The position numbers and the translations under genes are program-made. Below, piece after piece: positions 1 through 64,000 of a stretch of 64,000 nt of DNA (positions are counted from its first letter, which is position 1; the number at the start of each line of letters is the position of its first letter). Below the pieces are notes generated by a model. That model was given only the letters and a program-made list of their open reading frames with translations. It was not told the origin of the DNA and made no database searches. Origin of the DNA: a virus (lineage: Duplodnaviria; Caudoviricetes); IMG/VR virus record IMGVR_UViG_3300020016_000005, positions 5,587 through 69,586 of that record. One strand, 5' to 3'.

Positions 1-101
1 GTCGATTTTCAGAAAGGTGACCTGCGGTCTCCGTAAGGGGTAATCATAGCGCCGTACAAGGTCATCGACTCCCGCATTCATTCTAACTAGAGGTACAGAC
101 A

Positions 102-278
102 ATGAAACGCTTTCGGATTGTTGAGATCGACCACGTTAAGCACGAGGAATCAATACTACATTCGACCGACAACCCAATCTGGGCAAACGAACTGTTCATC
201 CAGCTAAGAAAGGTGACTGATCCTAGGTACAGCTACAGCTTGGTTGATCAGAAAGAGACACTTCATAAGCCTACCTAA
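102..278 (+). CDS. small hypothetical protein (58 aa, below ORF-track cutoff)
   Basis: Hand-translated MKRFRIVEIDHVKHEES...HKPT*; GAGG upstream of the ATG. Confidence 0.55.
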   Translation: MKRFRIVEIDHVKHEESILHSTDNPIWANELFIQLRKVTDPRYSYSLVDQKETLHKPT

Positions 279-348
279 ACAAAAATCAACAAGCATAACC
301 GCTTGTTTTCAACAACTTATCCCTGTATGCTAACACACGGAGACAAAA

Positions 349-966
349 ATGACTAACGTGATACAGCTTGAAAAGAAATCCGAACCCAATAAACTCCGCT
401 GCACCAGCTGCGGAACTACGGTCGACGCACCTTGTGATTGCGGTGTCCCCTTCGAATTCATAAAAGCTAAGAAGTTGGCCGAGATTGGTATCAAAGAGAC
501 ACCCGCAGCTTCAAATAGAGCGATCGCCGATCGCATGGGTATTAGTCATGTTACAGTTAAAAATGAACGTGATAAACAACTGTTAAATGATTTAACAGTT
601 ACGGAACCAGAAACACGCATCGGCTCAGACGGTATAGAACGTAGGTTACCTAGAGCACGGCTTCTTCCTAACGGTCGAGTTCAAGTAGATTCCGAATGGT
701 TAGCACAAGCAGAAAAGAAAATCAGAGAGGATAGAGCGCGGGAAGAACGGGACAATAAATACATTCCTCCTTCTAAAGATGCTCTAAAAATTATGTGTCT
801 AATGGATGACCTGAAAAGAGCATTACCCGCACTTGAACGTCTAGATAGAGTTAATCAAGAAGACATCACAGAAGTAGAGATTCTACTTCAACAAGCACAA
901 ACTGCACTCAACCGAGGTAAGGAGTTAAAATGCAAGATACAACCCGAGACAAATACATCAGAATAA
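349..966 (+). CDS. putative DNA-binding protein (Zn-ribbon plus HTH)
   Basis: CTSC...CDC followed by HTH-like SNRAIADRMGISHVTV; GGAG RBS. Confidence 0.6.
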   Translation: MTNVIQLEKKSEPNKLRCTSCGTTVDAPCDCGVPFEFIKAKKLAEIGIKETPAASNRAIADRMGISHVTVKNERDKQLLNDLTVTEPETRIGSDGIERRLPRARLLPNGRVQVDSEWLAQAEKKIREDRAREERDNKYIPPSKDALKIMCLMDDLKRALPALERLDRVNQEDITEVEILLQQAQTALNRGKELKCKIQPETNTSE

Positions 967-1349
967 TTATTAGAGCTGAATATCAGAATAGACGATTCAC
1001 GGTTCGTGAATTAGCTGAACGTCTTTGTCATGAACTTCATCCTGGAGAAGATCATAGAATAAGTATTCGAGGTATAGTGAGAGGAGATTATTTCGTTAGA
1101 AATCCATCACCGTACAAATCAATGCGCGAGGATGTAAATCGCGCTTTGTATAGTCAGAGAGATAAAAATGACCTTCGCTATTTCTTTCATTCAGTTAAAC
1201 CTATTAAAAAACCTATCTGGTTCTATCGTGATATCGCAACTTCTCTTGAAATTATGCGTTTTGCTGACTATTTAAGACAACAAGGTGAAGCTTTGCGAGA
1301 GGAAGCAAAGACACTTCTTGAATGGGCCTCTACTAGCGGTAAACTATGA
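930..1349 (+). CDS. hypothetical protein
   Basis: 139-aa ORF, ATGA overlap with the next gene. Confidence 0.55.
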   Translation: MQDTTRDKYIRIIIRAEYQNRRFTVRELAERLCHELHPGEDHRISIRGIVRGDYFVRNPSPYKSMREDVNRALYSQRDKNDLRYFFHSVKPIKKPIWFYRDIATSLEIMRFADYLRQQGEALREEAKTLLEWASTSGKL

Positions 1350-1954
1350 CCTGGATCCTATTCGATATGGTCAACCCCAGGATCTTGCATGTGGCACCCA
1401 CACCGGATCAACTACGCTTTGAAGAGGGGGAACTCCCAACTCATCTTCAATTAGTAAGGATCTCGCGAGTCGAGTCAATTGAGGATCCTATATTCTTAGG
1501 TGCTCCTTCGCAATGGACTGAGCTTAAGCTTCGGCGTCTCTACACTTGGTTGAAATTAGATCCACCACTTTCCCCTGCGAAATGGACTGAGGAAACGTTT
1601 CTTACCATACGTCTACAGGTTAGGGCTGCGCTTGCGAAACAATTACGCTTTGAACCCAGCCAGCTCCCTACATTAGAGGCTCCCAATATTGTTATCAGCA
1701 CACCTCTTCCCCCTCCTCGGCCGCAACGTTTACCCAATGCGCGGCGGGGCTCCGTTGGTCCTTTGATACATCGCGTTGCTACCGAAATGTGGGAGGCTGC
1801 TGGAAGACCTTTGGATATTCCAACCATTCTTATGCTGCGTCAAACGATTATGAAGACCCTAAATGACGAGCATAAGATAAAGGTTTCGACCAGCAGTAAC
1901 GAGCTCGGACGCTGGCAAAAGGAGCTTGTGGCGGTCAAAGAGACGAACCACTAG
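1346..1954 (+). CDS. hypothetical protein
   Basis: 202-aa ORF translationally coupled to the upstream gene. Confidence 0.65.
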   Translation: MTWILFDMVNPRILHVAPTPDQLRFEEGELPTHLQLVRISRVESIEDPIFLGAPSQWTELKLRRLYTWLKLDPPLSPAKWTEETFLTIRLQVRAALAKQLRFEPSQLPTLEAPNIVISTPLPPPRPQRLPNARRGSVGPLIHRVATEMWEAAGRPLDIPTILMLRQTIMKTLNDEHKIKVSTSSNELGRWQKELVAVKETNH

Positions 1955-1963
1955 ATGTAGGGC

Positions 1964-1992
1964 TTGACCACCCCAAGCTTCCATGCTATAGT
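1964..1992 (+). promoter_or_regulatory. sigma70-like promoter upstream of the primase
   Basis: TTGACC-N17-TATAGT with TG extended -10. Confidence 0.75.
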
Positions 1993-2045
1993 ATGCACCG
2001 CCTCCAGAGATTCATCACGTTCTGCCCCGCTCAACGGAGCCATCA

Positions 2046-4409
2046 ATGGCCGACGACTCGCGCCTACTCCAGTGGCGAAATATTCCCATGGAGTTGCGGT
2101 TGAAGCGTCAGTGGCTCGTTGCTCATCCTGTCAATAAGAATCCTATCTTTTTCAAAGAAGGTCAATTCTATAACGCTTCTGTTTCTAAGCATCTCAGCTC
2201 ACAGTGGATGAGCTTCGAAGAAGTTACAACCCTCGCATTAACGCACAATCTTGCAATTGGATTCGTCATTTGCGAAGGCGAAGACATTACATGTATTGAT
2301 CTTGACGTAAAGCCCAACACCACAAAGGAGTCTCTGGATCTATATCAGACCATTGTTCAATCGTTTGACAGTTACACAGAACGATCCGTCGGTGGGCATG
2401 GGATTCATGTATGGTGCAAGGGGAGCATTGGACTCGGCCGGCGTCGTGACGGTGTAGAGATCTACAGTCAAAATAGATTTATGATCTGTACTGGCAATGT
2501 TCTCCATAACAAAGAACAGCTTGAGTCTAGGCAAGAGAAACTGACTAAGATGATTAGTCAGATGCCTATGTCTGCAGACTATGATGAAATTATTCTCGAG
2601 GAGCTACCTCAGATCGAAAGCGATGAAGATGTAGGTCGTAAGTTATGGGAGAACGAAGACGCGCGATTACTCTGGCAAGGAATGTGGCGTGAATTAGATC
2701 ATCCGTCACAATCTGAGGGCGACCTTGATCTAATGGTTCACCTTGTACGCTACACTCAATCGAATGAACAGTGTAAGCGTCTGTTTCGCCAGTCTGGGCT
2801 TGGAAAAAGAACTAAAGCAAACCGTTCAGATTATGTTTTGCGTACCCTGCGTCATGCTCGTTTTATTCGTCAGAGCGAGATGATAGATATTGCAGCAGGC
2901 AAACGTAGTGCTGATGCGATTATTGCCAAATATGAAGCAGAACAAGCTCTTTTGAAAACTGCAGATGGATCTTTAGCTTTCAATCCCGATCCTATTCAAT
3001 TTCAGACAGTCGAACATGTGATTGATTTTGATTCTATTCCTGATCCAGAAGAAGCCATAGACCAGATTGAATTTCCATCTGGAGGTCTGGGATATCTAGC
3101 TAGATACTTTTATAGAGGATCTATTCATCCTAATGTTGAATTCTCAGTAGCGGCAGCAATCACTGTAGTATCAGCTCTCTGTGGAAGGGGTTGGAATACG
3201 AATACCGATTCTGGATTGAATACTTATAATCTTGTTGTTGCTCCTTCGGGAATGGGTAAAGAAGCGATGTCGAAGGGAATTAGTAGGTTGATTAGAATCT
3301 GTTCTGAAAAGTTTCCAATATTCAAAGATGCTTTTCATTTTGGAAATTTTGCAAGTGGACAGGGACTCACAAAACATTTCACTCCGTCGCGAGGATCATT
3401 TGCACAGATATTAGGTGAATTTGGTGGGCTGATGAAGAGATTTTCAAATGCTCGTGATGAGAACATACAGGGTCTAATGACAGTTATGCTCGGTCTGCAT
3501 TCTAAATCAAGTCCGGGTTCAATATCAGATGCAATTAATTATAGTGATGCCACTAAGAATGTACAGTCTCTTTATTCTCCCGCGTATAGTGTCCTTGGAG
3601 ATACTACACCTGAAGTCTTTGAAAGCATGAATGCGTTTCTTCTCAACAGTGGATTTATATCACGATTCAATATCTTTGAATATAAGGGAGGACGAAGCGA
3701 TATAAATAAAAAAGTAGATTATTCAATCGATCCAAACTTTGTAGATTATCTAGTTATGATTGCTCGAGTTGCAGATTTACTTCTTACTCAGAAAAAACCC
3801 CCAATCGCTGCTATATTAAGTCCGGAAGCCGAAGCTCGATATAATAAATTTGCTAGATACTGTGATGATAATTACAATCTTTCTATCAAAAATAGAGGTA
3901 GTGATATTGAGCATCACATGTGGGCGCGTTCTACTCTACGAATTAACGTTCTAGCAACTCTTGCTGCAATTCTAGATACACCTCCACCGACAGCGCAGGG
4001 AAATGTGAATACTCCAATTGTTACCGAAGCCCATTGGGATTATTTCGAACGCTTCGTTATGAATGATATCAATAACTTCAGAACTAAACAAGAGGCTGGA
4101 GATCTAGGAACTGGAGATAGTGTACAGGTTAAGAAACTTGAAAAGATTATTGATGACTATCTTCATAAAGCTCCTCCAGCAAGTTACGGAGTTAAAACAG
4201 AATTACAGACTTCTGGAAAAATCACGTATTCTTATATGCGACAACGAATGTTAGGTGTACCTGCATTTAGAAGCGATGGAAATTTTGATGAAAAGAAATT
4301 TAGAAATACAATCCAAACCCTTATTCAAATGGGAAGACTTAAGGAAATCAAAGATCCCAATGAAAAGGGAATGATATCTGGAAACCTATACTGGTTAAGG
4401 GGAACATGA
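2046..4409 (+). CDS. primase-polymerase (AEP-like N-terminus) fused to a P-loop helicase-like domain (DUF3987-like)
   Basis: CIDLD, SYTERSVGGHGIH and EIYSQNRF prim-pol motifs; Walker A-like APSGMGKE. Confidence 0.8.
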   Translation: MADDSRLLQWRNIPMELRLKRQWLVAHPVNKNPIFFKEGQFYNASVSKHLSSQWMSFEEVTTLALTHNLAIGFVICEGEDITCIDLDVKPNTTKESLDLYQTIVQSFDSYTERSVGGHGIHVWCKGSIGLGRRRDGVEIYSQNRFMICTGNVLHNKEQLESRQEKLTKMISQMPMSADYDEIILEELPQIESDEDVGRKLWENEDARLLWQGMWRELDHPSQSEGDLDLMVHLVRYTQSNEQCKRLFRQSGLGKRTKANRSDYVLRTLRHARFIRQSEMIDIAAGKRSADAIIAKYEAEQALLKTADGSLAFNPDPIQFQTVEHVIDFDSIPDPEEAIDQIEFPSGGLGYLARYFYRGSIHPNVEFSVAAAITVVSALCGRGWNTNTDSGLNTYNLVVAPSGMGKEAMSKGISRLIRICSEKFPIFKDAFHFGNFASGQGLTKHFTPSRGSFAQILGEFGGLMKRFSNARDENIQGLMTVMLGLHSKSSPGSISDAINYSDATKNVQSLYSPAYSVLGDTTPEVFESMNAFLLNSGFISRFNIFEYKGGRSDINKKVDYSIDPNFVDYLVMIARVADLLLTQKKPPIAAILSPEAEARYNKFARYCDDNYNLSIKNRGSDIEHHMWARSTLRINVLATLAAILDTPPPTAQGNVNTPIVTEAHWDYFERFVMNDINNFRTKQEAGDLGTGDSVQVKKLEKIIDDYLHKAPPASYGVKTELQTSGKITYSYMRQRMLGVPAFRSDGNFDEKKFRNTIQTLIQMGRLKEIKDPNEKGMISGNLYWLRGT

Positions 4410-4771
4410 AAATCATCGTCTGCGGCAGCCATATCTACAGTCAACCAAACTTTATTCGTCAGTGGCTTGATTGGTATCATAGAAAAGATAGAATCAAGAC
4501 CCTGATAGAAGGCGGTGCATTGCATGTCGATGCTATCGCTGGAGCATGGGCTGTTGAACATGCTATTGAACATCTTAAAATAGATGCAAAATGGCATCTC
4601 TTTGGTCCTCATGCTGGGCCTATACGAAATGCCGAAATGCTGCTACTTGAGCCACATGTTGTGATTGCATTTCCGGGCGGGAACGGGACTGCGAATATGG
4701 TGAAACAAGCCCGCGAAGCGGGTGTACCTGTTATCGAAGTGAAGTATCCAAAAATGAAATCAATGCCTTGA
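4406..4771 (+). CDS. SLOG-family (YspA/DUF2493-like) protein
   Basis: IIVCGS, LIEGGALHVD, AGPIRNAEML and AFPGGNGTANMV motifs. Confidence 0.8.
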   Translation: MKIIVCGSHIYSQPNFIRQWLDWYHRKDRIKTLIEGGALHVDAIAGAWAVEHAIEHLKIDAKWHLFGPHAGPIRNAEMLLLEPHVVIAFPGGNGTANMVKQAREAGVPVIEVKYPKMKSMP

Positions 4772-4774
4772 CAC

Positions 4775-4803
4775 TTGCATCTGGCCAGCTACTATGCTAT
4801 AAA
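4775..4803 (+). promoter_or_regulatory. sigma70-like promoter for the recombination/replication operon
   Basis: TTGCAT-N17-TATAAA with extended TG; TTGACA also at 4768. Confidence 0.65.
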
Positions 4804-4837
4804 GTGGAATCAACAACCTAACAACGGAGTACTTCCT

Positions 4838-5275
4838 ATGGTCTTAATACCCGAACGCCAAGTTACTGTAGACCACCTCAAAGAGTGGTACACTCTGAAG
4901 AAAGATATGGATGAGATGAAGAACAAGGAGATTGTTCTTCGTCAGTTCATCTTTGCTGGACTGTTCCCAAATCCAGAAGAGGGTACCAACAGCCTCCCGG
5001 TGGAGGATGGAACCGGTGCTGTTGTGAAGGGTGTGCATACTATCAATCGTGCTGTGCAGGTCGAGTTGCTTGAAGAGTTGAAGAAAGTGCAAGCGATGCC
5101 TGACAGCAACCAGCCCAAGTTGGATCTGGAGAAGTTGGTTAGATGGAAGCCTGAGGTTTCAATCAAAGAGTACCGTCAGCTTACCGACGAGCAGCGCCTC
5201 TTGTTTGACCAAGTACTTGTGATCAAGCCGGGCATGCCTGGGCTCGATATTGTCATTCCAAAAAGGAGTACTTGA
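4838..5275 (+). CDS. hypothetical protein preceding the Sak4-like ATPase
   Basis: Start moved to ATG 4838 (GGAG RBS, downstream of the promoter); F..PEEGTN..V motif. Confidence 0.65.
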   Translation: MVLIPERQVTVDHLKEWYTLKKDMDEMKNKEIVLRQFIFAGLFPNPEEGTNSLPVEDGTGAVVKGVHTINRAVQVELLEELKKVQAMPDSNQPKLDLEKLVRWKPEVSIKEYRQLTDEQRLLFDQVLVIKPGMPGLDIVIPKRST

Positions 5276-6000
5276 TGCCACTTCAGTTCTCTACCGCTTC
5301 CGAGGAATCTTTCTCCAATGGAATCAAAGTGCTTGTCTACGGGGGTGCGGGAGTTGGGAGAACAGTTCTTACTGCCACACTCCCAACTCCGGTTCTGATC
5401 TCTGCGGAGTCCGGTTTGCTATCTCTTCGCGAATCTAACCTGAGACGTCTATTTGGTAATGATCAATCTATCTGTTACAATATGCCGATCATTACCATTA
5501 AGACGGCAGACGACTTACGAGACGCACATCTCTGGTGTCTACAAAGTGCAGAAGCTCGTAACTTCCAGAGCGTTGGATTAGACAGCATAACCGAGATTGG
5601 TGAAGTTGTTCTCAACAATGCCAAGCGACAAGTGAAAGATCCAAGACAGGCCTACGGGGAACTGATCGAAAAAATGGAAACCTTAATCAGAGCCTTCCGG
5701 GATCTCCAAGGTAAGAACGTACTCGTCTCCGCAAAGATGGAGCCGATGAAGGATGAATTATCTGGCATCGTTAAGTACGGTCCGTCAATGCCGGGCGCTA
5801 AACTTGGACCGAAGCTACCTTACTTCTTCGACGAAGTCTTTCGTCTTGGGGTTGGGAAAGATCCAACGACTCAGCAGGAGTTTCGTTTCCTGCAAACGCA
5901 ACCTGACCTTCAGTTTGAGGCGAAGGATAGAAGCGGGGCCCTCGCAAATGTGGAGCCTCCGCATCTAAGCTATGTCTTCAACAAGATCATCAACTCGTAA
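5272..6000 (+). CDS. AAA_24/Sak4-like ATPase (single-strand annealing module)
   Basis: VLVYGGAGVGRT, ISAESGLLSL, GLDSITEI, LPYFFDEV and AKDRSG motifs; lies next to the SSB gene. Confidence 0.8.
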   Translation: MMPLQFSTASEESFSNGIKVLVYGGAGVGRTVLTATLPTPVLISAESGLLSLRESNLRRLFGNDQSICYNMPIITIKTADDLRDAHLWCLQSAEARNFQSVGLDSITEIGEVVLNNAKRQVKDPRQAYGELIEKMETLIRAFRDLQGKNVLVSAKMEPMKDELSGIVKYGPSMPGAKLGPKLPYFFDEVFRLGVGKDPTTQQEFRFLQTQPDLQFEAKDRSGALANVEPPHLSYVFNKIINS

Positions 6001-6011
6001 GGAGTCACCTT

Positions 6012-6878
6012 ATGGTGCAACTTAACTTCGATGCAACTAAGTTCAGTCCGCTCGACAATGACGTCGTCCCGGAAGGCTGGTACAATTTCGTCATCGACGA
6101 ATCTAACGCCATGCCGACGAAAGACGGCAACCCCAACCACCTGCGCCTTGTTCTGCGTTTCTCCATCATCGATGGACCGCACCAGGGACGCAAAGTGTTC
6201 ACTGGTCTGAACATGCGGCATACCAATATCCAGACGATGGAGATTGCAAACCGCGAACTGAGTGCAATCTGCGCTGCCCTCAATATGCCTTTCGTGCAGG
6301 ACACGCAGCAACTCCACAACATTCCGCTGAAGGGGCGCATCAAGACCATAAAAGACCCCAACGGTGTCTACGACGACAAGTCGGAGATCAAAAGCTACAA
6401 GCCCATCAACTATGTCGTTCCGGGCGTTCTTGCTCAGCCCGGTGCTGCACCACAGGGAGCACCTCAGCAGGCACCCACCGGTTGGGCACCTCAACAGGCA
6501 CCACAGCAAGCGCCTCAACAGCAGCCGTGGACTCCTCAGCAACAGGTTGCTCCACAGCAGCCGGTCTATCAGCAACCTCCGCAGCAGGCTGCTCCTCCGA
6601 ACGGTGGTTGGCAGCAACCCCAGACGCAACAGCCTTGGGGACAGCCTCCGCAGCAGCAGGCTCCGCAGCAGGTCCAGCAGCCGCAGCAGGCACCTCAGCA
6701 GCAACAGCCGGCACAGTACGCCGAACCCCCAAAGCAGCCCGTACAACAGCCTGCGCCGGTTGGGTTCGCTGCACCCACTCCGGCTCAGCAGGCTCCTCAG
6801 ACTGTCCAACAGCCTCAGGATCCTGCTGTTACTGCTGCTCAACAGGCTCAGCCGCCTTGGGCCAGGCCGCCTGCGTAA
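6012..6878 (+). CDS. ssDNA-binding protein (DUF669-like) with a long Q/P-rich tail
   Basis: VPEGWY, GPHQGRKVF and SAICAA motifs; AAGGAG RBS. Confidence 0.8.
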   Translation: MVQLNFDATKFSPLDNDVVPEGWYNFVIDESNAMPTKDGNPNHLRLVLRFSIIDGPHQGRKVFTGLNMRHTNIQTMEIANRELSAICAALNMPFVQDTQQLHNIPLKGRIKTIKDPNGVYDDKSEIKSYKPINYVVPGVLAQPGAAPQGAPQQAPTGWAPQQAPQQAPQQQPWTPQQQVAPQQPVYQQPPQQAAPPNGGWQQPQTQQPWGQPPQQQAPQQVQQPQQAPQQQQPAQYAEPPKQPVQQPAPVGFAAPTPAQQAPQTVQQPQDPAVTAAQQAQPPWARPPA

Positions 6879-6894
6879 TTGAACGTAACCATCT

Positions 6895-6930
6895 CAAGGG
6901 GTCCTGTGTTCGCAGGGCCCCTTGTTCTTC
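6895..6930 (+). terminator. intrinsic terminator after SSB
   Basis: 12-bp stem CAAGGGGTCCTG/CAGGGCCCCTTG (one G-U) followed by TTCTTC. Confidence 0.7.
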
Positions 6931-6956
6931 AATGGAGATAGATAATGAGTTGGGAG

Positions 6957-7094
6957 ATGACAAAAGAACAATGGGCCAAACTCCCACTCTTATTGCGACA
7001 ACGTTGGTGGAGAGAGACTGATTATGGTCTACTTGCACCGAATGAAGAATTAAAGCAAGCGATCCGCGATGCCTTAAATAAGGACAAATCTTAA
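6957..7094 (+). CDS. small hypothetical protein (45 aa)
   Basis: MTKEQWAKLPLLLRQRWWRETDYG...; GGGAG RBS; TAATG-coupled to the exonuclease. Confidence 0.6.
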   Translation: MTKEQWAKLPLLLRQRWWRETDYGLLAPNEELKQAIRDALNKDKS

Positions 7095-8038
7095 TGGTTG
7101 ACATTGCTCGAGACCTATGTCTTGCTATCGACAAGGCTATTGCGATTGATCAAGGAGCCTCCTACAGGGGTTGGCTTGGTCGGGTACTCCCAAACATGTC
7201 AGATGCATACAGGGACGCTGAAGAATCCCATCGAAGTCACATGGGCGCATCTCAACTCGGTCATGATTGTGGTCGTGCTGTATGGTATAGTTTTCGATGG
7301 GCAACCAAAGCAGCGTTTCAAGGTCGCATGCTTCGTCTGTTCAATCGTGGTCATATTGAGGAAGCTCGTTTCATTGCAATGCTCCTTATGATTGGAATGC
7401 CTGTCTATCAGCAGGATGCAGAAGGAAAGCAGTTTCGTATTGGTTTCGGTGACGGTCATGGTGGTGGAAGCGGCGACGGGGTGACATACTATAACAATAA
7501 TCCTGTTCTTATCGAAGCAAAGACACATAACGAAAGATCCTTTATCGAACTAGCGGGAAAACTGGAAGAGTGGAGGGCATATCTAGCTCATGAAGGTCAC
7601 TTTAAGGGAAAAGGTGTCCGCGATGCTAAACCAGAACACTTTGTTCAAGCGCAGATTTACATGCGCAAGATGGGCCTAGCCTCTTGTCTCTATATGGCGG
7701 TCAATAAAAATACTGACGACCTTTATATCGAAGTCATTACTCTTAATCCTGAGCATGCTGACCAGTATATTGAGAGAGGCGAGAAGCTGATACAAGCTAC
7801 GACACCCCCAACTAAGCTCAGTACCTCGCCTGGGTTCTGGAAATGTACTTGGTGCGAACATAAGCCTGTCTGCCATATGAAACGAGCACCGGATAGGAAC
7901 TGCCGCACCTGCAAATATGTTCAGCTCGAATCGGCAGGGCGATGGGCTTGCACCCACCCCACGAACCATGCTATACTAACGCAGGAGAAGCAGTTAGTTG
8001 GATGCCAGTTCTACAAGGTAGCGAGTCACTTTCTATGA
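7094..8038 (+). CDS. Cas4-like PD-(D/E)xK exonuclease with Fe-S/Zn cysteines
   Basis: ASQLGHDCGRAVWY, GD...IEAKT, QAQIYM, CTWC..PVC and CRTC motifs. Confidence 0.8.
   Translation: MVDIARDLCLAIDKAIAIDQGASYRGWLGRVLPNMSDAYRDAEESHRSHMGASQLGHDCGRAVWYSFRWATKAAFQGRMLRLFNRGHIEEARFIAMLLMIGMPVYQQDAEGKQFRIGFGDGHGGGSGDGVTYYNNNPVLIEAKTHNERSFIELAGKLEEWRAYLAHEGHFKGKGVRDAKPEHFVQAQIYMRKMGLASCLYMAVNKNTDDLYIEVITLNPEHADQYIERGEKLIQATTPPTKLSTSPGFWKCTWCEHKPVCHMKRAPDRNCRTCKYVQLESAGRWACTHPTNHAILTQEKQLVGCQFYKVASHFL
7948..7977 (+). promoter_or_regulatory. internal promoter for the helicase
   Basis: TTGCAC-N18-TATACT; spacer closely resembles the promoter at 1964. Confidence 0.55.
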
Positions 8039-9849
8039 AACCGTTTATCGATAGACAATACCAAACCGAAGCTGTCAACAGCATATGGGCTTACTTTGAA
8101 ACCCATAAGACTGGAAATCCAATTCTTGCAATGCCTACCGGCAGTGGCAAAACAATTGTCAATGCTCGTTTCCTCGAAGGTATCTTTAAGACCTTTCCAT
8201 TTCAAAAAGTCATGCTGTTGACTCACGTTAAAGAATTGATTCAACAAAACTATGAAAAGCTAATCGCACTGTGGCCAGATGCCCCCGTTGGTATCTATAG
8301 CGATGGACTCGGACAAAAGAATTCTAGACAGTCTATCACATTAGGAGGTATTGCTTCCGTTTGGAGAAAGCCTGAGATCTTCGGACATGTAGATTTAATC
8401 ATCATTGACGAAGTTCATCTCGTTAGCCCACGCGGCAATACAATGTATCAAAGCTTTATTGATGCATTGACAAAAATCAATCCAAATCTACGTGTCATAG
8501 GTCTTACTGCTACTCCTTGGCGCATGGGACATGGAAAGCTAACTGATCCTTATCTAGACAAGGCTGGAAAATTACATCCAAGTGTCTTCACAGATTTCTG
8601 CTTCGACATAACAAACTACCACAGCTTCAATAGGTTGATCGCTGAGGGCTATCTTGTCCCGCTGATCCCTAAGAAGACAAAGACCGAGCTTAACGTAGAT
8701 GGAGTCCACCTACGCGGCGGGGAGTTCATTGAAAAAGATCTACAAATCGCAGTCGACAAACATGAGATCACCGTTGCTGCAATTAAAGAAGCTCTCGAGC
8801 TTGGCAAAGATCGTAAAAAATGGTTAGTGTTTGGTGCGGGCATTGAACACGCAGAACACATCAACACAATCTTAAATGAGATGGGTGTCCCATCAGACTG
8901 TGTTCATAGTAAAGTTGATAAAAAAGATCGCGATAAGATGATCAAGGATTTCCGCGCCGGTAGACTTCGTGCGCTAGTCAACAACAACATTTTGACAACG
9001 GGATACGACGATCCCACAGTTGACATGATTATTGTTCTACGACCTACTATGTCTACAGTATTGTGGGTTCAGATGTTGGGACGCGGTACACGGCCCGTCT
9101 ATCCTCCGGGATTTAATAGTGAGACACTAGAACAGCGTATGGCTGCAATTAAAGCCAGCGGCAAACTTGACTGTCTAGTTCTAGACTATGCAGGTAACAC
9201 GCGCCGCCTAGGGCCAATCAATGACCCTGTAATTCCCACGCCACCCAAGTCAAAGGGAACGGGCGATGCGCCAGTTAAACTCTGTGATGTCTGTCAGACA
9301 TACGTTCACGCTAGTGTTCGTATCTGCCCACATTGTGGCAACGAATTTAAGTTCCAACTCAATATCGTCCAGTCAGCAAGTTCTATCAGTCCACTGAAAG
9401 GAGAGCTTCCTATAACGAAAGTATTCAAAGTAGATCACATTAGTGCAGCACGACATGAGAAGCACGGCGGGGGTTCCGTATCGATGCGCGTCTCATACTA
9501 CTGTGGTCTGAAAATGTATACCGAGTTTGTAACCTTAGAGAATAGTAACGCCTTCGCCCAACGTCGTGCGAAGTCTTGGTGGAAAGTAAGAATGAAATCA
9601 AAATGGAATGATACATTAAATTCTCCTGTGCCCACCACAGTGAATGAGGCTCTTACCCGCCTCGACGAAATCAATCACCCAACGCACATTCGCGTCTGGG
9701 TTAACAAGAATCCGTACCCGGAGATTATGGCCATCTGTTTCGATGGCACTGCCTTCGGAACGGAGGAGATGTCAGACGAGGTTCCAACAATCGTTTCCTC
9801 CCTGACTACGTTAAAGAAGACTGAGCTGGATACGGAAATCCCATTCTAA
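8035..9849 (+). CDS. superfamily 2 DEAD/DEAH helicase (RadD-like) with C-terminal Zn ribbon
   Basis: MPTGSGKT, IIIDEVH, GLTATP, LTTGYD, QMLGRGTR and CDVC..CPHC; ATGA overlap start at 8035. Confidence 0.92.
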   Translation: MKPFIDRQYQTEAVNSIWAYFETHKTGNPILAMPTGSGKTIVNARFLEGIFKTFPFQKVMLLTHVKELIQQNYEKLIALWPDAPVGIYSDGLGQKNSRQSITLGGIASVWRKPEIFGHVDLIIIDEVHLVSPRGNTMYQSFIDALTKINPNLRVIGLTATPWRMGHGKLTDPYLDKAGKLHPSVFTDFCFDITNYHSFNRLIAEGYLVPLIPKKTKTELNVDGVHLRGGEFIEKDLQIAVDKHEITVAAIKEALELGKDRKKWLVFGAGIEHAEHINTILNEMGVPSDCVHSKVDKKDRDKMIKDFRAGRLRALVNNNILTTGYDDPTVDMIIVLRPTMSTVLWVQMLGRGTRPVYPPGFNSETLEQRMAAIKASGKLDCLVLDYAGNTRRLGPINDPVIPTPPKSKGTGDAPVKLCDVCQTYVHASVRICPHCGNEFKFQLNIVQSASSISPLKGELPITKVFKVDHISAARHEKHGGGSVSMRVSYYCGLKMYTEFVTLENSNAFAQRRAKSWWKVRMKSKWNDTLNSPVPTTVNEALTRLDEINHPTHIRVWVNKNPYPEIMAICFDGTAFGTEEMSDEVPTIVSSLTTLKKTELDTEIPF

Positions 9850-9862
9850 CGGAGAAGAGACA

Positions 9863-10252
9863 ATGGCCTTCAAACTGACAAAGAACGAGGAAGATCAATT
9901 CGCACGTCTAAAGACCGCTCTCACTGCGAAATATGTCGAACTCACAACGGCTATCAATACCTATAACGAGGAAATGAGTAAACTTTGCAATCCTCTTCAA
10001 GAGACATTTGACGAATACAATAAGTATCTAAACGAACTACGTTCATTCGTCGAAACGGTTGCTGAAGAAAAACGTTCAGATTTTGAAGACAAGTCTGACG
10101 ATTGGAAAGAAGGCGATACTGGGTCGAGTGTCGACGCCTGGCTTAGCGCCTGGGAAAGTGCTGAACTCGAAGAAGTATTTATCGAATTCCCAGCTGAGAT
10201 CGGAATCGAATTTGACAATCATTCGGAGATCGATCTAGCCAACGAGCCATAA
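9863..10252 (+). CDS. acidic hypothetical protein
   Basis: GGAG RBS; about 32 D/E in 129 aa by hand count. Confidence 0.75.
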   Translation: MAFKLTKNEEDQFARLKTALTAKYVELTTAINTYNEEMSKLCNPLQETFDEYNKYLNELRSFVETVAEEKRSDFEDKSDDWKEGDTGSSVDAWLSAWESAELEEVFIEFPAEIGIEFDNHSEIDLANEP

Positions 10253-10258
10253 TTCGGC

Positions 10259-10287
10259 TTGCACCACCACTAAGAAGCTGCTACACT
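10259..10287 (+). promoter_or_regulatory. sigma70-like promoter
   Basis: TTGCAC-N17-TACACT with extended TG, intergenic. Confidence 0.6.
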
Positions 10288-10323
10288 TGTGGTGTCATCG
10301 CATACAACGGGGGCACCACAAGT

Positions 10324-10779
10324 ATGACTCACTGGGTTAGAAATGACGGTGGTCGAGCTGCCTACGGATACACAGGCAAGGCAGGCGATTGCGTCACTCG
10401 TTCGATTGCAATCGTTAGTGGTATACCATACTCTAAAGTCTATAGCGACATGGCGTGGATTAACGCCACAATGCCCAAGACAAAGAGTCGTAGGACAGCG
10501 GGCATTCACAGCGCATTCTATGGTATCTATACCACGAGCGTTTTATTCAAACGCTACATGGAGAGTCTTAACTTCATCTGGACTCCGACTATGTTCATTG
10601 GATCTGGTTGTAGAGTTCATTTGCGGGCAAACGAACTTCCCTCCGGGGGATTGGTAGTGTCCGTCAGCAAGCATCTTACCGCAGTAGTTGACGGAGTCAT
10701 TCACGATACCCACGACTGTTCGCGTGGAGGTAATCGTTGCGTCTATGGCTATTGGAAATTGGAGAGACTGCAATGGTGA
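10324..10779 (+). CDS. conserved phage hypothetical protein, possibly papain-like fold
   Basis: GDCVTRSIAI...KHLTAVVDGVIHDTHDC. Confidence 0.6.
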   Translation: MTHWVRNDGGRAAYGYTGKAGDCVTRSIAIVSGIPYSKVYSDMAWINATMPKTKSRRTAGIHSAFYGIYTTSVLFKRYMESLNFIWTPTMFIGSGCRVHLRANELPSGGLVVSVSKHLTAVVDGVIHDTHDCSRGGNRCVYGYWKLERLQW

Positions 10780-11000
10780 CGGAGACAATTACGATCAAAG
10801 ATAGAAAATTCACTGTAACTTTTGATGACGATAATAAACCCTTACGAATCACTGAACGTAAGAAAGAAGTGATGTTCGGTGTTGAAAAGGTCTATAATCA
10901 TTCTTATTGGCACGCTGGCCATCACAATACAGCAGGAGCGCCTGAACGTATCATCAACGCAGCACTTGAACAAAGAAAGAAGAGAGATGGACAAGATTGA
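10773..11000 (+). CDS. hypothetical protein
   Basis: GGAG RBS; overlaps both neighbours. Confidence 0.55.
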   Translation: MVTETITIKDRKFTVTFDDDNKPLRITERKKEVMFGVEKVYNHSYWHAGHHNTAGAPERIINAALEQRKKRDGQD

Positions 11001-11646
11001 CGTTCTCAACCATGGTTTCGTACGCCTTATAGACAGTATGGGCAGCGACCTTTCTGTGGTTCGCGCCGCTCGCGTATCGTACGACGCTGCATGGCGCGCG
11101 GGTGAGGATCAAAGTGGCGATGAGAAGCTGATCAATTACCTCTGGCGCAACCACCACACGACACCGTTTGAAGCTGTGGTCTTTACCTTCGAGGTGAAGG
11201 CGCCAATCTTTGTATTGCGCCAGTGGCATCGCCATCGGACTTGGAGCTATAACGAACTGTCGGCACGTTACAAGCCACTCCCTGAGGAGTTCTATGTTCC
11301 AAAACCGGAACATATTGGTACGCAATCAAAGGACACTAAGCAGGCACGAGCTGAGGGAGAGCCTGATCCAGTCGCTGCTGCTCACATCAAGGTAACTTGC
11401 GAGCACGCATTTCGTGCTTATCGTATGTTACTCGAAGACGGTGTACCGCGCGAGCTGGCGCGCTCCGTCCTTCCTGTGGCAACCTACAGCCACATGTTCG
11501 CAACAGTCGACCTGTTGAATCTAATGAGATTTCTAACGCTGCGCTGTGATCAACATGCGCAGTATGAAATACGTGTCTACGCTGACGCTATGCGTGAGCT
11601 GGCACGTTCGATTGTGCCAGTCTGTATCAAAGCATGGGAGAAGTAA
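10987..11646 (+). CDS. thyX: FAD-dependent thymidylate synthase
   Basis: RHRTWSYNELSARY (RHRx7SxR), HTTPFE, ARSVLP and HAQYEIR. Confidence 0.95.
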   Translation: MDKIDVLNHGFVRLIDSMGSDLSVVRAARVSYDAAWRAGEDQSGDEKLINYLWRNHHTTPFEAVVFTFEVKAPIFVLRQWHRHRTWSYNELSARYKPLPEEFYVPKPEHIGTQSKDTKQARAEGEPDPVAAAHIKVTCEHAFRAYRMLLEDGVPRELARSVLPVATYSHMFATVDLLNLMRFLTLRCDQHAQYEIRVYADAMRELARSIVPVCIKAWEK

Positions 11647-11647
11647 G

Positions 11648-11869
11648 ATGAGTGTTAAATCGCATATCGTTGTTCACCCCGAGTGTGTTTCATATCCAAT
11701 GATAATGAAGCATGTCACAACAGGAGCGATAATCTTATTCTATCAATCCAATATGGGATGGATTATTGGAAACCATTCCAATATTGGCAAACCCTGGGAG
11801 ATGAGGATATCAGAAAATTATGTTCCGTTCCACGGTGCAGTGACGATAACAAATGACATAGGAAAGTGA
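11648..11869 (+). CDS. hypothetical protein
   Basis: ORF immediately after thyX. Confidence 0.5.
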   Translation: MSVKSHIVVHPECVSYPMIMKHVTTGAIILFYQSNMGWIIGNHSNIGKPWEMRISENYVPFHGAVTITNDIGK

Positions 11870-11870
11870 A

Positions 11871-12161
11871 ATGAGCACAATGGACAATTTTAAGACTGTC
11901 GAGTTGCCTGGAATATGCACGACATGTGGTAAGATATTTGATCTTGCCACTGCTACATCAAAGACACCGCATAGCATACCTAAAGAAGGCGATTATATGC
12001 TTTGCATCGGTTGCGGTGAGTGGAACATATTGACTGCTAACCGTCAGATGCGTAAACCAACCGAGGATGAACTTATTGAAGTTGGATCGCATCCGGCTGC
12101 GAGAGAACTTCGTATAGCATGGACAATGCTTGATGATCTAAAAACACAAGAGGAGAAATGA
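11871..12161 (+). CDS. hypothetical Zn-binding protein
   Basis: CTTC and CIGC motifs. Confidence 0.6.
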   Translation: MSTMDNFKTVELPGICTTCGKIFDLATATSKTPHSIPKEGDYMLCIGCGEWNILTANRQMRKPTEDELIEVGSHPAARELRIAWTMLDDLKTQEEK

Positions 12162-12229
12162 TGTTTCTCCTCTGGCTCATTCTTCTCATTATATTTCTCG
12201 TGATTGCGCGTTGGTTTTTCTTGAGGTAA
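12158..12229 (+). CDS. 23-aa single-TM micropeptide
   Basis: MMFLLWLILLIIFLVIARWFFLR*; AGGAG RBS; ATGA-coupled. Confidence 0.55.
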   Translation: MMFLLWLILLIIFLVIARWFFLR

Positions 12230-12319
12230 AATAGTGCTTGCATTGAAATGAAGAGGTGTGCTTATATAGTGGGGCAGTAGCAATTCCTATCAACACTGCA
12301 CCAACAATGGAGTTACAAA

Positions 12320-13276
12320 ATGCACGAAGTAGAAACAATGGCCTACGCCCACGAAGTTCCGTGGCACACTCTTGGTAATCGCGTCGAGGACAGCGTGACC
12401 TGCGACGAGATGTTAGTCGCCGCTGGCCTCAACTGGACAGTGGAAGAACTTCCGTGCTTCATTAACGTCGACGGCAAGCAAGTTCCTGTGGATCGTAAGG
12501 CACTGGTCCGCAGCACCGATAAGAAGATCCTGACCGTAACTGGTAAAGATTGGAAGCCGTTTCAGAACAAAGATGCGATGAACTTCTTCCGGGAATGGAC
12601 TAACGTCGGAGGCTGTACACTTGAGACAGCCGGTTCGCTCCGCGGTGGAAAAGTTATCTGGGCGTTGGCGCGCGTCTCTGCTGGCTTTATACTTCCTGGA
12701 CGCGACGCTGTGAAGGCTTATATCCTTCTGGTATCGCCACACGAAGTGGGAAAGGCCAGTACCGTTCGAACCACAACGGTTCGCGTCGTGTGCGCCAATA
12801 CATTAGCGATGGCCGGCGGGGTTCAGGGCAAGAACGCAGAGTATCGTCAGAGCCATATCTACAACTTCGATACTTCTGCCGCTAAGGCATCCGTCCAACT
12901 GGTGAAGGAAGAAATTGCCAAGATGGAGCTCGACTCTCTGGCTCTGCAACAGTTGAAGATGAGCCAGTTCGATACGGTCCGCGTTCTGGCAAAATTCTTT
13001 CAGCCTGCGCTGCCGAACAACACTGAGCACAACATCGAGGAACTAATCAACGAACCGGACGCTCGTTCTCCGAAGCTTCAGAAGGTCCTCTGGGCAACGG
13101 AAAAGGCGCCTGGTGCGACTCCGGGCAATGGCTGGGGCGTTCTGAATGGCGTCACATACTGGGCCGATCACATGGCAGGCAACTCCAAGGACTCCCGCTT
13201 GTTCAATAGCTGGTTGGGTGAAGCCGGCAAGATGAAAGACAAGGTCAAGGGAGAGCTGATGGAGATGGTCTCCTAA
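12320..13276 (+). CDS. DUF932 / phage-plasmid-like protein
   Basis: PWHTLG, AGLNWTV, ETAGSLRGGK, TTVRVVCANTL and WGVLNGVTYWADH. Confidence 0.85.
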   Translation: MHEVETMAYAHEVPWHTLGNRVEDSVTCDEMLVAAGLNWTVEELPCFINVDGKQVPVDRKALVRSTDKKILTVTGKDWKPFQNKDAMNFFREWTNVGGCTLETAGSLRGGKVIWALARVSAGFILPGRDAVKAYILLVSPHEVGKASTVRTTTVRVVCANTLAMAGGVQGKNAEYRQSHIYNFDTSAAKASVQLVKEEIAKMELDSLALQQLKMSQFDTVRVLAKFFQPALPNNTEHNIEELINEPDARSPKLQKVLWATEKAPGATPGNGWGVLNGVTYWADHMAGNSKDSRLFNSWLGEAGKMKDKVKGELMEMVS

Positions 13277-13287
13277 CTGATACAACC

Positions 13288-13329
13288 AAAGACAGTGCGG
13301 GGATCACTCTCCGCTCTGTCTTTTTATTT
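13288..13329 (+). terminator. intrinsic terminator
   Basis: AAAGACAG-T-GCGG.../...CCGC-T-CTGTCTTT stem followed by TTTTTATTT. Confidence 0.75.
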
Positions 13330-13418
13330 CACTTAAAATTGAGCTAAAATCGTCCTTGCAATCTGCGGCGTATTGTAATATGTATATTCTATTGTAACAC
13401 AGAGTAAGGAGATCCAAC

Positions 13419-13994
13419 ATGAACGAACAGACCAATCCCGCATGGGCTGCCCCTCCGTCAGCAGACGCACCTCAGACCGCACCCGAAGCTGGTACGCCTG
13501 ACGTGAAGGCCCAGGAAGCCGCTGCGAAGAAGATGGAGAAGGAAGCTGCCAAGGCCGCCAAGGAGGCGCAGAAGAACGCTGCTGCCGAGGCCAAGGAAGC
13601 TGCCAAGGCAGCGAAGCAGGCCGAAAAGAAGGCCAAGGAAGATGCCAAGGCCGCTGCACAGCTCGCCAAGAACGAAGCGAAGGCCGCCAAGCAGGCTCAG
13701 AAGGAGCAGGCCAAGCAGCCCGAGCAGAATGGCATCCGTCGGCCGAAGGCTGAAGGCGAGTGCGGCAAGGCGTGGGCGATGTTCGATCACCTGTCTCAGC
13801 AGAAGGGTGCTCCCGTTGCCGCCGCAGAGATCCGTGCTGCGATGCCGCAGTACGCGCATCTGAACGAGGGCAACGTCAAGGCGGAATACCCGCGGTGGAA
13901 GAAGTTCCATGGCCTGTCGGGCACCATCCCGCCGGCCGCGCCGCTCACCCCGCCTGCGGCTCCGCAGACTGCAACTCCGCCGGCTGCTGCCTGA
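13419..13994 (+). CDS. Ala/Lys-rich protein with a small globular C-terminal domain
   Basis: AAKxAK repeats then RRPKAEGECGKAWAMFD...LNEGNVKAEYPRWKKFHG; TAAGGAG RBS. Confidence 0.8.
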   Translation: MNEQTNPAWAAPPSADAPQTAPEAGTPDVKAQEAAAKKMEKEAAKAAKEAQKNAAAEAKEAAKAAKQAEKKAKEDAKAAAQLAKNEAKAAKQAQKEQAKQPEQNGIRRPKAEGECGKAWAMFDHLSQQKGAPVAAAEIRAAMPQYAHLNEGNVKAEYPRWKKFHGLSGTIPPAAPLTPPAAPQTATPPAAA

Positions 13995-14059
13995 TCTAAC
14001 GTCTCGCCGAAACCTGCCCCGGAGGAATTCGCCTCCGGGGCTACCTCCCGGAGAGAGAC

Positions 14060-14776
14060 ATGAATCTACAAGCAATCGAGAAGTCGGTCGAGCATCCTGA
14101 GGGATTAATCGACGTCCACAGCATCTTCTACACCATCCAGGGCGAGGGACCTTTCAGTGGGTTCCCCGCCGTTTTTATTCGGCTCGCCGGATGCAATCTC
14201 CAGTGCCCAGGATGTGATACCGAATATACCAAGGGACGACGTTTTGCGTATCCCTCAGTTATTGCAAAGTATGTGAACTCGTTGAGCCTACCGAAAGGCC
14301 TCGTAGTTATTACGGGCGGGGAACCGTTCAGGCAAGATCTATCTAGCTTATTTGAACATCTTGTATCATTTGGACATCTCGTTCAGGTTGAGAGTAATGG
14401 AACTCTCCCTCCGAGCGATTACGAGTATTCAATATATACTCGAATCGATCATTTCCATGGAGTTCACATTGTCTGCAGTCCAAAGACTGGACGTATCAAT
14501 CCAATACTTTTAGATAAGGCACTCTGCCTTAAATACGTTCTTGATGCAGACAGTATGAATCCGGAAGACGGCCTTCCGATTCGCGCCCTCGGACATCCTG
14601 CTCATCCGCAGCTTGCGCGACCTCCTGTCGATTGGGATAAGCCAATCTATCTTCAACCAATGGATACAAAGGACCCAGCGCACAACGAGCGGAATATCAA
14701 AGCCGTGACTGAGTCTTGCATGAAGTTCGGCTATAAGCTACAATTACAAATCCACAAGTATCTTGGGGTAGAATAA
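14060..14776 (+). CDS. queE: 7-carboxy-7-deazaguanine synthase (radical SAM)
   Basis: IFYTIQGEG, FIRLAGCNLQCPGCDT (CxxxCxxC), TGGEP and QLQIHKYL. Confidence 0.95.
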   Translation: MNLQAIEKSVEHPEGLIDVHSIFYTIQGEGPFSGFPAVFIRLAGCNLQCPGCDTEYTKGRRFAYPSVIAKYVNSLSLPKGLVVITGGEPFRQDLSSLFEHLVSFGHLVQVESNGTLPPSDYEYSIYTRIDHFHGVHIVCSPKTGRINPILLDKALCLKYVLDADSMNPEDGLPIRALGHPAHPQLARPPVDWDKPIYLQPMDTKDPAHNERNIKAVTESCMKFGYKLQLQIHKYLGVE

Positions 14777-14777
14777 G

Positions 14778-16169
14778 ATGTGCGCAATTATGGGAGCCCT
14801 CATCTGGAATGCAACTGCATATCAACGTCTTGATTCTAATCGTATTCTAAATTTTATTGGAGATGAAAGTTTCGAACGCGGTCGCGATGGATGGGGATAT
14901 TATGTCAGAGATGGTCTTACTGTAGGTCATAAAAATAAATCGATTATAAGATCAACAGGTTGGGAGACAGAACACGAATTCTTTAGTCTAAATATCTTTA
15001 GTCCAACTAAAGCCATGATTGGTAATTTTCGTGCTGAGCCCACGACGGAGTTCGTACGCCACAAACGCGAATATGATCAACAACCTTATTCGCTCAACAA
15101 GTGGAATATTGTTCACAACGGAACCATCGCAAACGATAAAGAATTGCGGACAGATGAGGGTGCCACAACTGGTATCGACAGTGTTGCGATTGTCGAACAA
15201 CTTGCTGCCGCAGGTCATATTTCAGATTCTGTTCACGCAAAACAGATATTCAAAAATACTATTGAAAAGTTAAAAGGTAGCTACGCGATATTAGCAACAC
15301 ATGATGATTTTCCCTATCTGATATTTGCTGCTTGTAACTATAGGCCTATCTGGATTGCCAAACGAGAATATGGAATCTTCTTTGCAAGCTCGAAAGAATA
15401 TTTTCCAAGAGATATGACACCCCAAATGCTTCAACCTTATTCAATCTGGGCATTCGGACCCAACGATACTGAGCGTCTTGATTATGTACGGCTTTATGGT
15501 AAGAAAGCTCTTGTCATTTGTAGCGGTGGAATGGACAGCGTTGTTGCAGCGACAGAAGCTAAAGCTCAAGGTTACGAGATTGAATTAGTTCATTTCCTTT
15601 ATGGTTCACGAGCGGAGACACCAGAAGTAGATGCAGTTCGGGACGTAGCAAACTATCTTAGTGTGCCCTTACATTTCATTCCGATGGGAATCTATCGAAA
15701 AGAAGACTCTCCATTACTTCAATCAGATAGTAAGATCGCAGGCGGAGAAGCAGGAGCCGAGTTTGCACATGAGTGGGTCCCGGCACGTAATCTTGTGATG
15801 CTTGCTCTTGCAACTGCATTTGCCGAAGCTCGAGAAATCAATACAATCGTACTCGGTAACAATCTAGAAGAAGCAGGTGCATACCCTGACAACGAACCTG
15901 AGTTCATTAATCGATTTAATGAAATGCTTCCATTTGCAGTTGGCGATGGAAAACGAGTTCAAGTTATCATGCCAGTAGGCAATCTTATGAAGCATGAGAT
16001 TGTTGCTCTTGGACATAGTATAGGTGCGCCACTGCACCTTACATGGAGTTGCTATCGCGCAGGTCCAAAGCATTGTGGCACCTGTGGTCCTTGCTACATG
16101 AGACGAACTGCATTTGAGATAAATAAAATACCTGAGGTCATTCAGTACGCGAATTCAGAGGAGAAATGA
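14778..16169 (+). CDS. gat-queC: class II glutamine amidotransferase fused to 7-cyano-7-deazaguanine synthase (Gat-QueC)
   Basis: N-terminal MC (Ntn Cys), RGRDGWG and VHNGTI; then SGGMDS, VPARN, YPD and CY..CGTCGPC. Confidence 0.93.
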   Translation: MCAIMGALIWNATAYQRLDSNRILNFIGDESFERGRDGWGYYVRDGLTVGHKNKSIIRSTGWETEHEFFSLNIFSPTKAMIGNFRAEPTTEFVRHKREYDQQPYSLNKWNIVHNGTIANDKELRTDEGATTGIDSVAIVEQLAAAGHISDSVHAKQIFKNTIEKLKGSYAILATHDDFPYLIFAACNYRPIWIAKREYGIFFASSKEYFPRDMTPQMLQPYSIWAFGPNDTERLDYVRLYGKKALVICSGGMDSVVAATEAKAQGYEIELVHFLYGSRAETPEVDAVRDVANYLSVPLHFIPMGIYRKEDSPLLQSDSKIAGGEAGAEFAHEWVPARNLVMLALATAFAEAREINTIVLGNNLEEAGAYPDNEPEFINRFNEMLPFAVGDGKRVQVIMPVGNLMKHEIVALGHSIGAPLHLTWSCYRAGPKHCGTCGPCYMRRTAFEINKIPEVIQYANSEEK

Positions 16170-16619
16170 ATGACCTTTATCTCAACGAAGACCTACGGAC
16201 ATGACATTGGTCTCTCTTCTTGCTTCCGTCAATGGAAGGCGAAGAGTCACTGTCGATTTCTCCACGGTTACGCTCTCTCTGTCCGTATCGAATTTGAAGC
16301 AGACGAACTGGATGATTCTAATTGGGTCGTTGATTTTGGAAGCCTCAAAGGTTTCAGGGGTTGGTTGGAAAAGACGTTCGACCACCGTCTATTGATTGCC
16401 GAGGACGATCCCGATCGATCTGCTTTAGAACTTATGGCAGGTCTAGGACTTGCCCAGATAACGATCGTGCCTGCCACAGGTTGTGAAGCATTCGCGTCTA
16501 TGATCTATGAGTATGGTGTTGTCTGGTTAGTCGACAACGGTTACTATCCGCGTGTACGCATGCGGTCTGTTGAAGTGTGTGAGCATGGTGCCAATTCTGC
16601 AATCTTTATGGAGGAGTAG
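16170..16619 (+). CDS. queD: 6-carboxy-5,6,7,8-tetrahydropterin synthase
   Basis: CRFLHGY, NWVVDFGSLK, FDHRLL and VEVCEH. Confidence 0.9.
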   Translation: MTFISTKTYGHDIGLSSCFRQWKAKSHCRFLHGYALSVRIEFEADELDDSNWVVDFGSLKGFRGWLEKTFDHRLLIAEDDPDRSALELMAGLGLAQITIVPATGCEAFASMIYEYGVVWLVDNGYYPRVRMRSVEVCEHGANSAIFMEE

Positions 16620-16622
16620 AAA

Positions 16623-16808
16623 ATGGAACTGTTAACTAAGTTTTGCTTCGGCGACACAGTAGTCATCGATGAGGGCAGTGTCAAAGGAACCGTAGTTGGT
16701 TTCTGTTTCTATCCGCACGAAAAGCAGGTTCAAGTCAGCTGGTGGAACAATGGGGACCTGGTTGAGAAGTGGGTCGGGGAATGGAGGCTTAAGGCGTGGC
16801 AACCATGA
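16623..16808 (+). CDS. small SH3-like hypothetical protein
   Basis: KFCFGDTVVI..GTVVG..QVSWW; GGAG RBS. Confidence 0.55.
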   Translation: MELLTKFCFGDTVVIDEGSVKGTVVGFCFYPHEKQVQVSWWNNGDLVEKWVGEWRLKAWQP

Positions 16809-17203
16809 AACTTTATCTCGCCGGTGCAATACAGAACGCATCTGATCCAATTACGTGGCGACGCAATCTTACAACAAAAATGCCCGAAGGTTGGGAGGTA
16901 ATTGACCCAACCGAGATCAACTTGTTTGTCGGTACGGAAGACAATATAGAAGCTGCACGTCGAATCGTTACAAACGATCTTAATGCTATCAGAAAATGCG
17001 ATGCGCTTCTCGCTTTAGTCAATATAGCTTCATGGGGCACAGGAATGGAGATATTCTTTGCCTATCAATTAAAGGTCCCAATTATTATCTGGAGCCCGGG
17101 TGGAAAGCCTGTCGGACCTTGGCTTCAGTTTCACTCGACTGTCGTTTTATCGGAGTTTGCAGATATCAAAGTATTCTTGCGAAATCTGCTTGCAAACGCA
17201 TAG
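16805..17203 (+). CDS. nucleoside 2-deoxyribosyltransferase / N-glycosidase-like protein
   Basis: KLYLAGAI, WR, DP, DLNAIRKCDALL and SWGTGMEIFFA..KVPII motifs. Confidence 0.8.
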   Translation: MKLYLAGAIQNASDPITWRRNLTTKMPEGWEVIDPTEINLFVGTEDNIEAARRIVTNDLNAIRKCDALLALVNIASWGTGMEIFFAYQLKVPIIIWSPGGKPVGPWLQFHSTVVLSEFADIKVFLRNLLANA

Positions 17204-17237
17204 AATCCAGTTTATAGTTACCACAACGGAGCGGGGC

Positions 17238-17792
17238 ATGACCGAAACTCTACGCACTGCGTTCAGAGCTGTTCTTAGAAATATCCCAGGTGAAGATGCA
17301 AATAGAGAAGGTCTAATAGAAACACCGGATCGTGTAACTCGCGCCTGGGAGTTCTGGACTTCCGGTTATGGTATCGATCCCATCGATGTACTTAAGACCT
17401 TTATCGATGGCGCTGAAGGGGTAGATGAGATGGTCGTTGTCAAAGACCTGCCTTTCTATTCCCATTGTGAGCATCACCTTGCTCCGTTCTTCGGCACTGC
17501 AACTATCGGGTATCTGCCTCACCAACGCATCGTCGGGCTGAGCAAGCTCGGGCGGTTGCTACAGATCTTCTCGCGTCGCCTACAAGTACAGGAACGTCTT
17601 ACGTGCCAGATTGCCGACGCCATTAGCGCAGCACTGAACCCTCTGGGTTGTGGCGTTATAGTGCGGGCCCGCCATCTGTGCATGGAGTCGCGCGGTATCT
17701 GTCAACAGGGGCACTACACTGTCACCAGTGCTCTACGTGGTGTGTTCAAGACAGAAGACTCTGCTCGTTCGGAATTCTTAGGGATGAAGTAA
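17238..17792 (+). CDS. folE: GTP cyclohydrolase I
   Basis: CEHHLAPFFG, GLSKLGR, RLQVQERLT and HLCMESRG. Confidence 0.96.
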   Translation: MTETLRTAFRAVLRNIPGEDANREGLIETPDRVTRAWEFWTSGYGIDPIDVLKTFIDGAEGVDEMVVVKDLPFYSHCEHHLAPFFGTATIGYLPHQRIVGLSKLGRLLQIFSRRLQVQERLTCQIADAISAALNPLGCGVIVRARHLCMESRGICQQGHYTVTSALRGVFKTEDSARSEFLGMK

Positions 17793-17793
17793 C

Positions 17794-18042
17794 ATGACCC
17801 CTATTCCGTTGGAAAATCCAGATCGTCGTATTGGTGCTCCAAAAGATTGGGATCATGCTGAGGGATTATGCCACACTATCGAAGTTTGGGATCGTGATGG
17901 GTATATGATCTCTGCGTGGCAGCCAACGCCTGCTGAAATCAAACTCATCAATGAGGGCTGTCCTATTCTTTTACACATCTCAGGACGCCTCCACCCTGTG
18001 GTTGCGCTATCTGTAAGTAAGGAACCCCCGAAGCAGATCTGA
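17794..18042 (+). CDS. hypothetical protein within the dpd cluster
   Basis: GAPKDWD..C..ISAWQPT..HPVV; coupled to both neighbours. Confidence 0.65.
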   Translation: MTPIPLENPDRRIGAPKDWDHAEGLCHTIEVWDRDGYMISAWQPTPAEIKLINEGCPILLHISGRLHPVVALSVSKEPPKQI

Positions 18043-18968
18043 TGCATATTTATTTAGCTGCCATTTACACCAACGGATATAGAGCTGGAGGTAACTCCGG
18101 TCGATACCAGAATTTGACTGACAACGAGAAACGGTTAGTTGATGCCGTCCCACACATTCTGGAATCATATCATTACGTCGGGAAGCAGAAGTTCGTTGAC
18201 GCCATGCGCGAAGATAAGGTGCGGGTGTTCCTTGACTCCGGAGCGTTCTCCGCTTATACGCTCAAGGTGGATCTTTCGGTTGCTGAATACTGTGAATACA
18301 TCAAACGCAATCTAGACATCATACGCGTCGAGGATGGAACCGTAATGGCATCCGTACTGGACGGCATCGGTGACCCCCTTCAGACGTATCGCAATCAATG
18401 TGAGATGGAAGCTCGGGGCGTCCGTCCGCTACCTTGCTTCCACGCAGGCGAAGATGAACGCTATCTCGAACACTATGTTCAGAACTACGAGTATATCACT
18501 CTAGGCGGTATGGTCGGAAGTTCATCCACGCAGCTTATGAAATGGCTTGATAGGATTTGGGATAGATATCTAGTCGATGGTAGTGGTCGTCCACGCCTCA
18601 AAGTACACGGATTCGGAATCACCTCTATCCCAATCATGGAAGCCTATCCTTGGTATAGCTGCGACTCATCTTCTTGGGTGCAGACTGCTGCGTTCGGTGG
18701 TATCCAGACACCACAATGGGGTCCGGTTAACGTCTCGTCGAAGAGCCCACAACGACACGACGCTGGTCAGCACGCCACTACATTGTCTCCGATTGAACAA
18801 GACGTTATCTTTAAGCACCTTGAGGATATGGGTTTCACCTACGAACGGTTATCCACCGTTTATGAATCGCGCGCGGCTTACAATTTATGGAGCTATGGTG
18901 TTATAAACGCTATGGTCGACGCAGCCAACGGCGGCATCTACAAAGGCAGAGTAAAGGAGCTATTTTAG
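18042..18968 (+). CDS. dpdA: DNA 7-deazaguanine transglycosylase (TGT fold)
   Basis: FLDSGAFSA, CFHAGED, LGGMVG, HGFG and CDSSSW; sits in the que cluster. Confidence 0.88.
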   Translation: MHIYLAAIYTNGYRAGGNSGRYQNLTDNEKRLVDAVPHILESYHYVGKQKFVDAMREDKVRVFLDSGAFSAYTLKVDLSVAEYCEYIKRNLDIIRVEDGTVMASVLDGIGDPLQTYRNQCEMEARGVRPLPCFHAGEDERYLEHYVQNYEYITLGGMVGSSSTQLMKWLDRIWDRYLVDGSGRPRLKVHGFGITSIPIMEAYPWYSCDSSSWVQTAAFGGIQTPQWGPVNVSSKSPQRHDAGQHATTLSPIEQDVIFKHLEDMGFTYERLSTVYESRAAYNLWSYGVINAMVDAANGGIYKGRVKELF

Positions 18969-19505
18969 ATGATATTACGACCGTTTGAATTATCAACTTG
19001 TTGGTATCCCAAACGAGATGTTCTCGATAAATTATTCGTCTACAATCCGGATACAGGATTGCTTCTCAATAAGATCGTTAGAAACCATAAAGCTCCCATC
19101 GGTGTTGAAACTGGTTGGCTCAGAGATGATGGATACCGACAGGTATGTATTAATTATGACTTATATGAAGTTCATAGAATCTGTTTTTATTTGGTTAATG
19201 ATTATTATCCAATCCAAGTTGATCATATAAATCAAATACATAATGACAATAGAGGTCGTAATCTTAGAGCTGCACAACAAAGCGAGAATGAAATGAATAA
19301 AAAACTAACCTCTCGCAATACATCTGGTGTTAAAGGTCTATCTATCGAGAAACGGGATTCCTATACCTATTGGAATGCTCGTGTAACAAAGAACGGCATT
19401 ACTGAATCAAAATTATTTCCGTTCGATGAAGAAGGACGTGAACAAGGTATTGAATTCTTAAAGAAAACACGTCGAGAAATGCACGGAGAATTTGCTTATG
19501 ACTAA
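18969..19505 (+). CDS. HNH homing endonuclease with AP2-like C-terminal domain
   Basis: VHRI, VDHINQIHNDNRGRNLR and NTSGVKG; AT-rich. Confidence 0.85.
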   Translation: MILRPFELSTCWYPKRDVLDKLFVYNPDTGLLLNKIVRNHKAPIGVETGWLRDDGYRQVCINYDLYEVHRICFYLVNDYYPIQVDHINQIHNDNRGRNLRAAQQSENEMNKKLTSRNTSGVKGLSIEKRDSYTYWNARVTKNGITESKLFPFDEEGREQGIEFLKKTRREMHGEFAYD

Positions 19506-20460
19506 TATCTTACAGTCGTTAAAATTTACCAAGGGAGCAGTAGCTACAAAGGATTTTGTTCCCGCAATGACGCATTTCCGTATTGAAAAAGGTACGGTCA
19601 GATCATTCAATGGTAATCTCGCTATCTGCAGTCCTATTGCATTGGACTTGGAATGCGTACCAAAAGCTGAGACGCTAGTCCGCGCAATTTCCAACTGCGA
19701 AGAGGAAGTTGTTCTCACCCTGACTGAGAAAGGACGTCTCCGTGTACAGAGTGGTAACTTCAGAGCCTTTATTGAAACTGTTGACACAGATGCAATACAT
19801 CCAGAGCCGTCGGGTAACATCGTTCAGATCGATGGATCAGCATTACTTGACTCGTTTGAAAAGATTAGTGCATTTGTTGGTAACGATGCATCTCGCCCTT
19901 GGACCAATGGTATTCTGTTACGAGGACAATCCGCTTTCGCAACGAACAATGTTTGTGTGATTGAATATTGGCTTGCGATTGACATCCCCTTTGTGGTTAA
20001 CATTCCAGGGACGGCAGTTAAAGAAGTGATCCGAGTTGGGGAACCCCCATCCCATCTCCAGCTTGATAATGGCTCTGTCACTTTCCATTACCCGGGTGGT
20101 AGATGGATTCGTACTCAACTCTATGTGACAGAGTGGCCAGATATCAGTAAGGTATTAGATCATAAATGTAACGCAGTTCCAATTGACCCGCGTCTCTACC
20201 CCGCACTTGACAATCTAACTGCGTTCGCAGATGATCTTACTCGAATCCATATTAAGGATGGAGTTCTCCAGACTCATCTAGACGAAGAAACAGGAGCCAG
20301 CTACGAAGTAGACGGTCTAGGTATCGGAGGAATCTATCAGATTAAGATGCTTCGCCTATTGGAGGGAGTCGCTGAGACAGCAGACTTCACACGCTATCCT
20401 CAGCCTGTTCTATTCTTTGGAGAGAAGTTGCGTGGTGCGATTGTTGGTATGCGTGGTTAA
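19498..20460 (+). CDS. DNA polymerase III beta-like sliding clamp
   Basis: About 320 aa; LKFTKGAVATKDFVP, ASRPWTNGILL and AFATNN; lies just upstream of the polymerase. Confidence 0.75.
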   Translation: MTNILQSLKFTKGAVATKDFVPAMTHFRIEKGTVRSFNGNLAICSPIALDLECVPKAETLVRAISNCEEEVVLTLTEKGRLRVQSGNFRAFIETVDTDAIHPEPSGNIVQIDGSALLDSFEKISAFVGNDASRPWTNGILLRGQSAFATNNVCVIEYWLAIDIPFVVNIPGTAVKEVIRVGEPPSHLQLDNGSVTFHYPGGRWIRTQLYVTEWPDISKVLDHKCNAVPIDPRLYPALDNLTAFADDLTRIHIKDGVLQTHLDEETGASYEVDGLGIGGIYQIKMLRLLEGVAETADFTRYPQPVLFFGEKLRGAIVGMRG

Positions 20461-20711
20461 TGGCAACTAAGAAAATATGTGACTGTGGATACATAGAGTC
20501 ACTTATCAACTCAATGGAGAATGCAATGGTAACGAAAAATAAGTCAGTCGATCTTGGAACCATTCAAGACAACCTGATCGCAGCTAAGAAGAAACTTGCT
20601 GCAGATGAGCGCGCCTTGGAGCGAGCACATCAGGCGTACGATCAATCCAAAGAACAGCATTCGAAAGCAGTTCAAGAGTTGAAGGACGCAACCCGGACAG
20701 TACTGGGCTAA
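20460..20711 (+). CDS. small coiled-coil hypothetical protein
   Basis: TAATG-coupled ORF; alternative start at 20526 with GGAG RBS. Confidence 0.55.
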   Translation: MATKKICDCGYIESLINSMENAMVTKNKSVDLGTIQDNLIAAKKKLAADERALERAHQAYDQSKEQHSKAVQELKDATRTVLG

Positions 20712-20712
20712 G

Positions 20713-22749
20713 ATGCCTCGTAATCCCGTTGAGGGTCTTTTTTGGGACGACACTCCTCCACCCCCGAAGGAAAAAACCCAACGGGAGAAGCGTACTCCTC
20801 CTGAACAAACTTGGCTCGATCATTTGCCCGGACTTGAAGAAGCCCGGGCATTTCCCGTCGAGCTATTGACTTACGATGAACTGCTTTACATCAGTGATAA
20901 ACAGGAAGAACTTATAGTCGACGTAGAAGTATTCTCAAACTACTTCCTCGCAGTATTTACCCATGCCGCCTCGGGCAAGATCTTCTATCTAGATTCTACA
21001 CAATCAGAATACAATTCGGGATTACGTTGGATCTTAAAGAATTGCCTTACAGTAGGATTCAATTCTATCTCATACGATCTAACAATCTGCTACTGTGTCT
21101 GCGAAGGTCTATCAACTGAATTTCTAAAAGAGATCTCAGATGCACTAATCAAATACAACGTGAGCCCTTATGAGATTCATCATAGATATAGAATTAAGAG
21201 GTTTCCTGTAAACCATATTGATCTAATTGAAGTCGCCCCGTTGTTTGCAAGTCTGAAGACCTATGCCGGAAGACTCCATGCAAAGAAGATTCAAGATCTT
21301 CCATTCCATCCAGATACTGTTTTGAGTGAAGAACAGATTATCATTGTTCGTTGGTATTGCGTAAATGATACGTTCAATACTCAGCTCCTTCGCGATTGTC
21401 TAAAAGAACAGATCGAACTGCGTTACGAATTAAGTAATGAGTTCAGTGTGGATCTGCGTTCGAAATCTGATGCACAAATTGCAGAAGCTGTTATCAATAA
21501 AGAACTCAAAAGAATTACAGGACGTTTCCCAACTAAACCTAAAGTCGAAGTTGGTACAGTTTACCGATACAAGGTTCCTTATTATCTTAATTTCCAATCT
21601 GGTCTAATGAAGTATGCTTTGAATGTTGTTGCGAACGCTGAGTTTATTGTCGACTATACTGGCTCGATTGCGATGCCAAAAGAGATCAAAGAACTTCCGA
21701 TTGAGATGAACGGTTCTGTGTACCGTATGGGAATCGGAGGTCTACACAGTTCCGAACAGACTGCTGCTCATGTAAGTGATAACGATTTCATATTGTTAGA
21801 TAAAGACGTGACATCTTATTATCCATTCATTATTCTAAATCTTGGACTGACACCACAACATATGGGCGATGCGTTCCTCACCGTATATCGATCCATCGTC
21901 AATAAACGACTTGAGGCAAAGCGAGCTGGAAATAAAGCTGTTGCAGAGTCACTAAAGATTGTGGTCAACGGAACATTCGGCAAGCTAGGCAACATGCACT
22001 CGATTATCTATTCACCCGACTTACTATTCCAGGTCACACTTACTGGTCAGCTAAGTCTTCTACTTCTGATCGAGCGTCTTGAGCTTGCAGGGATTCGTGT
22101 CGTCAGTGCTAATACGGATGGCATTGTGATTAAATGTCCACGCCCGCTTCAGACAAGAATGAATGAGATCATTAAAGCTTGGGAGTTCGATACTCGTTTC
22201 GAGACTGAAGGATCTGAATTTCAAGCTCTCTATTCAAGAGATGTCAATAACTATATAGCGATTAAGAAAGACGGAAAGACCAAATCTAAAGGAGCTTATG
22301 CAAAGCCTGAGCAGTCCGAACAGAAGCTGCATAAGAATCCGACAGCAACTATCTGTCTAGATGCAGTAATTGATTATCTTACCAAAGGAATTCCATTGGA
22401 AACCACAATCCGGGGTTGCACTGATATTACAAAGTTTGTCAGCGTCCGCAATGTACGCGGGGGCGCTGCGAGGGTTCAACCTTCTGGGAACGAATACGTT
22501 GGTCGCGCCATTAGATGGTACTACGCAACAGAAGTTGAGGGAGAGCTAGTCTATGTTATATCAGGCAACAAAGTACCTCGTTCTGATGGAGCAAGAGAGC
22601 TGATGGTACTTCCAAATTCTCTCCCGACCGACATAAACTATGAATGGTATATTACAGAGGCAGAAAGAATACTAGTCGATATTGGGGCCGCTGTAGCGCC
22701 GGCTGTAGCCCCCGATCAACAAGTAGCCACAGCAGCACAGGCCAGCTAG
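20713..22749 (+). CDS. family B DNA polymerase with 3'-5' exonuclease domain
   Basis: VDVE, GFNSISYD, HIDL, DKDVTSYYP, KIVVNGTFGK and ANTDG. Confidence 0.9.
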   Translation: MPRNPVEGLFWDDTPPPPKEKTQREKRTPPEQTWLDHLPGLEEARAFPVELLTYDELLYISDKQEELIVDVEVFSNYFLAVFTHAASGKIFYLDSTQSEYNSGLRWILKNCLTVGFNSISYDLTICYCVCEGLSTEFLKEISDALIKYNVSPYEIHHRYRIKRFPVNHIDLIEVAPLFASLKTYAGRLHAKKIQDLPFHPDTVLSEEQIIIVRWYCVNDTFNTQLLRDCLKEQIELRYELSNEFSVDLRSKSDAQIAEAVINKELKRITGRFPTKPKVEVGTVYRYKVPYYLNFQSGLMKYALNVVANAEFIVDYTGSIAMPKEIKELPIEMNGSVYRMGIGGLHSSEQTAAHVSDNDFILLDKDVTSYYPFIILNLGLTPQHMGDAFLTVYRSIVNKRLEAKRAGNKAVAESLKIVVNGTFGKLGNMHSIIYSPDLLFQVTLTGQLSLLLLIERLELAGIRVVSANTDGIVIKCPRPLQTRMNEIIKAWEFDTRFETEGSEFQALYSRDVNNYIAIKKDGKTKSKGAYAKPEQSEQKLHKNPTATICLDAVIDYLTKGIPLETTIRGCTDITKFVSVRNVRGGAARVQPSGNEYVGRAIRWYYATEVEGELVYVISGNKVPRSDGARELMVLPNSLPTDINYEWYITEAERILVDIGAAVAPAVAPDQQVATAAQAS

Positions 22750-22826
22750 AGAAACGTACTGTAGCGGCGGCGCTGCGGCCTACGCACACATCAAAAAGCA
22801 GAGCTAATAACGTAAGGGAACCAGCA

Positions 22827-23267
22827 GTGATCCACATTGTTAACAAGGGAAAGACGGGAGAGCGCGAGGTCGCAGATGCAATGAACTATTGTATCTACCT
22901 CGCAATGATGGAGTTAGGTTATACGAGAGAAGAGTGTCTTCAGGGTATGTCGACCATTCAAAGAAATCAAATACAGACTGCTATTGGTGGTTCTGATCTG
23001 ATTGGTTGCTACGGTCTTTCAATCGAAGTTAAACGCCAAGAGACACTTAGTGTCAATACTTGGTGGAAACAATGTGAGACATCTGCAAAGCGAGACAACG
23101 CAATTCCTGTTCTTATTTATAGACAGAATAAAAAACCATGGCGAGTTAGAACCTACATCTCAATGCCCCTTCCCGAAGGTCACCAGATGCAGGCTATTGC
23201 AGAAATCGATTGGGATACTTTTCGGATTTGGTTTACCGGGTGGGTAAAAGCCACCCTCCAAAAATAA
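22827..23267 (+). CDS. Holliday junction resolvase-like PD-(D/E)xK nuclease
   Basis: NKGKTGEREVA, GGSDL, SIEVKRQE and PVLIYRQN..WR; GTG start inferred. Confidence 0.75.
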   Translation: MIHIVNKGKTGEREVADAMNYCIYLAMMELGYTREECLQGMSTIQRNQIQTAIGGSDLIGCYGLSIEVKRQETLSVNTWWKQCETSAKRDNAIPVLIYRQNKKPWRVRTYISMPLPEGHQMQAIAEIDWDTFRIWFTGWVKATLQK

Positions 23268-23270
23268 AGC

Positions 23271-23299
23271 TTGCATCAACAGGCAGATCTACATATACT
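23271..23299 (+). promoter_or_regulatory. sigma70-like promoter heading the small-ORF cluster
   Basis: TTGCAT-N17-TATACT. Confidence 0.65.
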
Positions 23300-23323
23300 G
23301 TGCGGCTAACGGAGCACAAGCCT

Positions 23324-23548
23324 ATGGCCGCAGAACGGGTAATTATTGAAGCCGAATCAGGCGAACTATTATCATGCCCATTCTGCGGTTCACCTTGTTC
23401 ATTCGAACATGACAAAAGTGGGGACTTGGCATCGTGGTACGTTTATTGTCGCGATGTCAAGGATGAATGTCCAGTCGGATACACAAACTCAATTGGCTAC
23501 GCGCGTCGAGTTGAAGCAGCAGCGAATTGGAATAAACGCCATGCGTAG
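23324..23548 (+). CDS. Lar-like (restriction alleviation family) Zn-binding protein
   Basis: LLSCPFCG...C...C...AAANWNKR; GGAG RBS. Confidence 0.7.
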   Translation: MAAERVIIEAESGELLSCPFCGSPCSFEHDKSGDLASWYVYCRDVKDECPVGYTNSIGYARRVEAAANWNKRHA

Positions 23549-23984
23549 GGTAGTTCCGACGAAACTTAAGACAGCACGTCTCGAGGGCTACGGTTATCCT
23601 AAATCGGAGCTGGCAGGCGCATTTCAATTGATGGGTCCCTGCGGCACGTCATTACGAATTATATCTAATGGTGCTGAACATCCGGATGCACACGGTTGGG
23701 AACATGTTAGTGTGAGCACCGAAAGAAGATGTCCGAATTGGGAAGAAATGTGTTTCATTAAAGATCTATTTTGGGAAGAGAATGAATTAGTTATTCAATA
23801 TCATGTGCCTAAAGAAGACCACATCAACAATCACCCTTATGTGCTCCACCTATGGAAAGATACTCACTTTCCGCATCCGCGCATGCCGCCAGCTAACCAG
23901 GTTGGGATAAAAGGTTTGTCTCACGAGGAATCGCGTAGACTTGGACAGAGCATGCGCAATAAGCGTTTGAAAATCAACAAATGA
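23541..23984 (+). CDS. conserved phage hypothetical protein
   Basis: GWEHVSVS..RCPNWEEMCFIKDLFW..HPYVLHLW. Confidence 0.75.
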   Translation: MRRVVPTKLKTARLEGYGYPKSELAGAFQLMGPCGTSLRIISNGAEHPDAHGWEHVSVSTERRCPNWEEMCFIKDLFWEENELVIQYHVPKEDHINNHPYVLHLWKDTHFPHPRMPPANQVGIKGLSHEESRRLGQSMRNKRLKINK

Positions 23985-24169
23985 TTTATCCAAAATGTCC
24001 AGAATGCCGTGGAACTAAATTCAGTCATCTGATTGACGAAGCACATGGGATATCCGGGACCTATATGGATAAAACAGAACGATTCGTTTGTAGAACATGT
24101 GGAATAGTTATAAGCTGCAATTCACCTGAAGCTAAAGAATTCCCATTTCAATACGAGAAAATCAAATGA
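23981..24169 (+). CDS. small Zn-finger hypothetical protein
   Basis: CPEC...CRTC. Confidence 0.6.
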   Translation: MIYPKCPECRGTKFSHLIDEAHGISGTYMDKTERFVCRTCGIVISCNSPEAKEFPFQYEKIK

Positions 24170-24369
24170 CCGTAATGGACGTCGACACAATTACAGAACT
24201 ACTTGTTCTTATTCGTCCGGCCGTAGATACGATAGCTAGTACAGTTGATGAGAGACGAAACAATAACGAGTACATTGCAATCGCTCTTAAAGCGGGTGAT
24301 GCAAGAAACGTGATCAAAGCTGCCCTCTTTCTCGAAGGACTTTTAATGGCAAGAAGAATGGGACGTTAA
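24166..24369 (+). CDS. hypothetical protein
   Basis: ATGA-coupled ORF. Confidence 0.55.
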   Translation: MTVMDVDTITELLVLIRPAVDTIASTVDERRNNNEYIAIALKAGDARNVIKAALFLEGLLMARRMGR

Positions 24370-24370
24370 A

Positions 24371-24607
24371 ATGAAAGAAACACGTCGCAGCCAAAAGATT
24401 GCCCGTCTAAAACGCGAAGTGACTGCTGCGCTGCGAAAGATCGGCGCCACTAAAGCTCAGGTCATGGAAGTTGCTAAAAAGTTTCGTGAGCTTGACGCCG
24501 TCCGAGAACGCATGATCATGTGGGGTGACGAGTGGGCTAAGGATGACCACCCTCACGCAATACTCGCGCGGGCGCACGCGGTCGGTGCGCTTTCCACCTC
24601 AATGTAA
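24371..24607 (+). CDS. hypothetical protein
   Basis: Basic helical ORF in the operon. Confidence 0.55.
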   Translation: MKETRRSQKIARLKREVTAALRKIGATKAQVMEVAKKFRELDAVRERMIMWGDEWAKDDHPHAILARAHAVGALSTSM

Positions 24608-24620
24608 CGAGATATGATTA

Positions 24621-24770
24621 ATGAGCACCCATCACATCAATCTATCTCCAGAGATCCTTGCTGTGCTTCGTGCGCTGCGACTAATCGCGCATCGAGCATT
24701 GGGCAATGGACGAGAAGAAATTACAGTTGCTGATATTGAATGGGCAATCCAAGAGTTGGAAAAGAAATGA
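24621..24770 (+). CDS. small hypothetical protein (49 aa)
   Basis: Hand-translated MSTHHINLSPEIL...LEKK*; ATGA overlap with the next ORF. Confidence 0.5.
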   Translation: MSTHHINLSPEILAVLRALRLIAHRALGNGREEITVADIEWAIQELEKK

Positions 24771-24961
24771 GCGAAGAAGATAGCTGCAATCTGCTTATCC
24801 ATCTTCAGGAAGTAGCAGCTAGTTACGCGCGATGGGCAGCGACTCATCTTGCGGATAGACACTTTGAAGATTCTGTTCTATTTCAAGGGGAATCTGCTTA
24901 TACATCTGCGTATGCCCGTAAGATGTTGTTCACGTTAATCGGGAACGGAGAGAAAACATGA
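24767..24961 (+). CDS. hypothetical protein
   Basis: ATGA overlaps on both sides. Confidence 0.55.
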   Translation: MSEEDSCNLLIHLQEVAASYARWAATHLADRHFEDSVLFQGESAYTSAYARKMLFTLIGNGEKT

Positions 24962-25125
24962 ATAGACCAAAGGCGATGGCAGAACTTGATATATGGTTTG
25001 CAGAATTCGAAAAACGCAAACGAGAGATGATAGCTGCTGGCATGTCTAAAGAAGATGCAGATGACAAAGCCGCAGCAGAAATTCGTCAACAGATTCGTCA
25101 GAGTGGATCAAGTCAGACACATTGA
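24958..25125 (+). CDS. small hypothetical protein (55 aa)
   Basis: Hand-translated MNRPKAMAELDIWF...; GGAG RBS. Confidence 0.55.
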   Translation: MNRPKAMAELDIWFAEFEKRKREMIAAGMSKEDADDKAAAEIRQQIRQSGSSQTH

Positions 25126-25487
25126 TGAAATTTATCTACATTGCTGCGGTACTTAGTGCCGCTCTTATTTCCTGGGGTATAATCTATGTCAGGAAGGAGC
25201 CACCGCGAAAGGTGTATGCCACACTTCAGGAGAGATGGGGCGACACACCAAGCAACGTTATAGTCTCTCCGCCGAAAATCAATACCGTAAGAACCATTGC
25301 AATCACTCGGGAACCGGTGGAGGTGAAAGAGGTTGCGCTTCCACCGCAAGAAGTTGAGCCTCCAATACAAGACGTTGTGAAGCCCCATAGAAGAACCAGA
25401 TATAGACCCACTCGATCTGGAATTTGTAGTGTTCACGGTATGCGTAAAGTCTACGTTGGAAAATATAGATGGAGGTGCAGAAGATGA
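25125..25487 (+). CDS. membrane-anchored protein with a basic Cys-containing C-terminus
   Basis: N-terminal TM; ends ICSVHGMRKVYVGKYRWRCRR. Confidence 0.65.
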   Translation: MKFIYIAAVLSAALISWGIIYVRKEPPRKVYATLQERWGDTPSNVIVSPPKINTVRTIAITREPVEVKEVALPPQEVEPPIQDVVKPHRRTRYRPTRSGICSVHGMRKVYVGKYRWRCRR

Positions 25488-25678
25488 AATATCCAATCGG
25501 ATTAGTCAAAGACGACGGTAGCAAACAGATTGCTATTCGCTTTCCGCCCAAACTGTTTGATGAGATTATCAAACTAGCTAAGAAGGATGGAAAGAATTTC
25601 AACGCCATGGTAGTAGGTCTTGTTACCTGTGGAAAACTTTGTATCAGCGAAAGCGATGCATTGGAGCCCCGTCAATGA
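25484..25678 (+). CDS. Arc/ribbon-helix-helix DNA-binding protein
   Basis: KQIAIRFPPKLFDEIIKLAKKDGKNFNAMVV pattern. Confidence 0.65.
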   Translation: MKYPIGLVKDDGSKQIAIRFPPKLFDEIIKLAKKDGKNFNAMVVGLVTCGKLCISESDALEPRQ

Positions 25679-25935
25679 ATCATAGAATTCAATGGGTTGA
25701 TGGTAAAGCAGAAGCTAAGGGTCAACCCAATCCGAGATATCCTCTCGGCATTGATCTTGACATGTCCAAAGGTCAGAAAGAAATGTGCCTTGTTATGTTA
25801 CCCTATCCGGCAAAACGAATAGGATATTATCTTATTGAATGCCCAAAGTGCGATTTACGTGTTGGTGTTAGTACCGCAGGTCGTGTAGATGATCCTCGCT
25901 CGGTAAAACTTGCGTGTAAAGGATTTAAGAAATGA
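25675..25935 (+). CDS. hypothetical protein
   Basis: C...CPKC...C; coupled ORF. Confidence 0.55.
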   Translation: MNHRIQWVDGKAEAKGQPNPRYPLGIDLDMSKGQKEMCLVMLPYPAKRIGYYLIECPKCDLRVGVSTAGRVDDPRSVKLACKGFKK

Positions 25936-26087
25936 AACGCTGGGCAATCATTAGACACATTCGATATTTCTATTTGCTTTATCAGGTCAATAGACATTAT
26001 GAATTGTGGATGAAGTTAGGTATGTTACCTGTCAATATCGAAAAAGATTACGCTCACTTAGATAAAATTTGGAGTGGAGAAGTATGA
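25932..26087 (+). CDS. small hypothetical protein (51 aa)
   Basis: Hand-translated MKRWAIIRHIRYFY...; ATGA overlaps. Confidence 0.5.
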   Translation: MKRWAIIRHIRYFYLLYQVNRHYELWMKLGMLPVNIEKDYAHLDKIWSGEV

Positions 26088-26314
26088 CCATTCGTATTCC
26101 AACTCGAGTAAAAAAGCTTGAGGAAAAAATAAGAATTTCTCAGAGTAGAAAAGATAAGAATGGAGAGACAATAACCGTGACAGAAAATCTGGGGTGGTTT
26201 GTACACTTCGAAGGAAGTTGGGAAGCTCTTTTTGTAGGGTACAATAGACCAGAGGGTTTAGAAACAGGTTCCGAAGTTGATATTATTATTCAACCTCGAA
26301 AAGCTCGCACTTGA
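26084..26314 (+). CDS. hypothetical protein
   Basis: GGAG RBS. Confidence 0.55.
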   Translation: MTIRIPTRVKKLEEKIRISQSRKDKNGETITVTENLGWFVHFEGSWEALFVGYNRPEGLETGSEVDIIIQPRKART

Positions 26315-26339
26315 CATCTAGTGTTTAATGTGCAACAAT
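26311..26339 (+). promoter_or_regulatory. possible sigma70-like promoter
   Basis: TTGACA-N17-AACAAT with extended TG; -10 imperfect. Confidence 0.45.
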
Positions 26340-26367
26340 ACGTTACTGTTAGGACGGAGAAGGAGCT

Positions 26368-26787
26368 ATGAACCTCTATTACATAGATGCGGGAGAGCGA
26401 CGCTTCTTTGCCAATAAGACAAACGCTCATAATGCTGCCCAAGATGCGGCAGATAAAGTTCAACGTGGGGTAATCATATCTCGAATGTTTATTGCAGTCG
26501 ATCGAGACAACATTGCTCGCCTTGCTAATTCTGAAGCAGGGTTTAGTAAATTCGTAGGGCGTGTCTCTGTAGTGTTGCCCAGGAAGCGCCCAAAAGTAAA
26601 ACTGAAACGAATTGCTGCAACGCTAATATTGTTCACAACATTTCTGTTGCCGAACCCTAGTGAGGCAGCCAGTTGTACTACGCGCCGTAGCGGTTCAGTG
26701 AGCATCACAACCTGCGACGGCAAAGATTTCTATTCACAATGCCGCAGTTACCGTTCAGGGAGCGTCGTCAAGACGAGTTGCAAATGA
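26368..26787 (+). CDS. hypothetical protein with an internal hydrophobic segment and a Cys-repeat C-terminus
   Basis: AAGGAG RBS; SCTTRRSGSVSITTC / QCRSYRSGSVVKTSC repeat. Confidence 0.65.
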   Translation: MNLYYIDAGERRFFANKTNAHNAAQDAADKVQRGVIISRMFIAVDRDNIARLANSEAGFSKFVGRVSVVLPRKRPKVKLKRIAATLILFTTFLLPNPSEAASCTTRRSGSVSITTCDGKDFYSQCRSYRSGSVVKTSCK

Positions 26788-26966
26788 CTGATATCGAAGT
26801 TAAATGGGACAATCTGGGTAAAGAACTGCGGACTACATCAAATGGTGCAGCAGTTCTACGTATGCTGCTGGGTCACGGTGTCACTCATCTTGTTAAGATG
26901 GGAGATAACGGTCTCAAACAATCGTGCAGCATAGAAATGGTACTCGACTATTATCATAAAGTATAA
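26784..26966 (+). CDS. hypothetical protein
   Basis: ATGA-coupled ORF. Confidence 0.5.
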   Translation: MTDIEVKWDNLGKELRTTSNGAAVLRMLLGHGVTHLVKMGDNGLKQSCSIEMVLDYYHKV

Positions 26967-26970
26967 GCCG

Positions 26971-27195
26971 GTGACAAAAATGGAATTCGACTACCGACCT
27001 TCCGGTCCCGAGGTCGAGAAGGCTGATCACTATGACGTCACCTTCTGTGATGATCTAGACGCTGGTCTGCATATCTTCTCTTATCGGGCAAATGGAACAA
27101 TCATCTGCGAGACAAATCTATCCGTAAAAGCAACATTAGATCTGATTAAGTACTGCATGCCTCACCTCTATGACAAAGCAACCCGGAGATCATAA
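26971..27195 (+). CDS. hypothetical protein
   Basis: ORF track; coupled to the next gene. Confidence 0.5.
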   Translation: MTKMEFDYRPSGPEVEKADHYDVTFCDDLDAGLHIFSYRANGTIICETNLSVKATLDLIKYCMPHLYDKATRRS

Positions 27196-27539
27196 TGACA
27201 GAAAATCAAAGAATCGCTAGCCTGACTACTGATGCGGTCCGTACATCTGCTGATCGTATGGTTGCTGACATTAAGTCTGTAGTCGAGCAGGCACTCGCGA
27301 TGGCCGAACACATACGCGCCCTCGGTCTTAAATTCGAACAGGACATTGGAGAGCGCACACTCGAGGTCACGGACACAATCAACGCTTATGTGACGTTCTG
27401 TGGAAAGACCACGGACCTATTCAAGACGTTGCAGAACTCTCCGTCAATGCCCAATGGACATCCGAAGTCGGAGAAACAATGGGAAGATGAGAACAACAAG
27501 CTTCGCGCTTCGTTAACTTCAGATATCGACGGGAGATAG
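27195..27539 (+). CDS. hypothetical protein
   Basis: GGAG RBS; helical. Confidence 0.6.
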   Translation: MTENQRIASLTTDAVRTSADRMVADIKSVVEQALAMAEHIRALGLKFEQDIGERTLEVTDTINAYVTFCGKTTDLFKTLQNSPSMPNGHPKSEKQWEDENNKLRASLTSDIDGR

Positions 27540-27544
27540 ACAAA

Positions 27545-27910
27545 ATGACCTTCGAGGAATTCAGCAAGGCAAATCGTGCTCGTTGTGAAGCACCAAATGG
27601 TTTCAATCATCCGCTCTCCGGTTGGTCGACCAGTGACTGGTTCGTTGCGATCATGGGCGAACTAGGTGAAGCTGCTAACCTCGCTAAGAAACTGAATCGC
27701 TCGCGCGACGGCATTCCCGGTAACAAAGAAACCGACGATGTTCTGCGTGAAAAACTGCGTAAGGAGATTGGCGACACTGGTGTCTATCTTGATCTGATAG
27801 CACAGTCGCTCGGTTTCCAGCTCGGCGAGGCTATGGTCGAAGTATTCGATTCCAAATCTGCCGAGCTTCGTTATCCCGTACAACTCAAACCAGAAGGAAC
27901 TGAGCCATGA
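27545..27910 (+). CDS. MazG-like nucleotide pyrophosphohydrolase
   Basis: GELGEAANLAKKLNR...KEIGDTGVYLDLIA. Confidence 0.75.
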   Translation: MTFEEFSKANRARCEAPNGFNHPLSGWSTSDWFVAIMGELGEAANLAKKLNRSRDGIPGNKETDDVLREKLRKEIGDTGVYLDLIAQSLGFQLGEAMVEVFDSKSAELRYPVQLKPEGTEP

Positions 27911-28104
27911 GACACCCCTGCCAGAAGTGTGCCTGCCCCTGTGATCTTCCTGCAAACGATTACGGGGAACTCATCTGCAAGTCGTGTACCGATAATGCGG
28001 CAGAAGCTGCTTACGATCGCCACATGGAGTCCTTCCATGACGGTGGCGCCACGCAGTGGAAGACACTTCAAGAGCAGCAGATTGATCTGTGGGGGTTGAA
28101 ATAG
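27907..28104 (+). CDS. small Cys-rich hypothetical protein
   Basis: CQKC..C..CKSC. Confidence 0.55.
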   Translation: MRHPCQKCACPCDLPANDYGELICKSCTDNAAEAAYDRHMESFHDGGATQWKTLQEQQIDLWGLK

Positions 28105-28304
28105 TGCCGGACCAGAAACCCCCACTCGACTACAACAGAACTACAACGGGTTGGGCGAACACAGGACGTATCCGCATTCGACCGGGTTGGTTCGGTTTCG
28201 TTGTAGCTGAAGAACTATTTGTGAAATGGGATGGAGGTGGAGAATGGCGCCGTCTGTCCTTACCGAAGATCATTATCGAAGGGCGAAAATTCGATGAAGA
28301 CTGA
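28089..28304 (+). CDS. hypothetical protein
   Basis: ORF track; start uncertain. Confidence 0.45.
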   Translation: MGVEIVPDQKPPLDYNRTTTGWANTGRIRIRPGWFGFVVAEELFVKWDGGGEWRRLSLPKIIIEGRKFDED

Positions 28305-28518
28305 ATCTCCAATTGTAAAATCGATTCAATCTGAAGCCATACGAAACTCTGATAAAGGTATCGGTGGAAGCACGACGGGAAAAGCCACACGGGGCAATGT
28401 GGTCTGTGCATACTATCCAGCATGCAATCGATTTGCATGGTTTGTGAATGGTGAACCTGAAACCAAAGCCTACGCTACCCATCTTCTGATGGGTACTGTC
28501 TCAAGGAAAAAGACATGA
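28294..28518 (+). CDS. hypothetical protein
   Basis: Overlapping operon ORF. Confidence 0.5.
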   Translation: MKTESPIVKSIQSEAIRNSDKGIGGSTTGKATRGNVVCAYYPACNRFAWFVNGEPETKAYATHLLMGTVSRKKT

Positions 28519-28760
28519 GACCTATCGGCCACACCCAAATGATGGTGTTGAAGGCACTCAACATCCATGGGTTCTGGACCACACAGTCGGAATGGACCTG
28601 GATGGGGTATTCCGACATGCGAAAGACCCTCGAGACGCTTGTAGCGCGAGGGCTTGTGGTTAAAAGAAAAATTCCGCAAAAGACCAGTCAATGTAAGAAG
28701 AGCTGGATGATTGTTTATTCACTACCTAATGGCAGACTAGAAAACAAGCAAGGGGACTAA
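28515..28760 (+). CDS. hypothetical protein, winged-HTH-like
   Basis: VLKAL...KTLETLVARGLV. Confidence 0.5.
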   Translation: MRPIGHTQMMVLKALNIHGFWTTQSEWTWMGYSDMRKTLETLVARGLVVKRKIPQKTSQCKKSWMIVYSLPNGRLENKQGD

Positions 28761-28761
28761 G

Positions 28762-29049
28762 ATGTACAAGACGTATCTGTTCAAGACCAAGGATCCCGTG
28801 ATCGATCTGTTGCGCACGGCGCTGCAATTCGAAGCGGAAGCTCAAGGCGTTAAGTTCGGTACTGTAATCGCTCAGATTGCTAAGTCGAGCGGCGTGACGA
28901 ACACCACACTCCGTAACTGGTTCTTCGGGGCCACCATTTCACCGCGCTACTGTTGCGTCGCAGCCGTCGCCAATTCGGTGAGAGCATCGTTCCGCGTCGG
29001 CGAGCGCAAAATGGCCAAGCGCAAGCCCAAGTTGAGGTTAGTCGCATGA
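28762..29049 (+). CDS. HTH transcriptional regulator
   Basis: IAQIAKSSGVTNTTLRNWFFGATISPR. Confidence 0.7.
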   Translation: MYKTYLFKTKDPVIDLLRTALQFEAEAQGVKFGTVIAQIAKSSGVTNTTLRNWFFGATISPRYCCVAAVANSVRASFRVGERKMAKRKPKLRLVA

Positions 29050-29219
29050 CGAAAAGTGAAGAGCGCGACTATATCGGCCCCGATCCGATCAAATGGCTCG
29101 ACAGGCTGCTGCTCGTCAACGAGCGCAGTGCTTTCACATCCGATCAAAAGATCGCCATTGCCTCCGGAATTCGCACGCTCATGAAGCAATTCGGCGCTAA
29201 CGTGTTGAGCACAAAATGA
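29046..29219 (+). CDS. hypothetical protein
   Basis: ATGA-coupled ORF. Confidence 0.45.
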
Positions 29220-29359
29220 AAATCAAACCGCTGTTCGCTTGGTACGACCTGTGGGTCGGCGCGTTCTGGGACCGCGACAAGCGCAAGCTCTACATTCTTC
29301 CGCTGCCGTGCTTCGGCATCGTGATCGAGTTTGAGGCGGTGATGGACGAACAACAATGA
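29216..29359 (+). CDS. small aromatic-rich hypothetical protein (47 aa)
   Basis: Hand-translated [32 protein letters not shown]... Confidence 0.55.
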
Positions 29360-29691
29360 CAATGGTTAACATGCGCTGCGACGTATGCCAGCGCGACCCC
29401 AAGGTTCATCCAGCAGTGGGTGTGGCTTGCACCTCAATACCATATTCTTGCGCCTACTGCAGAGCATGCGCAACCAGGGGTGCTGATCCAATAATGGTAT
29501 TTGAGCTCTGGTACGACACAGTTGGGGAGCCAGATAGACATCGGTCTCCAGACAACAGCTATACCTTTCTCGGAGATAGCTATATCACATATCGAGATTG
29601 GTACACAATCAGATCTCGCAATCATGATCGGCATGTTCTAGATTGGAGTCTCGAACAGTATTTCAATCAGGAAGAACCTAGTGATAACTAA
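29356..29691 (+). CDS. Zn-binding hypothetical protein
   Basis: [15 protein letters not shown]. Confidence 0.6.
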
Positions 29692-29878
29692 TGATATGAT
29701 TCAATTCCGGCTGTTGCAGATGCCTTGCTGCCACATGCTGCTATGTTGGGTCAACCCGCGCCTTCCGAACTATTGCCCGGAATGTGGTACCCATATCTTT
29801 CTGAAACTTAAGTCAGGCGAATACACGCGGGTCAACGATAAGGACGCAGTCCTTAGGGCGGACTATGGTAAGATATGA
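29681..29878 (+). CDS. small Cys-rich hypothetical protein
   Basis: MPCCHMLLCWVNPRLPNYCPECG. Confidence 0.6.
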   Translation: MITNDMIQFRLLQMPCCHMLLCWVNPRLPNYCPECGTHIFLKLKSGEYTRVNDKDAVLRADYGKI

Positions 29879-30294
29879 GTAAAACTCTAATCGAGGTGAA
29901 TATGGGTAAAAATAGAGGAGTCAGGATCTGGACTGCCGCAGCTCACAATTTACTTTATCAAGAATTAGTTAAAAGATTTGGAAAACTTCCCGAATGGGAA
30001 ACTAACAATCGACCTGGACGTGGGCGTGATCTTGAATATGATCTCTTCTGTGAAAGTTTTGCAAAGATAGTTGGAGCTGATAGTGGAGATGCTGTCAAAC
30101 AACAAATTGCTTTCGCAAGACAAGAAACTCTTCCTAATATAAAAAGTTCTCGTTCAATGGTGTCAAACTTTGTACTCAATAAAGCAGCAGCTTATCACGC
30201 TGGTTTTATTCTATTTGCTAATTTTCCAGGTGTGAGTTCAGCTCCACCTTCAAGAAGCAGTACAATCCCGGGAACAACAAGACCATGGACGTAA
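29875..30294 (+). CDS. hypothetical protein
   Basis: Last sizeable + strand ORF; AT-rich. Confidence 0.6.
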   Translation: MSKTLIEVNMGKNRGVRIWTAAAHNLLYQELVKRFGKLPEWETNNRPGRGRDLEYDLFCESFAKIVGADSGDAVKQQIAFARQETLPNIKSSRSMVSNFVLNKAAAYHAGFILFANFPGVSSAPPSRSSTIPGTTRPWT

Positions 30295-30410
30295 TGAATA
30301 ATCGGGGCGTTTTAAGCCGCTACAGTGCGTTTGAAACTATTGTGTTACATGTGTACGGGCCGCAGCTAGAAACGCCCCCAACCGGCGCGCTAGCGATCTG
30401 TATAGCGGTC

Positions 30411-30448
30411 AAAAAGTAAGCGCGGCGCGCTCCTGTAGCGCCGCGCTT
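30411..30448 (-). terminator. intrinsic terminator at the junction of the convergent arms
   Basis: Perfect 11-bp stem AAGCGCGGCGC/GCGCCGCGCTT with 9-nt loop; ACTTTTT tail on the - strand. Confidence 0.8.
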
Positions 30449-30465
30449 ATCAAATGTAACCTCCC

Positions 30466-30546
30466 TCAAGGCAGGGGTTGTGGGTAGTCTGCTGGTAGAG
30501 GGATCGGCACCGTACAGCCACCGGGCCGACAGATGACCTTCACCAT
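30466..30546 (-). CDS. 26-aa Cys/Pro micropeptide MVKVICRPGGCTVPIPLPADYPQPLP
   Basis: Hand-translated; strong AAGGAG RBS; CRPxxC like the peptide at 57980. Confidence 0.6.
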   Translation of the reverse strand: MVKVICRPGGCTVPIPLPADYPQPLP

Positions 30547-30561
30547 GATATCACACTCCTT

Positions 30562-30633
30562 TCAACACCCTTTGCAGATTGGTGGGGGTGCCGATGGATA
30601 TGGAGGCAGTGGCGGCACCTTACTTCGATCCAT
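30562..30633 (-). CDS. 23-aa Cys/Pro micropeptide MDRSKVPPLPPYPSAPPPICKGC
   Basis: Hand-translated; weak RBS; stop abuts the next RBS. Confidence 0.4.
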   Translation of the reverse strand: MDRSKVPPLPPYPSAPPPICKGC

Positions 30634-30673
30634 TCCAATATAGGGATCGCCTATTGTTGGAGGCGATTCCCTC

Positions 30674-30850
30674 TCAGCGTATAGGGGATCCGAATACCGC
30701 GATCCCGAGAATGCCGATCAGGACGAACAAGATAAGCCACGAGCCGAACGGAGCCCATGGATACTGCTGCGTCCGCCAGGGTCCAAGACCAAGGATGCCA
30801 AGGACACCAATCAGAACATAGATCAGCCAGAACCAGATGTTTGCACCCAT
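30674..30850 (-). CDS. 58-aa two-TM membrane protein (holin candidate)
   Basis: MGANIWFWLIYVLIGVLGILGLGPW...WLILFVLIGILGIAVFGSPIR; GGAGG RBS; missed by the ORF track. Confidence 0.7.
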   Translation of the reverse strand: MGANIWFWLIYVLIGVLGILGLGPWRTQQYPWAPFGSWLILFVLIGILGIAVFGSPIR

Positions 30851-30859
30851 GACGTCCTC

Positions 30860-31147
30860 CTATTGTTTCGACTTCCCAGGATTGATATGAAGCTCGCGCG
30901 TCATTACGTCAACAATACGCTCGATGCTATTTTCGTTTTTCTTAGTCGCGCCTTCCAAAACAGTAAGCCGAGTGTTGATTTCTGCTAGATGGGGCGAGCC
31001 GCGTACCTCTAACGTATTCACGCGGCTCTCAAGTCGAACCATATAGCCCCATGCGCTGAACGCCAATCCCCCGACAAAGATAGCCTGGGCGATCAGGAAA
31101 TATACGAGTGTCGAGTTATTCCTGACCCAGGATTTGATTTCGGTCAT
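30860..31147 (-). CDS. single-TM plus coiled-coil protein (holin/spanin-like lysis candidate)
   Basis: Hydrophobic LVYFLIAQAIFVGGLAFSAWGYM followed by a heptad-like segment. Confidence 0.6.
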   Translation of the reverse strand: MTEIKSWVRNNSTLVYFLIAQAIFVGGLAFSAWGYMVRLESRVNTLEVRGSPHLAEINTRLTVLEGATKKNENSIERIVDVMTRELHINPGKSKQ

Positions 31148-31157
31148 CGCATGCCAG

Positions 31158-31349
31158 TCATTCTGAAGAAGTTAATCCTTCACGTGACTTCGCCATCATT
31201 GCGATGTATACGGGATTCTCCGCCGGCCATTGTGCAGGCGGAAGCAATGCTGGATTAGGAATCTCTTCTCTCACAGTCGCAACTGGAGGTTCCGGCATTC
31301 CCTTGATCTCAGGTACATAGGGGCCCGGGAAGGGAGGGGTATCTGTCAT
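31158..31349 (-). CDS. Pro-rich hypothetical protein (63 aa)
   Basis: GGAG RBS before MTDTPPFPG. Confidence 0.55.
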   Translation of the reverse strand: MTDTPPFPGPYVPEIKGMPEPPVATVREEIPNPALLPPAQWPAENPVYIAMMAKSREGLTSSE

Positions 31350-31362
31350 TTCAACTCTCCTA

Positions 31363-32715
31363 TTATGGGATGAACTGTCCACCCGAACTCGCGCTACCAG
31401 GTATGTTACCTGGTATTGTATGTCCAACCATGTTGATAATGGCATTCTCCGCAACGAAATATTGAATGCCAGTACAATTACTGACGAGCAGATCTGTACA
31501 ACCCCAGTCCATGACACCCAGAGACGTACACCAGAAGAATACCGCACCTGCATTCATGCGAATGTTTGAGAAGTGCCAGAAGCCTGTCTCTCCCAAAAGA
31601 AGATAGGTATGTCCAGTTGATCCGTGACCGTAACAGACAACAGCTCCACCCATTATATGGTTATTGCCAAGGAAACGATTGTTACCTTTGAACTGAGCAA
31701 ACTCTCCATCCGCACAGTCAACGAAACGTGAACGCGGATTATCGACCATCATCTCGAACTGGCAATTGTTCACAAAGACGCGAGACCCCATAGCACGAAC
31801 GCCTGCCATCTGGTCTGGTCCCGCATGGGCCATCTCAAATGTTACACCCATGAACGACATGCTTGCAATCGATTCCATCCACATACAAGAATACAGATCA
31901 ATGTGCATGAATGCTGATCTAACTCGATACGAACCCGGATTGTTCTGATCTCCGGTTAGTGACACAGCACCGCCGAACGCACTGATCGACGTACCGTCAT
32001 AAGTACCTGGAATGCCGAGTCGCATATTGATCGAGAACAGAGGTGTGGCCGCATAGCGCGAACCAACTGCGTTCCAAGCGCCAGCAATAGTACGAAACGC
32101 CTTGTCGGGAGTGTTCGCCGTACCATCGCCAGTCGTATCGTTACCGTCTGTGCGAATCCAACAATCAATGCCACCCTTGACCAGAAGGGGAACCTGGCTG
32201 GCAACCATGCCGCAGACATAGAAGTAGCCATTGAGATAACAAATGATGTACGGGATACCTGCACGCAGGTCAAGTCGCTCGAGGTGCTGTCCATCGTTGC
32301 GCAGAAGATAGACCCCGCCCAGACCGTTAATATTGATTGTGACAATAGCCTGGTTAGTTGTCTCCGGAACAACAGTTAGCGTCATGAAATTGTTGTAGCG
32401 TGTGGCTACCGGATCGAGGCCAGCCGAGTAATTATTCGGCCCTCCCGTCAGATATGTGGATCGAGCCAATCCACGTTGATTGATATATCGTACTGCCCTT
32501 TCGATGTGATCAAGACGGGAGCAATCGTATTGCAACTCTCCCTTCATAATCAGATTCATATCCTCAGCCAACATCGCGTTGGCTGCGGCTGGATCGAACC
32601 GTGGCTGACAGCGACTGGTGCTGTACCACAGTTCATGACATCCGGCAGGGGTGTTTACGTCGATGCTATTCTTGGCGTCTGCTGCCGGAACGCCACTGTC
32701 TGGGAACATGGGCAT
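31363..32715 (-). CDS. tail spike / receptor-binding protein with Cys anchor and probable beta-helix C-terminus
   Basis: GNDTTGDGT...AFRTI motif and beta-rich tail; N-terminus similar to the 42487 protein. Confidence 0.7.
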   Translation of the reverse strand: MPMFPDSGVPAADAKNSIDVNTPAGCHELWYSTSRCQPRFDPAAANAMLAEDMNLIMKGELQYDCSRLDHIERAVRYINQRGLARSTYLTGGPNNYSAGLDPVATRYNNFMTLTVVPETTNQAIVTININGLGGVYLLRNDGQHLERLDLRAGIPYIICYLNGYFYVCGMVASQVPLLVKGGIDCWIRTDGNDTTGDGTANTPDKAFRTIAGAWNAVGSRYAATPLFSINMRLGIPGTYDGTSISAFGGAVSLTGDQNNPGSYRVRSAFMHIDLYSCMWMESIASMSFMGVTFEMAHAGPDQMAGVRAMGSRVFVNNCQFEMMVDNPRSRFVDCADGEFAQFKGNNRFLGNNHIMGGAVVCYGHGSTGHTYLLLGETGFWHFSNIRMNAGAVFFWCTSLGVMDWGCTDLLVSNCTGIQYFVAENAIINMVGHTIPGNIPGSASSGGQFIP

Positions 32716-32736
32716 GGTTTGTTACTTCCTTTTGTC

Positions 32737-34050
32737 TCAGCTGCGAGCAGCCAGTTGCGCTTCCAACGCGTCGACTTTGGCGCTAAGTTCCTTGACCGCA
32801 TTGATCAGAGCGTAAGTCAGGGCGCTCGGATCAATGTCTCGAATGTCTGCAACCTGAACTCCATCGATCATACCTGGATTTATTACAATCATCTCTGGCA
32901 TAATCGTTTCGACGTCTTGAGCAACAAGACCTATAAATTCTTTATCGGCAATTGCCACCATATAGTGTGGACTGTTTCCATAAGGAGCCACAGGGGCAGT
33001 CTTTGGCGTCGGTATGCGTTTATAATTCTCATCAAGATCGACATGATGTTCTGGTGCTTTGGCTGTGTCATTGCCTCTATATTTGTACCGCACTGGTTGT
33101 ATGGCAAGAATCTGAGCGAGACCTCCTTCGTAGTTTCCTAGTACATTCTTGATGCGTGCATCAGAAGATGCAAACCAAGCACCACCCGCAGGCTTATAAG
33201 CCTGATTTGACCAAGCCTGAACCTTTGCGCCATTGACCCACCACATGGCATCCAAAGAATTTCCATTTCCGTCGGTGTTACCCATTGCCATATAAAAATC
33301 CGGACCTTGAATAGACCAAAGCCCAAATGACGCACCGTTTGAGTGAAAGAGTTGTACACAAGGATTATTATTAGCATAAATTGTGAGACGGCCATAGTTA
33401 CTGAACATGTGACCGTTGAATGTCGACGAGCTGGCACACACAAGAGTGTTCATACGGATCTGGCCTGAATTATCTATGTCTCCTACATTGGAGAGATAAT
33501 TCAGATCGGTACGACCAGCTACTCCCAGAGTAGAATTGATCTGAAGTCCACCCGACATTGTGTCGCCAGTGATATTGACGTAGCGCGCGTCAGCATCACC
33601 TTGACTAATTCCAGTTTGAGAAGGTGGGGGAATTGCAGCAATAGCTTGATCGACATATTGCTTAGTCGAAGCATGCATCGGATCAGTTGGAAGTGCATGC
33701 AATGACAGATAACCCGTCATTGCATCACCGGTAATGTTGACATAGCGTGCGTCTGCAGCAGGCTGACTAATACCAGGCTGCTGTGGTGGAGGAAGCATCT
33801 CGATGACCATATCGACGTAGGCTTTATTGGCGACGTGGTCAGGAACAGTTGGTGTAAATGGATGATAGAGCACACCCTTCATCAAGTCGCCAGTAATGTG
33901 AACAAAGCGAGCGTCAGATTCCTCCTGACTATAAGACGGAGGAACTGGCTTCGCATCCCACCCATACCCATTCCATTTGAACTCAATCTCCGTGAGTGGG
34001 TCCTTGTAGACCTGATCCATCACCGGGTTGGATGGGAAATCGATAGCCAT
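32737..34050 (-). CDS. tail fibre protein with peptidase S74 chaperone domain
   Basis: DFP..WNGYGW N-terminal module; SDARIK..GLVAQDVE..coiled-coil end. Confidence 0.8.
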   Translation of the reverse strand: MAIDFPSNPVMDQVYKDPLTEIEFKWNGYGWDAKPVPPSYSQEESDARFVHITGDLMKGVLYHPFTPTVPDHVANKAYVDMVIEMLPPPQQPGISQPAADARYVNITGDAMTGYLSLHALPTDPMHASTKQYVDQAIAAIPPPSQTGISQGDADARYVNITGDTMSGGLQINSTLGVAGRTDLNYLSNVGDIDNSGQIRMNTLVCASSSTFNGHMFSNYGRLTIYANNNPCVQLFHSNGASFGLWSIQGPDFYMAMGNTDGNGNSLDAMWWVNGAKVQAWSNQAYKPAGGAWFASSDARIKNVLGNYEGGLAQILAIQPVRYKYRGNDTAKAPEHHVDLDENYKRIPTPKTAPVAPYGNSPHYMVAIADKEFIGLVAQDVETIMPEMIVINPGMIDGVQVADIRDIDPSALTYALINAVKELSAKVDALEAQLAARS

Positions 34051-34052
34051 GA

Positions 34053-34424
34053 TCAGATGTCCTGTTTGTCTGTTGTCGTAGTAGCTTGCGCAGAAAGCAT
34101 CGCGACAAAAGCGTCGGTCATAATCTTCATCTGCAACAGAAATGCTACAAAATTTTGTGGAGTGAAACCAGATTGGATTGCGTGTATTGCCTGTGATGCA
34201 TCTTTGACAACTTCGAACGATGCAGATATACCTGCATCGATACGTGCATTTGCATCTCTCTGAACCACAATGGGAGGAGTCGGTGCAGCAGGATTGGGTA
34301 CTCCACCTTCGGAAAGCCACAATTCGTATTCCATGCGATCGGAATTATGCGGATCGGGTGGAATGTGAGCACCGTCGCTTGTGCGAATGACATAGTCGGT
34401 CGTGGTGAGTTGATATTCAGCCAT
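34053..34424 (-). CDS. tail fibre assembly / accessory protein
   Basis: [26 protein letters not shown] motif; TAATG-coupled. Confidence 0.65.
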
Positions 34425-36718
34425 TACAATCTCGCATCGAAACACATGGGATCGGATGACAACCCTGCGGGACCCTGACTCGGTGCGCTTGAATTGTTAA
34501 GATTGCCGAAAGATACACGCGCACCCAATTTCGATATCTGCGAGTTCACAATTGTTGCAATGCCTGGATTTGTAACCGATCCACCAATATTAGATAATTC
34601 CATATAGACAACATCAGACGATGAAAGAAACAACGTCGGCACCACTCGTTTCTGAACTTCAAATGAACCAAAGACCTGTGCTGAGGTTCCTGTACTCCAG
34701 GCTCCAGTCCAACCTGAACCACATTTCTCATAGTAGCGTTTGCAGATCTGCAATTCCTCAGACCAAGGACGAATAAGTCGATGTGTATCCATTGGAGGAA
34801 TGTTACCTGGAACTAACATGACTCCACTGATTCCGGTCTGCATACCTACGGCGGCGACGGGGTTCATCGCACCAATCCCGAAAAAGATCATAAACATGGC
34901 ACCCATCGTATCATCCGTCGTCCATGTGCCTGTCGTCTGCGCCGGGAACGTACCAATACACCACTGAGGCACACCTGCTGCGGCAATCGTTAACCAAATA
35001 TCTTGCATTGTCGATCCCAGGCTATCAGTCAGCCGCACCAATATTTGACCCGTCTGCGGAAAACTCGCTCGGAAGCAAAACGAGATGGGGATCGCGTTTG
35101 CCCCTCCCTGCCTTGCTCTCGCAATCCGCGCTCCCTCGATTGAATGGACAAAATAAATAAGATCACCACCTAAAGATGGCTGCGCTATTGTTGTATTCAT
35201 AATAGCACAATATCTAAATTCAGGCGCATGTCCCGATGGGCCTTGAGTATAGAGGCCAAATGCAGATGATCCGCTTTTGGCTATTTTCCAGCCGTCAGCA
35301 AAATACGTGTTCATTGATCCAGCACCAACTGCAATTCCAGCAGTTCCGACAAACTGATTTATGTCGAACCCACCATTGATGAGTATATTACTACTCATAT
35401 CGATAGTGGCAGGAGCAATCTGTTGTCCTCGACTTTCTATGATCCCCGTATCCCGCCAAATAGCAATAGGAGAGTCGACGGCATTACCAGCATCGTCAAA
35501 ACGAATAAGATTGAAATTCGATCCTTTATTACCTCCGGTATCCAATCCGCTGTCGCCAAGGTTCATCGACCAACGAATAACTCCATTGCTCTGACCTATA
35601 ACAGCACGAGCATTCCCAGACTGACCATTGAGCCAAAGAATTGATTGTGGTTTGGTGATCGAAACTTCGCCATTAAAATTGGAAGCACGAGTTTCACGAT
35701 TGATATTGAGTGCCTGACCTATATAGTTACCATCATTCCTATAACAATGAAGAATGAAACTACGACCACCTGCTCCAGCCGCTCCACCTGTCTCTGCATC
35801 GTTACTGCCAAGCTCCATATTCCAACGTTGAGCCAATGCTTCGTTCATACCTACAACTGACATACCCTGACCAGAAGCAGATGCTATCAATCTCAGAATT
35901 GGAGTTGCTTTCTGAATTGCCAGATCGCCTGTCAACGTACCACCAGTGAGTGGAAGAAATCCGGCACCGACAGCACCATCAACGTATTGCTTGGTCGCGA
36001 TGCCGAGCGGTGCGGTCGGGTTGCCAACAACGGTGGCAAGACCTGTGGCGTTGTTAATACTGAGCGCCGCTCGCAGATTGCTCGACGCATCGACTGCCCA
36101 GATACCAAACTCATAGAGGCTAGGCGTCCCTTGCATTCGGAACAGATATTTCGTCGCGCCAACGCTGTTGAAATAAATATCTGCAGGGGCCGTGGCATTT
36201 AGTGAATTGAGGATCAGGGCGGGGTTGGGGCTTTCGATACCGAGATTACCCGTCATCGTGTCGCCGGCTACATTGACGTAGCGAGCATCGGCTGTGGCTT
36301 GATCGAGACCGCCGCTAGGTCTAGAATCTACATATTGCTTTGTCGCAATTCCAAGAGGAGTCGTCGGGTCTCCCTTGACCGACAACAGCCCAGTGACTCG
36401 ATTGCCGACTAGTGCGTGACCTTGAGCCACACCAGCATCGTTGTAATAGGTGACGTAGAAATCAGCAGCCGGGGTGCCAGCAAGTTGAACGCACCAACGA
36501 TCAATAAAGTCACGTTGACCAAAGATATTGGGTCCTATCGGATCATCAGCAGCCTTAGTGATCTTCAGATCACCTGTCATTGTGTCGCCTGAGACATCAA
36601 CAAAGGAGGCGCTCGAGTCTCCTGGCTTGGCTGCCCAGCCATAGCCGTTCCAGAAGTACGTCACTCCACCGGAGACATATTCTTCTCCGAGTGCTGGCGA
36701 TGGAGGAAAGTCAAACAT
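34424..36718 (-). CDS. tail fibre protein with CBM-like C-terminal domain
   Basis: MFDFP..WNGYGW; GDTMTG and ATKQYVD repeats; [12 protein letters not shown]; [10 protein letters not shown]. Confidence 0.8.
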
Positions 36719-38702
36719 TAGTTCCTGCCTCAAGTGACTCGATACGAGTCATGGCTTCCTGAAGTGCCTTAGTCAGAGCAGCAATCACAGTCATTGGATC
36801 GGGTGACTGGATTGCGTTAGGGTCATCCTTGACAGTGGTCGCTGCGCTTTCAACTAACGTCTCCTGAAGCTCATGCGCAATGAAACCCCATCGTTCTATA
36901 TCATCTCCTGCAAAGAATGGCAGTCCTGTTCTCTGTTCTGTCTCTAGCTGAGAAACAGGAGTGTAGTCTTTATGCGTGTACCTGATCGGTCGTAGCTCCT
37001 TTACAGTATCCCACATAGAAGTAAGACCGACAACATCTTTCTTGATACGGTAATCGGACCCAGCCACTACGTTACCGACATAAACACCACTGATAAAAAG
37101 AGCACCACCTGGCCAGTTAATCGCAAAGACGTAACCTGAGCTAGCACCGCCTGCATTGCAAGCATAACCCTGAGCTGAAGATATATAAGTATCAGAATTG
37201 ATATATCCTCCAGCAACACTGAAACGAGGTGTAAAGCATGTCAACTGATGATCGTTCTGAATCTGAAACCGTGCGCAATAATCTTCACCATGACCTGCAT
37301 ATCGGAAGTCCATGTACTGGACACCCTCAATAGCTGTCACATCAATGATGCTGCCTCCTGCAATACCACCGGCTGTCCCGGTGCAGTTTCCATTGACGTT
37401 TCCGTTGAACGCACCGTTGAAGGATCCTGCATAGACAGCGTTACCTTGAAAACTAACTGTACCAGAAAGATCAATCGACATGCGTACATTGGTTGATGCA
37501 TCACGAATATAATAAGCACCATCTGCCTGTGGCCCGGTGTACCAAGTCCGCGTACCTGTCACAGTTTGCGCTAGACGAGCATGAGCGCCGTTTGCCACAG
37601 TCAGAGAAAGGGAATCTTGTCCTGTGACATTGACTGCCGGTGCAGTCAAGCCACCACTCATAGTGTCGCCGGTTTTTAAGACATAAGAACCGACGCGTGC
37701 ATCGACGTATTGCTTCGTGGCAACACCCAAGGGAACTAAAGGGTCACGTGTGACCTCTACCGTACTGTCTGCTCGTTTGATCGTTAGAGGATTATTGATA
37801 ACGGTACCGGTATCATCACAAGCCTGAATATAGAAATCTGCCCCAGCCCCATAGGCCATCAAGAGATTCCAACGCGCAGACCCACCTCGCATAGCTGTGA
37901 GGTATGTTCCATTGGAATCAATGCCATTAACTGTGATCTTTGGAATAGATTTATCAATGCGAATATCGCCGTCAGTAGTAAGTAGACCTGTCTTACGTGA
38001 AATGTTGATCCCACCGATAGCGGCTGCTGCATCACTATATCGAGCCAAACTAAAATCTGATCCAGTGTCAGCACCAGTCTCAGCTACATTCAATCCAAGA
38101 TTCATACGCCAACGGATCAGGCCGTTATTGGTTCCTTGAATGTACGACGCACCGCTAGTCTTGTTCAGCGTGATGAACGGGTTTGCCATAGTGATATTCA
38201 AAGGACCCGACATCGTATCACCAGTCTTGAGAACATATGAACCAGTTCCCATATGACTGTCGACGTATTGTTTTGTGGCGACTCCTAGAGGAGCTGTCGG
38301 ATCACCTTCTATAGTCACAAGACCGGTCTGGCGACTAATGAGAAGAGGATTGCCGATCCTTCCTCCGGAATCGTCATATCTGGATATTCTAAAATCAGAA
38401 CCTAAATTACTACCTCCTTCGGCAACATTATCTCCTAACACCACAGTCCAGCGAGATAGCCCATCTCTCAAGCCACGAATCTGAGCATCAGGTGCTCCAA
38501 TCCTGTTCAGCCCAAGCCCAGGAGTATCCTTTGAGATAATTAAATCACCGGTCATGATGTCGCCGGAGGTGTTGACGAACTCACCTCCGGTACCACCGGT
38601 ATCATCTTCCATCGCAGCCCAGCCGTACCCGTTCCAGATGTACGAGACACCGTTGGCTGTGTACTCTTGCCCAATGGAAGGTGATGCAGGAAAATCGAAC
38701 AT
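36711..38702 (-). CDS. tail fibre protein with peptidase S74 chaperone domain
   Basis: MFDFP..WNGYGW; SDYRIKK..GFIAHELQE. Confidence 0.8.
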   Translation of the reverse strand: MFDFPASPSIGQEYTANGVSYIWNGYGWAAMEDDTGGTGGEFVNTSGDIMTGDLIISKDTPGLGLNRIGAPDAQIRGLRDGLSRWTVVLGDNVAEGGSNLGSDFRISRYDDSGGRIGNPLLISRQTGLVTIEGDPTAPLGVATKQYVDSHMGTGSYVLKTGDTMSGPLNITMANPFITLNKTSGASYIQGTNNGLIRWRMNLGLNVAETGADTGSDFSLARYSDAAAAIGGINISRKTGLLTTDGDIRIDKSIPKITVNGIDSNGTYLTAMRGGSARWNLLMAYGAGADFYIQACDDTGTVINNPLTIKRADSTVEVTRDPLVPLGVATKQYVDARVGSYVLKTGDTMSGGLTAPAVNVTGQDSLSLTVANGAHARLAQTVTGTRTWYTGPQADGAYYIRDASTNVRMSIDLSGTVSFQGNAVYAGSFNGAFNGNVNGNCTGTAGGIAGGSIIDVTAIEGVQYMDFRYAGHGEDYCARFQIQNDHQLTCFTPRFSVAGGYINSDTYISSAQGYACNAGGASSGYVFAINWPGGALFISGVYVGNVVAGSDYRIKKDVVGLTSMWDTVKELRPIRYTHKDYTPVSQLETEQRTGLPFFAGDDIERWGFIAHELQETLVESAATTVKDDPNAIQSPDPMTVIAALTKALQEAMTRIESLEAGTNV

Positions 38703-38705
38703 CAG

Positions 38706-38888
38706 TTATACTCGTCGTTCAAATTCCGCTTTGGGCTGCGCCGCCCCATTCGTTTTGATATTCTGTTCAGCCTGCTGCATCGAGGCGATAGTCGCTCTCA
38801 ATACAAGTATCTGCATCTGCAGATCACCAAGAAGAAGACGAACGTTCTGTTCGACGTGTTGACTGATAGCCTGCTGCTCATCGTTCAT
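38706..38888 (-). CDS. small coiled-coil tail-associated protein
   Basis: ATGA-coupled, lies within the fibre array. Confidence 0.55.
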   Translation of the reverse strand: MNDEQQAISQHVEQNVRLLLGDLQMQILVLRATIASMQQAEQNIKTNGAAQPKAEFERRV

Positions 38889-39259
38889 TTCTTACCTCGT
38901 TTGAGTTCTTGAACTTCTTTAGCGATCTGTTCGATCGCCAACTGCATCGCTTCTAATGGATTGGGTGGCGGAGGCGGTATCGGTGGAAATGGTACATCAA
39001 CAACCACTCCATCGATATACCGCGCAGACCCTTGTTTAACCAGTAACTCTTTCCACACCTCCTCAGTGATCTCCACAGCTTCCAAAGGTATCTTTGCACT
39101 GCGAGCATTCTCATTCACGGGCGGATAAATGTCATTCGTATAGAATGCCATGGCCCTACCTTCCGTATCGAATAGGCCATAATAGCGCAGAACAAGATCA
39201 GCCATTCCCACTGGTGTCTCAGGAACGATAATTGGCTGTTCTGTCTTCTCATCAGTCAT
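38885..39259 (-). CDS. tail fibre assembly protein-like
   Basis: AFYTNDIYP..IPLEAVEITEEVWKELL pattern typical of Tfa-like N-termini. Confidence 0.65.
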   Translation of the reverse strand: MTDEKTEQPIIVPETPVGMADLVLRYYGLFDTEGRAMAFYTNDIYPPVNENARSAKIPLEAVEITEEVWKELLVKQGSARYIDGVVVDVPFPPIPPPPPNPLEAMQLAIEQIAKEVQELKRGKK

Positions 39260-41376
39260 CAATACCCCCACGCTATATATCTGTATTCCTGAGTAGCCAC
39301 ACCCACAGCTCCACCTGTGTTAACGTATCTTGGTTGAAAGAAAAATCTACTAGGTTCAAACGCCTGACTATTACAAGTGATTGAACCTCCATCTTGCAAC
39401 GCCGCTACACCTGTACAGACTACTCCAATACACAGATTTGGAAATGCTACCGGAAACGTAACCCATCCATTGCCCATACTAACAGGGCATGTACCAAACA
39501 CGAGCATCACTCCGCTAGTCAATCTGAAATAGTTAGAATTGTTCGGACACACTCCTTCATGGAACAGCTTATGGGCAACGCCGCCCATACTCCATCCGCC
39601 GACCTTCCAAAATACATCAGTATCGATACCAAAATTGGCAGCAAATGATCCAGGGCGATGAAATGCCATAAAGGCGCCGTCACCAACACCACCCCCACTC
39701 TTGACTTCCAGTGCCTGTGATCCGGAAGATGCTGCTATCGTGCCTGTACTAAATCCGACACTAGCTTTATTATCCGCACCTAAAAAACCTTTGACAGTAG
39801 CCGCACCATCAACAGTTAGATTTGAATTTAGTCTGACAGGCTTACCAAACAGATTGAGAGTGGCCCCATCGTTCTGTAGATAAGTTCCGCCAGTAGTACC
39901 TAGATAGACAATACCTGTATCATTACCACCATGACACCAGATTCCTCCAGTCGTGAATGAAGCTGATCCACCATACTGAGTAACTGTTCCGTTAAGATTT
40001 ATTGAACCGTTAAGATATATGGTACTATTAGATCGCGTAATCTGAAAAGGTGTACCCAGATATGCACCTGCGTCACTATAACGATGGATCATAAATTCTG
40101 ATCCAGCGTCAGCTCCACTTTCTGAACCAAAATCACCTAATCGTACATGCCAACGATCTACTCCATTCATCTGTCCAACGATTTGATTACCATCAGCGCC
40201 AGTAGCCTTATTGAATATAAGTGCAGGTGAATTAGTATTTATCTGTATCTTCGAACTATAGAATTTAACTATTCCAGCATTATCTATATTCAATCTCTCA
40301 GTCAGCGCACCATTATCGATCTTCGTATAGAACTGAAGTATGCCACCTCTATTACCAGCTGTTCCAACAGCTGAACCAATGATACCTGCAACTTGTTTAT
40401 TAACTACAGGAGTATTGGTATCCGCGATGAAACCAACGTGGCCAACGACACTATTTGACGCATCTAATCCACTAGCTAACTCTAGATATCCTCGATCTGT
40501 AGGATTATAGACAGTAAGGTGATTCTTAAATGTAGGAAGAACAGATGAAACTATACCTGGAGTAGATGTTCCCACTCCAACATGACCCTCTGGAAGAATA
40601 GTTAACTGAGTCTTAAGTACACCAGCATTCCAAAGACTGAACTCCATACGGCCTGAAGCATCATTATTATGCCTGGATACACCAATAGTTCCAATTCGTT
40701 TATCCGCAGCAGTGTTTGATTGATTGCTAAATGAAATGTGACCAACAGGAAAATTCGTTGTGCTGTTACCAGTAAGATCAAGAGCAGCAAGTGAATTAGG
40801 TACATTATCAGATCTGATATTCAATACGCGCGCAGGAGCAGTATATATTGAAAATATCGATGGAGTAACACCACCAAGACTTGCATTTCCAGTTATTCCA
40901 TCAATATGAAATAATGTAGTAAGTACTCCATCAGTTGGAGTTGACCCGGCACCATGCCTTACAAATTTGAAACCTACTGGACCCTCATTCGCAATCAAAA
41001 GGTTATATGATGGAAATGCAGGGTATGTCTTTATCCCGCTCAGTACACCCGCATTGGATAGTTCAACACGACCACCCTGTCCGATACCGGATTGTTGGGC
41101 TCCCGCCACAGCATTGCTGTATGCTTGAAATTGATGATTTGCATCTACATAAACTCGTAGAACACCGCTATTCGTTATATTGAGAGCGCCGGTCATAAGA
41201 TCGCCGGCAGCGTTAACAAACCGGGCGTCACTCTCTGACTTGTTATAGGCGTCTATTACTTCCCCACTCGTATCTTCTTCGATCTTGATTGCCCAACCAT
41301 AGCCATTCCAGACATAGCTCACGCCGCCAGACGTGTACTCCTGACCTGGAACTGGACCGGACGGGAAGTCAAACAT
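39259..41376 (-). CDS. long tail fibre protein (gp53-like C-terminus)
   Basis: MFDFP..WNGYGW; AFMAFHRPG..FGIDTD..KVGGWSMG; VTFPVAFPN..YRYIAWGY. Confidence 0.8.
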   Translation of the reverse strand: MFDFPSGPVPGQEYTSGGVSYVWNGYGWAIKIEEDTSGEVIDAYNKSESDARFVNAAGDLMTGALNITNSGVLRVYVDANHQFQAYSNAVAGAQQSGIGQGGRVELSNAGVLSGIKTYPAFPSYNLLIANEGPVGFKFVRHGAGSTPTDGVLTTLFHIDGITGNASLGGVTPSIFSIYTAPARVLNIRSDNVPNSLAALDLTGNSTTNFPVGHISFSNQSNTAADKRIGTIGVSRHNNDASGRMEFSLWNAGVLKTQLTILPEGHVGVGTSTPGIVSSVLPTFKNHLTVYNPTDRGYLELASGLDASNSVVGHVGFIADTNTPVVNKQVAGIIGSAVGTAGNRGGILQFYTKIDNGALTERLNIDNAGIVKFYSSKIQINTNSPALIFNKATGADGNQIVGQMNGVDRWHVRLGDFGSESGADAGSEFMIHRYSDAGAYLGTPFQITRSNSTIYLNGSINLNGTVTQYGGSASFTTGGIWCHGGNDTGIVYLGTTGGTYLQNDGATLNLFGKPVRLNSNLTVDGAATVKGFLGADNKASVGFSTGTIAASSGSQALEVKSGGGVGDGAFMAFHRPGSFAANFGIDTDVFWKVGGWSMGGVAHKLFHEGVCPNNSNYFRLTSGVMLVFGTCPVSMGNGWVTFPVAFPNLCIGVVCTGVAALQDGGSITCNSQAFEPSRFFFQPRYVNTGGAVGVATQEYRYIAWGY

Positions 41377-42476
41377 CAGATCTTCTTTCCAAGTAGCTTC
41401 AACAACGCAGATTCAAGCTCACTGACACGTTTTCGTAGTGCCTTCATCTCTTGAAGCAGAATTGGAACATACTTGGAATAGTCAACACCCCAAAAGTCAT
41501 AACCCTCAGTCACCTTGACATGAGTGACCGCCATTGGATAAACTGTGATTGCCTGCTGAGCAATGACACCATAGCTGCGATCTGTGGTCCCCTTCCATGC
41601 AAAATCATAGACGTTGGTGCTGTCAATGATGCGCCCGGAATCAAAGTCTCGAAGATCCTCTTTATGTTCTCCACTTGATCCGGTATTGTAGGCCACAGCA
41701 ATTGGTGTCTGATAGATGTTCCCAATGGCAGTTCCCGCAGCATTGTAGAACAGGAGAGCAGTAGTCTCATCAGCCGCTGGTCGAAGAGCAATACCGTTCT
41801 GAACAGCAGCGCCTGGATAACTGATCTTAAGCCCGGCTGCCAAGGTTGGCATCGGATCAGGACCAATCTCGATAGGCGCACCAAATCTTGAGATGCCTGT
41901 AGCGCGACTTATCTTCAGAACAGGAGTTCCAATAATGACACCGGGATCGTCATAACGATAAATCGTAAGATCACTTCCCGTACCTCCGCCACTTTCTACA
42001 GCTTGATCACCTGGTTGAATAATCCAGCGGCGTGTACTATTGACCATGCCGACCAGACCACCGGCCGCAGCTTCGGTGTTATTCAGATATAGACCTGGAG
42101 ATCCCTTACTGATGATAATGTCACCAGACATGTTACCGCCGACGAGAGGTAGATATTCGCCTGTCGCTCCGCCACCTGTATTTCCACCGCTGTTGACCTG
42201 AACCCATTGCTTGGAGTTCCCATCGTCATAATAGAACCAGAGAACTCCTGAGTCAGTCTCCCACCACAATTGACCAGGTGCGGGAGCCATTGGAGGAGCG
42301 TCACCAATGGCAATACCTCCACCAATCAATTTTCGTTCTGATGGATCAATCGACGATGGAACACCAACCCAAAGCCTAGTTGGATTAGCCATCTCGATAG
42401 AAAGTTCGCCTGGCAAAAGTCCGATCGGACTGGAACCGGGTACTGAAGTTCTTTTGATCTGGATAGGTACGACCAT
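41376..42476 (-). CDS. tail fibre/adaptor protein with S74-like C-terminus
   Basis: IQIKRTS..PGELSI; GQLWWETD module; GVIAQ..DYSKYVPILLQEMK. Confidence 0.75.
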   Translation of the reverse strand: MVVPIQIKRTSVPGSSPIGLLPGELSIEMANPTRLWVGVPSSIDPSERKLIGGGIAIGDAPPMAPAPGQLWWETDSGVLWFYYDDGNSKQWVQVNSGGNTGGGATGEYLPLVGGNMSGDIIISKGSPGLYLNNTEAAAGGLVGMVNSTRRWIIQPGDQAVESGGGTGSDLTIYRYDDPGVIIGTPVLKISRATGISRFGAPIEIGPDPMPTLAAGLKISYPGAAVQNGIALRPAADETTALLFYNAAGTAIGNIYQTPIAVAYNTGSSGEHKEDLRDFDSGRIIDSTNVYDFAWKGTTDRSYGVIAQQAITVYPMAVTHVKVTEGYDFWGVDYSKYVPILLQEMKALRKRVSELESALLKLLGKKI

Positions 42477-42486
42477 CTATATGTCC

Positions 42487-43656
42487 TCAGTACGTTCCAC
42501 CGTCGATCGACACTAGTTCAAGTCCAGACGTTGAAAGACCGTTACCGCGCAGTGCTGTAATAGAATTAGGAGCAATCGTGATACCGGTGAAAGTGATAGG
42601 ACTGGCTGCTTGTCCATTTCCAGTCAACTCGGGTGCTGTCACAGCAACGATAGGATTGGCAATCGCTGCATCTTGTTCTGTATTCTTGGCATCGAGTGCC
42701 ACGAGAGCTTCTTGGACATCGTCAGCTCCGGCTACAGCCGGAGAAACAATAACAGCAGAAGCTGTGACCGTAGACATAGGTCCAAATGGAAGATGTGTCC
42801 ATTCAACACCGTCGGAGAGCAGCCAGTCACTCTTCTCGTAGTTTGGAAGACCATTAATGGTACCGCCCGGAGGAACTGAACCAGCCGTATCACAGATAAG
42901 ATACCAACCTTTATTAGCAAGCGCCGGAACAGGCAAAACGTTACCGCTCATACCAGACGTTGCGGTCCATACAATCGATCCATCATCAGCAGCGAACGAT
43001 CCAACAAATTCGCTAGATGCAGCTAGAGCATCAACTGCTCCCTTCAACTCGTTAATAGCCGGAACGATCTTTGGAGTCAAACTTGCATCGATTTGATCAA
43101 CCCTGAGCCCAGTGAGAGCCATAGTATTGAACGGGGTTCCGAACGCTTCATTAGTAGCGCCGGCGATCATCTCCGTCTCAGTAGCAGCACGCACAACGTC
43201 GCCGCTCTCACCACTCTGGGTTCCGTTGACCTTCACCCACTGAGTGGAATTGCCGTCATTGTACCAGAGCCACATTACTGCGGTATCACTCTCCCACCAC
43301 AGTTGGTTCGGCTGCGGATTTGGCGGAGGTGTATCACTGACGACAACAAACTTGAGGTGAAGCAATCCCCAGGCGGTAAACGATGCACACAGGTTCTTGA
43401 GCGAGCTGCAATCCCAAGGTCCATCAGGATCGAGACATTCCGCAAAGCTGAGCAGCTCCGAAACAATCGCGTTGACCTGCTTCGGTTCTATCCGCGCATC
43501 GCAGTCTGCCGGAAGTGCTGTCAACTCGCAGTTAGACAGGAACGCAGGCAGAGGTGGATAGGCGTTCTGCACATCAGGTGGATGAGTGGGATTACCCGCC
43601 GCATCGCGGTAAACGACTGCACCTGCGGTTTCGAGCTCTGGAAGAATACCTGGCAT
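42487..43656 (-). CDS. baseplate-attached tail fibre/adaptor protein
   Basis: Follows the wedge gene; Cys anchor; QLWWESD module; RAATETE motif. Confidence 0.7.
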   Translation of the reverse strand: MPGILPELETAGAVVYRDAAGNPTHPPDVQNAYPPLPAFLSNCELTALPADCDARIEPKQVNAIVSELLSFAECLDPDGPWDCSSLKNLCASFTAWGLLHLKFVVVSDTPPPNPQPNQLWWESDTAVMWLWYNDGNSTQWVKVNGTQSGESGDVVRAATETEMIAGATNEAFGTPFNTMALTGLRVDQIDASLTPKIVPAINELKGAVDALAASSEFVGSFAADDGSIVWTATSGMSGNVLPVPALANKGWYLICDTAGSVPPGGTINGLPNYEKSDWLLSDGVEWTHLPFGPMSTVTASAVIVSPAVAGADDVQEALVALDAKNTEQDAAIANPIVAVTAPELTGNGQAASPITFTGITIAPNSITALRGNGLSTSGLELVSIDGGTY

Positions 43657-43657
43657 T

Positions 43658-44602
43658 TCAGCAGCCCCGTGTGATGTTAGGTGGGCAACTTGTAGGAAGC
43701 ATCGAACGAATGATGCATTCTGCGGCTAGAACTCCCGGCCATATCTGATCAGGAAGACCCGCTGGTTTGTCACAAGCGCGATCCCACACTGCTGAAACTT
43801 TATCAGGAGGTTGATTCACTTCGCAGATATCTCCAGACCCTACTCCCTCGAGCCAGTCTTGACTATGAATAATCTGAAATGCAACATCTGAACAGTTATA
43901 CACATCGCACGGATCAGGTAGCGATTGATCAGGAGCGGGAGGTGGATAGATTGGTACGATCTTGGCACCAAGAGGTTCAATGATCCAATTTAGACCGCAT
44001 AGGTTTTTGATTATCCCCATGTTGGCTCTACTTAGGGCAGTGACGATTCCTTTCTTAACCGCAGCTTCTAGTTCGGGTGGAAAATCAACTTCACAAAACA
44101 CAGGACCACATTCAGTCCAGATCTCGTAAGGAGTCAGTTCTCCAAGTAGAACAGAACGACAATGTTGACGATAACAATCTTCCCAATGCAGACGCGCAAG
44201 ATGCGCGTCGAGTGTAGTAACGGCCGTGGTGGGATTGCTCTCCCTAAAAGCAGGCCAAAGCGCATTGTGAACGACATGACGTAATCTAAGAACTGTATAG
44301 ATAGCATGCAAGATCAAAGACGGACAAGATGGATCTTTGACAATAGGACATTCAGCAGGATCATCATTTCTTTCGAAATAACTGATCGCAGCCGCCTTCC
44401 AATAGTCCCACATAGGTCCAGAAGGAAGTAGATTAAAGAATGCCACAAAGGTACAGCACAGATCATTTCCACAAAGCGGAGGAGGACAACAGCCCTCATA
44501 CTCAGGTACTCTAAATGGAACACATCCATCCGCACCCAGTATAGTAACTGGTATCATCGCCATTGGCGGCGTACCGCTTAATGGCGGAGAAGATCTCAAC
44601 AT
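43658..44602 (-). CDS. baseplate wedge protein (Mu gp48-like position)
   Basis: Follows baseplate J; LLPSGPMWD motif; about 20 Cys; start may be 44563. Confidence 0.7.
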   Translation of the reverse strand: MLRSSPPLSGTPPMAMIPVTILGADGCVPFRVPEYEGCCPPPLCGNDLCCTFVAFFNLLPSGPMWDYWKAAAISYFERNDDPAECPIVKDPSCPSLILHAIYTVLRLRHVVHNALWPAFRESNPTTAVTTLDAHLARLHWEDCYRQHCRSVLLGELTPYEIWTECGPVFCEVDFPPELEAAVKKGIVTALSRANMGIIKNLCGLNWIIEPLGAKIVPIYPPPAPDQSLPDPCDVYNCSDVAFQIIHSQDWLEGVGSGDICEVNQPPDKVSAVWDRACDKPAGLPDQIWPGVLAAECIIRSMLPTSCPPNITRGC

Positions 44603-45819
44603 GGGGGCCTCATCGATTCAGGCCCAGAATAGGAGATCTCATTAAGACAAGGTAGAACATCACACTCAGGCTCAAGATCCCCGCATGAAGTGACCCAGAC
44701 ATCTTCTCGAGGATAAGGAGGAATCTTATCTTCGTAGCCGACTATTTCGAAGTGAGCTGAGGCATTGATCTCCGGTCCAATAACTGAAGCTATGATCAAA
44801 TCAATCTGCTTGACTCTAAGAGGCATCGAAGGACAGATTCTCAAAAACAACTCGGTAATATAATCAGATATGATCTGTTTCTGTGCTGTACTTGGACAGC
44901 CAGCGATATCAATGATAACGTTCACTGGAAGCGGTTTCGGAACGAACACCTGTCCGCACACACCTATCTCCACCTGACCTTCGCCGTAGCCTTGATGCTC
45001 TCCGAACATCCAGTTTGTAATGTCGTCGACAACATGTTGAGGAGGAATCCCGCAAGGAAATACTCCATCAAACAGGACATAGAACTGCATCATGTTTCCA
45101 CAGTTCTTACAACCGAAATCACCGCACTCTCCACCACAACGGCAGCAGGCACCTTCTCGAACACAGACTCGAGATACGCAAGGGTATTCCATAAACTTTT
45201 CTTTGATCCATGCCATCGTAGCACGGGGCTGATACGCCAAACGTTCAAGATATCGTTTTCTAAATTCTTCACAAGTTTCTTCACCTGCTCCGCCACAGAA
45301 TTGGCCACCGCAAATCTGTACATCGGTATCGATTCCAGGAGCCGGGGTAACCAGAGTTCCTTCAGTCACCCCACCGTTTGAATTCATCTCTGATCCAGGT
45401 GTCAGAGCTCGAATATGAATAACTAATTTTCCCTCTGAAGATAACTGAAGCGGAACAGAACCAACAGAAACGAACGTCCCAATCTCAGTTAAGATCTCAA
45501 GATATGGAGGAACAGGACTTTCAGGAACACCTGTTAATTTTGCATATCCCTCAGCATGGGATGGCGGGCGCGGGTATACTCCATTCTGCGCTGCCATCTT
45601 GTAGAGATTATCGCAGCAGGCGGTCTCAGGGTTTGCCTCGCGCCACATTTGGTCAGCGACGGCGAAATATTGTTCTGCGGCAGCATAGTCGTTCGAGACG
45701 ACATACCATTCATTTGATTCGGGAATAACTTGTGCGCCACCCAAGACCGTCGATGAGAACTGATTCTTAATCTGATCGAACAGTTGCTTAGGATCTGGCC
45801 TAGGAATGACGCAGGACAT
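44596..45819 (-). CDS. baseplate J-like wedge protein (Mu gp47-like)
   Basis: ACCDNLYKMAAQNGVYPRPPSHAEG; GGAGEETCEEFRKR; about 22 Cys. Confidence 0.88.
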   Translation of the reverse strand: MSCVIPRPDPKQLFDQIKNQFSSTVLGGAQVIPESNEWYVVSNDYAAAEQYFAVADQMWREANPETACCDNLYKMAAQNGVYPRPPSHAEGYAKLTGVPESPVPPYLEILTEIGTFVSVGSVPLQLSSEGKLVIHIRALTPGSEMNSNGGVTEGTLVTPAPGIDTDVQICGGQFCGGAGEETCEEFRKRYLERLAYQPRATMAWIKEKFMEYPCVSRVCVREGACCRCGGECGDFGCKNCGNMMQFYVLFDGVFPCGIPPQHVVDDITNWMFGEHQGYGEGQVEIGVCGQVFVPKPLPVNVIIDIAGCPSTAQKQIISDYITELFLRICPSMPLRVKQIDLIIASVIGPEINASAHFEIVGYEDKIPPYPREDVWVTSCGDLEPECDVLPCLNEISYSGPESMRPPC

Positions 45820-46364
45820 CAGTTCCATACCCATGTATCGGTACTGTAAGTACCGGAAAGATTAACTGTTCGGCGGACGGAACGCAGCATAACGGTGATC
45901 GTTACATCAACTCGAGAACGACCTCGATACACAACATCAACATCAACATCATCAGCTATTTCGAGAATGATTAATTTACCAATATCGCTGCGAATAGCTG
46001 CACCGATTGCTTTGACTCCATCTAGAATCTTAGCATACGCCTTCTCAGCGACATTGTAGACACGGGTTCCGATATAGAGTCCGTCGTCTCTGTAACTCTC
46101 TGACCAGTGTCCATAGGTTCCAGCAGGTGTCGGACATTTGATATCGCTTCTAGCTCGCGTGTTAAGAATATTCAAAATAAGACTTCGAATCCAATCATCG
46201 TTAGCAATTGTTCGTCCTTCTGGTTTATCGATGTATTGAAGTCCAGGAATAGAACACTCTGCTCCACACAAATTATATCGACCACAAGAATCCATCGTCG
46301 ACCAGAACCTACGACGATTCCCCTCTGTACTGGTCAGGCAGTCTATATCATTCATTGTCGTCAT
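45819..46364 (-). CDS. baseplate protein (Mu gp46-like)
   Basis: GHWSESY..GTR motif; position before J. Confidence 0.75.
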   Translation of the reverse strand: MTTMNDIDCLTSTEGNRRRFWSTMDSCGRYNLCGAECSIPGLQYIDKPEGRTIANDDWIRSLILNILNTRARSDIKCPTPAGTYGHWSESYRDDGLYIGTRVYNVAEKAYAKILDGVKAIGAAIRSDIGKLIILEIADDVDVDVVYRGRSRVDVTITVMLRSVRRTVNLSGTYSTDTWVWN

Positions 46365-46914
46365 CTTTAGCTTCGGCTTGTTTACTGCCTTCGAAGCCAG
46401 GAATGCTTTCCTTACCGTTTACAACTTGAGGTGTCTTAACAAGCTTGTTAACAACGAGCTCGCCCTCAATAATTACTTGACTGGCACGGATATAAACTTT
46501 ATCTCCTTTGACTTCGAATTCACCTTTCTCACCGACCGCAAACTTATTCTTAGTCAGATGAGCAAGAGAATCGCTGAAGTCTAGAGCAAACGTATCATCG
46601 GTAGGATGTTGAACACCACCATGCCCCTCCATCCACCGTCGCTGTTTATCCTTCGGGATGGTAAGGATTGCCATCTTCAATGTGGTGTCAGATGAAGAAG
46701 CGAGAAGCATAACCTCAGTATTAAATTTCTCTTTGACGTTAAAAGAAACACCTCCAATATTTAGAACACCAGCTTCCTGATCTTCAGTATCGGTTCCTCG
46801 CACTTTAATAATCGAACCTGCACCTTTGATATATTCTTGCTTACCCCAGACGTGACGTTCTGTTCCGTCATTGATATCCCTCGAACGTTCACGATAGCGA
46901 GTAAAACTGGTCAT
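46348..46914 (-). CDS. baseplate central spike (Mu gp45-like)
   Basis: OB-fold-like N-terminus plus short beta repeats; ATGA-coupled. Confidence 0.7.
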   Translation of the reverse strand: MTSFTRYRERSRDINDGTERHVWGKQEYIKGAGSIIKVRGTDTEDQEAGVLNIGGVSFNVKEKFNTEVMLLASSSDTTLKMAILTIPKDKQRRWMEGHGGVQHPTDDTFALDFSDSLAHLTKNKFAVGEKGEFEVKGDKVYIRASQVIIEGELVVNKLVKTPQVVNGKESIPGFEGSKQAEAKDDDNE

Positions 46915-48230
46915 GCAATCTCTCCGAACCATGGTGGCAAAGTAAGGGGCGGGGAAGCCGGTTGGTTCTCCGGTTCATTCTTCGCCATCTGTTCTAAAGA
47001 TTCAGAAGCAGACATGAAAGGCATAACAGACAAATCTAAGGGTGACCATGCATCTGGGAATTGACCTTCCGTCATAGATATTCCAGATTGAGATCTGCGT
47101 GCTGACCCTGTATTGAAATTGATATTACTGAGTCCAAATCCTCCTGCTGCACCATCTGCGCCGCCAGAGGGAGGAGGGGATAAGGTCAAACTGGTTTTGA
47201 TTGTCTTATCGTGATTTACTGTATAAGTCAATTCAGTGCATTCAAATACATCGAAAATACCTTCGGGCGGTACTTCGACGTAGTGCATGTTACCAATATC
47301 CCAAGGACCGCCTTCCGATTGAACATGAAATACTTCAATCTCGATCTTCTTACCTTTAGCAGCACGCGCATTCATTTCAAATCGAGCGCGGCGCTCTAAC
47401 GTCTTCTCATCCGCATCCCCATTGTGTTGAACGATATGGGGTACGAATGATTTCATCTTCTTATTTTCCATCTCCTTATGAGTCTTCAAAACAGCCTTCT
47501 CGCCCCAAATCTTTTTCTTAGAACGCTGCCCCTTTACTTTAACTTTTGACTTTTGTTCCTCTTCAGATTGCTCAGCAGAGAACTCAAGAATGTTAATTCC
47601 GAGAATTAAAGGATCGCCACTCTGTCCAGCACAGCCGTCTGTGACGCATAATTTCCCTTCGCGAGTCTCATACATAAAATAACAGTTTTCAACTGCGACG
47701 CGATTAAGTTCGTCCACCACACGGGACCCATCGCGAAAGCGCATCTTATCCAACTTGATAGTCTCACCCTTCCAATCGAGTTGTACTTTGAAGGGTTCAA
47801 TCAATTTCTCGCAGACTTCTTTAGTCGTAGGTTTTAACATATTGGTAGTAGGATGTTGATGCGACGAATCAATCAGACGTTTAGTCTTACCTCGAGCTGT
47901 GAGCTTGATCGTATATTCATCTGGTCCGATATTAGTCGACATCGAAGTTCCAGCCTTACCTGTATCCTTTTCTTTAGTTCCAGCTCTACCTTTCTTCGAC
48001 CCCGTTCCTTTTCGTTTATCGACAGTTCCAGTGAAAGCAAGTTGTCCCGCAATATAGACCAGTACCTCTGCCCCCGCTACCGCAGCTCGGACCATTGGAC
48101 CAGATGGTATAGCACCAGCAAAGATAGTGACTGATAGACTTCCAGTCATCTCTTCCTTACTACGCTTCAAAGTCATCTCAGTCCAAGTCGTGAGCTCAGA
48201 CCCACCAATGGTAATCACAACGGGTTTCAT
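46911..48230 (-). CDS. baseplate hub (Mu gp44/P-like)
   Basis: ITIGGSELTTWTEMTLKRS, TARGKTKRLIDSS and KVKGQR. Confidence 0.82.
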   Translation of the reverse strand: MKPVVITIGGSELTTWTEMTLKRSKEEMTGSLSVTIFAGAIPSGPMVRAAVAGAEVLVYIAGQLAFTGTVDKRKGTGSKKGRAGTKEKDTGKAGTSMSTNIGPDEYTIKLTARGKTKRLIDSSHQHPTTNMLKPTTKEVCEKLIEPFKVQLDWKGETIKLDKMRFRDGSRVVDELNRVAVENCYFMYETREGKLCVTDGCAGQSGDPLILGINILEFSAEQSEEEQKSKVKVKGQRSKKKIWGEKAVLKTHKEMENKKMKSFVPHIVQHNGDADEKTLERRARFEMNARAAKGKKIEIEVFHVQSEGGPWDIGNMHYVEVPPEGIFDVFECTELTYTVNHDKTIKTSLTLSPPPSGGADGAAGGFGLSNINFNTGSARRSQSGISMTEGQFPDAWSPLDLSVMPFMSASESLEQMAKNEPENQPASPPLTLPPWFGEIA

Positions 48231-49423
48231 GTTGGGGAGACCGCTCTAACTAGACGTCCAAACCGCCCATTCGCATCAATTATATTTCGTGGCTCAAGAT
48301 CCCTGTGACGTTTCGCATCATTATAAATCACATAGGCTGCAATCAAAGGGTGAACACCACCATGAAAATTAACTGTGATTAGACCAGGCAAACGATAAGA
48401 AAGATCGTTCATCATCTTCTCGAAATTAACGATATACTTTCGAAGTTCAAGATACAAAATATTGTCACAGATACTATAAGCAACTTTTGCTTCGTCCTCA
48501 AGAACAGCAGATACAGTATCCATTGCTGCTTTAGTTGTCTGAACATTTGGATACTTACGAGACATTGCTGTTTCAGACATTGCAACGCCAGTCAACACAC
48601 GAAATCGACTATATAAAGAATTCTCTACCGAAGCAGCGCCTCCTGCTACAGGAAGCGTACTCAAGACTGCTCCCTTATTGGCGAGCTTTCTTAAGATACG
48701 CCATTCTGTCTCAGGGTCTTGAACATTATACGTGATACCGTTAATTCCAGAAGTAAGCGCCTTATCCACTTCCTCTGCTGACATCGCCAGTCCAGGATCG
48801 CCCGCTACCTCTTTCATCTTTAGAGCCACACGCCACTGTGACGAACTTGTATCAGTAGTAAACGTCTGAACTAAGGCGTCATGCGTCGACGTAATAAGAG
48901 ATTGAGCAGACGTCACAATGTCGACAACCCACGGGTGCGCTATTCTTATTGGAGTATAATCTCGCCTAAACGATTCCGAACTGATAGCAAGGACCGCTCC
49001 GGAGATAAGTCCAAATAGTGATCCACCAAGCCCTGTACCAAGAGGGTTAGCCTCAACGAATTCTAATTCAGCGGTCGTTTCTCCTTGGCCCTCTTCCAGT
49101 TTGTCGCTAACCTTAACTTTACGACAAGCAACAAGATGTGTCCCACGAGTAGGATGAACAAGGATACCAGGCTGCGGACTTTCACAGACTGCGAATAGAG
49201 CCTGACTATCCCATACATGGTCGTCTTCTCTAAATGCCGCAGTAAGATTGAAGACTCTTATCTTACGACCGAGATCCGCATATGCAGTATCTTCACCAAA
49301 TGGAAACTCTCCTTCGGCACCTCTACGACCGCCTTCAATGTCAGCATCCGTGCAAAGAAAGCCCACCCCCTTAAAGGAAGCAGGAACAACATCCTTGCCA
49401 ATTGCACAGGCGCTTCTAGACAT
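48227..49423 (-). CDS. DNA circularization / tail tube initiator protein (Mu gp43-like)
   Basis: PASFKGVGF, GEFPFGE..DLGRK, LVHPTRG and LEFVEA. Confidence 0.85.
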   Translation of the reverse strand: MSRSACAIGKDVVPASFKGVGFLCTDADIEGGRRGAEGEFPFGEDTAYADLGRKIRVFNLTAAFREDDHVWDSQALFAVCESPQPGILVHPTRGTHLVACRKVKVSDKLEEGQGETTAELEFVEANPLGTGLGGSLFGLISGAVLAISSESFRRDYTPIRIAHPWVVDIVTSAQSLITSTHDALVQTFTTDTSSSQWRVALKMKEVAGDPGLAMSAEEVDKALTSGINGITYNVQDPETEWRILRKLANKGAVLSTLPVAGGAASVENSLYSRFRVLTGVAMSETAMSRKYPNVQTTKAAMDTVSAVLEDEAKVAYSICDNILYLELRKYIVNFEKMMNDLSYRLPGLITVNFHGGVHPLIAAYVIYNDAKRHRDLEPRNIIDANGRFGRLVRAVSPT

Positions 49424-52017
49424 TAGTCAGCAGGCCTCGCGCCTTTGTCACCGGTTTGCGTTACACCGCTGACGTTGATATGAGCACTAAGATTGAGATT
49501 AGCTAAACCAGCCTTGATAGTTGTTACCGCGGTGGATCCAAATATACCACCACCCTCTGCAGCTCCAGCAGTGATTGCCGAATTAGCATTGGTTCCAAAA
49601 TTGTTTCCACCTTCTACACCTGCCTGTTTAAGTGTCTCGAAGGTTGCTTCAAATTTAGTTGGAACATTCAACATATCAGTAACCCAATTACCGCCAGTAG
49701 CTTTGAAATCGTCAAGTGTCGTCTTAAATTCTGGAACCCAATTAGGTGCAGCTTTCGATGGATCTCCAAATGGATCTTTAGCATTTGCAGGCGCAGGCGA
49801 TTTTACAGACGGGAATCCACCACCAAGTCCCATACCAGCAGGAAGTTTGAAAGTACCAATACTTGCCATCAAAGTGGTGATTGTCACATTCGCATTGTGA
49901 AGATCTTTCAACACCCCAGCTACACCACCTTTATCACCTCTACGTTGCGCATCTTCTATCAATGCTTGTCTTCTTTCATTAAGTTTTCTACCATAATCAA
50001 TTAACTTTTGAACTTCAGCAGTTGTACGATCTTCTGCAGGTTTTTCCGCCATTGCACGAAGTTTTGTCTTTTCGAGTTCCTCCGCCGCTGCTGCTTTCCC
50101 TTCTGGAGAATTATCTTCTATTATATTAAATTTCTTTGCAAGCGCAACGCCAACCTCCCACAATTTAAGAGCACCTTTATACAATAACTCTGCACTTAAT
50201 TTTGAAGGAGTCAAAAGAGTATCAAGAGTCTGCATACCCATATCGTATGCTTTTCCAAGTTTTCCATAATCCTTTGTTCTGATAGCCTCTTCGATCACAG
50301 CTATCTTTTTATCCAATCCAATTGCCTGAGCTACATAATCACCTGCATCTTGAGCTCTAGTTTCTAAAGTTGTTTTAAGTTTCTCTAATTGCGCAGTCCA
50401 AGCGCCTGCAAAAATTGCTTTAGGATCCTGTTTTAGAACATCCTTACCTTGTTCAATCTGTCCTCGAGCTTGTGCATGACCAAATATAGTATCAGAAAGT
50501 GCAGTTCGAGCCGTGGCAGCCATTCCCGGGAACATAGAATCCATAACAGACTGTATCTTAGAACGAAGCGGAGCACGAGCTTCTGCAATTTCTTCTGCAG
50601 TTCCACCTTCTTCTTTAACTTGTCTTGCCCGTTCCTCAGCTGCTTTAGCTTCTGTCTTTGTGATAGCCTTCTTTGCATCAGCCTCTATCTTAGGCAGAAC
50701 ATATTTAATTATCCATCCAAATGGATCACGCTGACGAAATTCAGCATCAATAGGTTTCTGAGATCCGAGCACCATACCGGCACCCTGACCTTTTCTGACC
50801 TTTCCAGTTGGAGTAGTAAGGGGAGTACCACCCTCAAGAAGACCAAGCTTCGAAAGAGCTCGATTCAGAGCCTTATTATCTACTGTGCCACTCATCGAAC
50901 GCACAGCTTGATAGAGCTCGTTTGCTACTCGAACACCTCTATCTCCAGACGACGATAACAACCGAGCGAGTGCCTCAGGTTGCATCGTAAATGCCAATGT
51001 CTTCAAATTAGCAAGCGTAGTCCGAATCCTTTCAGAATCAAGTAGAGGATTCATAGCCTTAGCAAGCGCCACACCTTCGAAGACGCGCAAACCGTCTTTG
51101 GATAATTGTCCCGCAGCAGTTGTCAGATCACCAGACGCAATATTTAGACCCTTAACAATGACAGCAAGATCTTTGATAGCTGCTTCTTTAGTTACATCCG
51201 GACCTCCTAGAGCGTAAGCAAGAGGAAGAAACTTATCAGCAATAACAGGAGCAATATTTGCGGCAGCCGTAGCTCGCTCGGTTGCATTCTTTCCACCGAC
51301 GTCGCCGAGGATGCCCGTTATGAACATCTTCATGTCGGCTTTACTCATGCCTAAAGCACGATCACCTTCGGCATACTTATCAACAGCGGCTTGGATGATT
51401 GGTTGCTGTTCTTTTGTCGCCGCCATCCGCATCATAAGATCAGCGCGGTCTGCTTTAGCCCCTTGCTCTGCCGTATATTTGAGAGCAGCAGCCGCAGCAT
51501 ATGCGGCGGCAGCTACAGCCAGAAATGCAGGATTGATAGCGGCGAGGCCCCCCATAAGGCCGAACCCCATACCTCCCCCGGCTCCAGCATTGGCTCCCTG
51601 CATCGCAGTGCCAAAAAAGTTTCTAGCGCGAGAACCACCTCCACCCGCTCCACGACTACGTGGTCCTCCTCCATGAGGAGGAAGATGAGGAGGTTGATTA
51701 CCGGAATAGTTCACACGGACGTTGACAGGACGCCTGGCAGAATTTCGTAAAGTACTAATCTGACGTTGAGCCTGGCTAAGACCCTGTGTACCAACTCTAA
51801 TATTAAGTGAAGTAGAAACTCTCTTCAAATTCCCCAAAGCACGAGTAAGATTATTAACTTGCCTTGTCGCGGCAGAAAGACCCGTTATATCTATTCGAAT
51901 AGTTCTAAGAGATCTTGCAGTAGCCTGAAGTTTCTTTAACTCAGAATTAATCTTCCGGATCTGAGACGTAGATTTGTCTTTGACCTCAAGTGTTGCTCTT
52001 TCGGTAAAAGAAGCCAC
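49423..52017 (-). CDS. tape measure protein
   Basis: 864 aa, Ala/Gly-rich helical, follows the chaperone. Confidence 0.85.
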   Translation of the reverse strand: MASFTERATLEVKDKSTSQIRKINSELKKLQATARSLRTIRIDITGLSAATRQVNNLTRALGNLKRVSTSLNIRVGTQGLSQAQRQISTLRNSARRPVNVRVNYSGNQPPHLPPHGGGPRSRGAGGGGSRARNFFGTAMQGANAGAGGGMGFGLMGGLAAINPAFLAVAAAAYAAAAALKYTAEQGAKADRADLMMRMAATKEQQPIIQAAVDKYAEGDRALGMSKADMKMFITGILGDVGGKNATERATAAANIAPVIADKFLPLAYALGGPDVTKEAAIKDLAVIVKGLNIASGDLTTAAGQLSKDGLRVFEGVALAKAMNPLLDSERIRTTLANLKTLAFTMQPEALARLLSSSGDRGVRVANELYQAVRSMSGTVDNKALNRALSKLGLLEGGTPLTTPTGKVRKGQGAGMVLGSQKPIDAEFRQRDPFGWIIKYVLPKIEADAKKAITKTEAKAAEERARQVKEEGGTAEEIAEARAPLRSKIQSVMDSMFPGMAATARTALSDTIFGHAQARGQIEQGKDVLKQDPKAIFAGAWTAQLEKLKTTLETRAQDAGDYVAQAIGLDKKIAVIEEAIRTKDYGKLGKAYDMGMQTLDTLLTPSKLSAELLYKGALKLWEVGVALAKKFNIIEDNSPEGKAAAAEELEKTKLRAMAEKPAEDRTTAEVQKLIDYGRKLNERRQALIEDAQRRGDKGGVAGVLKDLHNANVTITTLMASIGTFKLPAGMGLGGGFPSVKSPAPANAKDPFGDPSKAAPNWVPEFKTTLDDFKATGGNWVTDMLNVPTKFEATFETLKQAGVEGGNNFGTNANSAITAGAAEGGGIFGSTAVTTIKAGLANLNLSAHINVSGVTQTGDKGARPAD

Positions 52018-52196
52018 TACGGCTTGCCTCCGGCTAAAAGAATCCTGTTACGGATCTCTCGCTGATGAACTTTAGAGAAGTTACTAATTCGAGTAGTCAA
52101 CTGACCGATAGTCAGAGGTCGAACATCTCCGGCCGAGGCAGAATAGTAACGATACTCTTCTACTCGGTCTGCGACTCGTCCGGCGACCCTAAAAAA
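52017..52196 (-). CDS. frameshifted C-terminal extension of the tail assembly chaperone (G-T type)
   Basis: -1 frame entered at the slippery T TTT TTA (52190-52196). Confidence 0.7.
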   Translation of the reverse strand, partial: FFRVAGRVADRVEEYRYYSASAGDVRPLTIGQLTTRISNFSKVHQREIRNRILLAGGKP

Positions 52197-52777
52197 CGTG
52201 GCGTCACAAGTTTGGCAATTGTAACACCATCCGCCACAGTGATCTGAGATATTGCCCACGACGGTAGTGCCAACATTCCGGGAGGTTTACCAAGCGTAGC
52301 AATCAGCATTGCTGTCTGATTGATAGCATCCGGAGCTGCCATAACGTCTTCGATATCTCCGTATGTCTTGGCAAGGAATTCGAGTTCCGTGATTGGGTCC
52401 TTTCCCTGAACAGGGATAGGAGTACCAAGCTCATAAACGATGGATGTAGAAATACCATCGCCCTCACGGATAATCTTACCTGCCTCCCCCTCGTCGTCGT
52501 CAAGACATGTCGTTAACATCCGAGCATCAGGGATAGGCATTTCTATTACATCATCGACCCCGACGGGAGTTGTCGAGCCATTGACGTAGTAGGATACCTG
52601 TCTAGCAAGACGTAATCTACGCAGTCGACCCTCGAACGTTTTCGGCTTCTTCATACCCTGCGCTTCGACTATGTAGTCTGCAAACGCCTGAAATGAAAGC
52701 CTATTAACGACAGCCCCATCGATGGTTTTATCACGCAACTGCCAGGGTGCGGGCAGAACTAATTTCTCACTAGGCAT
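52160..52777 (-). CDS. tail assembly chaperone
   Basis: Between tube and tape measure; slippery site near the 3' end. Confidence 0.8.
   Translation of the reverse strand: MPSEKLVLPAPWQLRDKTIDGAVVNRLSFQAFADYIVEAQGMKKPKTFEGRLRRLRLARQVSYYVNGSTTPVGVDDVIEMPIPDARMLTTCLDDDEGEAGKIIREGDGISTSIVYELGTPIPVQGKDPITELEFLAKTYGDIEDVMAAPDAINQTAMLIATLGKPPGMLALPSWAISQITVADGVTIAKLVTPRFLGSPDESQTE
52190..52196 (-). promoter_or_regulatory. programmed -1 ribosomal frameshift heptamer U UUU UUA
   Basis: CGT TTT TTA GGG in frame 0; the -1 frame stays open to 52017. Confidence 0.75.
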
Positions 52778-52785
52778 AGAAACTC

Positions 52786-53232
52786 CTACGCGGCGACCGC
52801 GAATGTCGGCTGAACCACATCCGGTGTGGGTTCAAGGGTACCCGCCGGCAGCATTTCGTCGATCTCCTTGAACGAGATTGTCATCTCGACTTCATGGGTA
52901 TCGGATTTGGTATCTCCGGTTCCGGTTCCCTTCGAGGCCGAGTAGACCAGGCCGTTGTAATATTCGACCTGAAGATTGACGTCACTACAACCCTGGTACA
53001 TCGAAAGTGGAACTCTGAGATCGCGAATGACCTTGATCTCCACCTCCGGGTTGGTTGGCTGCCGCTTCACATAGCCATGCGGCAGAGCTTCGTTGTTGAA
53101 TGCACAGAGCCGCCATGTCGGAAGATCCTCCGACGAGAGCTCGTGACTGATCGGACCGTAGACTGCGTCGGTGTCGCAATCTCGGAATGACATAAGGATG
53201 TTCTTTACACCGACTTGATTCTCGCACGTCAT
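52786..53232 (-). CDS. tail tube protein
   Basis: 148 aa directly after the sheath; GC3-rich codons. Confidence 0.8.
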   Translation of the reverse strand: MTCENQVGVKNILMSFRDCDTDAVYGPISHELSSEDLPTWRLCAFNNEALPHGYVKRQPTNPEVEIKVIRDLRVPLSMYQGCSDVNLQVEYYNGLVYSASKGTGTGDTKSDTHEVEMTISFKEIDEMLPAGTLEPTPDVVQPTFAVAA

Positions 53233-53271
53233 TATGACGTCTCCTAAGCTATGCGCCTCGGCGCTGGTGAA

Positions 53272-54801
53272 TTAGTACGGGCGATCGCAGTTGGTCAACA
53301 ACGACGGCTTGGCGTTGATGATGATATTGCTGATGCGGACCGGCGGACGATAGATAAAGTCGATCCAGAGCTTGCCTGGGAGACCCTGACACTTGGGAGC
53401 GACCTCGAAGTCCGTCATCAGTTTGATATCCTTATCGATATCCTCGAACTCAGAAAAGAGAATACCGATCTGCGACTTGGCCCAGGTGCGGAACGCACCG
53501 AGGATGAGCTTCGGATTGGTGCCACGCACACCAGCGGGGATTGTGGTGTTCTTGGTGTACAAACCAAGCCCCAGAAAGCGCCCGAGCTGGAGAGCAGCTT
53601 GGTCCGCAGTCGCCGCAGCAAGGCGCCGGCTACTGACAGCCCACCATGTGGCGTTGAAACGACCCCGCTCATCGTAACGATTGTTCGTTACGTCGTTGAC
53701 GACCATCGGACTGGTCATCAGACCCGTACCACCCTGAAGCGGAATGGTCACAACGAAACCAGACTCCTGGAGAAGCTGCTGCTCTTCGAACGTAAAGCAT
53801 TGGAAGCAGCTCTCAGGCTGAATGAGACATCCCAGAACACCGAAGTTCGGTCCTTGAATATTCATCTCCGGATGGTCAATGGTCGCGCAGCACGAGTGAG
53901 CTGCATAGGCGGCTGCTTTCTGCCAACCCGCAACCGGATCTGCGTAGCAATGAGCGATACGGCTGACCTCAGCCGAGTTGGTGTCAGATGCAAGAACCTG
54001 ACCCAACGTACCGTAATTGTAAGTGTAGCCGTGACCGAAGCACTGCGGCTTCGAACAATCCCAGGCCGACGCGATATAAGCAATCATCGCATCCTGCCAG
54101 TCGTCGTTGGCGTACAGCATCGCGATGCAGCAATAGCAGCATTCACCCAGGATCACCGCATAATCCGGAGGCGTGAAAGCGATGTGAGTACCCTCAGAGA
54201 CCAAAGCAACCGTTGCTTCAATACCCACAGGGGCATATCCACGACGCTGATGCCAGTTGTAGATAATGTTGATGGCATTACCGACCGAACCGGCATTCTT
54301 CGCTGTCAGAGTAACAACTCCGCCAGCTGCAACAGCTTCGAAAGGCAGACCCGGAGTTTCGTTGAGATCCAACGCCACATTGGTGGCGACTACATCCGCC
54401 GTGTCGCCCTCGTATACGCGAGTCGACGTATTGTAACGACCGTCGACCAAGAACAGATCCGCGCGCCCATCAGTGGTTGCCACACCAGTGAAGGTCACCG
54501 CATACGACGCCTTCTGATCAGCGCCGACGCTGGCATCCTTGTGCGGCAGAGCATAGAACTCCATCACACCCTCAGGGCAGCACAGGAAAGCCGTTCGGAG
54601 GCCTTCCGCAATGATGCTGCCTTCGCCGAACAGAAGATCGACGTCTTTCAGCGACGGCATCTTAATCAATTCGCCGTCTTCCGCCATACCGGTGTCGAGC
54701 ATCTGACCCTCGACCAGGATGCGACAGCGGTTCGGATAAGCATTGAGGCTGGGGTCGAAACAGATCCGGATAGCACCGGACCGCAGACTGTCGATTGACA
54801 T
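53272..54801 (-). CDS. tail sheath protein
   Basis: 509 aa; Mu-L-like layout; about 18 Cys. Confidence 0.88.
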   Translation of the reverse strand: MSIDSLRSGAIRICFDPSLNAYPNRCRILVEGQMLDTGMAEDGELIKMPSLKDVDLLFGEGSIIAEGLRTAFLCCPEGVMEFYALPHKDASVGADQKASYAVTFTGVATTDGRADLFLVDGRYNTSTRVYEGDTADVVATNVALDLNETPGLPFEAVAAGGVVTLTAKNAGSVGNAINIIYNWHQRRGYAPVGIEATVALVSEGTHIAFTPPDYAVILGECCYCCIAMLYANDDWQDAMIAYIASAWDCSKPQCFGHGYTYNYGTLGQVLASDTNSAEVSRIAHCYADPVAGWQKAAAYAAHSCCATIDHPEMNIQGPNFGVLGCLIQPESCFQCFTFEEQQLLQESGFVVTIPLQGGTGLMTSPMVVNDVTNNRYDERGRFNATWWAVSSRRLAAATADQAALQLGRFLGLGLYTKNTTIPAGVRGTNPKLILGAFRTWAKSQIGILFSEFEDIDKDIKLMTDFEVAPKCQGLPGKLWIDFIYRPPVRISNIIINAKPSLLTNCDRPY

Positions 54802-54844
54802 AAGTCAGTCTCCTGTGATTAAATTAGGTCCGGTAAGGGACGGT

Positions 54845-55120
54845 TTACGCAGGTTTCGGTGTCGGAGCTCCAGTACCTGGAGCAGGCGGAGTGGAAGGAG
54901 TGACCTTACCTCCTACGGGGTGCCAAGGTTCTTTTTCCTTGGTCGATGCTGCCTTTGCTTTGGGATCGTAACCACCTTCGACTTCGAGATCCCCCCAATG
55001 GCTAACCAGCCTCCGGATGTAGGGAGTATCGGGAACAGGAACGAACTTGTCCTGAGGAAGAACTTTCCCCTGGAAGAAGGCCTTGCGGCCTGGTTTGGTA
55101 CGAACATAAATCATGGCCAT
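54845..55120 (-). CDS. DUF2635-like small tail protein
   Basis: VPDTPYIRRLVSHWGDL immediately before the sheath. Confidence 0.6.
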   Translation of the reverse strand: MAMIYVRTKPGRKAFFQGKVLPQDKFVPVPDTPYIRRLVSHWGDLEVEGGYDPKAKAASTKEKEPWHPVGGKVTPSTPPAPGTGAPTPKPA

Positions 55121-55129
55121 CGGGCTCTC

Positions 55130-55726
55130 CTATGGACAGGGATCTTCACACGGGACGGGATCGAAACATTCTGGCACACAGCATTCAGAAGCTGGAGCAC
55201 AGAGATTAAACTGGATACCGTCGATTATCCAGTCTGGTGGAGCATTTACACAAGCCTTCCAATTGATAGCAGCTATGAAACCGAAAGTCAGCGTCACAGC
55301 TAGGTGGTCAGCTTCTGTATCCAGAGTTCGATAAGCAATCCGAGCATTTCTAGGCGCCTGCCAAGTCGCCATATGCGTTAGAAGCTTATCTCGAATTGCT
55401 TCGTAATTATAGTAACTCCAGAAGGGCGCTTCCGTTCCATTAGAACGTTTGTACCTCTCTGGAGGTAACCAGAACTCAACAATAAAATGATCTGTGATCT
55501 CAAACTGGCTCTGGCGTGATGCCACACTCTGTTCTGCAACGGTACGAACAAAGGCAGTTACGACCAACGGGAGAATTGGAATATTCTCCTTCGTTACTGA
55601 GCTTTCAGAAACCGCCATCGCACGGCCTCCCAACTCAGGAAACCATTCTGCGATCGCCGCAGCAAGAGCAGGCAAGAGACGAGTCTCAATCTTAGGAAGT
55701 GCATCTTTGGGCGTAATTGCGTCCAT
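55130..55726 (-). CDS. tail terminator protein
   Basis: Position; C-terminal ECCVPECFDPVPCEDPCP. Confidence 0.7.
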   Translation of the reverse strand: MDAITPKDALPKIETRLLPALAAAIAEWFPELGGRAMAVSESSVTKENIPILPLVVTAFVRTVAEQSVASRQSQFEITDHFIVEFWLPPERYKRSNGTEAPFWSYYNYEAIRDKLLTHMATWQAPRNARIAYRTLDTEADHLAVTLTFGFIAAINWKACVNAPPDWIIDGIQFNLCAPASECCVPECFDPVPCEDPCP

Positions 55727-56088
55727 CAGCGAGACCAACCTACCCACTTAGATGAACGTCTCTTAGCGGCTTCGATGCCTTCCTGCAAAGCATTGTCAGA
55801 CATTTTACGACGTTGCATCTTTCGCGTACCGTGACGTAGATATCCTGAATACGGACGATTGCTGCTAATCTCTACACTATCGTTTGTTACTCTTGTCTTG
55901 ATTGATGCTCGCAATGCACCAGTTCGGACTGCCGGATACTGACCAGGTCTCGATGCGGGAGGATAACTTCCCATCTTTTTGAAAGCCTTTTCAGACTCTC
56001 TAGCTACCGCATTAAGCCATCTCTTGAATGCTCGTTTGTCATATTTGGCTTCGAACGGAGCCCAAGCCTTAAAAGAAATCTCAATCAT
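55726..56088 (-). CDS. HK97 gp10-like tail completion protein
   Basis: ASRPGQYPAVRTGALRASI..GTRKMQRR. Confidence 0.75.
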   Translation of the reverse strand: MIEISFKAWAPFEAKYDKRAFKRWLNAVARESEKAFKKMGSYPPASRPGQYPAVRTGALRASIKTRVTNDSVEISSNRPYSGYLRHGTRKMQRRKMSDNALQEGIEAAKRRSSKWVGWSR

Positions 56089-56507
56089 AGAGTCACCTGC
56101 ATACGTTCAGGATTGAGGTCACTCTCTGTTGGTTTAGCAAGATCGCTGCTCTCCACTAGATGACATTCGAGCATTATTGTTCCACGAGGTTCATCGACAA
56201 AACCTAAGACTTTGTACCAACGAGGCGGGCTCTTGAAAAATTCTTCGTAGATCCAAGCCGCCGAACTATAGTCGATACCTAAGGCAGATCGAACCCGAAT
56301 ACGATGTGTTCCTCGATTTGCTAATTCTTTGATTGCGTAACCCATCTCTGACACGAATGAAGGTAGATGCTGCTGGTGTTCGATCTTCGCTCTCGTCCAT
56401 ACTACAGCTTCCCGACGCAGCTCCATCCGGTCAGCAGATACAACAACATCCTTCATCGTGCAGATTGCAACACGATGTTTCAATTCGCTGATCTTAACCC
56501 GAGCCAT
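56085..56507 (-). CDS. head closure / neck 2 protein
   Basis: KISELKHRVAI..THRIRVR pattern; position. Confidence 0.75.
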   Translation of the reverse strand: MARVKISELKHRVAICTMKDVVVSADRMELRREAVVWTRAKIEHQQHLPSFVSEMGYAIKELANRGTHRIRVRSALGIDYSSAAWIYEEFFKSPPRWYKVLGFVDEPRGTIMLECHLVESSDLAKPTESDLNPERMQVTL

Positions 56508-57202
56508 TAGAACGCCTCAGGATCGAATTGACGCCAAGACTCCAACGCACCGCTGATTAGAGCAATATTGTTGGTTCCGATAATCGCACCACCGCGGGCA
56601 GAAAGAGTGTTGCGCATGCTAAGAACTTCATCACTAGGATGCTCAACAACCCAGGCAATGAACTGAAGAATACCAAGAAGAACTCCAGCAGGAACCTGGT
56701 CAGCAGAGGAGAATCCTGCTCGATACATAATTCGGAGTCCATTTGTTGCAACGGCGCACGGATCACAGCAGTTACTCATATCAGGGTTGTAGAAGAACCG
56801 TGACTGCATCCGCACTTTGCGCGTGTTTGGAACGATATGAATAGTCTCGGGGTTACGACTATCCCCGTAGATATAGACTATCCCATCGCTCGAAGCATTC
56901 TTGAGTTTAACGACATGGTATTCGTGCCCAGGCCTACGCTTCGGCATCGGAAGAATTTCGGTGATTATCCTTTGCTTGGTAAGAGTCAAACCAGTATAGA
57001 ATTCTGCAGACTCAACAGCCGCCCTACGATAGAGTTTCAGCTGTTCATCAGTTACACCTGGGACATCATCCGTCTTAGTATGCTGACGAATAATATCCAT
57101 ACTCAGATATTCATTCCAATTGATAGCAGTTTCCTCACCCTCTTTGATAGGGTCGATTCGATCAGGCGTTGGGGTAAGAGTATAGGCGGGACTGCTCAAC
57201 AT
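56507..57202 (-). CDS. head-tail adaptor / neck 1 protein
   Basis: IRQHTKTDD..LKLYRRAAVESAEFYTG..VPAGVLLGILQFIAW. Confidence 0.85.
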   Translation of the reverse strand: MLSSPAYTLTPTPDRIDPIKEGEETAINWNEYLSMDIIRQHTKTDDVPGVTDEQLKLYRRAAVESAEFYTGLTLTKQRIITEILPMPKRRPGHEYHVVKLKNASSDGIVYIYGDSRNPETIHIVPNTRKVRMQSRFFYNPDMSNCCDPCAVATNGLRIMYRAGFSSADQVPAGVLLGILQFIAWVVEHPSDEVLSMRNTLSARGGAIIGTNNIALISGALESWRQFDPEAF

Positions 57203-57900
57203 TAGCAGGTGCTCATTCGAATATCGAAACAGTCAGTTCGATTATAACAAGAACAGTTACAATCGATCGCCTGCATATTGGCAGTTAGACGCCACACTTC
57301 GCATTGGTCTGCGTTCGGCGCGACCCTGATTGCGACTGTGACGAAATAATGGGCGTAGTTCACGGTGAACGACTCGACCGTGACATGAGGTGTCTCTTGC
57401 ATGGTGTCAGAGATCGTCGTCCCGACACCAATCAGAACCTCAAAAATGGACATTTTGTTGGTCACGTCAATGGCGCTGACGTAAAATCGATCGGGACCGT
57501 TATACCCGCCTTCGGGTATGTATTCGAACAGTCCAGTTTTCTGAACTGTAACTACGCCATGATGGGGTCCCTGAAAAGGAACAAGCTTGAAAGTCATCGG
57601 CTCAACGCCGTCAGGATCTTCAATCATCTCAGTGAGATCGCCTTCAAGAGGCGTATTCGCAAGAGTATCAAATGCCACATTGGCTCCGCCAACCTTTACC
57701 GGCGCGCCAGGAATGACTCCACACAGAGCCATCTGTTCCAGAGCGAACTGTGGCTGGCAATGCAACCGACCGATAGGAACTGCCCACGGGGCATAATTAA
57801 TCGTAAGCCGTGATGTCGTTCCGGGTTTCAAAGCGACCTGCTCACAGCAGCAGACCTGACACGAATCACGGACAGCGTCGTCTACATTAAACTGGAGCAT
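57202..57900 (-). CDS. collar protein with an Ig/cadherin-like domain
   Basis: GLFEYIPEGGYNGPDRF; CQVCCC and CNCSC; resembles the Milano collar protein from recall. Confidence 0.7.
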   Translation of the reverse strand: MLQFNVDDAVRDSCQVCCCEQVALKPGTTSRLTINYAPWAVPIGRLHCQPQFALEQMALCGVIPGAPVKVGGANVAFDTLANTPLEGDLTEMIEDPDGVEPMTFKLVPFQGPHHGVVTVQKTGLFEYIPEGGYNGPDRFYVSAIDVTNKMSIFEVLIGVGTTISDTMQETPHVTVESFTVNYAHYFVTVAIRVAPNADQCEVWRLTANMQAIDCNCSCYNRTDCFDIRMSTC

Positions 57901-57979
57901 GGGTTTCACCTTTGAAGTAGAGTGGTCCCCCACCCCAGCTCGTTCTTTGGGGAGCGGAGTAGGGATGGGGGTTCATCAC

Positions 57980-58078
57980 TTACGGGACGACGGGCGCCAC
58001 GCAAGTGAAGCACGGAGGTGCGGCAAGAGGAGTCGTGGTCCCCGGACCGCAGCCGGGACGACAAGTAACCGGAATCAT
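57980..58078 (-). CDS. 32-aa Cys/Pro peptide MIPVTCRPGCGPGTTTPLAAPPCFTCVAPVVP (putative capsid linking peptide)
   Basis: Hand-translated; AAGGAG RBS; 4 Cys in CRPGC and PPCFTC; missed by the ORF track. Confidence 0.75.
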   Translation of the reverse strand: MIPVTCRPGCGPGTTTPLAAPPCFTCVAPVVP

Positions 58079-58090
58079 TGAGATTCTCCT

Positions 58091-58438
58091 TTATTCGCCA
58101 CCATTTGGTTTCAACCACGAAGGTGCAGAAGGGGGTGGCGTCTCCTCTGCAGCTTTCCAAGGGGGAGGAACTGGCGCCGCTGAGGGCTCCTGCGGGAGTT
58201 CTGGTTCTATGGGTGCTATGGGAGGGGCCGAACCCGGGGGAAGGGGTGCAGCATAGCCCGCTCGCAGCAAGTATTCAGCAATGGGAGAATCAAGTTCAAC
58301 ATCCATTGTGTCGAGTTCCCATTCGATGCGTACAATATCAACGCGAAACGAGGGTCGATACTCGAACCATTGAATCTCTTTATTCCTTCCGCTGACGCGG
58401 AGCATACGGACCTTCAGAGTGTCACTGTCTTCGGCCAT
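58091..58438 (-). CDS. hypothetical protein with Pro-rich tail
   Basis: GGAG RBS; in the head operon. Confidence 0.65.
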   Translation of the reverse strand: MAEDSDTLKVRMLRVSGRNKEIQWFEYRPSFRVDIVRIEWELDTMDVELDSPIAEYLLRAGYAAPLPPGSAPPIAPIEPELPQEPSAAPVPPPWKAAEETPPPSAPSWLKPNGGE

Positions 58439-58815
58439 TCCGTTAGTCTCCGTTTGAAGCGACTTAATCGAGATCGAGTACCCATATAAAGCTCGAGTTC
58501 TACCTTAGCAAGCTTATCATCAGAAGTATCAACTTCTTGAACAATAACGACCTGACCTTTGAAATCGGACATGAAACTAATCGTATGCGCAGGACGTTGA
58601 GAAACTAATCTCATACTTAATGTCGGAAGCATAGTTGGCCGACCGTTGAGAGCAAGGCTATTTGTATCAAGAACATAAGGAGAAAACTGTTCGCATCCAA
58701 ATTCTCTTGCCCAGACATACAGACGTGCGAGACCTGTATCGGGAGGAAGGGCAGCTCGGACGACTATCTGATCGCCCGGCTGCACTTTCACCGCCTTGGT
58801 AGCAGTTCGTCTCAC
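58414..58815 (-). CDS. hypothetical head-region protein
   Basis: GTGA-coupled start inferred at 58815. Confidence 0.55.
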   Translation of the reverse strand: MRRTATKAVKVQPGDQIVVRAALPPDTGLARLYVWAREFGCEQFSPYVLDTNSLALNGRPTMLPTLSMRLVSQRPAHTISFMSDFKGQVVIVQEVDTSDDKLAKVELELYMGTRSRLSRFKRRLTEWPKTVTL

Positions 58816-59228
58816 CGGGGACCAGAGAGAACAGCCACAGCAGTAATCTTTCCGGTGTCTCCACTGACCGCAAACAACTTGACAAACGCGTCCGGCCTGC
58901 ACGGAATGGTAGCCGTGCAGACAGAACCCTTCTTCGTACCAACGGGGAAGATGATCTGAGACTTCGGAGCTGCGATTTCTCCATTTGTGGAGCAGAACGC
59001 AACTATCGGAATATCAGACGCATTAGCGACGTCTCCCATACAGTTGTCTGTAGGGAGAGGAGGTGCCGACCTGACCTCAAACACTGCTTCGGCAGCAATG
59101 TCACTATCGACAGTAAACGTAAACGAGAATCCGTTATGCTGTCGAATATCGATGCCAGGATTGACTGGTCCAGCAAGAGCGGACCAGGCAATGATACCCT
59201 GATGCTGAGAAGCGATATTCAAGTTCAT
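58812..59228 (-). CDS. minor capsid / decoration protein, paralog 2
   Basis: Aligns with the upstream paralog (IDIRQH.F.FTF, GTKKG..CTAT.PCRPDAF, AVL.GPR). Confidence 0.75.
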   Translation of the reverse strand: MNLNIASQHQGIIAWSALAGPVNPGIDIRQHNGFSFTFTVDSDIAAEAVFEVRSAPPLPTDNCMGDVANASDIPIVAFCSTNGEIAAPKSQIIFPVGTKKGSVCTATIPCRPDAFVKLFAVSGDTGKITAVAVLSGPR

Positions 59229-59237
59229 AACAGCTCC

Positions 59238-59630
59238 TTAACGGGGGCCTCCAAGAACAGCCACAGCGAGAACTGTTGCTGCTCCGGTGCCAACCAGTTG
59301 GATGAAAGCATCAGGCCGGCATGGCAGGGTTGCCGTACAGATGGTCCCCTTCTTGGTCCCGGTCGGGATAACGAATCCCGTGGTCGGATCCGGCGGACCG
59401 AACTGCATGCAGGTGAGCGTTTCCGGGACGTCGGTAAACGCACCGGGAACACACGGATCTACATCGCTGGGCGGAGCTGACTGCACCTTGAAGACAGCGT
59501 CGGCAGCAAGATCCGCCGTCGTTTCGAAGGTGAAAGCGAAGTTGATATGCTGACGGATGTCGATCGGACGACCCGCCGTTCCAGTCCAGGCAACGATGCC
59601 GTTGTTCTGGCTCGCCACATTGATATTCAT
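59238..59630 (-). CDS. minor capsid / decoration protein, paralog 1
   Basis: Follows the capsid gene; DPCVPG motif; resembles the Milano minor capsid protein from recall. Confidence 0.75.
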   Translation of the reverse strand: MNINVASQNNGIVAWTGTAGRPIDIRQHINFAFTFETTADLAADAVFKVQSAPPSDVDPCVPGAFTDVPETLTCMQFGPPDPTTGFVIPTGTKKGTICTATLPCRPDAFIQLVGTGAATVLAVAVLGGPR

Positions 59631-59654
59631 GAGAACCTCTACGAGTTGACTTGA

Positions 59655-59864
59655 TTACGCGGCTTGAGGAGCCTTTGGCGAGGCAGCCTTCGGCTTTGCG
59701 GTTTCCTTACCGGGAGAGAACTCCCCCGTATAAGCCATCCGCCGAAACATCTCATTCGAGATGTACCAACCAGAATTAACGGTCTGGTTCCAACGGACAG
59801 GAGGAACTTTTCCCTTCAGCTCAGCAGCCTGCTCGTCCGTTGTAACTTTTGGTTCTTTAGCCAT
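59655..59864 (-). CDS. small hypothetical protein
   Basis: AGGAGG RBS before MAKEPK. Confidence 0.6.
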   Translation of the reverse strand: MAKEPKVTTDEQAAELKGKVPPVRWNQTVNSGWYISNEMFRRMAYTGEFSPGKETAKPKAASPKAPQAA

Positions 59865-59910
59865 CTTGGCCTCCTGGTTGATGTTACCCGCAGGTAACAA
59901 TCAGTTGGAA

Positions 59911-61350
59911 TTACCCAACGGTGAGGATGCGGGCGGCGGGGCAGCAGGCCGTGAAGCCACCGTCCTCGGCGCCGAAGACATACTTCACACACCAAGCGGT
60001 GGACTGACCTTCCCACTGCTCCATCCACAGCGAACGCTTGTTCACCATGTAGTAAGCCTGAGACCAGCTACCAGCCGCCACAAGGAAATCGCCGGCAGTG
60101 AACGGAGCAGCCGCGGAGCCCTTCGTCAGCCCAGCAGTCGGATCGGGCAAACAGTTACTGATACGGATGTTCTCCCGCACATCATTCGGAGAGTAAGTCA
60201 TCAGACCGTCGCCGAAGATGAAGCGTCCGGTGTTGTCAACCTTCGCTGCCAGATATGCGAACATGTTCTGGTGCATCACCGCAGTAACGGGACCGTACTC
60301 GACAGGCGAGCTGGCGTAGAACAGACGGAAATCGATATGATCGAAAGCCGCCGGAGTCGATGTCGCCAACTTGGTGAAGCACTGAGCGTTCAACCAACCA
60401 AGCGGCTCGTTGATACCGTCGCCCACCATCAACGCACGGTTGCGATTGATGCGATAGGAACGCGCCGCCGCACGGAACATGAAGTCCAACAGCGGATAGT
60501 TGGCCTCCTGGAGCACCTTGCGCTGGAAGCAGAACACGCCACGGAAATCGGACACCGCGCCCGACTTGAATTGGATGTTGCCTTCCGGCCCGTACTCGGC
60601 GTCGCACTTCGCATCGCAATCGTACTTGCCGATCTGGCCGTAGTCCATGACCTGCGGGTACATGAACTGGCTCTTGCTGACCGAAACACTGCCGTAGAGA
60701 TCGAGCAGTTCTGCACACTCGATGATGCAGTTCACCTCGATACCCAGCAGCTCCGGCGAGAAGAATGCACTGTCGAGAGACGACGCTTCGAACGCCTTAC
60801 GCTCGATCTCCGTCAGCGAGCGAACGACCTTCTGTTTCGACTCGATGCCGACCGCCATCATCTTACGAACAGCAGAACGATAGGCGCTCGCGTCGATCAG
60901 GTTGTTCATATCGGGCTTGAAGTCGTCTTCCGAGCCGCCCTTGAAGATGTGGGCACGCTTCTGACACTCGACGCCGGCCTTCTTGTCGGATTCGACCAGA
61001 GCGTCACCGCCCTTGATGATCGGAGCGTCAAGCTCCTTCTTCACCTGGTCGAGAGCCTGCGTAAGGGCCTGCTGCGTCGCCACAAGAGTGGCGTAGTCTT
61101 CGGCGTGCTTCAGGACCTTCGCCTTCAGCTCGTCGTTGTCGGCTTTCACGTTGCCGAAGTGAGTCGTCAGGTCCTTGTACTGCTGCTCGGTCTCGGTGCG
61201 ATTCTTGGTCAGCAGCCCAGTGATGTCGCCGAGCTCCTTGGAGAGAAGAGCAAGTGCCTCCTCAGCCGTCTTCTTGTCGACCGGAGCTTCCTTCTTCAGA
61301 TACATGCCCCTGGTCACAATGGCGGGGCTGGCCATGAAACGATTTTTCAT
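59911..61350 (-). CDS. major capsid protein (HK97 fold with delta domain)
   Basis: Coiled-coil N-terminus; NRALMVGDGINEPLG; GC3-rich; 11 Cys. Confidence 0.93.
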   Translation of the reverse strand: MKNRFMASPAIVTRGMYLKKEAPVDKKTAEEALALLSKELGDITGLLTKNRTETEQQYKDLTTHFGNVKADNDELKAKVLKHAEDYATLVATQQALTQALDQVKKELDAPIIKGGDALVESDKKAGVECQKRAHIFKGGSEDDFKPDMNNLIDASAYRSAVRKMMAVGIESKQKVVRSLTEIERKAFEASSLDSAFFSPELLGIEVNCIIECAELLDLYGSVSVSKSQFMYPQVMDYGQIGKYDCDAKCDAEYGPEGNIQFKSGAVSDFRGVFCFQRKVLQEANYPLLDFMFRAAARSYRINRNRALMVGDGINEPLGWLNAQCFTKLATSTPAAFDHIDFRLFYASSPVEYGPVTAVMHQNMFAYLAAKVDNTGRFIFGDGLMTYSPNDVRENIRISNCLPDPTAGLTKGSAAAPFTAGDFLVAAGSWSQAYYMVNKRSLWMEQWEGQSTAWCVKYVFGAEDGGFTACCPAARILTVG

Positions 61351-61363
61351 GTGGTGATTCCTT

Positions 61364-62146
61364 CTAGAGCATCGATTTGATGCGGGCGAGTTGATCGCGA
61401 ACTGGTTGCAACAATTGTACATCCAGCATGGGATGCTCGTCTCCAGGCGGTTCAACCAAAGGCTGCTGCCTGTCTAGGAACAGATGCGAGTTCGCTTTCA
61501 AGTAGTTCGCCAACTTGTGCGCGTCGCGTCTGCCTCGACACAGCCCATTGGCTACAAGAGCCTTCTCGAGCTGTGACATTGTATCGTGATTCTTGATGAA
61601 GGTCATCTCTGCCTCGAGTTGGGCAGGGAAGACCACAACACTGACTTCCATCAGTTCGCCAGTCTTGATGAGAAGGTATTCTCCGTCTTCGGATTTCTCT
61701 TCGTCGACGTACGAAAATTCATCAAGCGCGAAACCAACGCTGAAATTGAGACCACCGTTCTGCAGAGCAACCTCATGAACGTCCTTGACATAAGAGACGT
61801 TCAGATTCAGCTGCCCTTCTATCTCGAGGTTGTCGCCGACCGTCTTGAGCTTCGAGATCACACCAGCGGGTTTGCTCCAGTCGTGGTAGGCAAGAAGCTT
61901 TATACCACGAGGACCAGTGAGACCCTTCTGACGAATGGATTTGTCGAATGCTCCTTTGAGCACCTTGTGACCATAAAGGTCGACAGACGGAGTGCTCGCG
62001 ATACCAGCGAAGAACCCTTCGGGCTGGTTCTCCAGCTTGGTCTTTGCAAGCTCCATCGAAAGATCGAGGTTGATCTGATCACCAGACCTGTACTTCTCGT
62101 TGGCCTTGGTAATCAGGTCGCCCTGTCTGTGATGCTTGATGGTCAT
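61364..62146 (-). CDS. HK97-family prohead protease
   Basis: GAFDKS, LAYHDW..PAG, FSVGF and LMEVSVVVFPA. Confidence 0.92.
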   Translation of the reverse strand: MTIKHHRQGDLITKANEKYRSGDQINLDLSMELAKTKLENQPEGFFAGIASTPSVDLYGHKVLKGAFDKSIRQKGLTGPRGIKLLAYHDWSKPAGVISKLKTVGDNLEIEGQLNLNVSYVKDVHEVALQNGGLNFSVGFALDEFSYVDEEKSEDGEYLLIKTGELMEVSVVVFPAQLEAEMTFIKNHDTMSQLEKALVANGLCRGRRDAHKLANYLKANSHLFLDRQQPLVEPPGDEHPMLDVQLLQPVRDQLARIKSML

Positions 62147-62157
62147 GGACCTATCTC

Positions 62158-63483
62158 TCAGTTTACGAGCTTGAGCGGAGGAGTTGCTTTGTCAACGGGC
62201 TCTACGACATTAGGATCTACGGGATCCCCGCCGTCTGTCGGAATCGGTGTTGACGTAGTCGAACCAATCAACGATGGTAGAGTGTTATCCTCCTCGAATC
62301 CAAGGATCTCTCTCTTCTCGTTGGTGGTAAGGAAGTTGACGTGGCTGAGGGTTTGTCCGAGCTTGGCGCGCCCCTCCCAAAGAGCAGGAATTGCATCATA
62401 GTCAAAAGCCACCCGAGCACCGTAAGGGCAGATACAAGCACTGAGACCCGCACTAAGAGGAGCAATGTAATTGGGGACCACAGTATCCTGCCATAACGCC
62501 AGGCGGGATTGCTCATAATTGTTCGAATACTTTGCCGAATCAGCATTGCTCAGACCCAACAGTGCAATCGGTACACCAAAGACACCCGCGATAATTCGCG
62601 TCATGTCATCCAGTGGAATCTTTGAGTGAATGTCACCCATCTTATTGTCCAGAGTATGGACTTCAATCTTCGTGTTGTAGAGGAAGAGAACGTTTCCGCT
62701 ATTCTCTTCACCAGGACCAGCAGATTCGAGATGCTCCTTGAGAGCCTCGACCTGTTGCTTTGTAAGAGTCTTATCCGATGTAACCACATACTTAATATTT
62801 GGATGTCCGGAAGCTGTGTCAAGCGCACGCTGCATCAGACACTTGATAATCATCAAAGGAATCATCAGCGACTCAATAGCCGCCGGAGACTTATTATATT
62901 CAATCAGACCGGAGAGACTAGGAAAAGAGATCTCAGCAGCATAAGCTTCTCCAGGGGAAGCTTTGCGCTTCGAAGGATACCTCTGCTCTTGTTGCGTCCC
63001 TTCACCATAGACATAGGTATCAATGGTGCCGCGCGTATTCGGAATCCCCTTCATATACTTGGTAGCGAGAGGATAGATCGCGTTCGGAAGTCCGCCTGTG
63101 CCTATACCCACCTTGAAATGAACACGAGAATAGAGCATCAAATTCATTGTCATCCAATAGCGCAGATTCTCCGGAGTAAAGTTATCATTCGGAGACTTGA
63201 GAAGGCTATTGATTGCCTTGATCTTCGCGGGAGGAGCCTGCTCACTCTTTGGAACATCCGGATCAGGCACACAGAACCAAGGAATAGCCTGGGCGCTCGA
63301 GGCGACAAGGTGCGTCACACGATACAATTGAGGAATGCTGCGCTGCGCCTCTTCGGCTCCCATGATCGCCGCGGAAGATACAAGACGAATCGGCTGACCA
63401 GAGATCGTGAAGATCGGGCTTACCGGTTCCTCGACAGCTTCCCGCTTCGGAGGCTTCTTAACTAACTGGTTGAAAGGCCACAT
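62158..63483 (-). CDS. HK97-family portal protein
   Basis: LLKSPN, DDMTRIIAGVFGVP and LTTNEKREILG. Confidence 0.9.
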   Translation of the reverse strand: MWPFNQLVKKPPKREAVEEPVSPIFTISGQPIRLVSSAAIMGAEEAQRSIPQLYRVTHLVASSAQAIPWFCVPDPDVPKSEQAPPAKIKAINSLLKSPNDNFTPENLRYWMTMNLMLYSRVHFKVGIGTGGLPNAIYPLATKYMKGIPNTRGTIDTYVYGEGTQQEQRYPSKRKASPGEAYAAEISFPSLSGLIEYNKSPAAIESLMIPLMIIKCLMQRALDTASGHPNIKYVVTSDKTLTKQQVEALKEHLESAGPGEENSGNVLFLYNTKIEVHTLDNKMGDIHSKIPLDDMTRIIAGVFGVPIALLGLSNADSAKYSNNYEQSRLALWQDTVVPNYIAPLSAGLSACICPYGARVAFDYDAIPALWEGRAKLGQTLSHVNFLTTNEKREILGFEEDNTLPSLIGSTTSTPIPTDGGDPVDPNVVEPVDKATPPLKLVN

Positions 63484-63687
63484 CTAGACTTTGCGCCTTC
63501 CTGAGGAAGTCACTGGAGATTGGGTCTGAGAAGAAGTAGTGCGGGCCTGGAGTGACTTACTCTTAATGCTCACGGTCCCCTCCGCAGGACGTTGATTCGG
63601 AACATGAGAAACACTCATGCTTCTATGACGCTGTCCAGTAGCGTAACTAGAACCTGAAGAAAAACTTTTGCCGCAATTGCATCCCAC
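63484..63687 (-). CDS. small basic Ser-rich protein starting MGCNCG
   Basis: Between terminase and portal; ORF track. Confidence 0.6.
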   Translation of the reverse strand: MGCNCGKSFSSGSSYATGQRHRSMSVSHVPNQRPAEGTVSIKSKSLQARTTSSQTQSPVTSSGRRKV

Positions 63688-63707
63688 GATCAGATACTCC
63701 TATGTGA

Positions 63708-64000
63708 TTACCAAAGCTTCACAACGCCGCCGAAAGGATCGTCATCGTTCGAAGGATTCGTGATGGCGTCCTCTAGCGCATAACGAGAAGAATCCCATCC
63801 ATGGTTATTAGCGTCGACTGGGATTCTGCCTGGCAAGACCTTACCGGATAGTTTATCCGTCATAAACGAGTAGAGCCGCGCCTCATCGCGCATTTGCTCG
63901 CATTGCGGATGGATGACGATCTTGTATCCCGACATGAAGTTGATGCCGGACTTAACGGAACCTGGACCCTTCTGGGCTCCGACGATGTTGGGAAAGCCCC
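63708..64000 (-). CDS. terL: terminase large subunit, C-terminal nuclease end (5'-truncated by the window)
   Basis: Open to the window edge; GAQKGPGSVKSGINF and DANNHGWDSSRYALE. Confidence 0.85.
   Translation of the reverse strand, partial: GFPNIVGAQKGPGSVKSGINFMSGYKIVIHPQCEQMRDEARLYSFMTDKLSGKVLPGRIPVDANNHGWDSSRYALEDAITNPSNDDDPFGGVVKLW

Follow-up and report, generated by a model that had tools for sequence, protein, structure and literature searches.

Two recurring bead modules in the multi-fibre adsorption region of an uncultured myophage related to Milano and 7-7-1 may join fibres into a branched complex

The window, a stretch of viral DNA of 64,000 nucleotides, includes a region with the genes for the multi-fibre adsorption apparatus of an uncultured myophage, a relative of the Agrobacterium phages Milano and 7-7-1. 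The ORF calls give an array of seven fibre-like genes (F1 to F7) and two small genes, all on the minus strand; the earlier note had counted eight genes, although its gene positions agree with these calls. Two modules recur in the array, D, of about 33 residues, at the N-terminus of F3 to F6, and W, a bead of about 42 residues, in F1 and F2. The features are:

43658..44602, minus strand: BW3, a Cys-rich baseplate wedge protein and homologue of Milano gp30 (tblastn 39% identity, E 1e-58), directly upstream of the array and included for context
42487..43656, minus strand: F1, anchored fibre of 389 aa, with a gp31-like anchor, a W bead, an insert of ~215 aa and a conserved C-terminal tail
43351..43656, minus strand: N-domain of F1 (residues 1-102), like the short tail fibre gp31 of Milano and 7-7-1 (HMMER and cysteines)
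43222..43350, minus strand: W bead of F1 (residues 103-145, SDTPPPNPQPNQLWWESD...DGNSTQWV; 76.4 bits with the 45-sequence W profile)
42490..42564, minus strand: C-terminal tail of F1 (...SIDGGTY), from alignment with the 'short adaptor' forms of F1 (176-256 aa) that related phages have
41376..42476, minus strand: F2, fibre of 366 aa, with an IQIKR-type N-domain (1-53), a W bead (54-95), a shaft repeat and a Peptidase_S74 domain (267-317)
42192..42317, minus strand: W bead of F2 (residues 54-95; 77.6 bits with the W profile)
39259..41376, minus strand: F3, putative D-plug fibre of 705 aa with a Gp53-like_C tip (D is residues 1-32, nt 41281-41376)
38885..39271, minus strand: tail-fibre-assembly-like protein of 128 aa, overlapping the end of F3 (phrog_188 tail fiber assembly protein, E 6.6e-6)
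36711..38702, minus strand: F4, putative D-plug fibre of 663 aa with a Peptidase_S74 tip chaperone (D is nt 38607-38702)
34424..36718, minus strand: F5, putative D-plug fibre of 764 aa from the ATG at 36718 (D is nt 36620-36718)
34053..34445, minus strand: protein of 130 aa after F5 (phrog_20370 / phrog_34019, annotated as of unknown function)
32737..34050, minus strand: F6, putative D-plug fibre of 437 aa from the ATG, with a Peptidase_S74 tip chaperone (D is nt 33946-34050, a divergent subtype)
31363..32715, minus strand: F7, second anchored fibre, 450 aa, with a gp31-like N-domain, no W bead and a Cys-rich body
32476-32715, minus strand: gp31-like N-domain of F7 (about residues 1-80; HMMER, tblastn and cysteines)

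The relationship to Milano and 7-7-1, which was absent from the earlier note, is seen in the baseplate proteins, which are 32-45% identical to Milano gp25-gp30; the Cys-rich baseplates of Milano (8fqc) and 7-7-1 (9rkv) are homologous to that of the window phage. BW3 keeps six of the seven Milano disulfide cysteines, including C147, the partner of Cys38 of the short tail fibre, and F1 occupies the place that gp31 has in Milano, right after the BW3 gene. The same array recurs with its gene order kept in at least five viral contigs, which come from different metagenomes.

The N-terminal module that had been noticed in F3 to F6 (starts 41376, 38702, 36718 and 34050) aligns with 12 of 40 columns invariant, and the WWESD stretch noticed in F1 and F2 with 24 of 57. 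Against a 45-sequence profile the D modules of F3, F4, F5 and F6 score 60.9, 63.3, 56.6 and 54.2 bits, respectively, and a profile scan of the array found D in no gene beyond F3 to F6 and W in none beyond F1 and F2. The DNA encoding the four D modules has a mean column identity of 66% with many synonymous differences, so the protein sequence has been kept by selection and not by recent gene conversion. In a weak tree of 40 residues, the D of F6 groups with small D proteins that lie behind short F1-like adaptors in relatives.

F1 is 93-94% identical in sibling contigs. Its N-domain has a weak HMMER match to 9rkv_G and 8fqc_S1 (E 0.02-0.09), and C43, C52 and C83 align with C29, C38 and C67 of gp31 and are invariant in 10 homologues, across which the gp31-like motif is also kept. 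In Milano and 7-7-1 each chain of the gp31 N-domain contributes two helices to a six-helix bundle of the trimer. An AF2 model of F1 contains two helices (58-75 and 83-100), with a mean pLDDT of 31.7 that makes the model unusable. The W bead lies 1-3 residues behind the anchor in F1 and likewise in 10 unique homologues. In related phages F1 is cut down to the anchor, W and a 30-aa tail (176-256 aa), with small D proteins encoded directly after it, and from these alignments the C-terminal tail is a second candidate docking element.

F7 is matched by 8fqc_S1, 'Short Tail Fibers, gp31' (HMMER E 0.003), and by Milano gp31 in tblastn (E 2e-5), with C26, C36 and C65 aligned to the same three gp31 cysteines. 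In Milano, residues 1-81 of gp31 bind the BW2 dimer, and gp31 Cys38 bonds with C224, C302 and C367 of BW2 and C147 of BW3 (PMC10811340). The equivalent residues of the window phage are C231, C313 and C384 of BW2 and C165 of BW3. Based on this homology and the conserved cysteines, F1 and F7 would dock directly on the baseplate through their gp31-like N-domains, probably at the two gp31 sites of each wedge and probably locked by disulfides. The N-terminal anchor of F2 is of a different type, and F2 has no cysteine at all. The earlier note had treated F1 and F2 as WWESD adaptors; they are full fibres with their own tips, F1 (like F7) anchored by a gp31-like domain and F2 carrying another N-domain. 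In Milano one short tail fibre species fills both sites of each wedge, accompanied by the tailspike gp124 and the garland proteins gp125/127, whereas the window phage encodes two distinct fibres with a gp31-type anchor and five others.

The C-termini had been described as all different, and Pfam matches above the cut-offs bear this out for Peptidase_S74 (PF13884, cut-off 22) in F2, F4 and F6 (30.4, 25.7 and 33.2 bits) and for Gp53-like_C (PF21882, cut-off 24.9) at residues 618-705 of F3 (31.1 bits), but no tool gave confirmation of a 'CBM-like' tip. F2, F4 and F6 thus end in an intramolecular chaperone like other S74-chaperoned phage fibres. The shaft repeats of F2, F3 and F5 match the Bdellovibrio 'mosaic adhesive trimer' 8ojn (E 3e-5 to 2e-4; E 3e-5 for F2), and the PDB match of F5 is restricted to this repeat. 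Both likenesses are limited to shaft and tip and do not involve D or W. F3, whose start overlaps the F2 stop by one base, also matches the gp47 tail fiber of PDB 9b45 (E 8.5e-10). Compared with a sibling phage, F3 is 18-38% identical in its centre and about 90% at both ends, while F5 has two variable stretches with 36-54% identity. The 128-aa protein is, from its sequence match and its position directly behind the fibre gene, probably the chaperone of F3, and the gene position of the 130-aa protein makes it possibly the chaperone of F5.

Taken in isolation, the D and W modules gave no Pfam match at E up to 10 and no NCBIfam match, and D and W profile searches of PDB sequences returned chance-level rows only; as far as these PDB searches reach, the earlier remark that no structural description of the D-W pairing exists holds. 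PHROGs reaches W only within the unnamed 'tail fiber' families phrog_9729 and phrog_3304. Neither module was found within the examined regions of Milano and 7-7-1, so these phages provide no structural precedent. In a library of 1.84 billion proteins, 14,554 protein clusters match the D profile, internal bead repeats included in the count, and D/W modules are present in the cultured cyanophages P-SSM2, S-RSM4, S-CAM4, MA01 and S-TIP28.

The co-occurrence of D and W across phages, a check proposed in the earlier note, was strongly positive in both directions, in counts de-duplicated by sequence, with phylogenetic independence not given. W is present in 69 of 79 D-seeded loci. Conversely, a DNA pattern of the W bead picked out 116 W-seeded loci, and in 84 of them a W-only gene is followed downstream by a D gene (median gap 15 nt); the remaining loci include 24 with less than 1.5 kb of contig left and two real exceptions. 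Counted over unique proteins with contig ends left out, the next gene starts with D after 103 of 126 W-only and 46 of 51 D+W proteins, compared with 42 of 141 D-only proteins (82-90% versus 30%). The last D gene of an array contains W in 4/51 cases versus 41/77 for earlier D genes (Fisher p 5e-8). In 55 complete arrays, among them 'W D' (26 times) and 'WW D D' (five times), the number of D genes equals that of W proteins in 37 and correlates with the number of W beads (Spearman rho 0.76). D is N-terminal in 290 of 294 cases. Three unrelated anchors (the T7 gp17 N-domain, the gp31 N-domain and the IQIKR domain) precede W by 1-3 residues, and none of these was ever found in a D protein among those surveyed.

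The position of W within its protein varies. In most W-only proteins the bead is mid-chain, at a median of 291 residues from the C-terminus, while 11 of 86 end no more than five residues past it and are followed by a D gene; some of the W-only proteins are only ~70-90 aa long and end 0-4 residues past the bead, again with a D gene next. A cultured example of the pairing is the T7-like cyanophage S-TIP28, a podovirus, where gp49 consists of Phage_T7_tail (E 3.5e-18), W and a beta-helix, and the product of the following gene, gp50, is a tailspike of D and a pectate-lyase helix that lacks the T7 tail anchor. The nearly constant pairing of D and W in adjacent genes, in hundreds of uncultured and some cultured phages, suggests a general means of attaching additional fibres to an anchored one, as judged from gene and domain order. 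The window phage departs from the common pattern: it has four D fibres and two W-bearing proteins, whereas the numbers match in most arrays, and F1, which carries W, is followed by F2 and not by a D gene.

On balance we lean towards a branched complex in which the D-started fibres would be secondary fibres held by the W-carrying anchored fibres. F3 to F6 have no anchor of their own, the beta-bead D beginning at Met1, and the socket would be the W bead directly behind the anchor of F1 and F2, or its immediate surroundings. A plausible contact is bead-on-bead packing, as between adjacent beads within one chain; since W is mid-chain in most W-only proteins, docking there would have to be lateral. 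Four D fibres on two kinds of W bead may compete for, or share, occupancy, and F6 could perhaps be paired with F1, and F3 to F5 with F2. The hub-and-spoke system of the earlier note gains from the co-occurrence, the array grammar and the S-TIP28 pair, but its picture of WWESD adaptors as the hub is incomplete. Part of the synteny may itself come from tandem duplication of one fibre family.

Such duplication could also account for the pairing as a whole. In that case D and W would be generic beads of a single fibre family, the first copy of which traded its first bead for an anchor while later copies kept D and lost W; W would be a trimerisation or registry unit, and each D fibre would bind the baseplate or sheath by itself, for instance at the place taken by the Milano tailspike gp124, which is absent here. 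No homologue of gp124-127 was found in the window phage by tblastn comparison with Milano, so the baseplate sites of these proteins are free, and the surplus of D over W in the window phage also fits. D and W are probably variants of a single bead and not complementary shapes (hhalign probability 63-76%), and long proteins also contain D-like beads as internal repeats in tandem, up to 17, between collagen-like stretches; because of these two observations the beads may be generic shaft or trimerisation units. Many D+W fibres run on into collagen-like repeats, and there are weak fold matches to the trimerisation domains of collagens XV and XVIII (Z 3.5-3.9). A trimerisation role, however, leaves unexplained why the last fibre of an array is W-less and why W predicts D in the next gene, and the S-TIP28 tailspike has D without a T7 tail anchor. 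Moreover, D is conserved although the phages that carry it have unrelated tails (Milano-like, T4-like and T7-like), so it is unlikely to fit each baseplate. We regard the generic-bead explanation as rather unlikely, but as one to be taken seriously.

The D fibres might also dock on W proteins at an element other than the bead, either the F1-type tail (...VDCGVY / ...IDGGTY) or the junction of anchor and bead, with W only marking 'primary' fibres. Conservation of the F1 tail extends from the 389-aa form to the 176-256-aa adaptors despite an indel of ~215 residues, and the short adaptors hold little besides anchor, W and tail. Against this, the tail is confined to the Milano-like clade while the rule of W followed by D holds in lineages that lack it, and the shortest W-only proteins end almost at the bead, which makes this location improbable. 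That F3 to F6 decorate the neck or the capsid vertices is very improbable. This reading draws on the capsid fibres of unknown identity on phage 7-7-1 (PMC12796354) and on PhiKZ gp184, which is a 34-residue plug within a complex of the capsid (PMC11297242) and the only solved structure that resembles the D bead, but the resemblance to PhiKZ gp184 is marginal (Foldseek probability 0.97, E 0.31; sequence E 0.66). The genes of F3 to F6 lie within a baseplate-fibre operon and are coupled to F2, both modules are missing from the examined regions of Milano and 7-7-1, and the tips are of the usual receptor-binding kind, with chaperones of the S74 or Tfa type.

Branched multi-fibre adsorption complexes are already known. 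In branched tailspikes (CBA120 TSP1-4, G7C gp63.1/gp66, and the KP32-type and SP6/K1-5-type two-tailspike podoviruses) a tail-anchored protein bears a small domain just behind its anchor, on which additional receptor-binding proteins (RBPs) hang by a short conserved N-terminus. In domain order, S-TIP28 gp49/gp50 has the same layout with W and D. The branching domains of these systems are T4 gp10-like, whereas searches of Pfam, PHROGs and PDB sequences found no match of the W region to a gp10-like (XD) domain, and the fold matches of W to CBA120 are weak (TSP4, Foldseek E 0.36; TSP3, Z 4.0). A further difference is that a single bead appears to underlie both D and W, and D+W proteins could chain further. 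The gp10-like systems are therefore functional analogues only, and shared membership is not implied. The T4 long tail fibre (gp34-gp35-gp36-gp37) is built of trimeric segments from neighbouring genes with head-to-tail joints; this arrangement is echoed by the W-only proteins that end near the bead, but an end-to-end joint cannot apply to most cases, including F1 and F2, because the bead is mid-chain. We know of no sequence relation between the T4 joints and D or W.

More tentatively, D and W could be two forms of one portable, self-complementary beta-bead connector common to phages of the Milano-like, T4-like and T7-like kinds, abundant marine cyanophages among them. W behind any anchor would then be a socket into which D plugs, D+W fibres would daisy-chain, and the number of beads would set the number of RBPs. 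We consider this wider generalisation possible, although doubtful.

To our knowledge, T4 gp10-like domains and SP6/K1-5 adaptors, the connectors that have been described, cover only some phages. D and W belong to no curated family and have no solved structure, yet they are found in ecologically important cultured cyanophages. If the plug-and-socket arrangement is true, gene order alone would predict how many RBPs a phage displays and which hangs on which, the tandem fibre arrays of metagenomic phages would be explained, and a small, transferable handle would be available for host-range studies.

The window covers nearly the whole of the 69.6-kb viral contig, which is approximately 99% complete. 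Nine minus-strand ORFs from 43656 to 31363 come after the genes for tape measure, hub and wedge; seven are fibre-like (F1 first, F7 last) and two are small. Among them are:

41376-42476, minus strand: F2, fibre-like gene
39259-41376, minus strand: F3, fibre-like gene
After F3, minus strand: 128-aa Tfa-like ORF
34424-36718, minus strand: F5, fibre-like gene
After F5, minus strand: 130-aa ORF
31363-32715, minus strand: F7, closing the array; second Milano gp31-like anchor, 13 cysteines, without W

The baseplate J-like protein matches only the Agrobacterium phages Milano, 7-7-1 and OLIVR4 and two Synechococcus phages (43–46% identity), and each of Milano gp25 to gp30 has a homologue in the window phage. 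The whole array had no match by Megablast against 50,697 phage records, and a search of NCBIfam with all ten proteins found none; at least five contigs of different metagenomic origin keep the array order. The whole contig (G000) has no homologue of the tailspike gp124 or of the garland proteins gp125–127 of Milano. In Milano, C69 of the baseplate wedge protein BW3 forms a bond with the tailspike; in the window phage it is kept as C85. Either nothing or another fibre, such as F2, may occupy the site at the sheath-baseplate junction.

F3, F4, F5 and F6 share an N-terminal module of approximately 33 residues (D), while a bead of approximately 42 residues (W) is common to F1 and F2; profile searches found neither module in the other array genes. 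Invariant residues are F4, P5, W23 and W28 in D, and the WW pair and the QW in W. The alignments, together with scores against broad profiles that are far above noise, uphold these modules as the earlier note had described them, and the differing tips that it reported are seen in the Pfam matches (S74 chaperone in F2, F4 and F6; Gp53-like_C in F3). The DNA of the D modules is unlike at synonymous positions, so D is maintained by selection at the peptide level, and recent gene conversion is ruled out as the source of the shared N-termini.

The shafts of F2, F3 and F5 have a common repeat (RW..G....E.GG..GS.F.I.RY.D.G), which matches the Bdellovibrio predation fibre 8ojn (E 3e-5 to 2e-4). Central and distal stretches of F3 and F5 are 18–54% identical to those of the sibling phage L013, and the flanking parts and neighbouring genes 86–100% identical. 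Judging by this comparison, receptor-binding diversification or exchange is locally concentrated in these internal stretches.

F1 and F7 begin with an N-domain like that of the short tail fibre gp31 of Milano and 7-7-1. In Milano, residues 1–81 of gp31 bind the dimer of the wedge protein BW2, the twelve fibres form six pairs and Cys38 makes disulfides with C224, C302 and C367 of BW2 and C147 of BW3 (PMC10811340). The gp31 cysteines C29, C38 and C67 and the partner cysteines of BW2 and BW3 are all kept in the window phage. Based on the gp31-like N-domains and these cysteines, F1 and F7 most likely dock on the baseplate directly and are covalently locked there. F7, the body of which has no family match, probably adds a second species of fibre to the paired sites of the short tail fibre; each wedge has two such sites, of which F1 and F7 possibly take one each. 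F2 has a different N-domain (IQIKR...) and no cysteines. For full-length F1, AF2 given an alignment of 10 sequences reached a pLDDT of only 31.7. The two 'bead-like domains' of Milano gp31 were considered as W beads and rejected, as hhalign found no similarity.

The co-occurrence of both modules was borne out among viral loci from which duplicates had been removed by sequence, roughly 200 contigs being sampled for the W-then-D rule. In 79 D-seeded loci D is always N-terminal, 36 of the loci have two to five D genes and 69 contain W. A degenerate DNA pattern blind to D found 116 W-seeded loci (a narrower two-sequence search found 22), and in 84 of them a W-only gene has a D gene downstream of it (median gap 15 nt); 24 others run out of contig, six have W inside D proteins only and two are exceptions. 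Counting unique proteins and leaving out contig ends, the next gene starts with D after 103/126 W-only, 46/51 D+W and 42/141 D-only proteins. W is present in 4 of 51 last D genes of an array versus 41 of 77 earlier ones (p 5e-8), and D-gene number equals W-protein number in 37 of 55 complete arrays (rho 0.76 with bead number). None of these counts is corrected for shared ancestry.

In W-only proteins the bead lies 1–3 residues behind one of at least three unrelated tail anchors (the T7 gp17 N-domain, the gp31 N-domain or the IQIKR domain), which never occur in D proteins, and is mostly mid-chain, at a median of 291 residues from the C-terminus. In some relatives F1 is cut down to the anchor, W and a 30-aa tail, and is directly followed by small D proteins. 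Such short adaptors (176–256 aa; related contigs L016, L017, L019, L022, L035, L050 and L194) have a gp31-like anchor, one or two W beads and a conserved C-terminal tail (...VDCGVY), and after each come proteins of 88–110 and approximately 150 aa starting with D.

The arrangement extends to cultured cyanophages. The protein gp49 of the T7-like cyanopodovirus S-TIP28, annotated as a tail fibre, consists of Phage_T7_tail (E 3.5e-18), W (residues 133–171) and a beta-helix, and the next gene encodes gp50, with D (residues 1–32) and a pectate-lyase helix and no T7 anchor. Podoviruses with two tailspikes, the first of which carries the second, have this layout. In T4-like cyanophages, for example MA01, a W-only protein precedes several consecutive D genes next to the wedge genes. 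S-TIP28 (L228, 9695-10042) also encodes, separately from gp49 and gp50, a 115-aa annotated structural protein with a D-like start, FPSNPSLGDQYTEAGTTYEWFG.

D and W have no Pfam, NCBIfam or PDB sequence match, and searching Pfam with each module on its own and with the N-domains (E up to 10) gave nothing meaningful, so that no Pfam match backs a candidate likeness of the F2 N-terminus to Mtd/HylP-type N-termini. The two are related to each other by profile-profile comparison (probability 63–76%; core PxxPxxGQ-aromatic-G-x-x-Y-x-W). AF2 gives a locally confident model of a natural D+W N-terminus as two small beta units (pLDDT 81.8, pTM 0.48), with no convincing fold neighbour among 48,161 chains (best VIA-align Z 4.3, below shared-fold level). 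Profile searches of the PDB returned chance-level rows only, PhiKZ gp184 (8y6v chain I) recurring. Its likeness to the D bead is marginal (sequence E 0.66; Foldseek E 0.31, probability 0.97, TM 0.74 on target) and is a lead only; the matching region, a 34-residue ordered plug of an inner-capsid protein, is the sole solved D look-alike.

At E ≤0.001, 14,554 protein clusters match the D profile. Single full-length matches sit at residue 1, and the top proteins have up to 17 internal D-like beads with collagen-like stretches between. Two long proteins, P0002 and P0008, alternate 4–17 such beads (ISWLG..AP.SP..NQAYYNS.D..SYIWNG..WQ) with collagen-like GXY runs. Collagen-like fibres may generally use this bead for registry or trimerisation. 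From the profile kinship, the modelled units and the internal repeats, D and W are best regarded as variants of a single bead, D being the chain-starting form.

In the main alternative, the beads would be generic units of the shaft or for trimerisation, and tandem duplication would have produced the synteny. This would account for the D/W homology but leaves unexplained both the absence of W from terminal genes and the T7-like case of S-TIP28. The simplest account of the sequence data is that D-started fibres would be anchor-less secondary fibres carried by the W-bearing anchored fibres. The D contact may be on the bead itself or on another element, such as the conserved F1 tail. F6 D groups weakly with the small D proteins after F1-like adaptors, a hint that, of the four D fibres that would share the beads of F1 and F2, F6 may be carried on F1 and F3–F5 on F2. 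The earlier note's hub-and-spoke idea, in which D-type fibres plug onto W-type adaptors, survives in the corrected form of W-bearing anchored carriers, but it had missed the gp31-like anchors of F1 and F7. That idea is partly supported, and the array would be a new form among the branched receptor-binding complexes already known, made from two very widespread modules that had not been described.
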